Positions 1 to 64,000 of a stretch of DNA of 64,000 bases are shown here, piece by piece (positions within the stretch are counted from its first letter, which is position 1; each line of letters starts with the position of its first letter). The stretch is taken from assembly GCA_964639725.1 (NCBI GenBank), contig CAZXFB010000018.1, forward strand, positions 6,054 through 70,053, written 5' to 3'. The translations under genes were made by a program, and so were the position numbers. Under the pieces are notes generated by a model. It ran no database searches and was not told where the DNA came from. It saw only the letters and a program-made list of their open reading frames with translations. This DNA is from an uncultured Rikenellaceae bacterium (GTDB lineage Bacteria > Bacteroidota > Bacteroidia > Bacteroidales > VadinHA17).

Positions 1-77
1 GATCTCAGTTAAATGAGTTCCTGTTAAAATGCATATTAAGAGAGATCAAAGTTATCCGCCAAAAGTGGATACATATA

Positions 78-111
78 TAAAAGCCCTGCAATACTCATGT
101 TTGCAGGGCTT
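78..111 (-). terminator. Rho-independent terminator-like hairpin after the 130..486 gene
   Basis: Perfect 10-bp inverted repeat AAGCCCTGCA (81-90) / TGCAGGGCTT (102-111) with an 11-nt loop. On the minus strand it is followed by a T/A-rich run. Confidence 0.55.
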
Positions 112-129
112 TATAATTAATTTACATGA

Positions 130-486
130 TTACTTTTTGCCGGTACCTGAACTTCTTGAAACTTTGGCTGCATTACGTTGTGGTGTCGCGCTTCGTGCAC
201 CTTTATTTTTAGTTGCACTCTTATTCATACTTTTTTCCTGAGTCTGTTTACCCGATTGAGTTTTAGTCTGAGTCCCTTCCATTTTTTGGGCTTTAGTCTG
301 AGCTCTTGTCTGAGCCTTAGTCTGAGTCTGTGTCTGAACCTGATTCTGATCCTGTGCTTTAACCTGAGTCTGCGCTTGTGTCTGGGCTTTAGTCTGAGAC
401 TGAGTTTGTGTCTGTGTTGTACTCTGTGCTGTGATACCTGCACTTATTAAGAGTGCTGCGGCAGCCATTAAAATTCTTCTTTTCAT
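130..486 (-). CDS. Small secreted low-complexity Q/T/K-rich repeat protein (hypothetical)
   Basis: ATG start and signal peptide MKRRILMAAAALLISAGITAQS. About 70 aa of degenerate (T/A)QT(K/Q) repeats, then a basic C-terminus. The underlying DNA repeat (TAGTCTGAG, 4 copies) keeps three frames open. Confidence 0.6.
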   Translation of the reverse strand: MKRRILMAAAALLISAGITAQSTTQTQTQSQTKAQTQAQTQVKAQDQNQVQTQTQTKAQTRAQTKAQKMEGTQTKTQSGKQTQEKSMNKSATKNKGARSATPQRNAAKVSRSSGTGKK

Positions 487-550
487 TTTCTTAAATATTT
501 GGTTAATGGTTATTTAACAGATCAAATATATACCCATGAAGATGAACGAA

Positions 551-1873
551 TCATGAATTTTCAGGAAAAAGAAAAGAAAAAGTTGTCCCAATACCAATTT
601 TTGAGTCAACAGCAATATCAATCTTATGAAAATCGGCGATTGATTTTGTAATAGCCAATCCTATCCCAGAACTGGTTTCTTCCCCGTGAAATTTGGTACT
701 AAAACGCAAAAAGAGATTTTTCAGCTGTTCACCAGTCATTCCCGCACCTGTATCAGAAATGATTACTAAAAGTCTTTTTTGCTGATATCTGCTAACCACT
801 TTCACATTTCCTTTTGATTGCGTATTCTTTACTGCATTGTTCACGACATTATAAAACATTGAAAAAACCAGAGATCTGTTAGCCCCTGAAAACTTCCAAT
901 CATCTCCTAGCTGACCATATAAATTTATTCCGGCATCTTCTGCAACTGGAGAAATTTCATCAATGACTTCATTGAGTACTTCTTTGATTGAAAAAGTTTC
1001 ATCTTTCAGGTATTGCTGACTTCCGATCCTGGCAATAAATAATAATGAATTGACAAGAGTTTTAAGCCGTTGAAGTGTCCGTAAAGACTCTTCAATCCGG
1101 TCTGTAGTTTCATGATCAAGATTCTCCTGCAATAAAATGTTCTCAAGTTTGCTCCTTAACACAGATACCGGTGTCATTAATTCATGAGAAATATTTACAG
1201 TAATATCCTTTTCCTTCTGAAAGAGATCATCAATTTTAGTCATCAATTGGATAAGAGTACGATCAAGTTGATGGAAATCAGATGTTGATGTTTTAATATC
1301 TGTCTTGTCGAAAAGAGAAGGGGTTGCAGTCCTTTTCAATTTTTTTATTATCAGATCAAGCGGTTGAAGGAGTTTTTTAGTATAATAAATGTCAGAAAAA
1401 AGAGTAATAAGAATAATAAAAATCAGGAAGATCCAGATTACCTTATTTATATTCCTGTTCGAATCTGAGATGCTTGCCAGACTTTTACCAATTTCAAGAA
1501 GATATGGATGTCCATCGACATCAAAAGAATAATTAAGTACACGATAACTTATTGTTTCATTTTCAATTGTCCGCTTTGTTACCTCAATAAAATTCCATTC
1601 CTCCTGCTCTTCAACTCTCTCAAGACTTATGAACTCATCTTTAAGTATATTATAACTTCCGAACGCATTTGCAGAGTCTGATGTTATAAAAGGCTCAATA
1701 CCAATAGTTGATATCTGTCCGATTACCTGTTCTCTTTTCTTTACCAGTTCATTATCTGTCTGTAAAATATTTATCCTTTCAATTATATATGGCATTATAA
1801 TGAGGAAGAGAGCTGTGAATACCAGTTTGGAGATGAAGTTGAAGAGCGAGAGTTTAGTTCTTAATCTGAGCAT
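551..1873 (-). CDS. Sensor histidine kinase (HisKA + HATPase_c), two N-terminal TM segments
   Basis: H-box SHELMTPVSVLRS; ATP-lid motifs NAVKNT, DTGAGM, GIGLAI. Lies 10 nt downstream of a response regulator gene. Confidence 0.9.
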   Translation of the reverse strand: MLRLRTKLSLFNFISKLVFTALFLIIMPYIIERINILQTDNELVKKREQVIGQISTIGIEPFITSDSANAFGSYNILKDEFISLERVEEQEEWNFIEVTKRTIENETISYRVLNYSFDVDGHPYLLEIGKSLASISDSNRNINKVIWIFLIFIILITLFSDIYYTKKLLQPLDLIIKKLKRTATPSLFDKTDIKTSTSDFHQLDRTLIQLMTKIDDLFQKEKDITVNISHELMTPVSVLRSKLENILLQENLDHETTDRIEESLRTLQRLKTLVNSLLFIARIGSQQYLKDETFSIKEVLNEVIDEISPVAEDAGINLYGQLGDDWKFSGANRSLVFSMFYNVVNNAVKNTQSKGNVKVVSRYQQKRLLVIISDTGAGMTGEQLKNLFLRFSTKFHGEETSSGIGLAITKSIADFHKIDIAVDSKIGIGTTFSFLFPENS

Positions 1874-1883
1874 TTCCCTGATC

Positions 1884-2570
1884 TTATTGGTTCTGACCTG
1901 AAATCACCCGGTAACCTATACCTCTAACAGTTTCAAGCCATGGAGTTGGCGCATAAAAACTAAGTTTTTTTCTGACATTTTTTATATGTACATCTATAAA
2001 ATTACTGTCATACTGATCCTCGAGAATATTCCCCCATATATGTTCATAAAGTTGATGACGAGTAAGTACTTTATTGCGGTTAATTACAAGGTACATCAAT
2101 AGGTCAAATTCTTTCCTGGTCAGTTCTACATTTCTTTTATCTGAGGTTATACTTCTTTGTGAAATATCCAGGACAAAATCGCCAATTTGAATCATGGGAT
2201 TTGTAATGGAAAACTTCCTCCTTGCAACAGCCTGTATACGTGAATACAGTTCGATAAGTGCAAAAGGTTTAGACAAATAATCATCTGCACCCAGATCAAG
2301 GCCTTTTACTTTATCTTCCACAGCGCCTCTGGCAGTTATAATAATAAACGCAGCCTCACATCCCTGCTTACGAGCCTCACGGATAAGATCGAGTCCGTTA
2401 TAATCAGGCAATCCCAGATCAAGCAGAACAAAATCATAAAGATTTACTGCGATCTTTTCCGAATAATCCATCCCTGTAAATGCAATGTCACAGATGAAAT
2501 TCTCATTTTTAAGAAACAGAGCTATTTCGTTTGCAAGACTTTTCTCATCTTCAACTATAAGAACGTTCAT
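1884..2570 (-). CDS. OmpR/PhoB-family response regulator
   Basis: Receiver domain (VLIVEDE, LLDLGLPD, KPF) plus a C-terminal winged-helix domain (LTRKEFDLLMYL, VRGIGYRV). Confidence 0.9.
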   Translation of the reverse strand: MNVLIVEDEKSLANEIALFLKNENFICDIAFTGMDYSEKIAVNLYDFVLLDLGLPDYNGLDLIREARKQGCEAAFIIITARGAVEDKVKGLDLGADDYLSKPFALIELYSRIQAVARRKFSITNPMIQIGDFVLDISQRSITSDKRNVELTRKEFDLLMYLVINRNKVLTRHQLYEHIWGNILEDQYDSNFIDVHIKNVRKKLSFYAPTPWLETVRGIGYRVISGQNQ

Positions 2571-2578
2571 AACCCTGA

Positions 2579-3514
2579 TTAAAATAATTTAAATGAACAG
2601 TTTAGCATGAAGACAAAACCTTTTGGACTTGGCATTCCTGTAACCTCATACATAGGTAAAATATAACCTGGTTCTGCCTCAATGGCGAGTTTCCCGATGT
2701 TCAAGCCAACTGGTAAACCAAAATCAACCTCCATCAATCCAAAGATAGTTGATATTTTTGTGGTTGAAGATGTTCCACCTGATCCACCTGCTCCCCCCGT
2801 TCCGGATCCTCCTGATAAACCGCTGCCAGATCCTGCAGTATGAAAGGGAGAAGAGATACCGGTTGTGGTTCCTTCCGATGTAGTCGTTTGGGTAAGTGAC
2901 CCAAATAACAGGTTCACATAAGGATCAAATGAAATGTATGCTTTACCTTTAAAAAATTCAGGAGTCTGAAAATATCGTGAATTCCTCATTTGAAAATAGA
3001 CACTTGCTGTTTCGGAGAATAGTCCTCCGACTGAAAGTTTTGAATAAATAAGTTTCCAGTCAATACCCAAAGTGAGATCACCATTAAAAAAGCTGTTAAA
3101 AAGAGTATCTGACAACTGACCGGCTACCTGATATCTGGAAGCTCCCAGTGAAACATCAAACCATGAATTGAATACATGACTGTAATTCAATGATATAGTG
3201 TGGTATGCAAGGAAAGGATCAAATGCCGGAAGGTGAAAAGTTGATACAGACGCGAAAAGTTCATTATTGTAGCAATATATCAGTGAGCCATAGTAAAATG
3301 GCTGATCTTGTGAGAATGAAGAACCCAATACCATATTATTCCCGTATCCAAGGCTTGTGTAAAAGGAGTGTGGTGAAACAGGCTTTATCATGAGTATTGA
3401 ATCCTGTTTCTCAAAGTCGGATGCCAATTTTTCCTGAGGAAGAGCACTTAAAGGAATTATTGCCAAAACAATGCTCCAAACCATTATACGGGTACTTGAT
3501 TTAATATGTTCCAT
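2579..3514 (-). CDS. Putative outer-membrane beta-barrel protein with a G/S-rich loop (hypothetical)
   Basis: I prefer the internal ATG at 3514 (MEHIKSS...). It avoids overlap with the upstream ORF and is followed by a signal-like hydrophobic stretch. Alternating amphipathic strands; loop GSGSGLSGGSGTGGAGGSGGTSS; C-terminal ...SFKLF as in OM barrels. Confidence 0.55.
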   Translation of the reverse strand: MEHIKSSTRIMVWSIVLAIIPLSALPQEKLASDFEKQDSILMIKPVSPHSFYTSLGYGNNMVLGSSFSQDQPFYYGSLIYCYNNELFASVSTFHLPAFDPFLAYHTISLNYSHVFNSWFDVSLGASRYQVAGQLSDTLFNSFFNGDLTLGIDWKLIYSKLSVGGLFSETASVYFQMRNSRYFQTPEFFKGKAYISFDPYVNLLFGSLTQTTTSEGTTTGISSPFHTAGSGSGLSGGSGTGGAGGSGGTSSTTKISTIFGLMEVDFGLPVGLNIGKLAIEAEPGYILPMYEVTGMPSPKGFVFMLNCSFKLF

Positions 3515-3530
3515 CTTGTTTATAATAAAA

Positions 3531-3932
3531 TTATCTTCTGCCTGGTCTAATTGCACCACCGGGTTTTCCGGCTCCTTTGGGCATTCCTGCACCTGAAGGT
3601 CTTACAACATAAGGTGGTCGGGCTCCTTTAGCTTTTGACATATCAGGATTTGATCCCTTAACCTCTTTTACATCCGAAGACCCTTCTTCTTTTTTCTTTT
3701 TCTTTTTCTCCTGCTGAGTCATAGTTTTTTGAATGGTATTAACGTCTGTTATACCTTGTTTGTTTTCTGCATTTAATCCAACAATTTGCACTTTCTGTGC
3801 TTTTCCAGAAACTGATTCATTGATCACCTCCTTTTCCTGGGCATGAACAGTGTTACCCAGAAGTAGTAAAAAGATCAGGCTAAGAACAATTTTTCTGCAT
3901 TTACAAATTCTCTCTATCATTTTTCCCTCCAT
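3531..3932 (-). CDS. Small secreted K/E- and G/P-rich protein (hypothetical)
   Basis: Hydrophobic signal segment IVLSLIFLLLLGNTVHAQ; KKKKKKEE run; C-terminal GAGMPKGAGKPGGAIRPG. First gene of a same-strand string with the beta-barrel, RR and HK genes. The start may instead be 3920. Confidence 0.5.
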   Translation of the reverse strand: MEGKMIERICKCRKIVLSLIFLLLLGNTVHAQEKEVINESVSGKAQKVQIVGLNAENKQGITDVNTIQKTMTQQEKKKKKKEEGSSDVKEVKGSNPDMSKAKGARPPYVVRPSGAGMPKGAGKPGGAIRPGRR

Positions 3933-4795
3933 TTTCTTATATTTATTTAACAGACCTGAAATATATCAATTTAATAGTATCTCTTTTATATCCTGCATGC
4001 AAATATATTCTAAGTAAAATGAAGAAAAGATGAACATATTATTGCTTCTAAAGAATATAGGTTTATAATTCCTCATCTGACTACACTATAAGTACTTGAT
4101 TTACTGGATGTGAATAATTCGGTTGATTGATAACCAACATGTAAAAAGTTTATGAATTTCAACTAACAGATAGGAATTAGTTAACCGGATATCTCCTGCC
4201 TGACAATGGCTCTTTTAAAAATGAGAAAGAGGTTATTAGTATTTTGGTCATAAAAACCAAGAATTTTCATCTTTAAATATATCATTTAAGCCTGATAACT
4301 ACAAAATGCGAACAGTCTATAATACTGGTCATCAAGAGGTAATAATATTGTCAGTTTGTGGAGTTAATCTATCTATAGCTGTTTATTTACATTTTTTATA
4401 TATCTCTTTAATAAATCTTGCATGAAGGGTAAATTCTGCATGTGGTTTTAGGTAAAGTATTCTGCGGATAGATTTAATCGATTCGACCTAATATTTAACT
4501 TTTTATGAGTCAGAATCGGAATTGTAACCTTCAACCGATGTATCATTACAATAAGATTGGCTATCCTTAAGCTTGAATTTAAGAGTGGCTAAACAGATAA
4601 TCCTTGTTTTTACTTTAAATGAATAATGAAATTAATAAAAATTCGATATTTGCGACAATAAGTACTATATTGTAGCAATTGAACCAGGTAAGCAGAGTAT
4701 TTATGAACAATCCTGAAAAAATGCAGGTATTAATTACAAGTCTTCAAAATGTTTAGAATCTATTGCAGCATGTCCCTATGGCAGCATGAAGTATA

Positions 4796-5110
4796 ATGCG
4801 TGATAATATGAAAGGTATATTTGATTCAATAATATACGATTCACGACCAGTTATAGTCGATGTTCGCTCCTCATGGTTTAATCCATGTAAGATACATTCA
4901 CCAATTTTAAAAGATGTTGCAACTGAAATGGGAGAAAAGATCAGAATTATAAAAATTGATGTTGATCAGAACAGTGAAATAGCAAGGCAGTATAATATAC
5001 AGAGTGTCCCCACGATAATACTCTTTCAAACCGTGAAACAGGTTTGGAGACATTCGGGTGTGGTTTGCATAAATCATTTGCTGAGTGTTTTAATTAAAAA
5101 TATCCCATAA
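4796..5110 (+). CDS. Thioredoxin-fold protein with degenerate active site (WFNPC instead of WCGPC)
   Basis: Canonical length, and colinear with TrxA: VIVDVRSSWFNPCKIHSPIL, IDVDQN, SVPTIILF with the cis-Pro retained. The first active-site Cys is replaced by Phe (codons 4874-4888). Confidence 0.75.
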   Translation: MRDNMKGIFDSIIYDSRPVIVDVRSSWFNPCKIHSPILKDVATEMGEKIRIIKIDVDQNSEIARQYNIQSVPTIILFQTVKQVWRHSGVVCINHLLSVLIKNIP

Positions 5111-5150
5111 GGTGTTATCGAAATGGCAATTATTGTTATTGCAAGCTTAA

Positions 5151-5732
5151 ATGACACATAATGAAATAATAGAACTTATCCTTAAAGGAGATAAGGAAAA
5201 GTTTAGGTTGATTATAGAGGAATACCAGCAAATGGTGTTTCGTACTTGTATGGGTTATGTTCATAACAAAGATGATGCTGATGATCTTACTCAGGAAGTA
5301 TTTATTCAGGCTTATCAGGCATTGACAGGTTTCAGGCAGGAGTCGTCAATTTCAACCTGGTTGTACCGAATTGCTATAAATGCTTCATTGAATAAAGTCA
5401 GGAGGAATTCAAAGAATTTCTTATTCAGGCAGTTGGATCTTATTACCGGAGCAGATAAGAGTGAATATCATGGAATAGATATTACTGATAATGAAAATCC
5501 TGAAAACATCCTTATTAGAGAGGAACATAATGCCTGGATTCAGAAGGCACTTGATAGTCTTCCAGAGAATCAACGAACCGCAATTGTCCTTAGCAAGTAT
5601 GATAGCCTGTCTCAAAAGGAGATAGCTGAAATTATGAAAACAACTGAAGGAGCAGTTGAAGCTTTGATTCAGAGAGCGAAAGCCAATCTGAGAATAAAAA
5701 TGACATCAGGTATGAAAAAAAACAGAAAATAA
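5151..5732 (+). CDS. ECF-type RNA polymerase sigma-70 family factor
   Basis: Region 2 (DADDLTQEVFIQAYQAL, STWLYRIAINASLN) and region 4 (LPENQRTAIVLSKYDSLSQKEIAEIM). Confidence 0.9.
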   Translation: MTHNEIIELILKGDKEKFRLIIEEYQQMVFRTCMGYVHNKDDADDLTQEVFIQAYQALTGFRQESSISTWLYRIAINASLNKVRRNSKNFLFRQLDLITGADKSEYHGIDITDNENPENILIREEHNAWIQKALDSLPENQRTAIVLSKYDSLSQKEIAEIMKTTEGAVEALIQRAKANLRIKMTSGMKKNRK

Positions 5733-5776
5733 CCATAGGAAAAAAATAAGTTTTGTTTCTAATCTATAAAATCAGT

Positions 5777-6211
5777 ATGATGAACTGTAAGTTATGTCAG
5801 AGTGAACTTGAAAATTACCTGGAAGGAAACTTACCTGATGGTAAAAGGTCACTGTTAGAACAACATCTAGATCAATGTGATACCTGTTCTGAAACTTTAA
5901 AGCTTCTACGACTTGCTGATAACGTAATCGATATAGAGAGAAAAAGTGAATCCAATCCATTTCTTGCAACGCGTATTATGTCTGCAATTGAGGAATTAGA
6001 ACAAAAACAGAGAAAACCTGTTTATTATCCACTTTTTGGTAAAGTGCTGAAACCTGTACTAATAACTGCTACCTTAGCAATTGCATTGCTTCTTGGTATT
6101 GTTGCAGGTAATTTAGGACGTCCAACCATTCTTTCTTCGCAGATACCTGATGAAATGATTTATATTAATGATGCAAATATTGAGTCATTGGCTCTCTTTT
6201 TAATAGATTAA
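5777..6211 (+). CDS. Anti-sigma factor, zf-HC2 type, single TM
   Basis: CKLCQSELENYLEG...HLDQCDTC zinc-finger motif and TM segment VLITATLAIALLLGIVAG. Immediately downstream of the ECF sigma gene. ATG at 5777 preferred over the track start at 5753. Confidence 0.75.
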   Translation: MMNCKLCQSELENYLEGNLPDGKRSLLEQHLDQCDTCSETLKLLRLADNVIDIERKSESNPFLATRIMSAIEELEQKQRKPVYYPLFGKVLKPVLITATLAIALLLGIVAGNLGRPTILSSQIPDEMIYINDANIESLALFLID

Positions 6212-6217
6212 AAAAAC

Positions 6218-6775
6218 ATGAAAACAGAAAAGGGACATTCAATATTAATTTGGGCAGTAGTTGCACTTGTGGTTCTTAATCTTTCAACACTGACTACTAT
6301 TTTTTTACAGAGGAAGGCTGATTCAACAAAATATATTGGTAAATCAGATCAGGTAAATCTGACTGCTCCACCTCAGTCAGAAAAATTCAGCGGTCGGTAT
6401 TTCAAAGAAAAATTGAATATGACAACTGTACAAATGCGTGAATTCCAAAAATTTAATCCTGAATTCAGAAATGAAGCCAGGGCTACCAATGTAAGGCTGG
6501 CAAAACTGAGGGGTGAAATGCTTAACGAAATGGCTTCACCTGAAACTGATACATCTAAACTAAATGCGCTATCAGATTCAATAGGAAATTATCATAGTAG
6601 ATTGAAGAGGATTACTTACAAGTACTATCTTGATTTAAAAAGCATCTGTAATCCTGATCAAAAGATACAACTCAAAGAACTATTCAGTGATACTTTTAAC
6701 AGCGATGGTCCAATGGGTTCCCAAAACGGAGGTAGCAGAGGAGGAAGACAATTTAGAGGTGGGTTTAAGAATTAG
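6218..6775 (+). CDS. Periplasmic Spy/CpxP-like (LTXXQ-type) protein, third gene of the ECF sigma operon
   Basis: N-terminal TM/signal anchor; helical region with MTTVQMREFQKF (LTXXQ-like); G/R-rich tail. Position after sigma/anti-sigma is typical of periplasmic heavy-metal-sensor-like proteins. Confidence 0.55.
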   Translation: MKTEKGHSILIWAVVALVVLNLSTLTTIFLQRKADSTKYIGKSDQVNLTAPPQSEKFSGRYFKEKLNMTTVQMREFQKFNPEFRNEARATNVRLAKLRGEMLNEMASPETDTSKLNALSDSIGNYHSRLKRITYKYYLDLKSICNPDQKIQLKELFSDTFNSDGPMGSQNGGSRGGRQFRGGFKN

Positions 6776-6807
6776 AATATATCCATTGGATTCTAAATTT
6801 TTACCGG

Positions 6808-7407
6808 TTGAATAATTTGAAGGGTTTCCTTTACAACAAGCTGATAGATCCATTGCTCTCAGGGTTGAGAGATGAGATCATTAAAAAGGCAGGGAAATCT
6901 GAAAAAGTCATTGATATAGCCTGTGGCACCGGACAACTTGCTATGGTTATGGCTGAAGTTGCTGGGAACGTGACTGGTATTGACCTTGACAAGGAACTTG
7001 TTTCGTATGCATCCCTGAGGGTAAAAAATTATGGTATTAATAATGTGCTGTTTGAAGTTCATGATGCTTCCAATCTCACAATTTATCTGGATAAAGAATT
7101 TGATATTGCTGTTACCTCAATGGCTATCCATCAGTTTGATTCTCAAATTGCTATAAATATCCTATCAGAGATGAAGAGAATTGCCCATGTTGTAATAATT
7201 GGGGATTATAACTTTCCCCTCCCAAAAAATATAGCTGGAACATTAGCTTACTTCATTGAGCTATTGGCAGGTGGAGATCATTTCAGGAATTTTAAAAATT
7301 ATATATCCCTCGGAGGAATTAAACACTTAACAAGTTCTGCCGGATTAATTGTAAAATCCCAATGTTCAATAGGCCGGAGAACTTTTATTGTTGTAATATG
7401 TGAATAA
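6808..7407 (+). CDS. Class I SAM-dependent methyltransferase
   Basis: Motif I VIDIACGTGQL, then GIDLD and AVTSMAIHQF. The only available start is TTG at 6808. Confidence 0.75.
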   Translation: MNNLKGFLYNKLIDPLLSGLRDEIIKKAGKSEKVIDIACGTGQLAMVMAEVAGNVTGIDLDKELVSYASLRVKNYGINNVLFEVHDASNLTIYLDKEFDIAVTSMAIHQFDSQIAINILSEMKRIAHVVIIGDYNFPLPKNIAGTLAYFIELLAGGDHFRNFKNYISLGGIKHLTSSAGLIVKSQCSIGRRTFIVVICE

Positions 7408-7781
7408 TATACTTCTAAATTGGGTTCCATATCTTGAAAATTAAGAGAAGTAACAATGCATCTATAATTATCAATGTGGTAATTGAAACATAGGATTTCA
7501 TATTTTCCTTATCTTTTCTGACAACGCCTGTAAAAATTCCTGGTCATTATAGCTTGAATCCGGTAAAACAAATTGCCCTTCAGCAATAATTAATAATTTA
7601 CCTGATATTATTAAAAATATAGCCAAGATGAGTCATTGCCTTGGTTAATTCAAAATAAATCTTAAAATAATAAAAAGACCGTAGGAAATGATTGCGTTTT
7701 GTATCTAATGTATAGAAATCAGTAAAAAAGAAAATTTTAAAAAAGGATTTTAAATTAAAAACAACATTAACAATTAAATTT

Positions 7782-8138
7782 ATGATTATGAAAACAAAAT
7801 TATTTCTTGCAGGATTTGCTTTAATAGCAATTGCTTCGATCGCAAACGGACAAAACACAGAAACAGGAAACAGGCAGGTAAACACTTCTGGGAAAGGTGT
7901 ATCATATGTCGATGAAAATAAAAACGGGATATGTGATAATTTTGAAAACAATTCAGGTACCACACAGTCAACTCAAGGTAGGTGTTATTACTGGAGAGTA
8001 AAAGGAAATGGGAATGGTCAGGGAAACTGCTGCGGAAGAAGTAATGTTGCAGCACAAGGAAGAGGTAAGGGCAAAAATTTTGTAGATAAGGATAACAATG
8101 GTGTCTGTGACAATTTTGAAAGCAGAGATCAAAAATAA
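7782..8138 (+). CDS. Small secreted protein with two Cys-containing EF-hand-like loops (hypothetical)
   Basis: Signal peptide MIMKTKLFLAGFALIAIASIANGQ. Two copies of [YF]VD[EK][ND][KN]NG[IV]CDNFE (aa 42-55 and 100-113), separated by a G/N/C-rich linker. Confidence 0.6.
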   Translation: MIMKTKLFLAGFALIAIASIANGQNTETGNRQVNTSGKGVSYVDENKNGICDNFENNSGTTQSTQGRCYYWRVKGNGNGQGNCCGRSNVAAQGRGKGKNFVDKDNNGVCDNFESRDQK

Positions 8139-8274
8139 TGATATGATTTAATTCTACTGTCGGATTAAGAAATCCGGCAAATCCTCAATATATAAACCAT
8201 TAAATATCAATTGTTTGGTAATTTTGCTAAGCAATAGAAAGCAATAACTATATCAAATTTAAAAAATAATAATC

Positions 8275-9021
8275 ATGAAAACAACGTTTAAAACAATAGC
8301 AATAGTCAGTTTTTTAACATCTTCCGTAATACTTACACATTCTTGTGAAAAGAATACAAATAGCGACGGTTCAGATATGTTTGCACCTTTCCTATCTGTT
8401 TCAGCCGATGGTACTTCTTCAATAATTGAAGAAAAAATGCTTCAGGCGTTGATGGTAACAGCTGTCATTACAGATGATGAAACCAACTCACTGGTAAATA
8501 TGAGAGAAGAAGAGAAATTAGCCCGTGATGTTTATTATGCTCTAAAGGAGAAATGGGGAAATATTACATTCACCAGAATTTCAATAGCTGAGAATAATCA
8601 TATGACAGCGCTTAATACCCTTCTGAAAGCCTATGGTTCGTCAGATACAGTGATCACTGAGAAAGGAGTTTTTACTAATCAAAAGGTTCAGGAACTTTAT
8701 AATGGACTTGTTACCAGTGGATCTGTATCACTTATTGATGCATTTAAAATTGGTGCACTTATTGAAGAAATGGATATAAATGACATTCAGGATCTACTCA
8801 ACACAACAGATAACGAGAATATTAAGATGGTTTTTGACAATCTGGAAAGAGGATCGCGAAACCACTTAAGGGCATTTACACGCCAGCTTAAACTTAATGG
8901 ATTGACATACAACCCTGTATATATAAGCCTGGAGGAATATAACAGCATTATTAATAATCCTGTTGAAAGCGGCAATCATTACCGTATGAACAGGAATGCG
9001 GTATGTATAAGAAATAATTGA
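8275..9021 (+). CDS. DUF2202-like ferritin-fold lipoprotein
   Basis: Lipobox-like LTHSC. MREEEKLARDVYYAL...IAENNHM...IEEMDINDI...ERGSRNHLRAF pattern of paired E/H-containing helices. Confidence 0.6.
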   Translation: MKTTFKTIAIVSFLTSSVILTHSCEKNTNSDGSDMFAPFLSVSADGTSSIIEEKMLQALMVTAVITDDETNSLVNMREEEKLARDVYYALKEKWGNITFTRISIAENNHMTALNTLLKAYGSSDTVITEKGVFTNQKVQELYNGLVTSGSVSLIDAFKIGALIEEMDINDIQDLLNTTDNENIKMVFDNLERGSRNHLRAFTRQLKLNGLTYNPVYISLEEYNSIINNPVESGNHYRMNRNAVCIRNN

Positions 9022-9107
9022 CTTTAGGTCTTAATTGCATAGCATTACCATTCCATTAATGCTGTTGTTAGAAGATGTGATCTTAATGGCAATTAAACAG
9101 ATGATTA

Positions 9108-9142
9108 AACACCTGCCTGATCAACAACGCAGGTGTTTTTTC
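9108..9142 (+). terminator. Rho-independent terminator after the DUF2202-like gene
   Basis: AACACCTGC (9108-9116) pairs with GCAGGTGTT (9129-9137), followed by a T-run to 9141. Confidence 0.7.
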
Positions 9143-9158
9143 CTTAAACCAATATCTG
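9139..9158. repeat. Left copy of a 20-nt direct repeat (TTTCCTTAAACCAATATCTG)
   Basis: 19/20 identical, in the same orientation, to 12981..13000. The two copies bracket the ORF-free region, tRNA-Ser, the ATPase and the PP2C gene. Confidence 0.5.
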
Positions 9159-9625
9159 AAATTTATAATTATCATTAAAATAGTATTTCATTGTCCATTG
9201 ATTAAAATTTAAAATCAAGAATTACGAATCTTAACAGGAGCGGTGTTAGCGAACACCTCTCTTTGTTAAATATAAACGAATGATCATAAAATCCCAGCAA
9301 TCTTCTGATATAAGTATATGATTATGTTCACCATTCGCTCCTATTTGACCTCATAAATATTTTGTATGGAAACATAAAACGTACGTTTAAAACACAGATT
9401 ATATACCTATGGATCGGTAAGGCCAACTCCAACAGATAGCACTGCTAAACCCTAGTTCTTTCACAATTTCTGAGAGGTACAAGATCATTCAAGGAGAGGA
9501 TTACCTCCGGTGATCCCGTTGGTGGGAACCTTGCATATCCAAATTACTCCCTTACTCGTTGCACTCGTAATGTCTTTTTATTTTCCATCTTTCCTTGCTC
9601 CGGCAAACCGGGCTCGTCAAGTTGT

Positions 9626-9656
9626 AAAATAAAAATCCCGCAGATTTCTGCGGGAG
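9626..9656 (-). terminator. Rho-independent terminator downstream of tRNA-Ser
   Basis: TCCCGCAG (9636-9643) / TGCGGGA (9649-9655) hairpin. On the minus strand it is followed by TTTTTATTTT. Confidence 0.7.
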
Positions 9657-9668
9657 TAATTTGTATCT

Positions 9669-9756
<88 letters not shown>

Positions 9757-9784
9757 AGTATGATCAGCTCATTTTACAGCGTGA

Positions 9785-9792
9785 CAAAAATA
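9785..9792 (-). promoter_or_regulatory. Bacteroidota-type -7 box (TATTTTTG) upstream of tRNA-Ser
   Basis: Exact match to TAnnTTTG on the minus strand, 29 nt upstream of the tRNA 5' end. A second exact match, TAATTTTG, is at 9812-9819. Confidence 0.4.
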
Positions 9793-9827
9793 GTCAAACA
9801 ACTATAAAGCGCAAAATTATTTTCTTT

Positions 9828-12113
9828 TTATTTCAACCCTTTTATCAGGGTACTGAATAACTTAAAATTCTCCATACTTTCCTCATCCATATCGTTTAAC
9901 GAAATTACACCGGCTTTAACCTCAGACAGGAACTTGCTGAGCATGAAGTTTCGGGGAAGTTCTTTATCTTTCATATAAACAGAATTTGGAACCGTAATCC
10001 CCTCACGGGTTTTCAGAATATGGTTTTTAAAATCAAGGGTTGAGAGCATATCTTCAGCGTTAAGCATCTCTTCCGGCATCATTAACAATAATTCACTCTC
10101 GCTCGATTCAGTCTTGTACATCTTTTGACTCAGAAAATCCGCCATTGCTATCTCCTCATCATTTCTGAATAAAACTACAGCAAATTTTAGTCCCCAACCC
10201 ATCAGAATATTACACATTAATGGAATGGATGAAACTTCTGTAGATGGAATAAGGCTGATTTTGCCCTTGAAACCGGTAAGATTAAGCAATGCTGTAAAAA
10301 GATAAAAAGTTCCTGTATCATTAACAATAAGATTCAATCTGCCCGAAGCAAAACCTTCCGAGGATAGAGGATTACCCATGATACTTTGCAGTGGTGTCAA
10401 CGTATCTGGAGTAGCCGATGAGAGCCTTAACGGATCAAGAATCCTTGTATTGCTTCTGAAACAATCAAGGTCATCTCTCTGGATGGCCAAAACCCTGTGA
10501 AGCTTATTAATATCAACCAGATGAGGTGAATGAGTAGTGTAAATGATCTGTATTCTCTCCTTAATGTCCTCAAATACTTTAAGGACATCTTCCTGGGCTC
10601 TTGCATGCAGACTTACTCCCGGTTCATCAACAAGAAGTACCATAGGTTTGTTATTCTGTGATGCTGATGCTTTCAACTCCATATAAAATGAAATAAACCA
10701 GCGTACACCACGGCTTCTTTGTTTAGGATATAATCTTTCTCCTTCATCTTTTATCCAGAATTCAAGATAAGGCTTCCCTGCTTTTTCTTTATACGTTGAA
10801 TTATAATGTTCTAATTCAAATTGTATCCTTATCTTGTTATTTCTGCCGATTGACTGTTGCCAGAAATCATGAAAATTAAGAGTCAGTGTTTGATTCAGGT
10901 TTTCAATTTTCTGCTTCAGAATACGGCTTGAGGGCTGCTGAAAGAAAGAGTAATCAAGATGAGCTATTGTCAGAAAATTTCTGGCTGCCTTATAACCTTC
11001 CACCTGGTCATTACCTGTAATAATATCTTCCATATCAATACGGTTGGGTAAAAGGCTTCCAAAATCTTCAAACATCTCAAAGACAGGACAATATTCAAAA
11101 TATTTTTTACCAAGAATGTCGCTGTTAAACTGGGATTTGTAAGATTGAATAACATTATTAACCTTCTGCTCTGCCTCAGGCTCTGTACTACCCTCCATTA
11201 TATATCCCGATAAGGCAATATGCCTGTCAAGTTCCGACTTTATCAAATCCCTCTCAATCCGGGTTTTTCTGTAATCATTAAGAACACTTTTCCACTCCTG
11301 ATCATCATCATCATCAACTGGTCGCATCAGGAGAGTCATTTTCTGGTGACGCTCCTCAAGTTTTAATGAAATGTCACCAAAATGATTCTCAAGCGTCGTA
11401 CATTTTTCCAGAAGTGCTTTCCATTTTTCACCAGCCATTTTCATAGATTGCTTCTTCGACAATTCCTTTGTGATTTCTTCCTTTTTGTTTTGAAGTTCAG
11501 TAAGACGGGCTTTTAATTCGTTATAATCAGAATTTTGAGGGACAATAAAAAAAGGTGTCTTCTTTGTAAAGAGATGGAAACCTTTTCTCCTTACCTCTGG
11601 AACCGGTATTTTAGATCTGATCTCTGATTCCCTCTCTTCCAAATCAATAAGACTCAACTCAAGATCATCAATAAGATTCAATTCTCCTTCAAGTTTTATA
11701 GTTACATCCCCGAGATATATTCTCCAAGCATTCTCCAGAGAATCAAGATATTGACTTATTTCCCCACTGACTTTGATTACTGATGAAAGGTCAGCAATCC
11801 AATCGCGGGTTAACTCGATATGAGAGAGACCCGACAACAATTCTTTCAGTTCTGTTCCAGGATTATTTGTAACTTTCAACAACCAACCTTCAGGAATGCT
11901 AAAACGACAGCTCACTTGTGGCAGAGAAAGGTCACTGCGCAATACATCTTCTGAAATAACTCCTGAATAAAATGTTTTTAATCCTTCCAGCACAGATGTT
12001 TTACCTGATTCATTCTGTCCAATAAGACAAGTTATATTATCGGGAGAGAGTGTTTGCCACCCGGTATCTACTATTGAACGGAAATTTCTGATCCTGAATG
12101 CAGAGAGTTTCAT
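9828..12113 (-). CDS. ABC/AAA_15-type (OLD/AriA/GajA-like) ATPase with coiled-coil insertion and uncharacterised C-terminal module
   Basis: FRIRNFRSI plus Walker A GQNESGKT (aa 32-39). Charged helical insertion at about aa 120-330. Signature-like SRGVRWFISF (467-476), Walker B VLLVDEPGVSLH (492-503), H-loop TTHS (526-529). An extra roughly 170 aa follows at the C-terminus. Confidence 0.8.
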   Translation of the reverse strand: MKLSAFRIRNFRSIVDTGWQTLSPDNITCLIGQNESGKTSVLEGLKTFYSGVISEDVLRSDLSLPQVSCRFSIPEGWLLKVTNNPGTELKELLSGLSHIELTRDWIADLSSVIKVSGEISQYLDSLENAWRIYLGDVTIKLEGELNLIDDLELSLIDLEERESEIRSKIPVPEVRRKGFHLFTKKTPFFIVPQNSDYNELKARLTELQNKKEEITKELSKKQSMKMAGEKWKALLEKCTTLENHFGDISLKLEERHQKMTLLMRPVDDDDDQEWKSVLNDYRKTRIERDLIKSELDRHIALSGYIMEGSTEPEAEQKVNNVIQSYKSQFNSDILGKKYFEYCPVFEMFEDFGSLLPNRIDMEDIITGNDQVEGYKAARNFLTIAHLDYSFFQQPSSRILKQKIENLNQTLTLNFHDFWQQSIGRNNKIRIQFELEHYNSTYKEKAGKPYLEFWIKDEGERLYPKQRSRGVRWFISFYMELKASASQNNKPMVLLVDEPGVSLHARAQEDVLKVFEDIKERIQIIYTTHSPHLVDINKLHRVLAIQRDDLDCFRSNTRILDPLRLSSATPDTLTPLQSIMGNPLSSEGFASGRLNLIVNDTGTFYLFTALLNLTGFKGKISLIPSTEVSSIPLMCNILMGWGLKFAVVLFRNDEEIAMADFLSQKMYKTESSESELLLMMPEEMLNAEDMLSTLDFKNHILKTREGITVPNSVYMKDKELPRNFMLSKFLSEVKAGVISLNDMDEESMENFKLFSTLIKGLK

Positions 12114-12125
12114 TTAATTCAATCT

Positions 12126-12941
12126 TTAAAATTTAAAACCAAATATCAGGACGTCATCTACCTGAGGAACAGAACCTTTCCATTCCATAAAAGCTTTTTC
12201 AAGTTGTTCCTTCTGATCAACCATTGGTAGACCGGAAAAAGATTCCAGTAACTTTTTAAAGTTCTTGTGTTTAATCTTCTTATCTGACAATTCTCCGAAC
12301 TGATCTGAGAATCCATCAGAGAACATATAAAAAATATCTCCTGGCAGGGTATCTATTTCTTTGTTTGAGAATGCATTTTCCTTTAATGGCGCCAGTCCGA
12401 TTGTCATAAGGTCTGGTTTATATTCAGTCAGTTCACCGTTCCGGATCCTTATTAATGGCCTGTTGGCTCCTGCAAATTGAATTGAGCCGGTTTTAATATC
12501 AATAACACATAAACTTATGTCGATAGTATCTTTTGTTACTGATTTTTCACCAGTCTGATGCAGTGCTTTCATCACCTTTTCTCTCATTATGTTTAAAATC
12601 CTGTTTGCTTTCAGGTTTACCCGCGATTGCAGAATTTCATTCAGAAAACTGATACCAAGAATGCTCATGAGAGCACCTGGAACGCCATGTCCGGTACAAT
12701 CACCAGTAGCAATAAAGACATAATCACGGTTGGAAAAGGCATAATAGAAATCACCGCTTACTATATCGCGTGGCATGAAAAGAATAAAATAGTCTTTAAG
12801 CAATGATCCAAGATAATCAGGGTCAGGCATAAGTGCTTTCTGGATCATTCCTGCATAACGAAGGCTTGCATAATGATCATCCATTATCTGATAACTTGCC
12901 AGAGTAACAGTATCATTGTCAAATTTAAGCTTCGGATTCAT
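12126..12941 (-). CDS. Stand-alone PP2C/SpoIIE-family protein phosphatase
   Basis: IQKALMP, VSGDFYY, TGDCTGHGVPGALM, FAGANRPL, FSDGFSDQ and PQVDDVLIFGFKF motifs. No N-terminal sensor domain. The stop lies 12 nt before the ATPase start. Confidence 0.85.
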   Translation of the reverse strand: MNPKLKFDNDTVTLASYQIMDDHYASLRYAGMIQKALMPDPDYLGSLLKDYFILFMPRDIVSGDFYYAFSNRDYVFIATGDCTGHGVPGALMSILGISFLNEILQSRVNLKANRILNIMREKVMKALHQTGEKSVTKDTIDISLCVIDIKTGSIQFAGANRPLIRIRNGELTEYKPDLMTIGLAPLKENAFSNKEIDTLPGDIFYMFSDGFSDQFGELSDKKIKHKNFKKLLESFSGLPMVDQKEQLEKAFMEWKGSVPQVDDVLIFGFKF

Positions 12942-12980
12942 CTAATTGATATTTCTAACAAAATGCTAAATATACATTTA

Positions 12981-13000
12981 TTTCCTTAATCCAATATCTG
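12981..13000. repeat. Right copy of the 20-nt direct repeat (TTTCCTTAATCCAATATCTG)
   Basis: 19/20 identical to 9139..9158. Lies 40-59 nt upstream of the PP2C start codon. Confidence 0.5.
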
Positions 13001-13078
13001 TAGTTATTTGCTGATCAGAGTTGAAGGTGTAGGAAGTGATTTCAGAGTGTTACCAAGGATCATGGCCTAATCAATTAT

Positions 13079-14467
13079 TTACCTTTTTATAAGAAGAACA
13101 ACATTTTCAACATGATGTGTATGCGGAAACATATCGACAGATTGCATCCGTATCACCTGGTACTTTTCTGAAAGCATAAAGATATCTCTTGCCTGTGTTG
13201 CCGGGTTACAACTTATGTAAACAACCTTTTCAGGAGATGCTGATATTATAGATTTCACAACATCTTCGTGCATCCCGGCTCTGGGAGGATCGGTAATAAC
13301 AACATCCGGTTTACCATTTTCCCGGATAAACTGCTCATTAAGAATATCTTTAATGTCGCCTGCAAAAAATGAAGTATTTTTAATATTATTGATCCTTGAG
13401 TTGATAACTGCATCTTTTATTGCGTCATCGACATATTCAATACCTATCACTTTCCCGGCATTTCGTGCAACATAGTTTGCGATTGTACCAGTACCGGTAT
13501 AAAGATCGTAAACAGTCTCTTTGCCGGTTAAACCGGCAAAGTTTTTTGCAATATGATACAATTTCAGAGCTTGTTTAGTGTTTGTCTGATAGAAAGATTT
13601 AGGTCCTATTCTGAATCTCAAGTCCTCCATCTCCTCAAAAATATGATCTTCCCCCCTGTACAAGATAGGATCCTGGTCTGCCAATGAGTCATTTCTTTTT
13701 GAATTGATAATATAAAAAAGTGAAGTTATCTGTGGAAATTCAGCTGATAAATGATCCAGAAGACCATTCCTTCTCTCCTCCTCATCATGAAAGAATACAA
13801 CAATTACCATAACGTTGCCACCAAGAGTATTCCGGATAACAAGATTTCTAAGAAATCCTGTCTGTTCCCTCAGGTTAAAAAATTTAAGACCTTTTCTCTG
13901 GGCATATCTTTTTACACTATTCCTGATTGAATTCGATGGTTCTGGTTGAAGATGACACTCCTTAATATCCAAAACCTTATCAAATAAACCAGGTATATGA
14001 AATCCCAGGGCTTCCTCTTTCTCATAATCATTGTCAGATCTGATTTCCTCAGTTGTCAGCCAGCGTCTGTCAGAGAATGTGTATTCCAGCTTGTTCCTGT
14101 AATGAAACTCTTCTGAAGATCCTATTATAGGATCGATAACAGGCAATTCTACCTTTCCGATTCTCTTCATTGCATCAATAACCTGTTTCTCCTTATGCTG
14201 AAGTTGCAGCCTGTAAGGAAGGTGCTGCCACTTACAGCCTCCGCATGTTCCAAAATGAGAACATCTGGGGGCTATCCTGTCAGCGGAGTATTCATGATAC
14301 TTGACTACTTTTCCTTCAAGGTATTTCTTTCTCTTTCTTATAACCCTCAGATCAACTATATCCCCTGGAATAAGCATTGGTACAAAAACAACAAGATTTT
14401 CAACTCTGGCCAGGGCATTTCCTTCTGCTCCAATATCTGTAATTATTACTCTCTCGAGCAGCGGCAT
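13079..14467 (-). CDS. rlmD: 23S rRNA (uracil-5-)-methyltransferase RlmD/RumA
   Basis: TRAM-like N-terminus, Fe-S cysteines CSHFGTCGGCKWQH, SAM motif VYDLYTGTGTI, catalytic YISCNP. ATG at 14467 preferred over GTG at 14485. Confidence 0.88.
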   Translation of the reverse strand: MPLLERVIITDIGAEGNALARVENLVVFVPMLIPGDIVDLRVIRKRKKYLEGKVVKYHEYSADRIAPRCSHFGTCGGCKWQHLPYRLQLQHKEKQVIDAMKRIGKVELPVIDPIIGSSEEFHYRNKLEYTFSDRRWLTTEEIRSDNDYEKEEALGFHIPGLFDKVLDIKECHLQPEPSNSIRNSVKRYAQRKGLKFFNLREQTGFLRNLVIRNTLGGNVMVIVVFFHDEEERRNGLLDHLSAEFPQITSLFYIINSKRNDSLADQDPILYRGEDHIFEEMEDLRFRIGPKSFYQTNTKQALKLYHIAKNFAGLTGKETVYDLYTGTGTIANYVARNAGKVIGIEYVDDAIKDAVINSRINNIKNTSFFAGDIKDILNEQFIRENGKPDVVITDPPRAGMHEDVVKSIISASPEKVVYISCNPATQARDIFMLSEKYQVIRMQSVDMFPHTHHVENVVLLIKR

Positions 14468-14538
14468 CTCTTTTTTTCTTCCCACTTCCTTTTCTTTCTG
14501 AAATTATTTATACGATAAACTGAAAAAACAAACCCTTG

Positions 14539-15768
14539 TCATTGTTTTAGATTTATTAGAAACAATAATCCTTTTACCATACAAGGAACAACACCATCCC
14601 CGTGATCCAGGCCGGGAATAATCTCTTTCTTACAAACCGGGGTCGTCGTTCCGGCACTTATCATAGCATTGTATATATTCTCAGTTGCTAGCGGACTTAC
14701 CTGTGTATCACCACCTCCATGTAAAAATAGTACAGGTTTTTTGGTATTCCATCCTGAAATAGTGTTTCTGTTCAAGGCATCACGAACTGTTGAATATTTC
14801 GCATCATTTCCAAATCCTGAAAGAAATTCTTCTTTGACCAGACCAGCTATTGATGTTGTAAGCTGGCTGTTGATCTGATCGAATGTGAGAGTTCCTTTAT
14901 ATAACGTGCTAACTCTTGCTGCATATGGGTCTTTAAAAATATCAGTCACAGGGTTGGTAAATTGTTTGTAAGAAGAATAGGCATTCAGAATGTACCCCAG
15001 ATAGACAGGCATTGGATAGGTAACTGAAGTTGTAATCCCCTGAAATAGACTATAAATATTGTATGGACCTGCTCCACAAGCTGATCCCGCAAGATTAAAC
15101 TCAGTCGCATAATCAAGCTCAAGTGCTTTGTGTAAAGCAAGTGTTGCCCAACCTCCCTGTGAATATCCGAGAAGGTAATACTCGTTCTTCAGAACAATTC
15201 CATTCAATTCTGCTCCGGAAATCTCTCTTACTGCAAAAAGCATATCAACAAGAGAACGAACAGTAGGTTCCGTTACCAGATATGGGTGGGCAATTTGTAC
15301 TGATTCACCAAATCCCGGATAATCGGCAATTAAAACAACGTAACCCATTGAGGCGATAGCTTCTACCATCTGATATGACGGATTTAGTACATAATTGCTC
15401 GGGGCTAATGTATTCTGTGTATTGGTCCCATTCTGGAATGAAAGAACCGGATATTCTCCGGATTTCGCCGGAACACAAACCAGACCTGAAGCCTTGACTT
15501 TTTCACCATCAACAATTGTATTATAAATAATTCTATAAATAATGATATCATTTACAATATATTGATTTAGTTCACCAACCAAAGGATAATATGCAGAAGC
15601 ATCACTTATAAATTTCTTTATATAAGTTGTTGTAAGGCTTAACGCTTCATCTTTTGAAACAAAATAAGAATAGGATATTCTATCTTCCTCCTTTTTACAA
15701 GACGAAATCAAGGAAAGAAGAGAAATTATCAGAACCAAATATCTGATTATAAGCCTGTTATTAAGCAT
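14539..15768 (-). CDS. Alpha/beta hydrolase (lipase-like) lipoprotein
   Basis: Lipobox LISSC, nucleophile elbow GYSQGG, C-terminal GLDHGD. Confidence 0.7.
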   Translation of the reverse strand: MLNNRLIIRYLVLIISLLSLISSCKKEEDRISYSYFVSKDEALSLTTTYIKKFISDASAYYPLVGELNQYIVNDIIIYRIIYNTIVDGEKVKASGLVCVPAKSGEYPVLSFQNGTNTQNTLAPSNYVLNPSYQMVEAIASMGYVVLIADYPGFGESVQIAHPYLVTEPTVRSLVDMLFAVREISGAELNGIVLKNEYYLLGYSQGGWATLALHKALELDYATEFNLAGSACGAGPYNIYSLFQGITTSVTYPMPVYLGYILNAYSSYKQFTNPVTDIFKDPYAARVSTLYKGTLTFDQINSQLTTSIAGLVKEEFLSGFGNDAKYSTVRDALNRNTISGWNTKKPVLFLHGGGDTQVSPLATENIYNAMISAGTTTPVCKKEIIPGLDHGDGVVPCMVKGLLFLINLKQ

Positions 15769-15876
15769 ATCGAAGTATTATTTCCTAAAATTAACTGCAC
15801 TGACAGAACAAAAACTATTTACAAATATAATTCTTTCTTCAAACAACCTTCTTTTCGCCAGCTTCCTTACTTTTTC

Positions 15877-15884
15877 TATATTTG
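15877..15884 (+). promoter_or_regulatory. Bacteroidota-type -7 box (TATATTTG)
   Basis: Exact TAnnTTTG match ending 19 nt upstream of the ABC-F start codon. Confidence 0.45.
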
Positions 15885-15902
15885 CACTCGATTTGATCAT
15901 AA

Positions 15903-17849
15903 ATGGTTTCAATACAAAATATATCTGTGTCATTTGGCAGCTTCGATCTGCTTGACAATATCTCTTTCCTGATAAATGAACAGGATCGCATTGGCCTTGC
16001 GGGCAAGAATGGGGCTGGTAAATCTACTCTTCTGAAAGTGATTGCCGGACTGCAGAATCCCTCTGCGGGGAAGGTTGATATGTCAAAAGATGTTACAATC
16101 GGATACCTCCCTCAGCAGATGAAGGTTGATGACACCACAACTGTAATGAATGAAGTGATAACAGCTTTCTCTGAACTAATATCACTTTCTGAAGAGATTG
16201 AACATTGCAATGATGAAATTGCCAGACGGGAAGATTATGAATCAGATGATTATCTTAAACTTTGCGACTATCTGACTATTGCTGAGGAGAGATACAGGCT
16301 GCTTGGGGGATCCAATTATATGGCTGAGGCTGAACAAACTCTGATTGGTCTCGGATTTGAACGTAAAGACTTTGACAGACCCACCAAGGAGCTAAGTGGA
16401 GGATGGAGGATGAGAGTTGAACTTGCCAAAATTCTTCTTAAAAGACCATCTTTATTCCTACTTGACGAGCCAACAAATCACCTTGATATTGAGTCAATCC
16501 AATGGCTTGAGTCATTCCTGGCAGGATATTCCGGTTCGGTCTTACTTGTTTCACACGACAGAGCATTTCTCGACAATATAACAACCAGGACAATAGAGAT
16601 TTCTCTAGGCAAAATTTATGATTACAAAGCTTCATGGTCGAAATATATTGAGCTGAGGGCTGAACGCAGAGCACAACAGATAGCCTCATTCAGGAATCAG
16701 CAAAAAATGATAGAAGATACCGAGAAGTTCATTGAGAGATTCCGGTACAAAGCCACAAAAGCTGTACAGGTACAGTCGAAGATAAAACAACTTGATAAAG
16801 TTGAACGACTTGAAGTGGATGATGAGGATAACAGATCAATTAATTTACGGTTTCCCCTTGCACCACGCGCCGGGACAGTAGTGCTCGAGGCTCAGAACCT
16901 TACAAAAAAATATGGCTCCCTGGTTGTTCTAAATAGAATTGAAATTAAAATATCCAGAGGTGAAAAGGTCGCTTTTGTTGGCCGTAACGGGGAGGGAAAA
17001 ACAACATTCTCGAAAATCATAACCGGAGAACTTGATTTTGAAGGTACTCTGAAGATGGGGCATAATGTAAAAATCGGATATTTCGCCCAGAATCAGGATG
17101 AACTTCTTGATGAGAGCAGGACAGTACTTCAGACAATTGATGATATTGCCAAGGGTGATATAAGAACAAAGATAAGAGACATGCTTGGAGCATTTCTTTT
17201 CAGAGGTGATGATGTAGAAAAAAAAGTTAAAGTGTTATCGGGAGGCGAACGCTCACGCCTTGCACTGGTAAAGCTTCTGCTTGAACCTTATAATCTTCTG
17301 GTACTCGATGAGCCTACAAATCATCTCGATATGCGCTCAAAAGATATACTCAAACAGGCACTGATCAGGTATGATGGCACATTAATTGTTGTATCACATG
17401 ACAGGGATTTTCTTGATGGGATAGTTGAGAAAGTATTTGAGTTCAGGCAAAACAGGATCAAAGAAAATATAGGAGGAATTTATGATTTCCTCCGGAAAAA
17501 AAAGATCGAAAACCTCAAAGATATTGAAAGAAAGGATAAAGCAAAAGTTGAAATCCGCAGAGAAGAGGGCTCATCAAATAAGCAAAGATATCTTGAGAGA
17601 AAGGAATATGAAAAAACCCTGAGAAAACTCAGAAAAAGACTCGAAGAAACTGAAATTATAATTGAAAAGATTGAAGCAGAAATATCGATGATTGACAGGG
17701 CATTGATTAACCCGGGGAGTTCAGCTACCGAAGATATTGAACTCTATGCAAAATACCAGGATCTTAAAACGAAGTTAAACAGTGAAATGAACAATTGGGC
17801 TGAATATTCTCGTGAGGTTGAAGAGTTTTTACTTAATAATAAGGAATGA
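15903..17849 (+). CDS. ABC-F family ATPase (two ABC cassettes, C-terminal coiled coil)
   Basis: Two Walker A motifs (GKNGAGKST, GRNGEGKTT), two signatures (LSGGWRMR, LSGGERSR) and two Walker B motifs (LLLDEPTNHLD, LVLDEPTNHLD). No TM domain. Confidence 0.9.
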   Translation: MVSIQNISVSFGSFDLLDNISFLINEQDRIGLAGKNGAGKSTLLKVIAGLQNPSAGKVDMSKDVTIGYLPQQMKVDDTTTVMNEVITAFSELISLSEEIEHCNDEIARREDYESDDYLKLCDYLTIAEERYRLLGGSNYMAEAEQTLIGLGFERKDFDRPTKELSGGWRMRVELAKILLKRPSLFLLDEPTNHLDIESIQWLESFLAGYSGSVLLVSHDRAFLDNITTRTIEISLGKIYDYKASWSKYIELRAERRAQQIASFRNQQKMIEDTEKFIERFRYKATKAVQVQSKIKQLDKVERLEVDDEDNRSINLRFPLAPRAGTVVLEAQNLTKKYGSLVVLNRIEIKISRGEKVAFVGRNGEGKTTFSKIITGELDFEGTLKMGHNVKIGYFAQNQDELLDESRTVLQTIDDIAKGDIRTKIRDMLGAFLFRGDDVEKKVKVLSGGERSRLALVKLLLEPYNLLVLDEPTNHLDMRSKDILKQALIRYDGTLIVVSHDRDFLDGIVEKVFEFRQNRIKENIGGIYDFLRKKKIENLKDIERKDKAKVEIRREEGSSNKQRYLERKEYEKTLRKLRKRLEETEIIIEKIEAEISMIDRALINPGSSATEDIELYAKYQDLKTKLNSEMNNWAEYSREVEEFLLNNKE

Positions 17850-18619
17850 TGGAATTACAGTATTTTGAAAAAGATTACAAAATACATGTCTATGAAACAG
17901 GACCTGATGGAAAACTCAACCTCTTCTCTTTCTTTAATTTCCTTCAGGATATGGCTTCGGAACATGCTGTCAGACTTGGTTTTGGAAGGGATGATCTGAT
18001 GAAAGAAAACCATTTCTGGGTTCTTTCCAGGATATATGCTGTGATTGAAGAATGGCCTGAATGGGAAGATAGTATTATTGTAAGGACATGGCATAAGGGA
18101 ACAGATATGTTATTCGGGATGAGAGACTTTGATGTATCTTTTCCCGATGGAAGGCACATTGCTTCAGCTACATCTTCATGGCTTATTGTTGATCGCAACA
18201 CAAAGAAGATTCAAAGACCTGATAAAATTCTTTCAAAACTCACGGGAAACCCTCCCGCTGATGCTCTGCCGCGTAATGCGGCCAAACTAACACAAGCATC
18301 GGAAGATGGTATTTATCATCCGGTTTTCAGTGTTAAAGTAAGTGACCTTGATGTAAATCTTCACACCAACAATGTCAGGTATATAAAATGGATAACTGAT
18401 ACTTATGATCTCAATTTCTCAATGAGCCATGTTCCTGATTCAGCTGAAATAAACTATCTTGCTGAATCAGTTTATGATGATGAGATTACAATAAGAACAT
18501 CAAACGGAAGAGGTGACAATAGTTTTTATGATCATTCTATCTTCAGGAAAAATGACAATAAGGAACTTTGCAGGATAAGATTATTATGGAAAGATAGTAC
18601 CAATGCAAAAGTTAACTAA
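17846..18619 (+). CDS. Acyl-ACP thioesterase
   Basis: Double hot-dog pattern (HVYETGPDGKLNLFSFFNFLQDMASEH, HFWVLSRIY, TWH; second half DLDVNLHTNNVRYIKW). ATGA overlap with the ABC-F stop. Confidence 0.8.
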   Translation: MMELQYFEKDYKIHVYETGPDGKLNLFSFFNFLQDMASEHAVRLGFGRDDLMKENHFWVLSRIYAVIEEWPEWEDSIIVRTWHKGTDMLFGMRDFDVSFPDGRHIASATSSWLIVDRNTKKIQRPDKILSKLTGNPPADALPRNAAKLTQASEDGIYHPVFSVKVSDLDVNLHTNNVRYIKWITDTYDLNFSMSHVPDSAEINYLAESVYDDEITIRTSNGRGDNSFYDHSIFRKNDNKELCRIRLLWKDSTNAKVN

Positions 18620-18627
18620 TTTTGAAT

Positions 18628-19965
18628 ATGAATAAATCTGATACTTACAGGATCTTCAGTGCTGCAGTTCTCATCATGTTATTGATTGCTCTGTTAATAT
18701 CATGCCAGACAACCAAGAAAAGTGTAGACTCAAAAGATCTTTCTTACCTCTATAATCCAACTAAAAACCCAATCAATCCACGTTATAGTATTCTGAATGA
18801 ATCGGATGAAACATCAGTACTCTCTGTTAAATTTTTCCCGGACGATCTTTTCTTTTCTGAAGCCAATGCTCAGGGTATCCCTACTGCATTGATCCAGTTA
18901 AATGTTAAACTTTATAATATCAGTCAGGGCAAAACATTGGCAGATACAGCATTTAATAACATCAGTATCGTAAGGGAAGAGGGAACGCCGGAATATATCT
19001 ACAGGTTACCACTCAAAGTGCAAAAAGGAATTGATTATGTAACAGAAGTTAAAATATTAGACAGACTACGTTTAAGTGTTGTTCAGGCATTTGTTTCTTT
19101 CAACACATTTTCTGATAGTAATAAATATAATTTCATTGCCAGGGGTCATTTTCAGAAAAATGAACTCTTTAATCCTGTGTTAAGAGTTAACGAATATGTC
19201 AACATACTTTATAAGAGAAAGCCTGTTGACTCTCTTTATTTATCCTATTATAAACCATATAAAAATATTCCGGACCCTCCTTCAATGATTCTTCCTGAAA
19301 AGAGTATCGATTATGGACCGGATGTAACCGTTCCTCTGCCCTATTCCGACACGCTTCCTCTGATGTTTCCGAAAGATGGTATTTATCTATGCACTATTGG
19401 GAAGAATAGTAAAGAAGGTTATTCCCTTTTTAACTTTGGAACTGCTTTCCCTTCTATAACAACTCCTGAAGCAATGGCAGAATCACTAGCATACCTGACG
19501 TCAAGTGATGAGATAGATAACATTATTGCTTCAGCCAGGCCTAAAGCAGCTCTGGATGATTTCTGGATCAAATGTGGTGGAAATATAGATAAGGCCCGTG
19601 AACTAATCAGAATTTATTATACAAGAGTACTCTATTCAAACTATTATTTTACTTCTTATAAAGAAGGCTGGCGCAGCGACAGAGGAATGATTTATATTAT
19701 TTACGGTCCTCCGGATAAAGTCTACAAGACTTCTGAAGGTGAGAACTGGGGTTATCGTAAACCTGTGATCAAAACAACCTGGGGAGGCAGGGTTCATTTA
19801 AATGAGGATTATGTTTTTTTCAATTTTAAAAAGAAAGAAAATATTTTTTCAGATAATGAATACTTCCTGAGCCGCAGTGAAACACCTGTAACCTATTGGG
19901 ATCAGGCCATAATTTCATGGAGAAAAGGCATAGTTTTCCGCCTTGATAATCCTGAAGATATTTAA
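18628..19965 (+). CDS. GWxTD domain-containing protein
   Basis: C-terminal GWRSDRGMIYIIYGPPD and GENWGY motifs. N-terminal signal/lipobox LISC. ATG at 18628 preferred over TTG at 18622. Confidence 0.75.
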   Translation: MNKSDTYRIFSAAVLIMLLIALLISCQTTKKSVDSKDLSYLYNPTKNPINPRYSILNESDETSVLSVKFFPDDLFFSEANAQGIPTALIQLNVKLYNISQGKTLADTAFNNISIVREEGTPEYIYRLPLKVQKGIDYVTEVKILDRLRLSVVQAFVSFNTFSDSNKYNFIARGHFQKNELFNPVLRVNEYVNILYKRKPVDSLYLSYYKPYKNIPDPPSMILPEKSIDYGPDVTVPLPYSDTLPLMFPKDGIYLCTIGKNSKEGYSLFNFGTAFPSITTPEAMAESLAYLTSSDEIDNIIASARPKAALDDFWIKCGGNIDKARELIRIYYTRVLYSNYYFTSYKEGWRSDRGMIYIIYGPPDKVYKTSEGENWGYRKPVIKTTWGGRVHLNEDYVFFNFKKKENIFSDNEYFLSRSETPVTYWDQAIISWRKGIVFRLDNPEDI

Positions 19966-19970
19966 ATATT

Positions 19971-20723
19971 ATGCAGAAAGAGACAGATTCAATTTTTGGA
20001 TTAAGAGCTGTTATTGAAGCTATAAGAGCTGGCAAACAGATCGACCGGCTGCTTATCAAACAGGGCCTTCAGGGTTCTTTGTACCACGAGCTTATGGCTG
20101 AGGTAAAAACCCATAATATTGTTTACCAGATTGTTCCTGTTGAGAGGATTGAGCTGGTGACAAGAAAAAATCACCAGGGTGTACTAGCATGGTTATCACT
20201 AATTGAATACCAGTATATCACAAACCTCCTTCCTATGATTTTTGAGAAAGGGGCAGATCCTCTGCTGATAGCACTTGACGGAGTTTCGGATGTAAGAAAT
20301 TTCGGAGCAATAGTCCGTACAGCGGATTGTCTGGGGGCGCATGCTGTCATTATTCCTGAAAAGGGATCTGCAAGGATAACTGCAGATGCAATCAAAACAT
20401 CAGCCGGAGCACTACACTCGTTTCCCATATGCAGGGAGAAAAGTATAGTAAGAACAATAGAATATCTTAAGGAATCAGGCCTTAAAATAATATGCGCTAC
20501 TGAAAAAACAGGTGAAGAGGCTCCTCTGGCACCCCTTGAAGGGCCGGCAGTGCTGATACTTGGTTCTGAAGAAAAAGGAATCAGTCGTGAACTGATTGCA
20601 TTATCAGACTACCAGATCAGAATACCGATGACCGGAAATATAGCTTCGCTTAATGTTTCAGTTGCAGCAGGTATACTGCTATATGAAATTGTAAGGCAAC
20701 GTTCACAAAAAATCAGTCAATAA
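19971..20723 (+). CDS. rlmB: 23S rRNA (guanosine-2'-O)-methyltransferase RlmB (SpoU/TrmH family)
   Basis: N-terminal SpoU_sub_bind (GLRAVIEAI) and SPOUT motifs (DGVSDVRNFGAIVRTA, LILGSEEKGIS, IPMTGNIASLNVSVAAGILLYE). Confidence 0.85.
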   Translation: MQKETDSIFGLRAVIEAIRAGKQIDRLLIKQGLQGSLYHELMAEVKTHNIVYQIVPVERIELVTRKNHQGVLAWLSLIEYQYITNLLPMIFEKGADPLLIALDGVSDVRNFGAIVRTADCLGAHAVIIPEKGSARITADAIKTSAGALHSFPICREKSIVRTIEYLKESGLKIICATEKTGEEAPLAPLEGPAVLILGSEEKGISRELIALSDYQIRIPMTGNIASLNVSVAAGILLYEIVRQRSQKISQ

Positions 20724-21930
20724 TACTCCTTATCCTTTGGTCAAGAGCCTCCTGATCAGATGAGAAAGAGGCAAGTCCTGCAAGTGTCAGTAAAGTATCA
20801 GGAGCAATTTTACAATCTTCGATCTTTTTTGCCCACCTTGCATGTACAGGTATCTTGCCATCAGAGGAAATAAATAGTTTCTCCTCTTTAGTAAGTGTCG
20901 GGAACATATCCTCGCAACCCTCCTCGTGTGCAATATGAATCAATTCCGCACCTGTTGCAGGTACTTTGGAGGCAAGTCTCTCAGACAGAGTGAGCACCTT
21001 ATCATCAACTTCCCAGAATTTCTCAATATGGGCCCCTTTGGAACTCTCAAACAGACTGATATTATAGTTTTCATGGATCCGCGAAATAAACTTCCCACTT
21101 AATTCTTTATGGCCGGCAGCAGCTACTTTTGGCGGCATTGTGTACACGTCAGTACCGGCAAGGAGTTCCAACTGATTAAAATTTCTTAGGCTTGCTGCAA
21201 TCAGTTTAGTCTGCCAGGGATTCTTAGCTGAAATACCAGTTACCCAATTCTGAGAAGAGATGACAGCCATTTCTCCTGCTCCGGTTCCATCTCCAAGATT
21301 ATTGTTGATCATATAGGCACCTATCCTGCCAAGAAATACATTAAGATAATCGGGTCTGGCAACACTTGTTACAATTACATTCTCACGTGCACTGAACTCA
21401 AGTGTAAAGTTTATCCTGACACCTGAATCACGAAGATGTCTTGCACCAATTAATCCTTCTGCAGTATAAGGAACTTTAACAATAAAATGCTCAGGACAGA
21501 TCTCATGAAGCCGTTTACCATAGTATTCAATTGCTTTAATATCATGTGCGGTATCGGTATGCAATTCTACACTTACATACCCGCCGAAGATATTTGCCAA
21601 TCTTAATCCATGACGTGCATTCAGAATGAAGGCAATCTCCTTTACCTTTTCTTCAAGAGGCAGTTCTCTGACAATACTTTTTGCTTCGGAAATAAATACA
21701 TCATATATCCCCTTCTGTATTTCATTGTTCAGCAATGTATTATTTGTAGTAAGGGCACTCATCTCAGCAGTCCAGTTAGACTCAGCTTCTTCCAGATCAC
21801 CTGTATCGAGCCATAGCTCAGTACCTGTATTACGAAGTGACTCCCAGAACGGGTCTTTTTTACCAGTGAAATGTTTTTCATTCAGGTTTTTCCATACAAA
21901 ATCGCTGATTCGGGTATTTAGGTCTGCCAT
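20713..21930 (-). CDS. Transaldolase-family protein (long form)
   Basis: ELWLDTGD; Schiff-base lysine context FIVKVPYTAEGL; INFTLEFS. Its 3' end overlaps rlmB convergently by 11 nt. Confidence 0.7.
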   Translation of the reverse strand: MADLNTRISDFVWKNLNEKHFTGKKDPFWESLRNTGTELWLDTGDLEEAESNWTAEMSALTTNNTLLNNEIQKGIYDVFISEAKSIVRELPLEEKVKEIAFILNARHGLRLANIFGGYVSVELHTDTAHDIKAIEYYGKRLHEICPEHFIVKVPYTAEGLIGARHLRDSGVRINFTLEFSARENVIVTSVARPDYLNVFLGRIGAYMINNNLGDGTGAGEMAVISSQNWVTGISAKNPWQTKLIAASLRNFNQLELLAGTDVYTMPPKVAAAGHKELSGKFISRIHENYNISLFESSKGAHIEKFWEVDDKVLTLSERLASKVPATGAELIHIAHEEGCEDMFPTLTKEEKLFISSDGKIPVHARWAKKIEDCKIAPDTLLTLAGLASFSSDQEALDQRIRSIID

Positions 21931-21963
21931 ATTCTTATATTATTTGTAAGTATTAATACATTT

Positions 21964-23232
21964 TTAATTTGATTTTGAAAGAGAAAGAAGATCATCGCCA
22001 GTTGGCTGCTGAAAAACTTTGATGTCAAACTCAGTCAGAATTGCCAGCAGATGCTCAAAAATTTCCGATTGTGCATTTTCGTAGGTCATTAAATCAATCT
22101 TGTTGGTAAATGCAACAATCTGGAGAGGAAGACCGTTTCCTTCAGGCGCCCTGTGCCTTAATATGATTGTTTGATTGTTTTCAATTATCGGGTGTTGCTT
22201 CAGATAAGATTCAGCATAATACCTGAAGATACCAAGATTTGTTAATTTCCCGGAATCATATGACTGGGGATGAACAACATTTTTTTCAATACCATTTTTA
22301 TCATCAATATTTTTATATGCTTCAAGGAACTCCTCCAGAACAGGGAAGGATCTTAGTCTTATTATCAAATCTTTATCCGGAAACCTGATACTTCTCATAT
22401 CAATAAAGAGCGATCGTTTTATTTGTCTTACACCTGCCTCTTCCATTCCCCTCCAGTTTTGAAACGATTCATTAACAAGAGAGTAGGTTGGGACTGTTAT
22501 AATTGTCTTGTCAAAATTCTGAACTTTAACCGTATTCAGAGTAATATCAGATACGACACCATCTACCTCGCGGCTTGAAATTGTTATCCAGTCACCTACT
22601 TTAAGCATTTTATTTGCTGAAAGCTGGATACTTGCAACAAGTCCAAGGAGAGTATCTTTGAAAACCAGTATTAGGACTGCCGCCATTGCGCCTAAACCGG
22701 CAATGATAGAGCTAACCTCTTTTTTAAATACTACAGATATTATAATTAATACTGCAATAAGGACAATGAATATTTTAACAAGCTGAACATAACCTTTTAT
22801 ATGCCTGTGCTGAGAAATGGGAAGAGTCAGGTAGATTTTATGCCAGGCTTCTATAAAGGAATTGACAACAACAACACTTATTAGGAGCATGTATATATAG
22901 GTCATCTTATGAACTGCAACAAGCCATAAGGGATATACTTTAAGTGCCCATCCGGCCATAAACCAGATTACAAGTGCCGGTGCAAAATGTGAAAGATGTG
23001 TAAATACTTTCTGTTCCAGAAAAATGTCATCCCACTGAGAAGTTGTTTTTTTTATAACCCTGGAAACAATCTTCAGAATCAAGGCTTTGGCAATCAGATT
23101 TGAGAGCCAGCTGATCAGAATTACAATCAGCACCAACCCTATAGTACTAAAGAATGAGGAAAGACCAATACTTAATCCTGCATCAATCAGAAATTCCTTA
23201 AGCCAGATTGCGGGATCATTTGATAATTGCAT
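21964..23232 (-). CDS. Mechanosensitive ion channel (MscS family)
   Basis: Multiple TM helices, then the MscS beta-domain pattern VGDWITISSREVDGVVSDITLNTVKVQNFDKTIITVPTYSL. Confidence 0.85.
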   Translation of the reverse strand: MQLSNDPAIWLKEFLIDAGLSIGLSSFFSTIGLVLIVILISWLSNLIAKALILKIVSRVIKKTTSQWDDIFLEQKVFTHLSHFAPALVIWFMAGWALKVYPLWLVAVHKMTYIYMLLISVVVVNSFIEAWHKIYLTLPISQHRHIKGYVQLVKIFIVLIAVLIIISVVFKKEVSSIIAGLGAMAAVLILVFKDTLLGLVASIQLSANKMLKVGDWITISSREVDGVVSDITLNTVKVQNFDKTIITVPTYSLVNESFQNWRGMEEAGVRQIKRSLFIDMRSIRFPDKDLIIRLRSFPVLEEFLEAYKNIDDKNGIEKNVVHPQSYDSGKLTNLGIFRYYAESYLKQHPIIENNQTIILRHRAPEGNGLPLQIVAFTNKIDLMTYENAQSEIFEHLLAILTEFDIKVFQQPTGDDLLSLSKSN

Positions 23233-23332
23233 AGTTTATATCAATATTATTCCGGAGCAAAATTAGTTAAATTATTAAACTGTCTCATTGAATATTTTTA
23301 GCTTTACGAAATTCTGTTAAATCCAATAATCT

Positions 23333-24607
23333 ATGAGAACAATTATAATACTCATTTTGTTTATTTCAACTTTGTCATTATCCGCTCAAAGCAGCTTTGA
23401 AAAGTATTTTACAGATAAAGTATTAAGATTTGACTTTATGCTTGCCGGCAACAATCAGGAGACAGTTGTTTATCCTCTAACAATGAAAGAAGAACCATTC
23501 TGGGCAGGATCATTTAAAAATCTTATAGATCCTTTTAATTACGGAAACTTCAAATATGAAGTATATGATGAGGAAAGCAATACACTGATATATTCCAGGG
23601 GGTTTTGTACCCTTTATCAGGAATGGCAAACCACAGCTGAGGCAAAACTAAAAGCAAGAAGCTTCTATGAAGTTGCCACTATGCCTTATCCAAAGAGCAA
23701 AATAAGGTTTGTACTCAGTATCAGGGAACGCAATGGATTATTTAAGAAACTTTATGAAACCAGCATTGATCCTTCTGATTATTTCATCAGAAAAGAGACT
23801 CCTGTTAAGGTTGGTATCTCCAGGATAAATGACGCGGGAGACCCACATCAATGTGTTGATATTGCGTTTATTGCAGAAGGATATACAGCAGATGAGATGA
23901 TAAAATTCAGGGAAGATGTTAAAAAAATGGCTGATGTGCTTTTTGCAGAACCCCCTTTTACAGATTTTAGAAACAAAATCAATATATGGGCTGTTGAGGC
24001 AATCTCTGAAGAATCAGGTACTGATATCCCTGGGGACAATATCTATGTAAACACTGTTTTGAATTCCTCATTTTATACATTTGATATTGACAGGTATCTT
24101 ACTACCACCGACATTAAGTCAGTAAATGATTATGCTGCTTCAGTACCCCACGATAATATCTTCGTGCTGATAAACTCAACTAAGTACGGAGGCGGCGGGG
24201 TTTATAATTACTACAGTGGAGCTTCATCAGGCAATGCTCTCTCTCCAATTGTCTTTATCCATGAATTCGGACATGGTTTTGTTGGGCTTGCAGATGAATA
24301 CTATTCATCCTCTGTTGCTTATGAAGAATTCTATCCTCTTAATGTTGAACCATGGGAACCCAATATTACTACTATGGTTGATTTTAATTCCAAATGGAAG
24401 CAACTTATCGGGAATAACATACCTGTTCCTACTCCTGATGAAGGAAAATATAAAAATTCCATAGGATTATTTGAAGGAGGGGGCTATTCGGCCAAAGGGA
24501 TATTTCGCTCCGAGTCAGAATGCAGAATGAAGAGCAACAGCCCAAAAGGATTCTGTACTGTATGTAAAAATGCTATTAAAGAGATGATAGGGTTCTATAC
24601 AAAGTAA
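23333..24607 (+). CDS. M64-family (IgA peptidase-like) zinc metallopeptidase
   Basis: Signal peptide; HEFGHGFVGLADEY zinc motif; GGGGVYN. Confidence 0.8.
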   Translation: MRTIIILILFISTLSLSAQSSFEKYFTDKVLRFDFMLAGNNQETVVYPLTMKEEPFWAGSFKNLIDPFNYGNFKYEVYDEESNTLIYSRGFCTLYQEWQTTAEAKLKARSFYEVATMPYPKSKIRFVLSIRERNGLFKKLYETSIDPSDYFIRKETPVKVGISRINDAGDPHQCVDIAFIAEGYTADEMIKFREDVKKMADVLFAEPPFTDFRNKINIWAVEAISEESGTDIPGDNIYVNTVLNSSFYTFDIDRYLTTTDIKSVNDYAASVPHDNIFVLINSTKYGGGGVYNYYSGASSGNALSPIVFIHEFGHGFVGLADEYYSSSVAYEEFYPLNVEPWEPNITTMVDFNSKWKQLIGNNIPVPTPDEGKYKNSIGLFEGGGYSAKGIFRSESECRMKSNSPKGFCTVCKNAIKEMIGFYTK

Positions 24608-24624
24608 GTTTTAACTAAAAACGA

Positions 24625-25839
24625 CTAAGAAACCAGAAACTCCTCCGGCACATCATTTAATCTCGATATATCTTCAATACTTTCCTTAATATCGAATCCT
24701 GCACGGCACTCTACAACACATGATTGACAATTTTTGCATGAGTCAACTGCCAAACCGGACTCCCTAAGAGTATGCTTTGCATATTTCAGATTCCTGTAAC
24801 CATAAGCGTACATATAGCTACGCATAACTGTTGGTATCTCCAGATTATATGGACATTGGGGAACACACTGGCGACATTGGAAACAATACAGACCAGGTGT
24901 TGAATTTACTGATGTTAAATTAAGATCCTTGATCTCCTGTTCCGACATTTTAATATTTTCCAGCATTTTCAGATTCTTCTCCAGCTCTTCCAGTGAAGAG
25001 ATGCCCGATACAATAGATGAAATATTTTCATTTTGTAATACCCATTTAAATGCAGCATCAGTATTAACTGGTTGTTTTGCTGACTTGTCATTGAATGCTC
25101 CAGCAGTGGTTTTCATAGCCACAACTCCCATTCCTGATTTAACAGCATAAGCAAGTGACTCATTCATAGACTCCTTATTCTCTGTTTTATAGTTATAAGA
25201 TGTCATTGCAATATCATATACCTTAGCATCAGCAGCAGCCCGTAGTGCCTCCTCACAATACCCATGTGTTGCAATACCTAGAAAACGCGTCTTGCCCTGC
25301 TGCTTAAGCTTCTGTAAAGCTTTGATCAGTGATTCATTCTGAATCATCTCTTTTTTTCCTGCATAAGGAAACAGAATAAAATCAACGTAATCCAAACCGA
25401 ATCTTGTGAGGCTTGATTCAGCTTTTTTTATATAGGCATTAATATCCATAGGAGATGTAAGAACACCTTTACGGGTATCATATCCTTCAAGTGGAATTGC
25501 TGTACCTATAATATATGAATCTCTTGGTAAACCTTTCAATCCATCGCCGACCATTTTTTCATTACTGCCTTCGCCATAATATGTAGCAGAGAAAAAAAGT
25601 TTGATTCCTCCAAAATAAGCAGATCGCACAAGGCCAGGATTGTTAACTGAACCTGTCCCAAGACTTATTAACGGTGTTCTTATCCCGGTTCTTCCAAGTA
25701 CCCTGGATGGCAGCCCAGGAATACTTTGCTGACCTTGAGTACATAATACGGAACCATTAATTGAACCTGGAATTAAAGCTGCACCTGACAATCCCAGAAT
25801 ACTTTTTTTAAGAAATTCACGTCGCTGACTTTTTTCCAT
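24625..25839 (-). CDS. Aldo/keto reductase with Tat signal and C-terminal 4Fe-4S cluster motifs
   Basis: RREFLKKS twin-arginine signal, AKR core, and Cys clusters CFQCRQCVPQCP and CKNCQSCVVEC. Confidence 0.8.
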   Translation of the reverse strand: MEKSQRREFLKKSILGLSGAALIPGSINGSVLCTQGQQSIPGLPSRVLGRTGIRTPLISLGTGSVNNPGLVRSAYFGGIKLFFSATYYGEGSNEKMVGDGLKGLPRDSYIIGTAIPLEGYDTRKGVLTSPMDINAYIKKAESSLTRFGLDYVDFILFPYAGKKEMIQNESLIKALQKLKQQGKTRFLGIATHGYCEEALRAAADAKVYDIAMTSYNYKTENKESMNESLAYAVKSGMGVVAMKTTAGAFNDKSAKQPVNTDAAFKWVLQNENISSIVSGISSLEELEKNLKMLENIKMSEQEIKDLNLTSVNSTPGLYCFQCRQCVPQCPYNLEIPTVMRSYMYAYGYRNLKYAKHTLRESGLAVDSCKNCQSCVVECRAGFDIKESIEDISRLNDVPEEFLVS

Positions 25840-26068
25840 TGGTTTATAGTTTTGGAAGAAATAATTTGCTTATCGAAAGTCTAAATTACAAGGAAATATT
25901 AAAGATTGCAACAGAAAAAAATTGCCTGCTTTATAAAAACCAATGCCCTGAATATAATTTTAATTTCTGAACATCACCATTCTCTATAATTGATCACAAA
26001 ACCCTACACCCAAAGAACTACTACAGTCCTGAAGTTTATAAAGTTAAATAATACCTGAAATAGTGATT

Positions 26069-26353
26069 TTAAGATCTCTGAAAACTTTCTACCTTAGAAT
26101 TTAATCCTTTAGCATTAAGCGATCTGCTCATAGCATAAAGTACTTCTTTTAAGCCGGTTTTGACTTCGCAACTACCTTTAAGATGTACTATCAATGCGCA
26201 TTGTTCAGCCTGTACGGCATCGTGACCACAAATCTCAACCAATGATTTGATTACATGATCGAATGTATTAATATTATCATTTAAAAGAACCAGTGAACTG
26301 GTTTCTTTGCTTTGTTTCAGCTTGTCGTCCCGATGCAATGTTCTCTCTTTCAT
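26069..26353 (-). CDS. clpS: ATP-dependent Clp protease adaptor ClpS
   Basis: LVLLNDNINTFDHVIKSLVEICGH...AEQCALIVHLKG core. ATGA overlap with the upstream gene. Confidence 0.85.
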   Translation of the reverse strand: MKERTLHRDDKLKQSKETSSLVLLNDNINTFDHVIKSLVEICGHDAVQAEQCALIVHLKGSCEVKTGLKEVLYAMSRSLNAKGLNSKVESFQRS

Positions 26354-28131
26354 TCTAATTGCTCAAATAATTTTCTTGCAGTCTCAACAGGAATCTCTCT
26401 TTTGCCCAGCCATGCAACGACTTTTGCATCTTTATAACCGTTCCGAATTATCAGATCGGAATACTCAGCAGCGCTCTCAAAAGTAATAAATTTCCCGATC
26501 AAATAAATAAACTTACCATCTTCAGCAATTTGAATATCCATCCCACGATTGCCAGCCATCTTCTTAATTCCGTCTGCAATATCATCTTTGACTGCCTTTA
26601 TTGTCCTCATCACCTCAACCCTGAAAGCAAGAGCCGGAGGCATAGTATCTCTGACAACTTCAGGCGCAGCCTCCATAATTGTTAAAAGAGGTTTCCTGCC
26701 CCACTCCTTTTCCAGAACAGCAGCTCTTTCTGCTGAGATAACTTTAGCTCCTGAAAATGCAACTACAAATGCATCCTTAAAACCTTTAGATTTAACAGCA
26801 ATAAGAGCTTTAGAAGCATCTGATGACCTCCTGAACATTCCTGCATAATAATTAGTCAGACTGTTTCCGTTAGGCCTGAGTCCAATAACAGGCGTAATAC
26901 CTTTAAAATAAGAAGCAGCAACAGGATTACGAAAAACAGCAACCTGTATACGATAAATCAATCCCTGAGGAACTTCAGGATCGATTTTTATTATGTTGTT
27001 TACATTATTAGCCTTACCTTGAACCACCTCAAAGACAGAAAATATTTCAACATCCTTTTTTGTTTCATATCTTATCTTAACACCTGAGACTGCCTTTTTT
27101 ACTGAATCCTGATCGGACTTTTGCCCAGGGTTTTGAATATTTGCATTAAGGTGCAGCTTCTCTTTTGTCATAATGACTGAATCCTTGGTTATTCCTGATT
27201 CTTTTATCACTATTACTTTTGCACCACTGTTTTTTTCAATTACGGGCTCTTCCAGGTTATCTCTTTCAGGATCATGAGCACCGGACTTAATATACTTATC
27301 ACTTTTCAGAGATTCAGATGCAGAGTACTTTGCGTCGGCTGCCTTCTGAAAGGAATCTGACAATAATTCAGCCTCACGGATCCTGATTCTCGTTATAGCT
27401 TTTTGATTCAGAGGCAGAGAATCAATGGTGCTTTTGTATTTATCTGCAATTGCACTGATCGAATCAGCCTTAACCTGAAAATCAAAAGCATCATCCAGAA
27501 GTTTTTCATAATCAGGTGGAAGTGATGACTTTTTTGCAGATATTAAATTAACCGGTGGCTGAGACATCTTGCCTCCGGTCCCATTCTCTTCTTTATCATT
27601 GGTTAAAGAGGTATTTTGTTTAACATTATTTAATACCCCTTGTTCTGTTTTTTGTATTTTCCCTTCATTCCTATTGCATTCGAGAATATATTCTGGTACT
27701 CCTTGATCCTTTGCTACTTTTTTCCCTGAGAGTTCCTCAAATCTTTTATAGGAAGTTATTGCATCACTGAATCTGCCTGACATTTGCTGTGCCCTTCCAA
27801 GATAAAAGAGAGCATCGGAAGGGATGCTGCGCACAGCAGCAGCTCCCTGCAGCGATTGCTGTAAAAATACTGCAGCTTTTTCTGGATCCTTGCTAAGCTT
27901 AACAAGACAAACACCTGAGTAGTATTTATATAATGGATCTTTTGGGTAGAAAACCAAAAGTTCACTGAACTGGCTATAGGCAGTTTCATACATCCCCTTC
28001 GAAAAAGTTTCAATAGAAGATTGCCGGGAGGGTTTTTTCTCAGTAGCCTGGGAGAATAAATCTCCAGAAGGGATAGTAGTTATTACCAATATAAATAATA
28101 AGGAGAAGAGTTCTCCTTTCTTAAAATCCAT
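26350..28131 (-). CDS. TPR-repeat protein with two C-terminal SPOR-like domains
   Basis: N-terminal signal and TPR-like helices. Two SPOR-like units (YRIQVAVFRN...KGFKDAFVVAF and FRVEVMR...NGYKDAKVVAW). ATG at 28131 preferred over GTG at 28149. Confidence 0.65.
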   Translation of the reverse strand: MDFKKGELFSLLFILVITTIPSGDLFSQATEKKPSRQSSIETFSKGMYETAYSQFSELLVFYPKDPLYKYYSGVCLVKLSKDPEKAAVFLQQSLQGAAAVRSIPSDALFYLGRAQQMSGRFSDAITSYKRFEELSGKKVAKDQGVPEYILECNRNEGKIQKTEQGVLNNVKQNTSLTNDKEENGTGGKMSQPPVNLISAKKSSLPPDYEKLLDDAFDFQVKADSISAIADKYKSTIDSLPLNQKAITRIRIREAELLSDSFQKAADAKYSASESLKSDKYIKSGAHDPERDNLEEPVIEKNSGAKVIVIKESGITKDSVIMTKEKLHLNANIQNPGQKSDQDSVKKAVSGVKIRYETKKDVEIFSVFEVVQGKANNVNNIIKIDPEVPQGLIYRIQVAVFRNPVAASYFKGITPVIGLRPNGNSLTNYYAGMFRRSSDASKALIAVKSKGFKDAFVVAFSGAKVISAERAAVLEKEWGRKPLLTIMEAAPEVVRDTMPPALAFRVEVMRTIKAVKDDIADGIKKMAGNRGMDIQIAEDGKFIYLIGKFITFESAAEYSDLIIRNGYKDAKVVAWLGKREIPVETARKLFEQLE

Positions 28132-28290
28132 TATTAAATTTATCTTCACAATTGACTTATATTCAAATTATTATAAACTTGTACAAAATTAGCATTTAAT
28201 GATCATTTGTTGATAACAAATAGTCATTTTTTTTCAGAAAACAATTCTAACTTCGTAAATTTACGCCTGATTTCAAAAATACATAAAACC

Positions 28291-28755
28291 ATGATCGGAT
28301 TAAAAGCAGGTATGAAAGCTCCCATCTTTGAGGGTATTGATCAAAATGGCAAAGTAATAAAACTTTGTGACCTTTCAGGAAAAAAAGTTATCCTCTATTT
28401 TTATCCAAAGGATAATACACCTGGTTGTACTGCTGAAGCCTGTAGTCTGCGCGACAACAATGATGCATTATTAAAAAAAGGTTTTATAGTCATTGGAGTT
28501 AGTATGGACAGCGAAAAATCACATAAAAGTTTTACAGAAAAGTATTCACTTCCTTTTTCACTTATAGCAGACACCTCTAAAACAATTCTGAATTTATATG
28601 GTGTATGGGGAGAAAAAAAGTTATACGGAAAGAGTTATTTCGGAATTATCCGTACAACATTTATCATTGATGAAGAAGGTGTTATAGAACATGTCATAAA
28701 TAAAGTTGAAACAAAAGACCATGCATCTCAAATATTAAAAATGTATCATAAATAA
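28291..28755 (+). CDS. bcp: Thioredoxin-dependent thiol peroxidase (Bcp)
   Basis: [15 protein letters not shown] peroxidatic Cys motif. ATG at 28291 preferred over the upstream TTG in the track. Confidence 0.88.
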
Positions 28756-28765
28756 AATCAATAAT

Positions 28766-29773
28766 ATGAGTAAGGATAGAAAAGAAATAAACAAGGATAA
28801 ACTTAAAGCTCTAGAGGTAACACTCGGCAAGATTGAGAAGGATTTTGGCAAAGGAACAATAATGAAACTGGGGGATCATGCCATTGATGATATCCAAATC
28901 ATTCCGACCGGTTCTATAGGACTTGATGCGGCCCTGGGCATCGGAGGACTGCCACGGGGAAGGGTTATTGAAATATATGGTCCGGAGGCTTCCGGAAAAA
29001 CGACTCTCGCGATCCATGCCATTGCCGAGGCACAAAAGAACGGAGGTATTGCAGCAATAATTGATGCTGAACATACATTCGACCGTAATTATGCTGAAAA
29101 ACTTGGCGTTGACGTTGAGAATCTTTTAATCTCACAACCTGATAATGGAGAACAGGCACTTGAGATTACAGACAATCTGATTCGTTCAGGAGCCCTGGAT
29201 ATTATTGTTATTGACTCTGTTGCAGCACTTACTCCAAAAGCCGAAATTGAAGGTGAGATGGGTGATTCTAAAATGGGCCTTCAGGCAAGGCTCATGTCTC
29301 AGGCCCTCAGAAAGCTTACAGCAAATATCAATAAAACAAACACTTCATGCGTTTTTATTAACCAGTTAAGGGATAAAATAGGCGTAATGTTCGGGAATCC
29401 TGAAACCACAACAGGAGGAAATGCTCTTAAATTTTATGCTTCCGTAAGACTTGATATACGCAGAACAAGTCAGCTCAAGGAAGGGGAGGAGATTATTGGG
29501 AGCAGAACGCGGGTAAAAATTGTAAAAAATAAACTGGCGCCACCATTCAGAAAAGCTGATTTCGATATTCTATACGGTGAAGGTATTTCACAGCTTGGGG
29601 AAATAGTTGATCTGGGAGTAGATTTTGACATAATTAAAAAAAGTGGATCATGGTTCAGTTACGGTGATACCAAGCTCGGACAGGGTCGCGATGCAGTGAA
29701 GCAGATACTGAAAGATAATCCTGAATTATACGATGAACTGAAGACCAAAGTATCTGAAGCTCTTAAAAAATAA
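28766..29773 (+). CDS. recA: Recombinase RecA
   Basis: [11 protein letters not shown] Walker [11 protein letters not shown], and loop-L2 region [35 protein letters not shown]. Confidence 0.97.
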
Positions 29774-29803
29774 CTGGAGACTCAAATATTAAAACCACAT
29801 GAT

Positions 29804-31864
29804 ATGCAAAGAGACCTGTCAAAGACAATTCTTTTAGTTATTTTTTTATCCTTTTCGTGCAAACAAAAAGAAATTGATAAACCTTTAACTGTTGCTCTAA
29901 TTGATAATAAGCTTACTGAAGAAGAAAAAAGAGTGGGAGTTATGACCCCGGAAATCATGTGGAAATTCGGAAGACTTGGCTCATTTACACTCTCCCCCGA
30001 TGGGTCATCAATCCTTTATACAATTACTAATATTGATCTCATAACAGAGGTCAGAAAAACTAATTTGTTTAAAGTCTCTTCTTCCGGTGGGGATCCTGTA
30101 CAGCTTACCTTTGAGGGAGGAACATCACCACAATGGTTCAATAAGGGAAAATCAATAGCTTTTGTCAATAATGGGACTCTTTACACCATGAATGAAGACG
30201 GTTCAGACCAAAAAGCAGTTACCGGGTTAGACAATTTTGAAGCTTACAGCATTTCACCTGAAAACAATAAGATATATTTTACCAGGAGAGTAAAAATTGA
30301 CCAGACAGCCAATGAGAAACATAACTTTCCAAATGCAAAGGTCAGAATAATTGATGATCTGATGTACAGGCACTGGAACTATTGGAGCGACTATTCATAC
30401 AGTCATATATTTTTAGCTGCTTTTAATGGAGTATCTGTATCGGGGGAGACAGATATTATGAAAGGACAAAAATTCGAATCCCCTACAGCTCCCTATTTTG
30501 ATGAGGGTGAGATTACATGGAGCCCTGATGGACAATTCATTGCATATACATCCAAACGACTGAGAGGAAAAGAGGATGCACGAAGTACAAATTCTGATAT
30601 CTACCTGTTTGAATTGAAGAGTGGAAAGGAGGTAAACATTTCAGAGGGTAACATAGGGTATGACAGATATCCTGTATTTTCTCCTGACGGATCAAAGATT
30701 GCTTACCAGAGTATGGAAAGGGATGGCTATGAAGCAGATCTTGACAGATTATTCGTGTACGATATTAAAAAAAGAAGCCGCACATGGTTATCAAAAGGAT
30801 GGGATTTCGACATAGAAAATGTTAACTGGTCTGACAACCATGTTATTTTCTTTACATGTGCTCACCTTGGAACAACCCAGGTATTTAATACTGACTTAAA
30901 TGGAAGTGGAATCAGTCAGCTAACTGATGGAGTTCATGATATGGGGCCAATTTGTCTTAAATCAGGTAAGCTTGTATCAGGTATAATGTCAATGTCAATG
31001 GCACAGGAGCTCTCATCAGTAGATATTAAAACAGGAGAAATAAGGCAGGTAAGTTTTATAAATAAACATATCTACGAACATATTAAAATGGGGAAGGTTG
31101 AGGAGAGATTCATCAAAACAAAAGATAAAAAAGATCTTCAGATGTGGATAATATATCCTCCGGATTTTAACACAACAAAAAAATATCCAGCACTTCTTTT
31201 TTGCAAGGGTGGCCCCCAGGGCCCTCTTGGACAGTCATGGTCATATCGCTGGAATTATCAGATGATGGCTGCAAAAGGATATATTGTGATTGCGCCAAAC
31301 CGTCGCGGCAATTCAGGTTTTGGTCAGGAATGGAAAGAACAGATCTCAGGAAACTATGGGGGATTAAACATACAGGATTATCTGGATGCAACTGATGCCA
31401 TGGCGAAAGAACCTTTTGTTGATTTAGATAAAATAGGAGCTGTAGGAGCAAGCTATGGAGGTTATTCTGTCTTTTATCTTGCAGGTATGCATGGAGGAAG
31501 GTTTAAAGCATTCATTTCACATTGTGGAATGTTCAATTTCACGAGCTGGTATGGAACAACAGAGGAACTGTGGTTTCCCGATAAAGATATTGAAGGACCA
31601 TATTGGAATACTCCAAAAAGCTATAAATATTCACCTCATTTGATGGTTGATAACTGGGATACTCCTATCCTTATTATAACAGGTGCCAACGACTTCAGAA
31701 TACCTTATACTCAAAGTATGGAAGCATTTCAGGCCGCGCAACTGCACGGAGTCCCCAGCAGACTATTGTTTTTTGAAGATGAAACACATTTTGTCCTAAA
31801 ACCCCAGAATGCAGTTATCTGGCAGAGAGAATACTTTGAATGGCTGGATACTTACTTAAAATAA
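29804..31864 (+). CDS. S9-family serine peptidase (beta-propeller + alpha/beta hydrolase)
   Basis: PD40-like repeats (SPDG x3), nucleophile GASYGGYS, and C-terminal D and H context (GANDFRIP, ETHF). Confidence 0.85.
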   Translation: MQRDLSKTILLVIFLSFSCKQKEIDKPLTVALIDNKLTEEEKRVGVMTPEIMWKFGRLGSFTLSPDGSSILYTITNIDLITEVRKTNLFKVSSSGGDPVQLTFEGGTSPQWFNKGKSIAFVNNGTLYTMNEDGSDQKAVTGLDNFEAYSISPENNKIYFTRRVKIDQTANEKHNFPNAKVRIIDDLMYRHWNYWSDYSYSHIFLAAFNGVSVSGETDIMKGQKFESPTAPYFDEGEITWSPDGQFIAYTSKRLRGKEDARSTNSDIYLFELKSGKEVNISEGNIGYDRYPVFSPDGSKIAYQSMERDGYEADLDRLFVYDIKKRSRTWLSKGWDFDIENVNWSDNHVIFFTCAHLGTTQVFNTDLNGSGISQLTDGVHDMGPICLKSGKLVSGIMSMSMAQELSSVDIKTGEIRQVSFINKHIYEHIKMGKVEERFIKTKDKKDLQMWIIYPPDFNTTKKYPALLFCKGGPQGPLGQSWSYRWNYQMMAAKGYIVIAPNRRGNSGFGQEWKEQISGNYGGLNIQDYLDATDAMAKEPFVDLDKIGAVGASYGGYSVFYLAGMHGGRFKAFISHCGMFNFTSWYGTTEELWFPDKDIEGPYWNTPKSYKYSPHLMVDNWDTPILIITGANDFRIPYTQSMEAFQAAQLHGVPSRLLFFEDETHFVLKPQNAVIWQREYFEWLDTYLK

Positions 31865-31919
31865 AAAGTACCTAACACCATAATTCAGGACATCGACTAA
31901 AATACTTGCCTGACAGACT

Positions 31920-32846
31920 TTATTTCCCGGATAGCATCAGCTCCATGATCTTATCTGCCTTCTCCTTCAAAGCCATTTCTCCATCCAACCAATGGATTTT
32001 AATTCCTCGCCTTTCCATACCCCGGAACCAGGTCATCTGCCTTTTTGCATACTGATGAATAGCAGTCTCAAGATCAGTATACATTTTACCATATGAGAGT
32101 TGACCTGAGAGAAATTGAGTAATAAACTTATATTCAAGACCATAATAGATAAGGGTCTCCTTACTGATACCGCTTTCCAATAATTGTTTTACTTCTTCTA
32201 TCAGACCTTCATCCAATCTCTGTTTTAACCGAAGTGTGATTTTTTTCCGCCTGGTCTCCCTGTCAAACTTAACCCCCACAACCAGAGAATTAATTACCGG
32301 GAATCCTGAATGCCTTTTAACACTGGTTTTATTAAAATGCTCAATTTCAATTGCCCTGATTACGCGTTTTTTGGTATCAATATCGGTTATGTTATGAAGG
32401 TTTTTATAAGTAGAAAGAATCAATGTAAGCTCTTCCAAGGATTTCTTTTCAAGTTCAATCCTTAAACCACTGTCGGGAGGAACTTCAACCATCTTGTATC
32501 CTGAAATAATGCAATCAATATACAATCCTGAACCACCGCAAACAACCGGAAAAACACTTTTTCTCTTCAGATCATCATAAACCTTCCTGAAGTCGCGCTG
32601 ATATTCGAAGACATTATATTTATATCCTGCATCAGCTATATCGATAAGATGACACGTAACTGATTTCCCATCAACATAATAATCCAGATAATCCTTTCCT
32701 GTACCTATATTCATTCCACGATAAACCTGACGTGAATCTGCACTTATGACTTCACCCTTTAGGAGTACTGCCATTGCAACTGCTAAGGATGTCTTTCCTG
32801 ATGCAGTAGGTCCGGTAATAACCAATAAATCTAATTTCGGGATCAT
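31920..32846 (-). CDS. miaA: tRNA dimethylallyltransferase MiaA
   Basis: GPTASGKTSLA P-loop, SADSRQVYRGMNIGT, YAKRQMTWF. Confidence 0.92.
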   Translation of the reverse strand: MIPKLDLLVITGPTASGKTSLAVAMAVLLKGEVISADSRQVYRGMNIGTGKDYLDYYVDGKSVTCHLIDIADAGYKYNVFEYQRDFRKVYDDLKRKSVFPVVCGGSGLYIDCIISGYKMVEVPPDSGLRIELEKKSLEELTLILSTYKNLHNITDIDTKKRVIRAIEIEHFNKTSVKRHSGFPVINSLVVGVKFDRETRRKKITLRLKQRLDEGLIEEVKQLLESGISKETLIYYGLEYKFITQFLSGQLSYGKMYTDLETAIHQYAKRQMTWFRGMERRGIKIHWLDGEMALKEKADKIMELMLSGK

Positions 32847-32904
32847 TTCAACGACTATTCAATAACTGATTTGAAGAGGAAAAGCAATTTACCATAAAAT
32901 TAGC

Positions 32905-32912
32905 TAATTTTG
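32905..32912 (+). promoter_or_regulatory. Bacteroidota-type -7 box (TAATTTTG)
   Basis: Exact TAnnTTTG match ending 24 nt upstream of the 32936 start. Confidence 0.45.
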
Positions 32913-32935
32913 CCAGTCTATTAATTTTAATTTTT

Positions 32936-33517
32936 ATGAATTACAGGTTCTTGCTTCAAAGGCTAAAATATTTATTAATTAATCCTGTTAAAGCCTGGGA
33001 GGATATTTATTCAGAGAAGAGTTCTATTAAGGATGCCCGGGATAGTTACTTTTTCCCAATTATTATTCTTATTGCTTTAGCTGCATTGATCGGATCACTG
33101 TTATTTGCAAATTCAGAATTAAAAATAGCCTTTTCCCTTTTTACCGGAATCAAATATTTCCTTTTGTTTTATCTGGTCATCTATGCAACAGCTTATATAT
33201 TTAAAGAGATAACCTATGCTCTTGATCTTGGCAGGGATTTTACTCTATCATTTAAAATAATTACATATTCACTAACTCCATTTTTTATTTGTCAGATACT
33301 CAGTCTGATATTTGAGTCCTTTATCTTTATAAACATCCTATCACTCTATGGACTTTATATATTCTGGACCGGATCGGAGAAAATGCTAAATCCTCCAGAA
33401 TACAAAAAAATGCCTTTGCTTATTGCAACTTTTATTACTTTTACAGGTGTATTTATTGCTGCAAATATCTTATTGACAATGATTTCAGATAAATTATATT
33501 TTGCATTTTTCGCCTGA
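32936..33517 (+). CDS. Yip1-family integral membrane protein
   Basis: Soluble N-terminus (NPVKAWEDI) followed by about 5 TM helices. Confidence 0.55.
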
Positions 33518-33525
33518 AACATTTT

Positions 33526-33984
33526 ATGAAAAGAGGCTCCGGAAATATTGTAATAAAGAATAAAAAAGCTTCTCACGATTATGAGTTCCTTGAGAAATTC
33601 ATTGCAGGTATTAAACTTACCGGTACTGAAATAAAATCAATAAGGTTGGGGAAAGCTACTCTAGTAGATTCCTATTGTCTATTCCAGGGTGGCGAATTAT
33701 TTATTAAAGGAATGCATATTGCCGAATACTGGTGGGGTAATCTTAATAATCATGATCCACTGAGGTTGAGAAAGCTCCTTCTTACTTCTAGGGAACTAAA
33801 CAAGATTGAAAGGAAAGTAAAAGAATCTGGCCTCACCATTGTTGTAATAAAAGTCTTTATAAACGACAGGGGACTGGCAAAGGCAGAGATAGCAATTTCG
33901 AAGGGTAAGAAAGAATACGATAAAAGAGAAACTCTCAAACGCAAAGACGCCACCAGAGAAATGGACAGACTTAGAAAAGTGTAG
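33526..33984 (+). CDS. smpB: SsrA-binding protein SmpB
   Basis: [32 protein letters not shown] and [20 protein letters not shown] motifs. Confidence 0.95.
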
Positions 33985-34695
33985 TTAGAAGTTGGGGCTG
34001 AGAAGATATCTTGAGTAGAATTTTACAATATGTTCCACTGCTTCGTCAGCTGTATCTACGTGGATGAAATAATCCAGATCGGCTTGTGTGATATTGTGCT
34101 CCTCCTCGAGCATTACCTCTTTTATCCAGCTAATAAGTCCGCCCCAATAGTTTTTCCCAACAAGAATAATGGGAAACTTTCCTATTTTGCGTGTCTGTAT
34201 CAGAGTTATTGCCTCAAAGAGCTCATCAAAGGTTCCGAACCCCCCTGGAAGAACAATGAAACCCTGGGCATATTTCATGAACATAAGCTTTCTCACAAAA
34301 AAATGGTCGAATGTAATAAGTTTATCGGGGTCGATAAATGGGTTTGGCCGTTGTTCAAATGGAAGGTCAATATTTATCCCCACTGATTTCCCCTTCCCTC
34401 GTGTTGCTCCCTTATTTGCTGCCTCCATTATCCCGGGACCGCCTCCTGTTATGACTCCGTAACCATTCTGTGTCAGTTTGAAGGCAATATCCTCAGCCAG
34501 TTTATAATACTTATTATTATAATGTGTTCGTGCTGATCCAAAAATCGAAACACATGGACCAATTCGTGAAAGTTTTTCGAAACCTTCCACTAATTCCGAA
34601 AGAATTTTAAAAACTCTCCATGAATCCGTAGTATGAATCTCATGCCAGGTCTTTTGCTCAAATGCATCTTTAATAAGGTCAGCCGGTTTCTCCAT
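33985..34695 (-). CDS. LOG-family (TIGR00730) nucleotide phosphoribohydrolase
   Basis: GGGPGIMEAAN and PGGFGTFDE signature motifs. Confidence 0.85.
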   Translation of the reverse strand: MEKPADLIKDAFEQKTWHEIHTTDSWRVFKILSELVEGFEKLSRIGPCVSIFGSARTHYNNKYYKLAEDIAFKLTQNGYGVITGGGPGIMEAANKGATRGKGKSVGINIDLPFEQRPNPFIDPDKLITFDHFFVRKLMFMKYAQGFIVLPGGFGTFDELFEAITLIQTRKIGKFPIILVGKNYWGGLISWIKEVMLEEEHNITQADLDYFIHVDTADEAVEHIVKFYSRYLLSPNF

Positions 34696-34737
34696 TTTGG
34701 ATTTTGATAATAAATAATACTCTCAAATATAATTAAT

Positions 34738-37557
34738 TTATAAATTAAGTTCAGCTTTTAAAAAATTTCCGGTGTAGCTTTCACTGCATTCCACAAGTTC
34801 TTCAGGTGTACCTGAAAAAACCAGATCGCCTCCTTCCCTGCCACCGTCTTTTCCGAGGTCAATAACATAGTCAGCCAATTTAATGACATCCATGTTATGC
34901 TCAATCACAATAATTGTATTTCCTCTGTCAACAAGTTTGCCTAGGACACCCATTAAAACCCTTACATCCTCAAAATGTAAACCGGTTGTAGGCTCATCCA
35001 GTATATAAAGTGTTTTTCCGGTATCACGCCGAGCAAGTTCAGTAGCAAGCTTAACACGCTGGGCTTCTCCGCCTGAGAGGGTTGTTGATTGCTGACCCAG
35101 CTTGATATATCCCAGTCCTACATCCTGTAATGTCTTTATTTTATGATATATTGAAGGGATATTTTCAAAATACTCAACCGCCATATTCACTGTCATCTCC
35201 AAAACATCACTTATCGATTGACCTTTGTATTTAACTTCAAGTGTTTCACGATTATACCTTTTACCATTACATTCGGTACAATGAACATAAACATCAGGTA
35301 AAAAATTCATCTCAATAGTTTTCATGCCTGCTCCTTCACATCCTTCACAACGTCCACCCTTAACATTAAATGAGAACCTTCCGGCACCAAAACCCCGGAT
35401 CTTTGCTTCTGTTGTCTGCTCAAACAGTTTTCTTATATCAGTAAAAACACCAGTATAAGTTGCCGGGTTTGAGCGTGGTGTCTTACCAATTGGTGACTGG
35501 TTTACTTCTATCACCTTGTCAAGATATTCAAGTCCGGTAATCTCCCTGTAAGGTAAAGGAGATTTGCCTGAGTTATGATACTTTTTAGCCAGAGCTGGAT
35601 GTAATGTCTGGTTAATTAGTGATGATTTACCGCTTCCGGAGACTCCTGTAACACAAATTAGAGTGCCTAGTGGGAATTCTACATCAACGTCATTCAGATT
35701 ATGACCTGTGGCTCCTTCTAACCTGACAAATCTACCATTACCCTTTCTCCTTATTTGCGGGATAATAAACTTGTTTTTATTATTCAGGTAACCTGCAGTA
35801 AGTGTTTCGCACTTTTTAATTTCATCCGGATTGCCATGTGCAACAATCAGGCCACCGTGACGACCTGCCCCCGGACCCATATCGATAACATAATCTGCAG
35901 ATAATATCATCTCCTTGTCATGTTCAACAACAATAACGGAGTTACCTGAGTCCCTTAGTTCCTTAAGGGCTGAAATAAGTCTTCTGTTATCCTTCTGATG
36001 AAGGCCAATACTTGGTTCATCAAGAATATAGAGGACGTTTACTAAGCGTGATCCAATCTGTGTAGCCAGCCTAATTCGCTGACTTTCACCACCTGAAAGC
36101 GTTCTTGCTCCCCTGTTTAATGAGAGGTACTCAAGTCCCACTTCGAGAAGAAAACCTAGCCTGGACCTAATCTCCTTCAGGATTTCGGAACCAATAATTT
36201 TCTGCTTTCCACTCATTTTCTCTTCAATATTTTCCAGGAACAGTGACAACTCCCTTATATCCATTGATGAAAGATCTCCTATATTTTTATCAGCAATTCT
36301 GAAAAATAGTGATTCTTTCCTGAGACGGGTTCCATTGCATTCGGGGCAGGTATTATACTGAACATATTGGTCGTTTATACGGGTACCGGTTTTCTTTCCG
36401 TTAATAACTTCAATATTACCTACGAAATTGACAACTCCCTCAAAAGTCAGAAAGTAGTTTGAAGTCATTCCCAACGGAGTATTGGATAATTTAAGTACTT
36501 CATCGGATCCGTATAAAACCTTATTCAAGGCCTCTTCAGGAATTTCCTTAATAGGTGTATCAAGCGTAAAACCATTTTTCTCAGCAATCGCTTCAATCTG
36601 CCAGAATATCCATACATTCCTGTATTTACCCAGTGGTTCTATTCCTCCTTTTCTTATACTCAGGTCCCTGTCGGGTATCAATTTTTTCTCATCTATACTG
36701 GAAATTTCTCCCAGTCCATTGCAACTAGAGCAGGCGCCTTGCGGCGAGTTGAATGAGAATGTATGCGGAGCCGGTTCATTATAAGACAATCCTGTAACCG
36801 GACACATCAGGTGGCGGCTGAAATATCTTGGTTCCCCGCTATCACTTTCCAGAACCATCATCACACCATCACCCTGGTCAAGCGACATAAGAACAGAATC
36901 ATTAAGTCTTTTATCAGTTATATCCCCTACCCTGAACTTGTCAATCACAATTTCAATATAATGTGTTTTATACCTGTCTAGTTTCAGACCTTGTGTCAAT
37001 TCTTTAATCTCTCCGTTGATCCTGACATTTAGAAATCCCTTTCTCCTGAGTTGTTCAAACAGTTCCTTATAATGACCTTTTCGTCCTTTAACTACAGGGG
37101 CTAGGAAGTAGACTTTTTTACCGGCAAAACGACTTTTGACTAAATCAAGTATCTGATCATCTGTATACTTAACCATTTTTTCACCTGAAATGTATGAATA
37201 CGCTTCGGATGCTCTGGCATAAAGAAGCCTTAAAAAATCATAAATCTCTGTAATTGTACCTACTGTGGAACGGGGATTCTTATTAGTTGTTTTCTGTTCA
37301 ATTGAAATGACCGGGCTCAATCCACTGATTTTATCAACGTCAGGGCGTTCCATACCGCCCAGAAACTGACGTGCATATGCTGAAAGAGTCTCCATATATC
37401 TTCTCTGACCCTCGGCATAAATTGTATCAAAAGCAAGAGATGACTTACCACTGCCACTTAAGCCTGTAATTACGACAAGCTTATTCCGCGGAATGTTAAC
37501 ATCTATATTCTGTAAATTATGAACCCTGGCACCAAATACTCTTATCTCATCATTCAT
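34738..37557 (-). CDS. uvrA: Excinuclease ABC subunit A
   Basis: 939 aa. Two ABC modules (GLSGSGKSSLAF, GVSGSGKSSL), zinc modules (CPECNGTR, CTECNGKR), and signatures LSGGESQR / LSGGEAQR. Confidence 0.97.
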   Translation of the reverse strand: MNDEIRVFGARVHNLQNIDVNIPRNKLVVITGLSGSGKSSLAFDTIYAEGQRRYMETLSAYARQFLGGMERPDVDKISGLSPVISIEQKTTNKNPRSTVGTITEIYDFLRLLYARASEAYSYISGEKMVKYTDDQILDLVKSRFAGKKVYFLAPVVKGRKGHYKELFEQLRRKGFLNVRINGEIKELTQGLKLDRYKTHYIEIVIDKFRVGDITDKRLNDSVLMSLDQGDGVMMVLESDSGEPRYFSRHLMCPVTGLSYNEPAPHTFSFNSPQGACSSCNGLGEISSIDEKKLIPDRDLSIRKGGIEPLGKYRNVWIFWQIEAIAEKNGFTLDTPIKEIPEEALNKVLYGSDEVLKLSNTPLGMTSNYFLTFEGVVNFVGNIEVINGKKTGTRINDQYVQYNTCPECNGTRLRKESLFFRIADKNIGDLSSMDIRELSLFLENIEEKMSGKQKIIGSEILKEIRSRLGFLLEVGLEYLSLNRGARTLSGGESQRIRLATQIGSRLVNVLYILDEPSIGLHQKDNRRLISALKELRDSGNSVIVVEHDKEMILSADYVIDMGPGAGRHGGLIVAHGNPDEIKKCETLTAGYLNNKNKFIIPQIRRKGNGRFVRLEGATGHNLNDVDVEFPLGTLICVTGVSGSGKSSLINQTLHPALAKKYHNSGKSPLPYREITGLEYLDKVIEVNQSPIGKTPRSNPATYTGVFTDIRKLFEQTTEAKIRGFGAGRFSFNVKGGRCEGCEGAGMKTIEMNFLPDVYVHCTECNGKRYNRETLEVKYKGQSISDVLEMTVNMAVEYFENIPSIYHKIKTLQDVGLGYIKLGQQSTTLSGGEAQRVKLATELARRDTGKTLYILDEPTTGLHFEDVRVLMGVLGKLVDRGNTIIVIEHNMDVIKLADYVIDLGKDGGREGGDLVFSGTPEELVECSESYTGNFLKAELNL

Positions 37558-37583
37558 CTCTAATCTTCATGACAAATATCAGA

Positions 37584-38540
37584 CTACAGTTCTGTCTTTT
37601 CATAATTTCTCATCCCCTCTGAAGGAATCTTAATTGTGTATCTCTTGTTGGGTTTGGGAGTCAGATATGGCTTCCTTAACCATGGATTCAGAAACTTTAA
37701 TAACTTATAATTTGTACCAAACCGTTCAGCAAACTCAGAAAAGTCAGTAATTGCGCTATCAACTTTAACTTCATAATATTCCAATTCCGGATAGAGATCC
37801 TCTTTGTCAATATTTAAGCCATACCTCCCGGGATCTGTTATAACTAATTTATAAGCTACTGCCCTGAAAATATATCTTGCAGTCTCTTCACTTAGCAGAA
37901 GGTTATAGTAGTTATTTTGGCGTTGTAAGGCAACCTGTTCGCTAATAGCGGCTCTGCCTCCATTATATGAAGCGGCTGCAAGGGTCCAGTTTCCGAATTT
38001 CTCATAAGATTTTTTAAAATACTCGCATGCAAACTGAGTTGATCTTTCAAGGCTATACCTTTCGTCCACAACTGTATTGATCTCCATTCCTTCTTCTCTG
38101 CCTGTCTCCTGCATTATCTGCCAAAAACCTGTTGCTCCTACGGGTGAAACCATGTTGCTATATTCACTTTCTGCAGCTACAAGATATTTAAAATCATCAG
38201 GTATATTATTATTTTTCAATATCTTCTCTATTATCGGAAGATATCTGTTTGCCCTTTTAATGATAAGAATAGTTGAAGAGTGTCTGTATGCACTTATAAG
38301 AATCTCCCGTTCAAGACTTTCCCGTGTATCAAAATTTTCCAAAGGCATCCTCTCATTAGCAAATATCACATTATCAGGCAATTTAAATGGCTGTACAGTA
38401 TAAAGTGAATCCCAATCAGACTCCCCGGGTACTGTTCCTCTGCCAATTTCTTTGAACCCTGGTGCTATATAAATTATAATAATTGCTGTTATTAAAATTA
38501 TTGTAAAAAGCAGCACACTTTTAATTCTGGGATTTAACAT
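37584..38540 (-). CDS. Lytic transglycosylase (SLT domain) protein
   Basis: N-terminal TM anchor; catalytic AAESEYS...SPVGATGFWQIM; AASYNGG. Confidence 0.8.
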   Translation of the reverse strand: MLNPRIKSVLLFTIILITAIIIIYIAPGFKEIGRGTVPGESDWDSLYTVQPFKLPDNVIFANERMPLENFDTRESLEREILISAYRHSSTILIIKRANRYLPIIEKILKNNNIPDDFKYLVAAESEYSNMVSPVGATGFWQIMQETGREEGMEINTVVDERYSLERSTQFACEYFKKSYEKFGNWTLAAASYNGGRAAISEQVALQRQNNYYNLLLSEETARYIFRAVAYKLVITDPGRYGLNIDKEDLYPELEYYEVKVDSAITDFSEFAERFGTNYKLLKFLNPWLRKPYLTPKPNKRYTIKIPSEGMRNYEKTEL

Positions 38541-38747
38541 AGTTACACATGGATTTAAAAATAAAATGCAAAGGTAATATTTTTACACCTCACAAGTAAG
38601 ATTAAGACTATGATATGAATAAAATACCATCACAAAACAAGGTTTTGAGTGATGGATCCAGGGGATGGGGTGAAATAACTGGCGCCTGGTTCCTGATATT
38701 GCTCCCTGAAGCCAAATATTACAAAAAATTAGTGTTGAATGAGTGTT

Positions 38748-40070
38748 TCAGAATTTGTATGAAAATCCAGAAAATATGCCAAATGAATATGGATGTATTG
38801 AAGAACCTGGCATATCATTAAATGGATTAAGATAATACCTGAAAGTTGGTTCAAGATTCATTGACACTTTCCTTGAGAAATTATATTCCATACCCATCCC
38901 GATGGAACTACTGAATGTCATCATATTAAGTTCATCGGTCTTACCAACGGGGTACTTGCTGCCATCATTAATTGCATATACCGAATTGCTCAGAAGAAAA
39001 TTATAGGATACTCCTCCAATAACATTGATGTCAAGAGACCGGTCAATTACTTTATATTTCAGGACAACTGGCAATTCAAGATAGCTGAAATTTTGCTTCA
39101 GAGAATTGTTAATTGATGGAAGACTGGCTTTAACCGGATCCAGAATATCGCTTGTAAATTGTGTTTGTACCCGGTTTCCTGTTGCGTCAATAAGAAAAAT
39201 ATCTGCATTATTTGTATAAATCGTTCCACTGGTCGTAAGTACCTCAAAATTACGATTGTCTCCCTTTGAAAATTGCAAATCGCGAAATCCGCTATATGAA
39301 GATATCCCGGAAATCTCCTGACCAAAGGATGAATAATAAATCCCGGACTGAACACTTATTCTCCTGTTGACTTTATAAGAAAGAGCAACACCTCCTGCAT
39401 AAGAAATCATTGGTTGTTCTGAGGCTATCATCTGCTTTACAACAGCATCATTGCCAGAACTGAATTGTGAATAATAAGTAGGTGATGCCAGGGCTGCTAT
39501 TGACCATCTTTGTTTTTCCTTTACCTGAGGTATTTCGTTGGAGAGTAAATTGTTGGAAACATAATCCGGACTTAAAGTTCCAGAAGATGCACCTGTCAAA
39601 GACACTTTTTGCAATCCGGGAAAATCAGCAATATTACTTATCGTAATATTATTGGTTTCAGATGATAAAGTATTAATCTCTACACTCACAATTTCACTGA
39701 TGAGTTCTTTATTTTTTACCGAAACTACCTTACCAAATGTATTTACTGGAGAGATAGATCCGCTGGTAGCATTTACCGGTGTAACTTCTGATAGGGCCGG
39801 AGGATTCTCAACAACAGGGATCGACTCCATATTATATGTCAGAGGCTGAATTCCGATCCCGGAGGGTGCTTCACTATTCCATCTGTAAATAAGAAAACTA
39901 ACCGATAACAAAAGGATAATCATTGCAGCGCTTCGAAGAAAGATGAAACGACTTCTTCTTTTCCCGATTACAGGTTGAATATTATCCCATACTTCCGGAG
40001 GAGGAAGCACTTCATAATCCTTAAATCCATTCCTGAAAACAATATCTATATTTGCCCCTCTTTCATCCAT
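38748..40070 (-). CDS. Anti-sigma-like protein: cytoplasmic N-terminus, one TM, C-terminal OM-type beta-barrel region
   Basis: Overlaps the sigma gene stop by 8 nt. TM segment FIFLRSAAMIILLLSVSFLIY. C-terminal amphipathic strands end in ...GFSYKF. Confidence 0.55.
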   Translation of the reverse strand: MDERGANIDIVFRNGFKDYEVLPPPEVWDNIQPVIGKRRSRFIFLRSAAMIILLLSVSFLIYRWNSEAPSGIGIQPLTYNMESIPVVENPPALSEVTPVNATSGSISPVNTFGKVVSVKNKELISEIVSVEINTLSSETNNITISNIADFPGLQKVSLTGASSGTLSPDYVSNNLLSNEIPQVKEKQRWSIAALASPTYYSQFSSGNDAVVKQMIASEQPMISYAGGVALSYKVNRRISVQSGIYYSSFGQEISGISSYSGFRDLQFSKGDNRNFEVLTTSGTIYTNNADIFLIDATGNRVQTQFTSDILDPVKASLPSINNSLKQNFSYLELPVVLKYKVIDRSLDINVIGGVSYNFLLSNSVYAINDGSKYPVGKTDELNMMTFSSSIGMGMEYNFSRKVSMNLEPTFRYYLNPFNDMPGSSIHPYSFGIFSGFSYKF

Positions 40071-40623
40071 TTAATATTCTCTTCTTAATACCTGTATATG
40101 AACCGATTCTTCTCTGAAGGATAACCCTGGCCCGTGAGAGATTTGATTTCGATGTTCCTTCTGAGATATTAACCATTCTGCTAATCTCTTTGTGTGAATA
40201 TCCTTCGATTGCATAAAGGTTAAACACCATTTTGTATTTCGGAGGTAATTCCCTTATAATATCAAGCAGATCGCTGACTTCGAGACCTGAATAATCCATA
40301 TTATAAGGTTCAGCATCAAGCTCCTTAAGTGTATCAATATCATCAACCCTGTATAGATTGTGTTTGCTTCGATACTTTTCCAGAGCAGTGTTTACCATTA
40401 TCCGTCGCATCCAGCCTTCAAAAGAACCTTCATGTTTATAATGAGCAAGATTTTCAAAAATCTTAATAAATCCTTCCTGCAAAATATCCCTAGCTTCCTC
40501 ATCATTCCCTGAATACTGCAAACACACAGCGTATAGTTTTGCTGCATATCTTCTGTACAAGAGTTCCTGATCTCTTCTGTTACCTTCCAGACAACCTTTT
40601 AGTATATTTTTTATCTCTGTCAA
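40063..40623 (-). CDS. ECF-type RNA polymerase sigma factor
   Basis: Region 2 (EARDILQEGFIKIFENL, FEGWMRRIMVNTALE) and region 4 (LPPKYKMVFNLYAIEGYSHKEISRM). Apparent TTG start. Confidence 0.88.
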   Translation of the reverse strand: MTEIKNILKGCLEGNRRDQELLYRRYAAKLYAVCLQYSGNDEEARDILQEGFIKIFENLAHYKHEGSFEGWMRRIMVNTALEKYRSKHNLYRVDDIDTLKELDAEPYNMDYSGLEVSDLLDIIRELPPKYKMVFNLYAIEGYSHKEISRMVNISEGTSKSNLSRARVILQRRIGSYTGIKKRILNG

Positions 40624-40860
40624 GGTTTTCGACTTGTTTGAGAATATAAAAATATAAAATAATTGTCTTATATATCATTAACCTTGTAAAAAGATTGATG
40701 TAATTATTAATAAAAAGGTTGCTTCCCGTCAAAAAAAGCTTAATTCTGTTAATAATAACATTCGAAAACTTATGTGACGAAAAGCCTAAGAGAGCGCTCG
40801 GGTTAACCAGTATAAGGTAACCTGTAGCAGGTGACCCGGAACCAGCTACCCTCATTCTTT

Positions 40861-42252
40861 TTACAGATGAATTACCTCACCGTAGGCTGCAGCAGCAGCT
40901 TCCATTATTGCTTCTGACATTGTGGGATGAGGATGAACGGCTTTTATTATTTCATGTGCAGTAGTCTCAAGTTTTCGTGCCACAACAATTTCAGCGATCA
41001 TTTCCGTAACATTTGCACCTATCATATGTGCACCGAGCAGCTCACCATAACTTGCATCAAAAATCAACTTAACAAATCCATCTTTTGAACCTGCTGCGCT
41101 TGCTTTTCCTGAGGCTGTGAAAGGGAATTTTCCTACTTTTACTTCATAACCTGCAGTCTTTGCAGCAGCTTCTGTAAATCCGCATGATGCAATCTCGGGA
41201 GTAGTATAGGTACATGCAGGAATATTATTATAGTCAAGTGGTTCAACCTCCAATCCTGCAATCTTTTCAACGCAAATAATTCCTTCAGCAGAAGCAACAT
41301 GGGCCAGTGCCGGACCATGAACAATATCCCCGATGGCAAAGATTCCCTGAACTGATGTTTTGTAGAAATCATCTACAACAACTTTTCCTTTCTCCGTTTT
41401 AACACTTAATTTCTCAAGACCTATACCATCTATATTTGTGGAAACCCCAACGGCAGAAAGTACAATATCTGCTTCAACAGTTTCTGTTCCAACGGGTGAT
41501 TTTATCGTCACTATACATTTATCATCTGATATTGTAACCGCTTCAACAGAAGAGTCGGTCATTACTTTCATCTTAAGCTTTTTAAAAGAGCGTTCAAGTT
41601 GTTTTGAAACCTCTTCATCCTCATTAGGTACTACCCTCGGCAGAAATTCCACCAGAGTAACCTGTGTTCCAATTGACTGGTAAAAATTGGCGAACTCACT
41701 TCCTATTGCACCTGATCCGACAACTACCATAGAGGCCGGTTGTTTTCCAAGGGTCATAGCTTCCCTGTAACCAATAATCTTTTTCCCGTCCTGTTTAAGA
41801 TTTGGAAGTTCTTTAGACCGGGCTCCTGTTGCAATTATTATGTTTTTTGCAGACCATGTTTTTTTTGTTCCACCTGCATCTTCCACTTCAACCATGTTTT
41901 GACCGGCAAGACGCCCTATACCTTTAATATGGGTTATGTTGTTCTTTTTAAACAGGAATTGAATCCCTTTACTCATTCCATCTGCAACACTCCTGCTTCG
42001 TGCTATTATTGCACCAAAATCAGGAGCTACCTCTCCATTGACTTTAATACCGTATTCAGAAGCATGTTTCAGATATTCAAAAATCTGGGCACTCTTAAGC
42101 AGTGATTTTGTTGGAATGCATCCCCAGTTTAAACATATTCCTCCAAGTTCAGCTTTTTCAATTACAGCCACTTTCATTTTTAATTGCGATGCCCGTATCG
42201 CTGCTACATAACCTCCGGGTCCACTTCCAATAATAATAAGATCGTAATCCAT
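40861..42252 (-). CDS. lpd: Dihydrolipoyl dehydrogenase
   Basis: GSGPGGY FAD motif, redox-active GGICLNWGCIPTK, second GxGxxG (VVGSGAIGSE), C-terminal HPHPTMSE. Confidence 0.95.
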   Translation of the reverse strand: MDYDLIIIGSGPGGYVAAIRASQLKMKVAVIEKAELGGICLNWGCIPTKSLLKSAQIFEYLKHASEYGIKVNGEVAPDFGAIIARSRSVADGMSKGIQFLFKKNNITHIKGIGRLAGQNMVEVEDAGGTKKTWSAKNIIIATGARSKELPNLKQDGKKIIGYREAMTLGKQPASMVVVGSGAIGSEFANFYQSIGTQVTLVEFLPRVVPNEDEEVSKQLERSFKKLKMKVMTDSSVEAVTISDDKCIVTIKSPVGTETVEADIVLSAVGVSTNIDGIGLEKLSVKTEKGKVVVDDFYKTSVQGIFAIGDIVHGPALAHVASAEGIICVEKIAGLEVEPLDYNNIPACTYTTPEIASCGFTEAAAKTAGYEVKVGKFPFTASGKASAAGSKDGFVKLIFDASYGELLGAHMIGANVTEMIAEIVVARKLETTAHEIIKAVHPHPTMSEAIMEAAAAAYGEVIHL

Positions 42253-42268
42253 TGTATTTGTGATTAAT

Positions 42269-43111
42269 TTAATATAGTATTTTAACTGTATCTCTCCTAT
42301 AAAAAAAATTTATCAGGTAAATAAAGCTTTTAACAATAATCCAGATAATGACTAAAGTAAAAATAATAGTTGCACCTGCCGGAATACCGAAATAAAAAGA
42401 AATTGCATAACCGCCTGCAGTACCTGTAAATCCGGCAAGTACTGACCATAATACAATCTTAAAATATGTTTTTGTAAACAGCATAGCAATATTTGGAGGT
42501 ATTGTGAGCAGTGAAATTACAAGAACTACCCCTGCCATCCTTATATTGAGAACAATTGTAAGAGCAATCAGTGAAGTTGTGAAGTATTTAAATATGTCGA
42601 CATATGATGAATATGTTCTTGCAAAAAGCTCATCAAACGATATATACAGGATAGTTCTGTAAAACATTCCGAAATAGATTATCAGAACTACCGACATAAT
42701 AGCAAGGGCAATAATATCAGCATTTGTTACAGTCAGGATACTTCCGAAGAGATAACTCATCAGATTAGGAGTATAACCAGGGGTGAGATAAATGAATATA
42801 ATTCCTATTGCCATACCGAATGCCCATAAAATACCTATCGCGGAATCTTCTCTTATCTTTTGCTTTACAGATAAATATTCAACCCCTAATGCTGACAGGA
42901 TACCAAAAAATGCTGCCCCAACAACAGGATTTATTCCAATAAAATAACCAATTCCAATTCCTCCGAACGAGGCATGTGTTATTCCACCACTGAGAAATAC
43001 CATCCTTTTTGATACAATATAGGTTCCTGCCAATCCTGCAGTAATACTAGCAAATAGCGCTCCAAGCAAGCCCTTCACTATAAAATCATATTGAAAAATA
43101 TTTCCTTCCAT
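42269..43111 (-). CDS. Metal (Zn/Mn-type) ABC transporter permease
   Basis: About 8 TM helices of the ZnuB/MntB type. The ATG at 43111 overlaps the upstream ATPase stop by 1 nt. Confidence 0.85.
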   Translation of the reverse strand: MEGNIFQYDFIVKGLLGALFASITAGLAGTYIVSKRMVFLSGGITHASFGGIGIGYFIGINPVVGAAFFGILSALGVEYLSVKQKIREDSAIGILWAFGMAIGIIFIYLTPGYTPNLMSYLFGSILTVTNADIIALAIMSVVLIIYFGMFYRTILYISFDELFARTYSSYVDIFKYFTTSLIALTIVLNIRMAGVVLVISLLTIPPNIAMLFTKTYFKIVLWSVLAGFTGTAGGYAISFYFGIPAGATIIFTLVIIWIIVKSFIYLINFFYRRDTVKILY

Positions 43112-43857
43112 CAATTATGCGTTTTCAATACTGTATGAGGAACATCCCCATGAGTAATAAGTTGAATGGGACAACCGTAAGCCAGTAGTTGTTCATTCGA
43201 AATCTCTGATGAGGAATGGTAATGAAGCTTTTTATTGACACAGGCATACGATTTAACATAGGAGGATATCATCCCGATATCATGCGAAACCATAAGTATA
43301 GCCATGCGGCTGTTAAGCTCATTAAGCTTACCGTAGAAATCATTTTCAAATGTCGAATCTACAAAATTACCAGGTTCGTCCAATAATAACAATTTGGGAT
43401 TTCCAATAATCGCACGGCCAAGAAAGACTCTCTGGAGCTGCCCTCCTGACATTTCATTCAATGGTGAATTTTTCAGGTCAGTCAAACCTAATTCATCAAT
43501 AACTTCTGAGGCTCTCCTTTTATCAGAGTCTGACATTCTGGATATGAATTTTTTACTTATCATCAATCCCGAAAGTACAACATCCATTGCTGTCACTGGA
43601 AAATTAATATCTCCTGTTGACAATTGTGGAAGATATCCGATACTGTTACTGTTTAAAAGTCCGGTATTGAAAAGTATCTTGCCACTTGCAGGTTTAATCA
43701 AACCAAGAATCAATTTCAGCAGTGTTGTTTTTCCTCCTCCGTTTGGACCTATAACTCCAATAAAATCATTTTCGGAAACCCGCAGACTGATATCCTGAAG
43801 CACGACGTTCGTTCCAAATGAAGCTGATACAGAATGCATCTCAACAAGAAAGCTCAT
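43111..43857 (-). CDS. Metal (Zn/Mn-type) ABC transporter ATP-binding protein
   Basis: GPNGGGKTT, MSGGQLQR, LLLLDEP. Confidence 0.9.
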   Translation of the reverse strand: MSFLVEMHSVSASFGTNVVLQDISLRVSENDFIGVIGPNGGGKTTLLKLILGLIKPASGKILFNTGLLNSNSIGYLPQLSTGDINFPVTAMDVVLSGLMISKKFISRMSDSDKRRASEVIDELGLTDLKNSPLNEMSGGQLQRVFLGRAIIGNPKLLLLDEPGNFVDSTFENDFYGKLNELNSRMAILMVSHDIGMISSYVKSYACVNKKLHYHSSSEISNEQLLAYGCPIQLITHGDVPHTVLKTHN

Positions 43858-43864
43858 ATCTTTT

Positions 43865-44740
43865 CTATTTTGAACATTTGATCAGACTCTTATGAAGAGC
43901 AGTAATAATCTCATTAGTTGACTCCAGCCAGTTTTCTGACAAAGGATCAATGATCTCTACCGAAGCACTAATTTCATCTGCAATAGCTTTAGCATTTTTC
44001 GTGTCATATTCTCTCTGGACAAAAATGGTACTTAATCCATCTTTTCTTGCCTTATCAATAAGTTCCTTCATCCTTGAAGGTGGAGGTTCCTTTCCTTCGT
44101 ACTCAACTGATATCTCTTCCAGTCCGTAGTCTCTTGCCAGGTACCCTAAATTTGGATGAAATATCATAAAAGTTTTACATCTGACATCAGAAAAAGATTG
44201 CCGGGCAAGTGAATCAACCTTTTCAATTATTAGGATAAGAGACCTGCAATTATCATAATATTTCATTTTCCCTTCCGGGTTAAGTGAACTCAGAAATTCG
44301 CTGACAGACGAAGCCATGATCATTGCACATTCCGGAGAGACCCAATAATGAGGATCTGCTCCTTCAACATGCTCACCTTCATGTTCATGGCGGGTGGCCA
44401 GAGGAATAATCTTTTCGCCCAAAGATAATCTCTTCATTGTTTTGTTTGTTTCATAAAACCTGTCAAGCCATGTCATCTCAAATCCCAGATAACCATTACT
44501 GATGTAGGCAACTGATTTCCTGAGTTTGTTTATCTGGTCAGGAAATGGTTCATAAATATGTGGATTTGCACCGGGAGGCACCATTACGTTAACCTTAAAA
44601 TCACCTCCTGAGATTTCATCTACAAAATATTTAAAGGGCCCGATACTTACAGTAATTATTTTGTCAGCCGATCTCTTTTCAGCACTGGTGCATGATAACA
44701 ACATAAAAATAATGACGAAAAAGGAGTAAAATTTGTTCAT
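43865..44740 (-). CDS. Metal ABC transporter substrate-binding lipoprotein (ZnuA/TroA fold)
   Basis: Lipobox LLSC, metal-ligand contexts NPHIYEP and DPHYW, His/Glu-rich loop RHEHEGEHVEG. ATG at 44740 preferred. Confidence 0.85.
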   Translation of the reverse strand: MNKFYSFFVIIFMLLSCTSAEKRSADKIITVSIGPFKYFVDEISGGDFKVNVMVPPGANPHIYEPFPDQINKLRKSVAYISNGYLGFEMTWLDRFYETNKTMKRLSLGEKIIPLATRHEHEGEHVEGADPHYWVSPECAMIMASSVSEFLSSLNPEGKMKYYDNCRSLILIIEKVDSLARQSFSDVRCKTFMIFHPNLGYLARDYGLEEISVEYEGKEPPPSRMKELIDKARKDGLSTIFVQREYDTKNAKAIADEISASVEIIDPLSENWLESTNEIITALHKSLIKCSK

Positions 44741-44861
44741 CAGGAAGCAATTCAAATTAGGATACAAATTTAACATATAACAGAACATAAGGTTTAAGTG
44801 TTGGAAATAAAATAATATGAGCTATTTTTGATATCATTTTACAAAAGACTCTTTTCGCTTA

Positions 44862-45326
44862 ATGAAGAACAAGGGTGATATACTTGCAAATATTCTGAAA
44901 AATTTTAAGGAGTGTTATTTCTTCCTTCATAATACTAAAGAGCTTTACATAGCAGAGAAGATAATGAATGAAGGATTTGTTTTTGAAAGTCAGCTCCCTC
45001 ATTCCACTGATCGTGTGAATCCTAACGAACCTATTGAAATAACTTATTTCCTTTTTCAAAGAAAAGATTATGGACTCTATACTATAATAATTGCAATCCC
45101 AAAAAGCACTTATGACATCTATTCCCAGATATCAAATAAATATGATATCGGGATTGAAGACGTTTTTACAATTAAGGAACCATATGTGGGTGACAACGAT
45201 GAGCTTATTTACACTCTTTCTCCAAAACATTTACTAGGATATTTTAATATAAAAACAACAGAATTTATCAAGAATCCAAACTGGGACCCATCTTTTATCA
45301 ATGACCAGGTAGGTTCAGAAAAATAG
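44862..45326 (+). CDS. Hypothetical cytoplasmic protein (no recognisable motif)
   Basis: 154-aa ORF with ATG start and no signal peptide. Occupies an otherwise empty gap between two operons. Confidence 0.4.
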   Translation: MKNKGDILANILKNFKECYFFLHNTKELYIAEKIMNEGFVFESQLPHSTDRVNPNEPIEITYFLFQRKDYGLYTIIIAIPKSTYDIYSQISNKYDIGIEDVFTIKEPYVGDNDELIYTLSPKHLLGYFNIKTTEFIKNPNWDPSFINDQVGSEK

Positions 45327-45370
45327 TCGTCAATTCTCCTCACCCTAATATACTTATAACAAATACAATA

Positions 45371-47002
45371 ATGATGAAAATACTATTTAGAATCCTGGCT
45401 ATAACATTGACATTGTGCTTATTCACAGTCGGTAGTTCAGCCCAGGAACAGTATAATGATTCTCAATATTTTTCAAAGAAAATTACATCCCTGGGCAAAG
45501 AGTTTCCAACTCTGTGTTCTGTAAAACCATTAGCAAAAACATCAGGGGGAAAAAATATTTGGGTAATGATAATTGGTACTGAAATAAAGGATAATAAACC
45601 CGGAGTTGTTGTTTTGGGAGGTGTTGAAGGAAGTCACCTGCTGGGCAGAGAACTTGCCCTTGGATTCGCCGTAAAACTGCTTAATGAGTCAGGTACACCG
45701 GCTATTTCTGAACTTCTGAAAAAAGTCACTTTTTACATTTTCCCGGATATGTCTCCAGATGCCGGGGATCAGTTTTTTGCAGATTTGAAATATGAAAGGT
45801 CAGAAAATACGGTACCTGCAGATGATGATAAGGATTTTTCATTTGACGAAGACCCTCCTGAAGATCTCAACGGTGATGGTCTTATAACAGTTCTCAGGAT
45901 TGCAGATCCAACAGGCAAATATATTGAAAATGATGAAGATAAAAGAGTTATGTCGATTGCAGATCTTTCAAAAGGAGAGAAAGGAGCATTCAGAATATAT
46001 ACTGAGGGAATTGACAATGATAAGGATGGCCAAATCAATGAGGATGCTCCCGGAGGAGTAAACTTTAACAGGAATCTTACATATAATTATGAAGAGTTTG
46101 GCCCCCAATCGGGCCTCCATCCTGTCTCGGAACCGGAAACCAAGGCACTGCTTGACTTTCTTTTTGACCATTTCAATATCTTCACTACTATTGCTTTCGG
46201 ACCCCAGGACAATCTTGGACACTCCATGAAGGCTTCAGAAGATCAGACTAATAGCCGGGGAAAGGAACGAAGGATTACAAGTATTTTAAAATCTGATGAG
46301 ACCATAAATAGACTTGTATCAGATAAATACCATGATATTACCGGTGTTAAAGGGGCACCTGCAGCAAAAAATTCGCCTGGAAACTTTATGGAATGGGCGT
46401 ACTACCATTATGGCCGTTATAGCTTCAGCACTCCGGCGTGGTGGTTTCCGGTTGAAAAGGATATGAATGCCGAGATCGCATTCCTGAAGTATGCTGAGGA
46501 GAATAAATTAAATAATGTATTTATACCCTGGACAAAACTCGAACACCCTGATTTTCCTGATAAAATGGTCGAACTGGGAGGAATAAAACCATTTGTAATG
46601 ACCAACCCTCCTGCTGACAAGCTTGGTGAACTAATAACCAAAAACTACAGGTTCATAACCACAATAGCAGGAATGCATCCTGATCTTGAATTTCTGGATT
46701 TGAAGGTTGAGAATTCAGGGGAGAATATTTTCAGACTTACGATTAAGGTTCATAATAAAGGAATATTTGCAACCTGTGCCGAAATAGGTGAAATGAATAT
46801 GTGGACAAGGTTAATGAGGTTAAGCCTTGAACCAGTTAAAGGACAGAGCATTCTTAGTGGCCATAAAATACAGAAAGTATCAAGGCTTGAGGGAAACCAG
46901 TCATCGGAATTCAGCTGGCTCATTTCAGGGAAAGGTGTGGTTAAACTTACAGCTGGTGCGATAAATACAGGAATAATCACAACTTCAGTCGATCTGAAAT
47001 AA
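45371..47002 (+). CDS. M14 carboxypeptidase-like protein, predicted catalytically inactive paralogue
   Basis: Colinear with the downstream M14 gene, with a signal peptide. Zinc motif reads E86-G-S-H89 instead of HxxE. Gly replaces the third His, and there is no catalytic Glu (FSTPAW). DxDxDG loops retained. Confidence 0.7.
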   Translation: MMKILFRILAITLTLCLFTVGSSAQEQYNDSQYFSKKITSLGKEFPTLCSVKPLAKTSGGKNIWVMIIGTEIKDNKPGVVVLGGVEGSHLLGRELALGFAVKLLNESGTPAISELLKKVTFYIFPDMSPDAGDQFFADLKYERSENTVPADDDKDFSFDEDPPEDLNGDGLITVLRIADPTGKYIENDEDKRVMSIADLSKGEKGAFRIYTEGIDNDKDGQINEDAPGGVNFNRNLTYNYEEFGPQSGLHPVSEPETKALLDFLFDHFNIFTTIAFGPQDNLGHSMKASEDQTNSRGKERRITSILKSDETINRLVSDKYHDITGVKGAPAAKNSPGNFMEWAYYHYGRYSFSTPAWWFPVEKDMNAEIAFLKYAEENKLNNVFIPWTKLEHPDFPDKMVELGGIKPFVMTNPPADKLGELITKNYRFITTIAGMHPDLEFLDLKVENSGENIFRLTIKVHNKGIFATCAEIGEMNMWTRLMRLSLEPVKGQSILSGHKIQKVSRLEGNQSSEFSWLISGKGVVKLTAGAINTGIITTSVDLK

Positions 47003-47025
47003 TAAATTCATTTAACGATTTCACC

Positions 47026-48747
47026 ATGAAAAAAATATACTATTCAATATTAATATCATTTTTCATCATCTTTATTACCCTCCCCTTATTATCACAAAAT
47101 GAGGATATGTTCTTTAAAGCGGCAGGAACACCACCGTTTCCGAAAGTACAGGTTTCATGGAACAGATATAATACTCATTCCGGTGTGGTGGATATTTGCA
47201 CAAAACTGGCTAAAGCTTATCCCGATCTTGTTACAATGGAATCTATTGGAAAATCATATCAAGATCGTGATATTATTGTTCTTACAATCTCCGATAAAAA
47301 AGCAGGAAATCCTGATTTTAAGCCAGGATTCTGGATTGATGGTAATATTCATTCCGTAGAGGTACAGGGAACTGAAATGGCATTATATACAGCATGGTAT
47401 CTTTGCGAAATGTATAATGATAATCTGTTTATAAAGCAGTTACTGGCTGATAAAACATTTTATATTGCACCAACAATTAATCCGGATGCAAGAGATTATT
47501 TTGCCTTTGTCGGGGTTCCTCCCAGGTCAGGACTGGTTCCAAGGGACAATGATCGAGACGGGGTATCTGATGAAGATGGTTATGATGACCTTGATGGTGA
47601 CAAGAATATAAGTCTGATGAGACGAAAGAAATCTGGTGGTGGTTATATCACTGACACTAAAGATCCACGTAAAATGATCCGTGTTTCTCCCGGTGAAAAA
47701 AGTGATTATGAGATACTTGGATTGGAAGGAATAGACAATGATGGTGACGGGCTTATAAATGAAGACGGACCAGGAGGCTATGACGGAAATCGCGACTGGG
47801 GTTTTAATTGGGAACCTAATTATATTCAGGGCGGAGCTGATAAATACCCATTTTCAATGCCTGAGAATCAAGCAGTTCGTGACTTTACCCTTAAGCACAG
47901 GAATATTACCGGATCGCAATCATTTCACAACTATGGGGGAATGATACTGCGAGGGCCATCTATTGAAGGTGGTGGAGCTGAAGCCTATAGTCAGCCGGAT
48001 GATAAAGTTATAGATTTTATTGGAAAAAAGGGGGAAGAGATAATTCCTGGTTATAAACTTGTTACAATATGGAAAGATATGTACACTGTGTATGGTGGTG
48101 AGCTTGACTGGTGGCATGGTGCCATGGGTTGTTTTGTCTTTTCCAATGAATTATGGAGCAGTTATTTAATGTTCTACGATACCGGTAACAACAACGAATA
48201 TGAGTTTGACAAACTACTGCTATTTGAAGATGCTTTTGTCCCTTGGCACAAAACAAATCATCCCCTTTATGGTGAAGTTGAAATAGGTGGATTCAGTAAA
48301 AACTTTGGAAGGCTACATCCCGGATTTCTGATTGAATCAGATGCTCACCGTAATGCAGCTTTTTGTATTTACAATTCATACCAATCGCCTAAACTCGAAG
48401 TATCTGAAATCAAAGTAAAGAAGCTGAAAGAGGGTTTGACAGAAGTAACTGCCAGAGTGGAAAATAAAAGAATGATACCAACACATTCTGCAAGTAATCT
48501 TAAATATAAAATAGATCCGCCTGATTATGTTTATCTCGATGGAGGAACAGTTATTGCCGGAATGATTATTGAAAATGCTGATCTTAACCTTTCAAAGGAG
48601 CAGAAGAGAAATCCACAGCGTATCGAAATACAAAACATCAGCGGATATGAACAAGTTGAACTTAAATGGCTGGTTAAAGGAGGGAAAAAATACAGTGTCA
48701 GAGTTGAAAGCGTCAAAGGGGGACGTGCTTCTGCCGTTTCTGAATAA
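47026..48747 (+). CDS. M14-family zinc carboxypeptidase with Ca-binding-type insertion
   Basis: PGFWIDGNIHSVE (HxxE), INPDARDY, GNRDW, SFHNYGG, SNELW. The insertion carries DNDRDGVSDEDG and GIDNDGDGLINEDGPGG. Confidence 0.8.
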   Translation: MKKIYYSILISFFIIFITLPLLSQNEDMFFKAAGTPPFPKVQVSWNRYNTHSGVVDICTKLAKAYPDLVTMESIGKSYQDRDIIVLTISDKKAGNPDFKPGFWIDGNIHSVEVQGTEMALYTAWYLCEMYNDNLFIKQLLADKTFYIAPTINPDARDYFAFVGVPPRSGLVPRDNDRDGVSDEDGYDDLDGDKNISLMRRKKSGGGYITDTKDPRKMIRVSPGEKSDYEILGLEGIDNDGDGLINEDGPGGYDGNRDWGFNWEPNYIQGGADKYPFSMPENQAVRDFTLKHRNITGSQSFHNYGGMILRGPSIEGGGAEAYSQPDDKVIDFIGKKGEEIIPGYKLVTIWKDMYTVYGGELDWWHGAMGCFVFSNELWSSYLMFYDTGNNNEYEFDKLLLFEDAFVPWHKTNHPLYGEVEIGGFSKNFGRLHPGFLIESDAHRNAAFCIYNSYQSPKLEVSEIKVKKLKEGLTEVTARVENKRMIPTHSASNLKYKIDPPDYVYLDGGTVIAGMIIENADLNLSKEQKRNPQRIEIQNISGYEQVELKWLVKGGKKYSVRVESVKGGRASAVSE

Positions 48748-48797
48748 AAACAGGTTGACTTCAGAAAGTCAACCTGTAAAACAAATTTCTTCAGGAT

Positions 48798-49508
48798 TTA
48801 AAAAGTCTGAAGAGAGATTTTAAAAAATCCAGTGGCTTTCAAAGCTTTTATCTCATATTTCCATTCTCCTGCCTTATCAATATTTTCCTCCTCGGAGATG
48901 CTGAAAGATTTCCTCCAGTTGAGTTTTCCGGACTCATCAATAACAATATCAGAATAGGTCTTTCCATTTGGCATAACAATTTTTATCTGTATTTCTCCGG
49001 ATTTACAATTGCCTGTTACTGACATGATAACTGTTCTGGCAGATTTCTCGACATCAATTACGTAGTTTCTTGAATAGTTCGATTCCTTGATAGATTTTGA
49101 AAAGTCCCATAAACTATTCTCACCTTCACCCATTGAATGACTGAAAACAGTAAAGTCAGGTTCCGAAAATGAGAAAGGTTCATCAAAGGAGAATGACCTG
49201 GAACTTTTCCTGCCGGGAAGGACCATAATTTCTTCGTCAATATTTCCTTTCTTAACTTTTAGCCTGAACTCCCTTATAGTATCATCCATTTCCATTTCTC
49301 TCTCTTCAACTACTTTTTCCAGATCAACAATAACTCTCTTCTGTTCTGTCATCGCCTTTTTCTGCTTATCTATCTCTTCCTGGATCCTTAACTCTTTTTC
49401 CTTCTCATCTTTTGTCTTTTCCTGTGAACTTACCAGCTGAAATGAACTGGCTGAGAAGAGAAAAAATATTGTTAAAATTATTAATCTTATCTTTTTCATG
49501 GCTTTCAT
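48798..49508 (-). CDS. Secreted coiled-coil protein (hypothetical)
   Basis: Signal peptide MKAMKKIRLIILTIFFLFSASS, K/E-rich helix (aa ~40-95), beta-rich C-terminus. The start could also be 49499 or 49538. Confidence 0.5.
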   Translation of the reverse strand: MKAMKKIRLIILTIFFLFSASSFQLVSSQEKTKDEKEKELRIQEEIDKQKKAMTEQKRVIVDLEKVVEEREMEMDDTIREFRLKVKKGNIDEEIMVLPGRKSSRSFSFDEPFSFSEPDFTVFSHSMGEGENSLWDFSKSIKESNYSRNYVIDVEKSARTVIMSVTGNCKSGEIQIKIVMPNGKTYSDIVIDESGKLNWRKSFSISEEENIDKAGEWKYEIKALKATGFFKISLQTF

Positions 49509-49616
49509 ATTAATTATGATGTAAAGATAGCTAGGCATTATCTGTCCGTGTGTTAATGCCAGGTTAATGAAGGGTTAATGTTTAACTTATAATCAATCAG
49601 TATGATTAAAAATGAA

Positions 49617-49624
49617 TACTTTTG
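49617..49624 (+). promoter_or_regulatory. Bacteroidota-type -7 box (TACTTTTG)
   Basis: Exact TAnnTTTG match ending 20 nt upstream of the histidine kinase start. Confidence 0.45.
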
Positions 49625-49643
49625 ATAAAGAAATCGTAATAAT

Positions 49644-51050
49644 ATGCGAAAAAGGAGTACCGTTTTGCTTTTAGGTGTAATCTCAATAATAATACTGATA
49701 TCTGTTCAGCTGATAATTGTCATTGGGGTCTGGCGGCAAAAGGATGAGATGTTCAATCTCAGATATACACTTCTTGCCAAAGAGGCTCTTGCCCAAATGG
49801 ACAGAAGAGGTTCTCCTGATGGATTTGATACAGCCCGTTATCTCATCGGCCGGTATTCTGAAAAAATCATAAAGGAGGGGCTAGCTGACATTAAAGATGA
49901 TTCAATTACTGGAATTAAAAAAAAGGAGATCCTTCAATATGTTAACAAAATATTAATTCTGGAACAGGATCTCTCTTCTAATCTGACAGCATATTTTGGA
50001 AGGAGGGGATATGAAAAAGATTTTAATTATGATATCGTGATCAACCACCTGGAATTGATAAATTTCGATACCAGAATACCTGTTTACGAAAGTGAAGATT
50101 TTCGCAACCGAAGAAATTCAGGTGCTGGTAATATTTCTGCTTCACCAGTAAAAGGTTCTTCAAGAATCCTTGTTAACGGGTATCGTTCAGAAGACAACAA
50201 TTACAGGATCTTCTTTGAGTACTACATAGATTTTTCAGATAAGCAGGCTGTAATTCTTAAGGAGGTATCTGCTTCGCTCAAACTGAGTATTTTCAGCATT
50301 CTTTTCGTTGTGATTATATTTATGATAACCTATAGAAACCTCATGGAAGAGAAGCGGTTATCAAATCTTAAGACCGACTTTATCAATAATATGACCCATG
50401 AGCTAAAAACCCCGTTATCAACTATCACGGTAGCAGGAAAAACCCTCGAAATGGAGAAAATAAGAACTAATGAAGCAAAAATACTGGAAACGGCAAAGCT
50501 TATAGGCAAGCAAAGCATTCACCTCAATCAGCTTATTAATATGATACTTGAAATCAGCATGTGGGAAAGGACCCAATTTGAGCTGGATAAAAAGAATGTT
50601 GACATTGAGGAAATCATGAATGATATAGTTGAATGCTTTAAGTCAGGTTGCGCCAACTGTGTTGAATTAAAAATGAAATACAGTTTTAATGGAGCCAGGG
50701 CAGATATTGATATAGTATATTTCACAACAATGATAAACAATCTCCTTTCCAATGCGACGAAATACTCTGACAAAGATCCTGTAATTGAGATTGAAGGTTT
50801 TACAGAGGGCAATCTTATCAGGATAAAAATTGCCGATAATGGAATTGGAATAAGTAAAACAGATCAGAAACATGTTTTCGATAAGTTTTACCGGGCATCA
50901 ACTGGGAATATTCATAAATACAAAGGACTTGGGCTGGGGCTATATTACGTTAAAAGGATTGCCGAAGCCCATGGCGGAGAAGTAACTGTTAATAGTAAAC
51001 CGGGAAATGGTAGTATATTTACAGTAAGTATACCTTATAAAATGATATAA
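49644..51050 (+). CDS. Sensor histidine kinase
   Basis: Two TM segments flank a periplasmic region. H-box MTHELKTPLSTI; NLLSNATKYS; DNGIGIS; GLGLGLYYVKRIAEAHGG. Confidence 0.9.
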   Translation: MRKRSTVLLLGVISIIILISVQLIIVIGVWRQKDEMFNLRYTLLAKEALAQMDRRGSPDGFDTARYLIGRYSEKIIKEGLADIKDDSITGIKKKEILQYVNKILILEQDLSSNLTAYFGRRGYEKDFNYDIVINHLELINFDTRIPVYESEDFRNRRNSGAGNISASPVKGSSRILVNGYRSEDNNYRIFFEYYIDFSDKQAVILKEVSASLKLSIFSILFVVIIFMITYRNLMEEKRLSNLKTDFINNMTHELKTPLSTITVAGKTLEMEKIRTNEAKILETAKLIGKQSIHLNQLINMILEISMWERTQFELDKKNVDIEEIMNDIVECFKSGCANCVELKMKYSFNGARADIDIVYFTTMINNLLSNATKYSDKDPVIEIEGFTEGNLIRIKIADNGIGISKTDQKHVFDKFYRASTGNIHKYKGLGLGLYYVKRIAEAHGGEVTVNSKPGNGSIFTVSIPYKMI

Positions 51051-51061
51051 TTACAAAGGTT

Positions 51062-51742
51062 ATGAAAGTTTTATTAGCTGAAGATGACAGGGATTTTGGA
51101 AATATTCTTTCCCAGTATGTAACAATAAGCGGTTTTGATGTCACACTGGCACGCAATGGAAAGGATGCATGGGATATGTTTAACAGCGAGAAACCTGATA
51201 TTTGTGTCCTTGATGTAATGATGCCTGAAATGGATGGATTCACCCTGGGTGAAAAAATTAAGCAAACAACTCCTGGTGTTCCCCTTATTTATCTTACAGC
51301 AAAAAGTCTGAAGGAAGATATTGTAAGGGGGCTGAAGATTGGGGCCGATGATTATATTACAAAACCTTTTGATCCTGAAGTACTGATTTTAAGGATCAAT
51401 AATATTCTTAAAAGGGCCTACTCCTCAATTAATGATGAATATAGAATTTCATCCACATTACTCAAATTCAACACTCTGGAACTTATCTGCTGTGATACCA
51501 CCGAAAAACTTACCCTAAAGGAGGCTCAGTTGCTGAAGTATTTCATTGTAAACAAGAATAAAATGCTTGCCAGGGAAGATATCCTTACTGAGATTTGGGG
51601 AGAGGACGATTATTTTCTTGGCAGAAGCATGGATGTCTTCATAAGCAGATTGCGAAAATTCATCTCAGAAGATAAAAATCTTGATATACGGACAGTCCGT
51701 GGGACAGGATTTATACTTGAAGAGATTAAAAAGGAAGAGTAG
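51062..51742 (+). CDS. OmpR/PhoB-family response regulator
   Basis: VLLAEDD, VLDVMMPEMDG and KPF receiver motifs. Winged helix LTLKEAQLLKYF and VRGTGFIL. Confidence 0.9.
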   Translation: MKVLLAEDDRDFGNILSQYVTISGFDVTLARNGKDAWDMFNSEKPDICVLDVMMPEMDGFTLGEKIKQTTPGVPLIYLTAKSLKEDIVRGLKIGADDYITKPFDPEVLILRINNILKRAYSSINDEYRISSTLLKFNTLELICCDTTEKLTLKEAQLLKYFIVNKNKMLAREDILTEIWGEDDYFLGRSMDVFISRLRKFISEDKNLDIRTVRGTGFILEEIKKEE

Positions 51743-51811
51743 GTTCTGGTAATTAAAACTGTGCTATAGTTTAAATTATAGCATAGCATTTCATTTATGT
51801 TATACTGTTTT

Positions 51812-52915
51812 CTACTTCCCTCCAAGAACTTCTTTTACTTTATTAAAAAGCGCTTCTCCTGTGAGATTTCTGGCTATGATTATACCTTTCTCATCCAATA
51901 AAAAATTAGAAGGTATTACATTGATTGCGTATAATTTTGCTGCAGCATTATTGCCACGTAAGAGATCCGATACATGTGTCCATGTAAGTTTATCATCAGA
52001 TATGGCTTTTATCCAATCCTCTTTTTTTGAATCAAGGGATACTCCAATAATATCAAATCCTTTATTCTTATATTCATTGAATACCCTGGCCACATTGGGA
52101 TTTTCCTGTCTGCAAGGGCCGCACCATGCTGCCCAGAAATCGATCAGAAGAAGCCTGGACCCAATTTTTGATGAAAGGGTTACAGGATTACCATTAACAT
52201 CATTCATAGTAAAATCCGGTGCCTTTTGCCCGACAACAACAGTTTTCATAACAGCAACCCTCTCCTTCAGACTCATAATAACAGGTATTCTGGCTACGAT
52301 CGAATCCATTGGCTTCAGATATGATTCAATTTCTTCAGCTTCCATGCTATAGCTGAGACTGTTGAGTATTGATGGTGCAACGAATGAACCAGGATTATTT
52401 CTAACAAACTCTTTCTGCAGGGCAGTCATCTCACCCTGAATTGTTTTTATTTCATTTTCATATTCAGCAACTTTTGGCTTGTCTCCTGTCTGGCTGGATG
52501 TCTGATAGTTTGCATATGCATTTGAATATCTTTCACTCAGGAGCTTATTTGAATTAATGAAAGACTGATATTCATCTTGTGTTTTTGAACCTGAAATTTT
52601 TGCATTAAAAAGTGAATCCAGCCTTCCGGTTATTGATATCTCAGCGTTCTCGATGTAAAAAGAAGTTCTGAGTCCTTTGCCCTTAGCAACAAATTGAATC
52701 AACTGGGGATAATCAATTGCACCACCTTTAATCTTAAATGATCCCTTCCTGGAGACTGCTGAATCAATTGTGACAAGTTTGCCAGCTTCACGTTTCTGAA
52801 TTAGGAATGTAACAGTGTCAGAACCCTCTATTTTTCCTGTAATTGTATAATGCGGTTCGTTGGTACATGAAGCCATCAAAACCAGAATAATTATCAAAAA
52901 ACTAATCTTTTGCAT
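51812..52915 (-). CDS. TlpA-family thiol:disulfide oxidoreductase with N-terminal DUF4369-like domain
   Basis: Lipobox LMASC and active site FWAAWCGPC. ATG at 52915 preferred over the long track ORF. Confidence 0.8.
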   Translation of the reverse strand: MQKISFLIIILVLMASCTNEPHYTITGKIEGSDTVTFLIQKREAGKLVTIDSAVSRKGSFKIKGGAIDYPQLIQFVAKGKGLRTSFYIENAEISITGRLDSLFNAKISGSKTQDEYQSFINSNKLLSERYSNAYANYQTSSQTGDKPKVAEYENEIKTIQGEMTALQKEFVRNNPGSFVAPSILNSLSYSMEAEEIESYLKPMDSIVARIPVIMSLKERVAVMKTVVVGQKAPDFTMNDVNGNPVTLSSKIGSRLLLIDFWAAWCGPCRQENPNVARVFNEYKNKGFDIIGVSLDSKKEDWIKAISDDKLTWTHVSDLLRGNNAAAKLYAINVIPSNFLLDEKGIIIARNLTGEALFNKVKEVLGGK

Positions 52916-53059
52916 AATAGTGTAATTTAAATTTGCATCTGCCTTAAAATGATTTGGTTCGCAAAGATAAATTATAATCTTTGATTCGCATATAGTTTTT
53001 ATGCTCATAATCAATCAGCTTGCAAACAGAAAAATGGAAGTATTATCAGGGAAGCAATT

Positions 53060-54148
53060 TTACTTATTAAAATATTTGTCCAACAGGTGAATTGCTGCCT
53101 GATAAGAAGTAATAGTACCTTCATATAATTGTTTTTCAAGTTCAGGTCTTGATAACTTTACTTCTTCATTATTATAAAAGTTGGTATTCAGGTATTCGAT
53201 TATGGTATCATGCATACTGATAACTCCCTGTTGTTTCCTGCGTTCATCAAAATACCCTGATTGTTTAGTAAAATCAACATATTGCATAACATTATCCCAT
53301 ATCTCATTGATCCCTGTATTAAGTATGGATGAGCATGTAAGTACCTTAGGTTTCCATCCAGACAATTGAACCGGAAATAATTGAACAGCATTCTCAAATG
53401 AGACTTTTGCACCTTCAGCAATTGTTTTATTTGCGCCATCTGCTTTAGTTATTGATATTACATCTGCCATTTCCATAATTCCCCGTTTTATTCCCTGCAG
53501 TTCATCACCTGCTCCTGCAACCAGTAGCAGAAGGAAGAAATCCACCATGGAATGTACGGCAGTCTCTGATTGACCTACACCTACAGTCTCAACAAGGATT
53601 GTATCAAATCCGGCAGCTTCGCAAAGAATTATCGTCTCCCTTGTTTTACGGGCAACTCCACCAAGTGTACCTGCTGCTGGTGAAGGCCTGATAAATGCAT
53701 TGGGATTTATACTGAGTTTCTCCATCCTTGTCTTATCACCTAGTATACTTCCCTTGGTTCTCTCACTGCTTGGATCGATTGCCAATACTGCCAGTTTCCT
53801 TCCTTCACTGGTGATAAGCAAACCAAATGTTTCAATAAAAGTACTCTTACCTGCGCCGGGAACTCCTGTAACTCCAATCCTTACAGATTTTGAACTGTAA
53901 GGAAGGCATCTTTCAACTATCTGCTGGGCAACTTCATAATGTCTTGTAAGGGAACTTTCTACCAAAGTTATTGCCTGGCTCAAAATTGTCCGGTTTCCTT
54001 CAAGTATACCCGTAACATAGTCATTTACAGAGTATATTGTTCGTTTCTTCTTTCCATTTTGTATAAGAATATCAGGATTTATACTTGGAGGTTGCATTAT
54101 CCCTTTACGGATATTAAGAGCACTCTTATATCCTTCCCTTTCTTTCAT
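53060..54148 (-). CDS. meaB: Methylmalonyl-CoA mutase-associated GTPase MeaB/ArgK
   Basis: GVTGVPGAGKSTFIE P-loop, LAIDPSS, VETVGVGQSE, ITKAD (NKxD-type). Confidence 0.85.
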   Translation of the reverse strand: MKEREGYKSALNIRKGIMQPPSINPDILIQNGKKKRTIYSVNDYVTGILEGNRTILSQAITLVESSLTRHYEVAQQIVERCLPYSSKSVRIGVTGVPGAGKSTFIETFGLLITSEGRKLAVLAIDPSSERTKGSILGDKTRMEKLSINPNAFIRPSPAAGTLGGVARKTRETIILCEAAGFDTILVETVGVGQSETAVHSMVDFFLLLLVAGAGDELQGIKRGIMEMADVISITKADGANKTIAEGAKVSFENAVQLFPVQLSGWKPKVLTCSSILNTGINEIWDNVMQYVDFTKQSGYFDERRKQQGVISMHDTIIEYLNTNFYNNEEVKLSRPELEKQLYEGTITSYQAAIHLLDKYFNK

Positions 54149-54241
54149 TTGAGTTTATTTATAAGGCAAAAATAACAAAAGGGTGCCAGATTAAACTCTT
54201 TCACCCTCAGTAATAGTAATAAAAAGCTATGACTTTCTTAC

Positions 54242-55333
54242 CTATTTCGCACCTGCAGGTTGCTGAACATCTGCACTAAGCATAAGTACAACCTCCGAAT
54301 TTCTTGGATCATTGGTATAAACATAGATAGCTTTGGTCTGCTTACCGACATATGTACCAGAATTAAATGTTGCTTTAATTGAGCTTGATTCGCCGGGTTT
54401 TATACCAACACCCATAGTTCCCTGTTGTACCGCTGTGCAACCGCAAGTTGACTTTACATGCCTGATTATAAGGTCCTTTTTTCCTTCATTCTTAAATTTG
54501 AAAACAACTTCATTGGCAGTATTACCCTGTATCTTACCCAGATCAACAGTTGTTGATTCAACCTTAAATAAAGGGGAATTCAGAATATCATCTTTCGAAA
54601 GAGATGAAAAATCTTCAACTAGGTTAGCTGATACATAATAGTATACATTTTCCTGTGGCACCCCATTAAGTTTTACTTTCACGATATCGCTTACATTCCC
54701 CCATGCGAGATTCTTTGTAGCATCATAAGTTCCTTCCACTATTCCTTTCTGCCCTGGTTTAAGGGTTTCAGGGCTAGCCTTTAAGGCAAGATGAACAGGA
54801 AGCTGGTCAAATTCAATTTTAACCGGAGAAGATGAAGTGTTGATAATCGGCATCACTCTGATCTTTTTTTCAGTCTTTTTTACATTTGTAAATGCCAGGT
54901 GGTTTGACTCAAACCGGATGGTACCAACGAGAAATGTATATAATTCTTCTACAGTTTTTTCGTGTGGAATAACTTCTCCCTTAATAACAAGAATAATAAC
55001 TTCAGGTTTTGAATTGGTATAAACAGAAAGCGTTTTATTAAATGGTCCGGGTCTGTTTACAGGATCATATATTGCAGTGATCTTGCCTTTTCCTCCAGCA
55101 GGTATAGGTGTCTTTGTCCATTCCGGAGTTGTACACCCGCATGATGCAACAATGTTCTGAATAACCAATGGTGCATTCCCCTTGTTCGTAACAATAAAAT
55201 CAAAAGTCTGTTTCCCTGCTTCCTCTTTGAATGTTCCAAAATCATGTTCTGTAGCCGATACCTGCATAGAAGGTTGTGACCAAACAGAAATTCCCAAAAG
55301 AAAAAACGAATAAAATAAAAGTAATTTTTTCAT
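54242..55333 (-). CDS. DUF1573 domain-containing secreted protein (repeated Ig-like domains)
   Basis: Signal peptide. Two CGCT motifs (ASCGCTTPEW, STCGCTAVQ) in HDFGT/VDLGK-type repeats. Confidence 0.75.
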   Translation of the reverse strand: MKKLLLFYSFFLLGISVWSQPSMQVSATEHDFGTFKEEAGKQTFDFIVTNKGNAPLVIQNIVASCGCTTPEWTKTPIPAGGKGKITAIYDPVNRPGPFNKTLSVYTNSKPEVIILVIKGEVIPHEKTVEELYTFLVGTIRFESNHLAFTNVKKTEKKIRVMPIINTSSSPVKIEFDQLPVHLALKASPETLKPGQKGIVEGTYDATKNLAWGNVSDIVKVKLNGVPQENVYYYVSANLVEDFSSLSKDDILNSPLFKVESTTVDLGKIQGNTANEVVFKFKNEGKKDLIIRHVKSTCGCTAVQQGTMGVGIKPGESSSIKATFNSGTYVGKQTKAIYVYTNDPRNSEVVLMLSADVQQPAGAK

Positions 55334-55527
55334 CTTATTAATAATTTAGTAAACTGTATCGTAATCACTCTTTTTGTCACCCCGCATAATCCGGTTGACA
55401 TTGTAACAACTTTTGTGCAGTTTTGGTTGCATGGAGTATAACAAAAATCAGACCGAAAATAAAATTAAAAAACTGAACAAAAATAATAAAGTTTACTCCT
55501 TTTCGGCATTTTAAAACAGATTATCAT

Positions 55528-55535
55528 TAGTTTTG
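55528..55535 (+). promoter_or_regulatory. Bacteroidota-type -7 box (TAGTTTTG)
   Basis: Exact TAnnTTTG match about 58 nt upstream of the ATG at 55593. Confidence 0.35.
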
Positions 55536-55592
55536 CTGCTCAGCCATGAATATTTGGAATAAAATTTGCTGAAACAAGTTCCGGTTTATCTC

Positions 55593-58500
55593 ATGAAGAT
55601 ATTGATAATGAGAAATATCAAAAAACTGATTATTACCATATTAGCATTTGGCTTCTACCTGAATGCCAGCAGCCAGTTTTACAATGGCCATCAGATGAAC
55701 TTCGGTAAAAACAAAGTTCAATACTTTAATTACTACTGGTCATTCTACAGATTTGATGATTTCGACTGTTACTTTAATGAATATGGAAAGGATATAGCAG
55801 AGTTCACAGCAGATTATGCTATGAAAAAACTGGAAGAAATACAGGACTATTTTGATTACACGCTCGATAAAAGATTGATTTTTATTATTTTCAATAAAAA
55901 TGCAGAATATAAACAATCGAATATTGGTCTTGTCACATTTGAGGAAGAGAGCTATAATACCGGTGGATTTAACAGGATAATTAAAAACAAGGTAATGCTT
56001 TTCTATGAAGGCGATCATGTAGCTTTTCAAAAGCAAATCTCATCGGCAATTACTGAAGTACTCATAAACGAAATGCTTTATAACGCTGATATCAAGGACA
56101 GAGTATCAAGTTCGTCAATAATTAATATGCCTGACTGGTATATCAAAGGACTTATCAATTATGTTGCTTATAACTGGGATTATGAAACAGAAAACAGAGT
56201 AAAGGATGGTATTGTATCGGGAAAATATAAAAAAATAAACAACCTCGAATATGAAGATGCAATCTATGCCGGACAATCATTCTGGAGATTTATTGGGAAA
56301 AAATATGGAGATGCCCTGATACCTAACATCATTTATCTGACTAAAATATATAAGAATGTTGATGATGGTTTTCTTTACGTTATGGGGCAGGATCTTAAGG
56401 ATCTCCTTAAAGAATGGAAAGAATACTACATGAATGAATATGCAGAGGATAAAAATTTACCGGCAGATAATGGCAATGTAATTAAAAAATCAAAAAAAGA
56501 ACAGGTATATCAACAGGTAAAGGTCTCTCCTGATGGTAAATATATTGCCTATGTCACAAATGACTGGGGTAGAAAAAGAATATGGCTATATGACCAGGTC
56601 ACCGGTAAACAGAAAAAAATATTCAGGAAAGAACCGAGGTTTGAACAGGTTACAGACAACACTTACCCCGTTATTGCCTGGCACCCTAACGGAAAAATTC
56701 TGACAATCATCACTGACGAAAAGGCTGACCTGGTAATGTATTTCTACAGGATTAATGAAAAAACGACAGAAAAAAGGAATCTTCTTTATTTTGATAAAAT
56801 ACTCGATTTTTCATATTCCCCTGACGGTTCCCGGTTAGTCTTTTCTGCTGTAAAGGATGGAATAACAGACATATATATTCATGCTATTGCGTCAGGTACA
56901 AATGAGCAAATCACCAGGGACCTTTCAGATGATCTTTATCCCTCTTTTCTGAAAGAGTCTCCGGACAAAATTATTTTTTCATCAAACAGGTTGTCAGATA
57001 CTCTTACAAATACCGGAAGTCCATATGAAAAAATGTCGCAGACATTTGACCTGTTTACCTATAAAACGACAGAAAGGAGCAACCTACTGACAAGATTACC
57101 TGAGGGTAAATATACTGACAGGTTTCAGGCTTCTGAAATCGGGAAAGACAGAATATCCTACATTGGCGATGCAAATGGCGTTCTTAACCGGTATATTGCA
57201 AAATATGACAGTTCAATAAGTTATATTGATACAACAACTCATTTCCGTTATTTTATCAAATCACAACCTTTTACCAACTATGACCGTAATATTCTTAATC
57301 AATCTCTAGCCAACGGATCCGACACATATGGAGAAGTACTTTTCAGTAAAAGAAAATTTGTATTAAGAAAGGGTTCACTCAGCAATTCGGAAAGTATACC
57401 TACATCCGAAATAAAAAACAGTACTTTCAGAAATGAGAGAACTCAGTATTTACATAAGGCAGACAGTATTGAGCAGTTAAGACAATGGCTACTGGCAGAA
57501 GATAAAAAAAGGAGAGATACTTTAACAAAACCATTATATGAGTATTACATTAAGGATGAACCGATAGATATCAATCATTATATATTTGAAAAAGAAAAAG
57601 AAAACTATTATAATGAACTTTGGAAGAAGGATTATATGGACATTGACCTTGACACCGGGGAACTCAATTTGCCTTCGATAAGGATCTATGAAACATCATT
57701 TTATAATAACTATATTTCCAACCAGATAGACTTTAGCTTCCTAAATAATTCATACCAGGTATATAGTGGTGGAGCACCTTATTTTAATCCCGGTGTCAAT
57801 GTAATGACCAGGATCGGTGCCCTTGACTTGTTTGAAGATTATCGCATTACAGGTGGGTTCAGGTTCTCCGGTAACTTTGACAGCAATGAATACCTTCTCA
57901 GTGCTGAGAATCTGAAAGGAACTTTTGATAAACAGCTGATTTTTCACCGGCAGGCCTTTTTTGCTTCGAATGATTCAAACCAGCTTTTCAAGATTTATAC
58001 CCACAATATTTATATTTCATATGCAAAACCATTCACCCCTGTTCTTGCACTAAAAGGCACACTGGCCTATAGAAATGACCGGCAGGTAATTCTTGCCACT
58101 GATATTGCCTCGCTTAACTACAAGAGTCTTTTACGTCACTGGGTCAGCCTAAAGGGTGAGTTAATATATGATAATACAAGAAAGAGAAACATTAATATCT
58201 ACATTGGAACAAGATTTAAAATTTTTGGCGAATATTATAAGGAGATGACTGCCAGAAAATCCGATATGTTTGTACTTGGAATTGATTTCAGAAAATATAT
58301 CAGAATTCACAGGGAACTTATCTGGGCAAACAGGTTTGCGGCAAGTAGCTCGTTTGGACCAACAAAACTGGTTTACTACCTTGGAGGCGTAGATAACTGG
58401 ATGGGTTATCTTTTTAATAAATATCCCATGTTCGACAATTCCATTCCAGTAAGCTCAACCAATAATTATGGATTCCAGGCAATTGCTACCAATATGAGAG

Positions 58501-58886
58501 GTTTTACTCAAAATATAAGAAACGGAAATAATTTTGCTCTTATAAATAGTGAAATCAGGTGGCCGTTTATCAGATATTTTGCCGGGCATCCACTTCGTTC
58601 CAATTTCCTTAACAGCCTTCAGGTTGTTGGATTCGGTGATGTAGGTACTGCCTGGTCTGGAAAGAGTCCATGGTCGGGGGATAATGCTTATGATACAGAA
58701 ATATTTAAAAACGGTCCTGTAATTGTAACTCTTGATTCGAACAGGGATCCGATAGTTGCAGGTTTCGGTGCCGGTGCCAGAGCGCAGATAATGGGATACT
58801 TCGTCAGGGCTGACTGGGCCTGGGGTATTGAAAATAACTACATTTTACCGAAGATTTTCTATCTGTCTTTCAGCCTGGATTTTTAG
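55593..58886 (+). CDS. Large envelope protein: N-terminal domain + PD40/TolB-like propeller repeats + C-terminal Omp85-type beta-barrel
   Basis: Signal peptide (MRNIKKLIITILAFGFYLNASS; the start is 55593 or 55608, and the track start at 55566 is TTG). SPDGKYIAYV and SPDGSRLVFS repeats. C-terminal GFGDVGTAW...GFGAGARAQ...LSFSLDF. Confidence 0.65.
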   Translation: MKILIMRNIKKLIITILAFGFYLNASSQFYNGHQMNFGKNKVQYFNYYWSFYRFDDFDCYFNEYGKDIAEFTADYAMKKLEEIQDYFDYTLDKRLIFIIFNKNAEYKQSNIGLVTFEEESYNTGGFNRIIKNKVMLFYEGDHVAFQKQISSAITEVLINEMLYNADIKDRVSSSSIINMPDWYIKGLINYVAYNWDYETENRVKDGIVSGKYKKINNLEYEDAIYAGQSFWRFIGKKYGDALIPNIIYLTKIYKNVDDGFLYVMGQDLKDLLKEWKEYYMNEYAEDKNLPADNGNVIKKSKKEQVYQQVKVSPDGKYIAYVTNDWGRKRIWLYDQVTGKQKKIFRKEPRFEQVTDNTYPVIAWHPNGKILTIITDEKADLVMYFYRINEKTTEKRNLLYFDKILDFSYSPDGSRLVFSAVKDGITDIYIHAIASGTNEQITRDLSDDLYPSFLKESPDKIIFSSNRLSDTLTNTGSPYEKMSQTFDLFTYKTTERSNLLTRLPEGKYTDRFQASEIGKDRISYIGDANGVLNRYIAKYDSSISYIDTTTHFRYFIKSQPFTNYDRNILNQSLANGSDTYGEVLFSKRKFVLRKGSLSNSESIPTSEIKNSTFRNERTQYLHKADSIEQLRQWLLAEDKKRRDTLTKPLYEYYIKDEPIDINHYIFEKEKENYYNELWKKDYMDIDLDTGELNLPSIRIYETSFYNNYISNQIDFSFLNNSYQVYSGGAPYFNPGVNVMTRIGALDLFEDYRITGGFRFSGNFDSNEYLLSAENLKGTFDKQLIFHRQAFFASNDSNQLFKIYTHNIYISYAKPFTPVLALKGTLAYRNDRQVILATDIASLNYKSLLRHWVSLKGELIYDNTRKRNINIYIGTRFKIFGEYYKEMTARKSDMFVLGIDFRKYIRIHRELIWANRFAASSSFGPTKLVYYLGGVDNWMGYLFNKYPMFDNSIPVSSTNNYGFQAIATNMRGFTQNIRNGNNFALINSEIRWPFIRYFAGHPLRSNFLNSLQVVGFGDVGTAWSGKSPWSGDNAYDTEIFKNGPVIVTLDSNRDPIVAGFGAGARAQIMGYFVRADWAWGIENNYILPKIFYLSFSLDF

Positions 58887-59097
58887 GCTTATGTCTTTGT
58901 ACTTTAACTTGTTATGGATATTATCAGGTTCAATGTATCTGTTTTTAAAACCTGAATGAAAGTTTAATCGTTTGTATTCAGGAATTAAATTGTCTCCCAG
59001 ATATAAATTAATTTATTAATCTTATTGATCTATTTGATGATACGATAGATAAGAATAGTTTATTTTAGAATATCCTTTTTCATTTAAAATATTTAGG

Positions 59098-59105
59098 TAC
59101 TTTTG
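59098..59105 (+). promoter_or_regulatory. Bacteroidota-type -7 box (TACTTTTG)
   Basis: Exact TAnnTTTG match ending 39 nt upstream of the ferredoxin ATG. Confidence 0.4.
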
Positions 59106-59143
59106 TGCAACTATTGTAATTTATTAAACTAAAAATCATAGCA

Positions 59144-59311
59144 ATGGCTTACAAAATTAATGATGATTGCACTGCATGCGGAACCTGTATCGATGAGTGT
59201 CCAGTTGAAGCTATCTCTGAAGGCGACATTTATAAAATTGATCCTGATGTATGTACCGATTGTGGTGCATGTGCAGATGTTTGCCCAGTTGAGGCAATAC
59301 ATCCTGAATAG
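59144..59311 (+). CDS. 2x[4Fe-4S] ferredoxin (55 aa; below the ORF-track length cutoff)
   Basis: Hand translation gives MAYKINDDCTACGTCIDECPVEAISEGDIYKIDPDVCTDCGACADVCPVEAIHPE*. It contains two CxxCxxCxxxCP motifs. Confidence 0.9.
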   Translation: MAYKINDDCTACGTCIDECPVEAISEGDIYKIDPDVCTDCGACADVCPVEAIHPE

Positions 59312-59332
59312 AAAAGCAATCTAAATGGAATA

Positions 59333-59364
59333 AAAAGCTGTGCCTCAGGGTGCAGCTTTTTTTT
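59333..59364. terminator. Bidirectional rho-independent terminator between ferredoxin and the GldB-like gene
   Basis: AGCTGTGCC (59336-44) / GGTGCAGCT (59349-57) hairpin including G-U pairs. Flanked by an A-run upstream and a T-run downstream. Confidence 0.65.
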
Positions 59365-60385
59365 AGTGTGGACTATACTTTGCCTTCTCTAAAATACCTT
59401 GAAAATCAGCATCATTCATCAGTTCACTAAGCTTAACCGCCGGATTCTTCATCATATATGATTCGACGATTCTGAAACCGAGCCATACCGCTGCTCTCCC
59501 GGGCGATTCATTGGTATAATAACTGGTAAATGGAGCTTCTCCTGTGAATTTTCTTATTGTAAACTGATCACTGGTGAACAAAAGGTCATGCTCAACCAGA
59601 TATGTCCACATCTGACTTTCATTATTTCTACAGAATTTTACCTGATCAGATGTAAATCCAAAGATCAGCTCATCTCTGGTTGATGGCAGTATACATTTTT
59701 CAAAATACTTCAGTTTACCCTCATGGATCATCTCTGACAATAGTATATCTGAAGAATAATTCACAGTATCAAAGATCCATTCTGAGGCTCCCCATCCGTA
59801 AATACAATCAGGAACAATATTCTCAGGAGTCATCCTTGCTGAAATGTATTTATAAATACCCAGCCGGGGATAAAAATCACAATCAGCACCCAGGTAACGG
59901 TCAAGTCCTATCCCTAGTACAGAATCACCTGTAATAATACTATTGTTAAATCCTGTAATGCACGTAAAAACCGAAGGAGCTTTCTTATCAGGAAAATAGT
60001 AGAGATAATGACGAAAAGCCTCCTCAATCTCATCTTCAATTCCCTTAATTTCGGGATATAGCTTCCTGGTCAATGAAAATATTTCATTATTCTGCTTGTC
60101 GGTACAAAACCTGATCAGAAAATCAACAAAAGAAGGATCTTCCGAATTACCTGCATTGATTACCAGTCCGAATAACTCTAAGAAACCCTTATACTTTTCC
60201 TTTATTGAAGGGAGTTGTGCTGCAATTATATCCGGATTCAGGGTAAAAAGATCATATTCCAGGCGCTTTATTTCAATATCTAAAAGTACAGTTGATGTAT
60301 TGACTTTGTAATGATCCCTCTTACAGTAAATAAACACCGGAAGAATCATGAAAAGAATTATAACCAGTTTGAAACGGAATTTCAT
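59363..60385 (-). CDS. GldB-like gliding-motility lipoprotein family protein
   Basis: Lipobox-like FIYC. N-terminal IEIKRLEYDLF pattern as in GldB (ERFDKxFF-like). Size about 340 aa. This is a recalled family resemblance only. Confidence 0.5.
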   Translation of the reverse strand: MKFRFKLVIILFMILPVFIYCKRDHYKVNTSTVLLDIEIKRLEYDLFTLNPDIIAAQLPSIKEKYKGFLELFGLVINAGNSEDPSFVDFLIRFCTDKQNNEIFSLTRKLYPEIKGIEDEIEEAFRHYLYYFPDKKAPSVFTCITGFNNSIITGDSVLGIGLDRYLGADCDFYPRLGIYKYISARMTPENIVPDCIYGWGASEWIFDTVNYSSDILLSEMIHEGKLKYFEKCILPSTRDELIFGFTSDQVKFCRNNESQMWTYLVEHDLLFTSDQFTIRKFTGEAPFTSYYTNESPGRAAVWLGFRIVESYMMKNPAVKLSELMNDADFQGILEKAKYSPH

Positions 60386-60903
60386 TTTTCAATTATTTTT
60401 AACTTCCTAAAATTAACTACTTTCATCTTATCAGACAACAATTAAAAACGGCACAATAACTTACCTTATTATTTGTTATTTTAGCAGATGATATGAAAAT
60501 GAAAAATAAGAGTGTTTCATTATAAATTCCATCAACAGGCAAGGAAAGTTTATAAATACAAAGTCATAAGAGGTAATAAACAGTATAATGTATAATCATG
60601 AATCTAACATATCATGTATATTATTTATAATGAACATATTATAAAACAGTAATTAGTAACAAAACACAAATGGGAGATAAACTTCAATTGTCTTCGGAAC
60701 GGGAGATTTCCGGATGATACACAGAATGAAAAAAGGATTAGTCTCCCGTATGGAAGATAAGTTGTTAGTCTGAATTAAGACCAGGTTATGCTAAAGGGGT
60801 AAGTAATCTCAACCTGAATAACAAAATGAACCCCTTGAGAGATATTGAATAAAATAATATGAGTATCGGTTATCAATAATAAATTTAAAACAATTGGTTA
60901 TGA

Positions 60904-61040
60904 GATTCCTCGCTAACGCTCGGAATGACAGTATTTTATGTGACATAGGGGAAAGCAGAGGCGATTCGCTCAGCGAATCACCTCTGCTTTCCACACAAAC
61001 AACCAACATCGCATGTCATTCCGAGCGCCAGCGAGGAATC
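60904..61040. repeat. 137-nt nested palindromic (REP/MITE-like) element
   Basis: Outer 27-nt arms at 60904-60930 and 61014-61040 (25/27 complementary; GATTCCTCGC..CGGAATGACA motif). Inner 20-bp hairpin at 60950-60969 / 60973-60992 (19/20). Confidence 0.75.
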
Positions 61041-61191
61041 CCCCTCACCTATTTTAATAGTATGAATTAATTCCATTTCAGTTATTATTCTTTCCAGATA
61101 CTCATTTAAAATAAAATTATGAATTTAATCAAATCACAAGAAGAACTCAGTAAAGTCCTGGTAAATGAATCTATTTAAATGATTCCAGATT

Positions 61192-61199
61192 TAAATTTG
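61192..61199 (+). promoter_or_regulatory. Bacteroidota-type -7 box (TAAATTTG)
   Basis: Exact TAnnTTTG match ending 27 nt upstream of the 61226 start. Confidence 0.45.
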
Positions 61200-61225
61200 A
61201 AAAATTAATTCCTGAAAGATCAGAA

Positions 61226-61933
61226 ATGGAAAAATTTCAATGTATTAAACCATTATCCAGAATCATAACAATCTTTGTAATTATGATTCTTATTTCCGGC
61301 ATTATAAATGCTCAACAAAAGATAAGTTTCGGATTACATGCAGATCCTGTAATAAGCTGGTTTTCAAGTGATATAAATGAGGTAGAAAACAATGGAGCAA
61401 GGCCCGGGTTCAGTTTTGGGCTCACTTTCAACAAGTTCTTCAGTCCTAACTATTCTTTTTCAACGGGCATAAGTATCATAAATGCAGGAGGCAGATTGGT
61501 AAACACACAAACTACTGATCTGCAACTTGGGAAGAAGGAATATAAACTCGCCACAGTACCTGCTGGAAAATCAGTTGTATATAAGATCCAGTACCTTACT
61601 GTTCCACTCGGTCTTAAACTTCAGACAAATCAGATCGGATATATTACTTTTTTCTCCGATATAGGTCTCGATCCTAAAGTAGTTATCGGGGGAAAAGCTG
61701 ATATCCCTTATCTAAATATTGAGGGAGAACCTGCTTTGAGAGAATTAAAAGCCTTAAATCTTTCTTACCATATAACAGGAGGAATAGAGTATTCCCTTGG
61801 AGGAAATACTGCATTGATACTAGGGTTGAATTTTGATAATAACTTCCTTGATATAACAAAGGAAACCGGTGATCAACCAAAAGATAAGGTATCACACAAA
61901 TTATTATCATTCAGGATAGGGGTTAACTTTTAA
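61226..61933 (+). CDS. Outer-membrane beta-barrel (porin-family) protein
   Basis: Signal peptide, alternating amphipathic strands, C-terminal ...FRIGVNF. Confidence 0.7.
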   Translation: MEKFQCIKPLSRIITIFVIMILISGIINAQQKISFGLHADPVISWFSSDINEVENNGARPGFSFGLTFNKFFSPNYSFSTGISIINAGGRLVNTQTTDLQLGKKEYKLATVPAGKSVVYKIQYLTVPLGLKLQTNQIGYITFFSDIGLDPKVVIGGKADIPYLNIEGEPALRELKALNLSYHITGGIEYSLGGNTALILGLNFDNNFLDITKETGDQPKDKVSHKLLSFRIGVNF

Positions 61934-61944
61934 ACTGATTATTG

Positions 61945-63597
61945 ATGAAGATCACTCTTGCCCAGCTAAACTACCACATTGGAAACTTTGAGAAAAACAG
62001 GACTCTGATCTGCAATGCAATCAAGAAAGCAAAAAGTGCCGGATCTGATCTGGTTATTTTCTCTGAACTCTGCATCCCTGGGTACCCTCCTCTTGATCTT
62101 CTCGACAGACTCGACTTCATTGAGAAATGTAACAGTAGTGTTCTGGAAATTGCAAGTGAGTGTAAAGGAATAGCTGCTATTATTGGTGCACCAACAATAA
62201 ACCAGGGTTCTGAAGGGAAGAAGCTGTTTAATTCTGCTCTCATTCTGTCGGAGGGAAAGATAATCTTCACGGCAAACAAAGCTCTTCTACCCACATACGA
62301 TATTTTTGACGAATACCGCCATTTTGAACCTGAAAAAAAATTCTCCACTTTTACGTTTAAAGGATTGAAACTGGCTCTCACCGTCTGCGAGGATCTGTGG
62401 GATGAGCAACCATTCGATAACGACTTTGAGAAGTCGAGACTCTACACACTCTCACCTATGGAAGAGCTCGCAAAACAGGATCCCGATTTAATCATAAATA
62501 TCTCAGCATCTCCTTTTTCATATACAAAAATCGAAGCAAAACATAATATCTTCAGGGGAAAGGCACTTAAATATAATATCCCGGTGATATCAGTAAATCA
62601 GACAGGTGCAAATACTGAACTTATATTTGAAGGTGCATCAAGAATAATAAATAATAATGGGGAATTATTCCGTCAGCTGCCATTCTTTGAAGAAGCTGTT
62701 GAAACATTTTCCACAGATGAAATCTTTTCAGGAGCCATTGCAGAAAAGGGAAGAGTTACTGAGACCATATCTCTGATTCATAAAGCATTGGTGACAGGGG
62801 TTCGTGACTATTTTAAGAAAATGAATTTCAGAAACTGCATAGTAGGCCTCTCCGGAGGGATTGACTCTGCAGTTTGCCTTGCTATTGCCTCTGAAGCTCT
62901 GGGCAATGATAATGTAAGAGCATTGCTGATGCCTTCCCGTTACTCATCGGATCACTCAGTAACAGATGCTATATCACTTGCAAAAAATCTTAATTGCAGT
63001 TTTGATATTATAAATATTGAAAAACCTTTCCATGCATTTGAACATGAGCTTGAACCAATATTTAAAGGAATGAAACCTGATGTTACAGAAGAAAATATTC
63101 AGGCACGCATTAGAGCATTATTGCTTATGGCACTATCCAACAAATATGGTTGCATATTGCTGAATACTTCAAATAAAAGTGAGGCAGCTGTGGGTTACGG
63201 GACTCTTTACGGGGATATGGCAGGCGGACTCTCTGTTATCGGAGATGTTTATAAGACTGATATCTACAGGCTGGCAAATTATATCAACAGGGATAAAGAG
63301 ATCATTCCTGAAAATACAATAAATAAATTACCTTCAGCTGAACTTAGACCCGACCAGCTTGATACAGATTCTCTGCCTGAGTACAGTACGCTTGATGCAA
63401 TTCTATACCAGTATATTGACTTGCAAAAACCTGCTGAACGGATCATAAATGAAGGTTTTGACGAATCTACTGTTAACAGAGTCATAAGAATGATTAATTC
63501 CAATGAATACAAGAGGTATCAGGCTCCACCTGTCTTAAGAATTTCATCCAAGGCATTTGGTGCAGGAAGAAGAATGCCCCTTGTAGCAACTTACTGA
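61945..63597 (+). CDS. nadE: Glutamine-dependent NAD+ synthetase
   Basis: N-terminal nitrilase/CN-hydrolase domain (FSELCIPGYPP, LTVCEDLW) plus a C-terminal NAD synthetase domain (GLSGGIDSAV, SNKSE). ATG at 61945 preferred over TTG at 61942. Confidence 0.92.
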   Translation: MKITLAQLNYHIGNFEKNRTLICNAIKKAKSAGSDLVIFSELCIPGYPPLDLLDRLDFIEKCNSSVLEIASECKGIAAIIGAPTINQGSEGKKLFNSALILSEGKIIFTANKALLPTYDIFDEYRHFEPEKKFSTFTFKGLKLALTVCEDLWDEQPFDNDFEKSRLYTLSPMEELAKQDPDLIINISASPFSYTKIEAKHNIFRGKALKYNIPVISVNQTGANTELIFEGASRIINNNGELFRQLPFFEEAVETFSTDEIFSGAIAEKGRVTETISLIHKALVTGVRDYFKKMNFRNCIVGLSGGIDSAVCLAIASEALGNDNVRALLMPSRYSSDHSVTDAISLAKNLNCSFDIINIEKPFHAFEHELEPIFKGMKPDVTEENIQARIRALLLMALSNKYGCILLNTSNKSEAAVGYGTLYGDMAGGLSVIGDVYKTDIYRLANYINRDKEIIPENTINKLPSAELRPDQLDTDSLPEYSTLDAILYQYIDLQKPAERIINEGFDESTVNRVIRMINSNEYKRYQAPPVLRISSKAFGAGRRMPLVATY

Positions 63598-63708
63598 TAA
63601 TCTACCCTGGCAGGAACTGCTTATACTTTTGAGTTCAGAAAGTCAATCGATTGTGATAAATTATTAAATCTAAACTTTACTATGTGGACCATATTACCAG
63701 CCAATTAT

Positions 63709-64000
63709 TTATTCCCTGAAGAATACTCTTTTAACTCGTCCCGGGATTGATGTAAGTATCTCATAAGGAATGGTTCCGCATTTAATTGCAATTTCGGCGA
63801 TGGTTATGTTTTCACCAAAAATTTCACCTTCATCTCCTTGCTCAGCATTAATTCCTGTTATATCTGTCATACACATATCCATGCATATGTTTCCTATAAT
63901 AGGAACCCGCTTATCTTTAATATAAAGTTGCCCGTTTCTGTTTCCAAGCTTCCTGTTAAGTCCGTCTGCATAACCAACAGGCAGAACAGCAATGACTCTA
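63709..64000 (-). CDS. alr: Alanine racemase, C-terminal fragment (5' end beyond the window)
   Basis: Hand translation of the minus strand gives ...VIAVLPVGYADGLNRKLGNRNGQLYIKDKRVPIIGNICMDMCMTDITG...GTIPYEILTSIPGRVKRVFFRE*. Confidence 0.85.
   Translation of the reverse strand, partial: RVIAVLPVGYADGLNRKLGNRNGQLYIKDKRVPIIGNICMDMCMTDITGINAEQGDEGEIFGENITIAEIAIKCGTIPYEILTSIPGRVKRVFFRE

Follow-up and report, generated by a model that had tools for sequence, protein, structure and literature searches.

Two adjacent genes of the window, i.e. the whole stretch of 64,000 nucleotides from an uncultured Rikenellaceae bacterium that was analysed here, encode a PP2C-type phosphatase and an ABC-type ATPase (Table 1). 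The original prediction had described them as minus-strand open reading frames of 271 and 761 codons, located 12 nt apart between rlmD and tRNA-Ser(GCT), and these coordinates agree exactly with the ORF list, the ARAGORN prediction and the Pfam assignments. The short spacer indicates that the two genes form an operon. The tRNA-Ser(gct) gene, which is the sole tRNA gene detected in the window by ARAGORN, is located 3' of the cassette in related loci and directly after rlmD at cassette-free loci (empty sites L086 and L090). The sequence block carrying the two TAnnTTTG boxes, which probably represent the promoter of the tRNA gene, is also present at the empty sites. The rlmD-like gene is syntenic with the cassette in about 46 loci and belongs to its context, outside the two-gene module.

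Table 1 Features of the phosphatase-ATPase locus and domains of the ATPase (positions in the window)
Feature	Position	Strand	Basis or remark
tRNA-Ser(GCT), downstream limit of the cassette	9669..9756	minus	ARAGORN
Two TAnnTTTG boxes (Bacteroidetes -7 type), between ATPase stop codon and tRNA	9785..9819	minus	consensus match only
ABC/AAA_15 ATPase gene, 761 aa	9828..12113	minus	ORF list
Helical C-terminal tail, aa 701-761; conserved REGI..NS, PRNF, DEE..N	9831..10013	minus	conservation string, AF2 helices
Pseudo-Toprim core, aa 590-700	10014..10346	minus	alignment columns; Foldseek with the C-terminal domain (CTD)
ABC head C-lobe, aa 331-545: SRGVRWF signature-like, Walker B LLVDEPG (D496/E497), H-loop TTHS	10479..11123	minus	invariant alignment columns
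Helical coiled-coil insertion, aa 118-330	11124..11762	minus	AF2 helices 118-168, 195-262, 272-326
ABC head N-lobe, aa 1-117, including Walker A GQNESGKT (aa 32-39, nt 11997-12020)	11763..12113	minus	dN/dS about 0.03
Intergenic spacer between PP2C stop and ATPase start, 12 nt	12114..12125	minus	ORF coordinates
Bare PP2C/SpoIIE-type phosphatase gene, 271 aa	12126..12941	minus	ORF list
rlmD-like 23S rRNA/tRNA U5-methyltransferase gene, upstream limit	13079..14485	minus	TRAM and tRNA_U5-meth_tr domains

From its sequence, the upstream gene product can be assigned to the RsbU/SiaA-like subfamily of serine/threonine phosphatases. The SpoIIE domain predicted by Pfam (8e-19) spans aa 73-268 of 271, and there is no N-terminal regulatory domain, in agreement with the earlier description of a bare catalytic domain lacking a sensor. 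The protein matches the NCBIfam model of the SiaA C-terminal region with 5e-48, which is under the cutoff of that family, and PDB entry 6k4e, a 'putative serine phosphatase' representing the SiaA PP2C structure, with 2e-32. The motifs first quoted for it (VSGDFYY, TGDCTGHGVPGALM, FSDGFSDQ, and PQVDDVLIFGFKF) were all found in the translation, and none of the metal-binding motifs is disrupted (D64 in VSGDFY, D81 in DCTGHG, DG..DQF, and Q.DD); they are at least 97% conserved in 62 aligned sequences (61 orthologues and the window protein), with a dN/dS of about 0.07 for the gene. PP2C phosphatases of the RsbU/SpoIIE/SiaA type need a regulatory module for being switched on. The window protein shares the catalytic subfamily of these partner-switching enzymes, but has neither their N-terminal sensor nor a linked gene for a STAS/SiaC-like substrate or an RsbW/SiaB-like kinase; in about 65 related loci, the 8 kb on either side contain no conserved gene of this kind, as had been stated for the window. 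Membership in a partner-switching module (RsbU/RsbV/RsbW or SiaA/B/C) was rejected, as divergent loci have no third gene in common within +/-8 kb and the neighbours tested with Pfam are unrelated. Similarly, TerY-P and the other PP2C-containing defence candidates catalogued in PADLOC were dismissed, since no PADLOC model matches the PP2C of the window (E<=0.1) or that of locus L063 (E<=1e-10).

The ATPase is related to the OLD family of ATPase-nucleases. Pfam assigns AAA_15 to aa 1-533 (5e-24) and additionally AAA_21. The best PADLOC match is the generic AriA model (6e-26), a match of the AAA_15 type, and the Old model is matched with 9e-22 over model positions 269-445 of 578, with an alignment that extends to aa 648. 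The top PDB match by sequence is TsOLD (6p74; 1.6e-5), and an AlphaFold2 (AF2) model with a pLDDT of 83 retrieved GajA (8u7i_A; 3.6e-11) and then TsOLD (6p74; 5.4e-11) as the leading Foldseek matches over 817-840 columns. The proposed kinship with OLD, Gabija and PARIS ATPases is thus supported by the best full-length structural matches. The motifs reported initially, namely FRIRNFRSI, GQNESGKT (aa 32-39), DDDDD, SRGVRWFISF, VLLVDEPGVSLH, and TTHS, are present in the translation and include the Walker A, Walker B (LLVDEPG) and H-loop sequences of an OLD-type ABC ATPase; Walker A is identical in 65/65 PP2C-linked loci and Walker B is invariant too. The C-lobe of the head shows 86% identity within the clade of the window protein and a dN/dS of about 0.03. 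More than 1,600 proteins of the family currently carry the wrong labels 'ABC-type ATPase involved in cell division' or 'EcfA2'.

A helical domain inserted into the ATPase head, another OLD-family feature, had been placed at aa ~120-330, and it is formed in the AF2 model by the long helices listed in Table 1 (overall aa 118-326), with a tip of low confidence (aa 175-193) and the acidic DDDDD loop at aa 263-271; its role in dimerisation is a predicted one. Compared with the short solo relatives of 570-650 aa, the insertion contains about 170 additional residues, and it is also longer than that of TsOLD. It is poorly conserved (47% identity inside the window clade, 14% between clades; dN/dS about 0.12), and three relatives with a long insertion (P0194, P0208, and P0212) have no PP2C gene; both observations count against the coiled coil as a docking platform for the phosphatase.

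The 'extra C-terminal module' of the original prediction was confirmed as such but is not an anonymous one: it represents a Toprim domain of the OLD type whose catalytic residues are dead, and therefore the 761-aa protein belongs to the OLD family. The top eight PDB matches of the CTD model are all Toprim regions of OLD proteins or GajA at modest E-values, the best being the CTR of BpOLD (6nk8_A; 2e-3, TMt 0.51), followed by TsOLD, XccOLD and GajA. The family consensus reads NNxILEE ... VVxDDDxxGR ... GIED, and homologues carry the canonical residues E / DxD..G / ED in the same columns. The Toprim fold is thus present in the window protein but the metal-A triad (Glu and DxD) is not, Glu being replaced by N598 and DxD by F649/N651, whereas the metal-B-like residues E687/D688 are retained. 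All 49 members of the window clade have N or S at position 598 and F at 649, and 48 of the 49 have N at 651 (S in L048); the triad is dead throughout this clade of 54-76% identity, and the replacement residues are themselves conserved. Equivalence and roles of the metal-A residues were taken from the literature on OLD Toprim domains, where any single metal-A mutation abolishes killing by P2 Old (PMC7049728). With a dN/dS of about 0.07, the pseudo-Toprim is under strong purifying selection. Since E687/D688 are retained, the sequence would still be compatible with residual or altered catalysis. The 761-aa protein would best be regarded as an OLD homologue by descent and, judging from its residues, should not be classed as an OLD nuclease.

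These data also bear on the reading that the ATPase is a housekeeping repair ABC protein of the RecF/RecN/SbcC type and that the adjacent PP2C is functionally unrelated to it. The housekeeping context and weak N-terminal matches to SMC_N, RecF and Rad50 models are in its favour, but these matches are limited to the first 45-60 residues and lie far under the family cutoffs (RecF 33.8 bits vs a cutoff of 172 and Rad50 18.8 vs 700, both covering aa 1-47 only), the best full-length matches are OLD proteins and GajA, the C-terminal part is a Toprim domain of the OLD type, the short forms among which the protein nests are OLD-like, and the PP2C linkage persists in 61/61 loci across changing contexts. 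Placement in such a repair clade, which the original prediction had raised against itself, is contradicted by these matches, and we regard this reading as highly improbable.

The pairing of PP2C and ATPase is far beyond chance. A full-length ATPase ORF is present in 66 species-level loci, in 61 of which a PP2C reading frame ends between -58 and +68 nt from the ATPase start (mode 11 nt), and by tblastn a PP2C was found upstream in every locus having enough upstream sequence. In all 61 scored loci and additionally in L180, it is located directly 5' of the ATPase gene, and the linkage persists at 37-42% ATPase identity, where the flanking genes differ; whether a PP2C gene is conserved upstream of ATPase homologues elsewhere had been posed as a check, and it is, unrelated contexts included. 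The two genes form a real module that has no name in any of the tools and papers searched: PADLOC gives nothing for the PP2C and generic AriA and Old matches for the ATPase, and neither PADLOC nor the literature yielded a named system coupling such an ATPase to a stand-alone PP2C, as had been supposed.

In a neighbour-joining tree, the PP2C-linked proteins form a single clade nested among shorter solo relatives with an intact Toprim domain. Within this clade, the triad was lost via different residues in at least five subclades, while the Walker and PP2C motifs are invariant; one PP2C-linked subclade keeps an intact Toprim domain (772-aa version), and the ancestral module may therefore have used both activities. 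The short solo relatives (570-650 aa) retain the E / DxD / ED residues and occur alone in variable or restriction-modification (R-M) contexts, for example inside a type III R-M system (L076) or an Hma-like system (L176), whereas others adjoin recombinase or R-M genes and some are located on viral contigs. A defence ancestry of the module is well supported. The short relatives fit class 1 OLD, which is defined as a solo gene (PMC10568477). Class 1 proteins (P2 Old, Thermus scotoductus OLD 6p74, and Vibrio cholerae OLD) share with the window protein the order of ABC head, helical insertion and C-terminal Toprim; the latter differs by loss of the metal-A triad (N598/F649/N651), about 170 extra coiled-coil residues, an obligatory PP2C partner gene and vertical inheritance. 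In sequence, the window protein resembles the archetype little: a tblastn search of 50,697 phage records gave no P2-like match. The further classes are defined by their neighbourhood, i.e. a UvrD-like helicase (GajB) in class 2, a retron reverse transcriptase (RT) in class 3, a split ATPase and nuclease in class 4, and a Sulfolobales membrane protein in class 5 (PMC10568477, PMC12796447). None of the classes 1-5 accommodates the window module, whose only conserved neighbour is the PP2C gene; helicase, RT, separate Toprim and conserved membrane-protein genes are absent.

According to one reading, the PP2C is a reset switch: a kinase that is unlinked or phage-encoded would phosphorylate the ATPase, the PP2C would erase the mark, and the output would be a non-nucleolytic clamping or bridging of DNA as by SMC/Rad50. 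Operonic phosphatases often target the product of the neighbouring gene, the long coiled coil and the ABC heads resemble SMC/Rad50/RecN heads, and the conserved pseudo-Toprim could still bind DNA. However, no Ser/Thr site proved to be conserved (several members carry V, I or A instead of the candidate T600), a kinase gene is linked in no locus, and the repeated loss of the nuclease is restricted to the PP2C-linked clade, which fits better with a PP2C taking over the output than with a PP2C restraining the nuclease. The reset switch, one of two roles suggested at the outset, is improbable and fits poorly, because the PP2C is strongly constrained in just those lineages in which the nuclease to be restrained is dead.

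In the lineage of the window, the pair is inherited vertically and at housekeeping rate, like rlmD and the ABC-F gene. Among 35 species-level genomes, the distance correlations are 0.93 for ATPase and rlmD, 0.94 for ATPase and ABC-F, and 0.93 for rlmD and ABC-F, and the mean distance is 0.285 for the ATPase vs 0.275 for rlmD. The G+C content of the cassette (0.36-0.38) equals that of its flanks, and its neighbours in the window are housekeeping or regulatory genes according to Pfam. Neither an integrase gene nor att repeats were found flanking the window cassette. The cassette is dispensable, as the empty site L086 is nested among carriers, L090 is empty as well, and the losses are clean; empty sites would be equally expected for an accessory defence gene.

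For a working abortive-infection-type system directed against phages or plasmids, in which the ATPase would sense infection and unleash the PP2C as a toxic or signalling effector, the vertical inheritance would reflect fixation in the lineage. PARIS offers a precedent, in which AriA releases AriB. The neighbourhoods of the closest relatives lacking PP2C, with type III R-M, Hma-like, recombinase and R-M genes or on viral contigs, argue for it, as do the presence/absence polymorphism of the cassette at one site, the recurrence of an ABC ATPase with an effector acting in trans in PARIS, Septu and HEC-02/03, and a multi-gene defence candidate containing a PP2C (both bioRxiv 10.1101/2024.01.29.577857). 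Against it, the pair co-diverges with housekeeping neighbours at an equal rate in the 35 genomes, compositional anomaly is absent, no defence or mobile genes were found near the window cassette or at the divergent loci that were sampled, dN/dS values are low throughout and give no sign of diversifying selection, PADLOC has no model for the PP2C, and no PP2C-linked copies were found on viral contigs. Accordingly, of the 'undescribed conflict/defence system' originally proposed, the conserved, unnamed module and its defence ancestry hold, but the behaviour of the window copy is not that of a defence island in view of its vertical descent, matching G+C content, housekeeping neighbours and the lack of integrase and att repeats. 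For this copy, we consider a domesticated cellular role more probable than a role in defence, which we judge to be rather unlikely.

PARIS, Septu PtuAB and HEC-02/03 nevertheless share an inferred logic with the module, in that an ABC ATPase without nuclease activity of its own serves as sensor or scaffold for a separate effector; the effector of the window module would be a PP2C and not a nuclease, and its ATPase retains a fused dead Toprim. Membership in PARIS itself was rejected, as the AriA match is generic and the gene beside the ATPase encodes a SpoIIE-type protein and not AriB/DUF4435. Unlike for PARIS, no evidence was obtained for carriage of the module by phages or satellites. A closer likeness exists to Cran1, i.e. 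the class 5 OLD ATPases of the Sulfolobales, which also belong to the OLD family, are restricted in lineage, descend vertically and share a conserved operon with a single further gene, and for which a cellular role outside defence was first argued from lineage restriction, vertical descent and operon structure and was later shown (PMC12796447). Cran1 is a potent nickase with a membrane-protein partner and is essential, whereas the window module comes from a bacterium, is nuclease-dead by its residues, is paired with a PP2C and can be dispensed with (L086 and L090).

The reading that we prefer, with a probability of about 0.5, is that the module represents an OLD-derived, ATP-driven sensor with the PP2C as output which became domesticated in the lineage of the window. 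The module would descend from class-1-like OLD defence nucleases. Since its ABC head is fully competent, its metal-A triad is lost and its Toprim fold is selectively maintained, the 761-aa protein is most likely a sensor or switch driven by ATP rather than a nuclease. It may dimerise via the coiled coil and bind DNA or another ligand via heads and pseudo-Toprim, and most likely provides in trans the regulatory domain missing from the PP2C. A nucleotide- and ligand-dependent conformational change would then gate the phosphatase activity, leading to dephosphorylation of one or more Ser/Thr-phosphorylated targets encoded elsewhere; contact between the two proteins, which of them controls the other, the substrate and the role in the cell are all inferred. 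Long residence, vertical inheritance and dispensability point to domestication, for example in stress or DNA-state signalling as with Cran1, and not to a mobile abortive-infection island. More tentatively, the module might constitute a sixth, PP2C-coupled class of OLD systems, in which a recruited PP2C replaced DNA cleavage as output, the Toprim domain then decayed repeatedly, and one Bacteroidales lineage domesticated the result as an ATP-gated phospho-signalling device.

Proteins of the OLD family count among the most frequent anti-phage ATPase-nucleases, and this lineage may shed light on their way of sensing infection and on their further capabilities. As a natural experiment, it presents one sensor ATPase in three states: as a solitary protein whose nuclease is active and whose surroundings are those of defence genes, alongside a PP2C with the nuclease still intact, and alongside a PP2C with a Toprim domain that is dead yet conserved. 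A comparison of these states could reveal by which steps an immune sensor of the ABC-ATPase type is rewired to protein dephosphorylation and also how defence genes become domesticated, a process that to our knowledge has been documented for OLD proteins so far solely in archaea (Cran1). The analysis also flags a mis-annotated family of more than 1,600 proteins. If the proposed control in trans is true, it would add a trans-acting type of regulator to the PP2Cs of the RsbU/SiaA class, and if the module indeed represents a sixth OLD class, an immune sensor would have been converted to a cellular regulator.

Both genes of the cassette were recovered at exactly the predicted positions, and every motif originally quoted for their products was found in the translations. 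The two reading frames are separated by 12 nt. The 271-aa protein had been described as a near-bare PP2C/SpoIIE domain, and the Pfam SpoIIE/PP2C domain indeed makes up nearly the whole protein (8e-19, aa 73-268). Its nearest solved relative is PDB entry 6k4e (2e-32), deposited as a 'putative serine phosphatase', which we take to be the PP2C domain of SiaA, in agreement with the NCBIfam SiaA match of the protein. The 761-aa protein matches the Pfam family AAA_15 over aa 1-533, and also AAA_21. Neighbouring genes in the window encode an ECF sigma/anti-sigma operon, methyltransferases, a DUF2202 protein, an ABC-F protein, and an acyl-ACP thioesterase. Synteny of the ECF sigma operon with the cassette is absent in other genomes, and the 118-aa protein encoded beside the DUF2202 gene has no Pfam match. 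Consensus scans found neither a TAnnTTTG box nor a terminator in the 137-nt spacer between rlmD and the PP2C gene (12942-13078), so that rlmD, PP2C, and ATPase may be co-transcribed as a single transcript. A sigma-70 scan and the TAnnTTTG motif showed no enrichment, and promoter matches are used here descriptively only.

Features of the cassette and its surroundings in the window
Feature	Position	Strand	Basis or description
ECF sigma factor, zf-HC2 anti-sigma factor, Metal_resist (Spy/CpxP-like) periplasmic protein	5151-6775	plus	three-gene operon
118-aa Gly/Asn-rich protein	7782-8138	plus	predicted signal peptide; two NG[IV]CDNFE repeats
DUF2202 (ferritin-like) gene	8275-9021		adjoins the 118-aa protein gene
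G+C-rich hairpin and T-run, after tRNA-Ser	9636-9655	minus	consensus match only
tRNA-Ser(gct), sole tRNA of the window	9669..9756	minus, same as pair	tRNA search
Two TAnnTTTG boxes, ahead of tRNA	9785-9819	minus	consensus match only
ATPase ORF, 761 aa	9828..12113	minus	ORF call
PP2C ORF, 271 aa	12126..12941	minus	ORF call
rlmD-like ORF, upstream of pair	13079..14485		so named because of its TRAM and tRNA_U5-meth_tr domains

With each GTDB species represented by one genome, a scan yielded 79 loci, of which 78 are labelled Bacteroidota (mostly Bacteroidales) MAGs and one (L076) Patescibacteria; all relatives come from MAGs or metagenomes, with taxonomy labels as in the records. According to tblastn, a PP2C gene lies immediately upstream of the ATPase gene at every locus with sufficient upstream sequence, and where the ATPase ORF is full-length (66 loci), 61 loci have an ORF of 230-330 aa that ends between -58 and +68 nt from the ATPase start, most commonly at 11 nt. 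The linkage persists in 37-42% identical relatives with wholly different flanks (beta-galactosidase, isocitrate dehydrogenase, ABC exporter, DnaQ-GIY-YIG, DUF4249) and in a basal metagenome member (L180), and the metal-binding motifs of the PP2C are at least 97% conserved. The co-occurrence in other genomes on which the original prediction depended was thus found; the module is therefore real, and the pairing is obligate. When all neighbours of 18 divergent loci were clustered, only PP2C and ATPase recurred, with no third conserved gene and no linked kinase, STAS-like, or SiaC-like gene. The GIY-YIG neighbour was rejected as a third component, being a DnaQ-GIY-YIG repair gene limited to one genus-level group, as was a 298-aa XerC/D-like tyrosine recombinase at two loci (L062:10321-11217, L066:10256-11152), whose gene is convergent with the ATPase 3' end and abuts it; this recombinase may be a housekeeping Xer protein or the integrase of a mobile element. 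At one divergent locus (L055:3773-7156), the gene immediately upstream of the bare pair encodes a 1127-aa sensor phosphatase composed of a Reg_prop beta-propeller, Y_Y_Y, and SpoIIE, which may hint at the source of the stand-alone PP2C.

The ATPase is an OLD-family protein by descent, with class 1 nearest, since its C-terminal module is a Toprim domain. The PADLOC 'Old' model covers the C-lobe through aa 648, and the top PDB match by sequence is TsOLD (6p74), a class 1 OLD nuclease from Thermus scotoductus. In an alignment of the window ATPase with 54 homologues (33-75% identity), the C-terminal consensus NNxILEE ... VVxDDDxxGR ... GIED contains the Glu and DxD(xxG) that are canonical for a Toprim domain, as well as another acidic pair. 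A full-length AlphaFold2 model (pLDDT 83.3) gave GajA (8u7i_A, 3.6e-11) and TsOLD (5.4e-11) as best matches over 817-840 aligned columns. When aa 540-761 were modelled separately (pLDDT 81), the top eight matches were all OLD/GajA Toprim regions (BpOLD 6nk8_A, TsOLD, XccOLD 6njw and 6njv, GajA), with modest E-values (best 2e-3, TM 0.51). Orthologues of the protein (P0001-P0120) bear database names such as 'ABC-type ATPase involved in cell division', 'EcfA2 transporter ATPase', 'AAA15 ATPase/GTPase', and 'OLD family endonuclease', most of which mislead, the protein being an OLD homologue whose nuclease is dead.

Metal A is bound in TsOLD, BpOLD, and P2 Old by the Glu and both Asp residues of DxD; every single metal-A mutation abolished P2 Old killing, and a TsOLD triple mutant showed 12-15-fold reduced activity (PMC7049728). 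The aligned positions of the window ATPase are occupied by N598, F649, and N651, and E687/D688 are kept. These substitutes are conserved in their turn: in all 49 members of the clade that contains the window protein (54-76% identity), position 598 is N or S and position 649 is F, while position 651 is N in 48 of them, the exception being S in L048. All 65 PP2C-linked loci have identical or nearly identical Walker A and Walker B motifs. Median dN/dS over nine closely related species pairs was 0.07 for this pseudo-Toprim domain (core aa 590-700), 0.07 for the PP2C, 0.03 for the ATPase lobes, and 0.12 for the coiled coil. The window Toprim is thus predicted to be catalytically dead, yet not decaying, and the conserved replacements together with the low dN/dS imply that selection keeps the domain for a role that is non-catalytic or altered. 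T600 was ruled out as a phospho-acceptor because this position is variable among relatives.

Relatives with an intact Toprim were found by a HMMER scan with aa 340-761 against 1.84 billion cluster representatives, which gave 267 clusters at E<=1e-30, mostly of 570-650 aa. Short forms of this kind are spread over many phyla and keep the E and DxD motifs; no PP2C was found beside them in the contexts examined, which are typical of defence genes. In the Patescibacteria MAG (JBBTQX010000002.1, L076:5749-12466), a 590-aa Toprim-intact short form lies between N6_N4 DNA methylase (mod) and ResIII/RE_endonuc (res) genes, an arrangement that suggests an OLD-like gene lodged within a type III restriction-modification system; others adjoin serine recombinase or Eco57I/XhoI-type R-M genes. 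The 699-aa protein P0188 is encoded between a 716-aa gene and DUF1156, DUF8426, and DUF499 genes (L176:1-9308 and L177), in what looks like an Hma-like system, and fits the pattern of embedded defence genes, reported to include the ABC-ATPase-Toprim HEC-04 in Hma systems (bioRxiv 10.1101/2024.01.29.577857). Distant relatives (24-33% identity only) are encoded on nine viral contigs, none with a PP2C. Direct similarity to P2 Old was dismissed, as tblastn against 50,697 phage records returned a single weak, unrelated match.

In a neighbour-joining tree, the PP2C-linked proteins form one clade nested inside the Toprim-intact forms. A separate, longer clade of 699-806 aa (P0194, P0208, P0212, P0188) has an intact Toprim and no PP2C, so a PP2C does not accompany every long coiled coil. 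Within the PP2C-linked clade, only a 772-aa subclade has an intact triad (E/DDD in 8/65 GTDB loci), and in at least five subclades the triad is replaced by differing residues (N/F.N, K/FGN, E/GN., E/S.., Q/FNG, P/IGQ, E/PDT). This pattern suggests that nuclease loss has been frequent once a PP2C was recruited and rare otherwise, the number of independent losses being approximate because the tree is distance-based only.

The order ABC-F, lipase-like hydrolase, rlmD, PP2C, ATPase, tRNA-Ser is kept in about 46 species-level loci. Across 35 genomes, the pairwise distances of the ATPase track those of rlmD (Spearman 0.93) and ABC-F (0.94) as closely as the distances of rlmD and ABC-F track each other (0.93), mean divergence is the same (0.285 for ATPase vs 0.275 for rlmD), and the G+C content of the cassette equals that of its flanks. 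An unbiased metagenome search for rlmD orthologues gave seven in-clade loci, too few for an occupancy frequency: three were occupied, two empty (L086, L090), and two too short. At the empty sites (L086:3240-3450, L090:7402-7601), rlmD is followed by tRNA-Ser(gct) within ~120 nt and the cassette is absent. In the rlmD tree, carriers surround L086, which therefore represents a clean secondary loss. The bases right after its rlmD stop (TTGAAATAAA) equal the final codons and stop of the window ATPase, so that the right border of the cassette coincides with the upstream element of the tRNA promoter; the block common to window and empty sites is just this promoter region. An island integrated at tRNA-Ser was rejected, as there is no integrase, no tRNA fragment or direct repeat at the borders, and no anomalous G+C content. 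In a 56%-identity subclade (L040:10452-10539), tRNA-Ser(gct) is likewise located after the ATPase gene, but in the opposite orientation. Co-divergence, shared order, matched G+C, and empty sites together show that the cassette is ancient, resident, and dispensable in the window lineage. The same ancient-resident signature lay behind the finding, in the discovery of the Sulfolobales OLD protein Cran1, that the latter is not a defence gene (PMC12796447).

The module combines an intact ABC ATPase, a conserved triad-less Toprim, and an intact PP2C lacking a regulatory domain, in obligate operonic linkage and under purifying selection throughout. The ATPase would serve as an ATP-driven sensor or switch that regulates the PP2C in trans, with dephosphorylation as the putative output. 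That the phosphatase is a mere 'reset switch' for the nuclease, one of the two roles originally suggested for it, fits poorly with the PP2C being equally constrained where the nuclease is dead and with the concentration of nuclease decay in the PP2C-linked clade, both of which argue for the PP2C as output. This logic resembles that of PARIS and Septu, where a sensor ATPase is paired with a trans effector. As physiological role, fixed anti-phage immunity appears the less likely; we prefer a role in cellular signalling, to which we assign a probability of about 0.5.

The original view that the pair has no known name stands: PADLOC lacks a model for the PP2C, and PADLOC, NCBIfam, and Pfam give generic or sub-threshold matches only for the ATPase and nothing beyond SpoIIE/SiaA-like for the PP2C. 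The searched literature contained no paper coupling OLD or Toprim ATPases with PP2C/SpoIIE. The window protein lacks the catalytic triad required of an OLD nuclease, and the pair falls outside all five neighbourhood-based OLD class definitions; the module is effectively a candidate new OLD class. What is surprising about it is the swap of the effector to a phosphatase, the repeated loss of the nuclease, and the housekeeping-like inheritance of a module whose function is putative.
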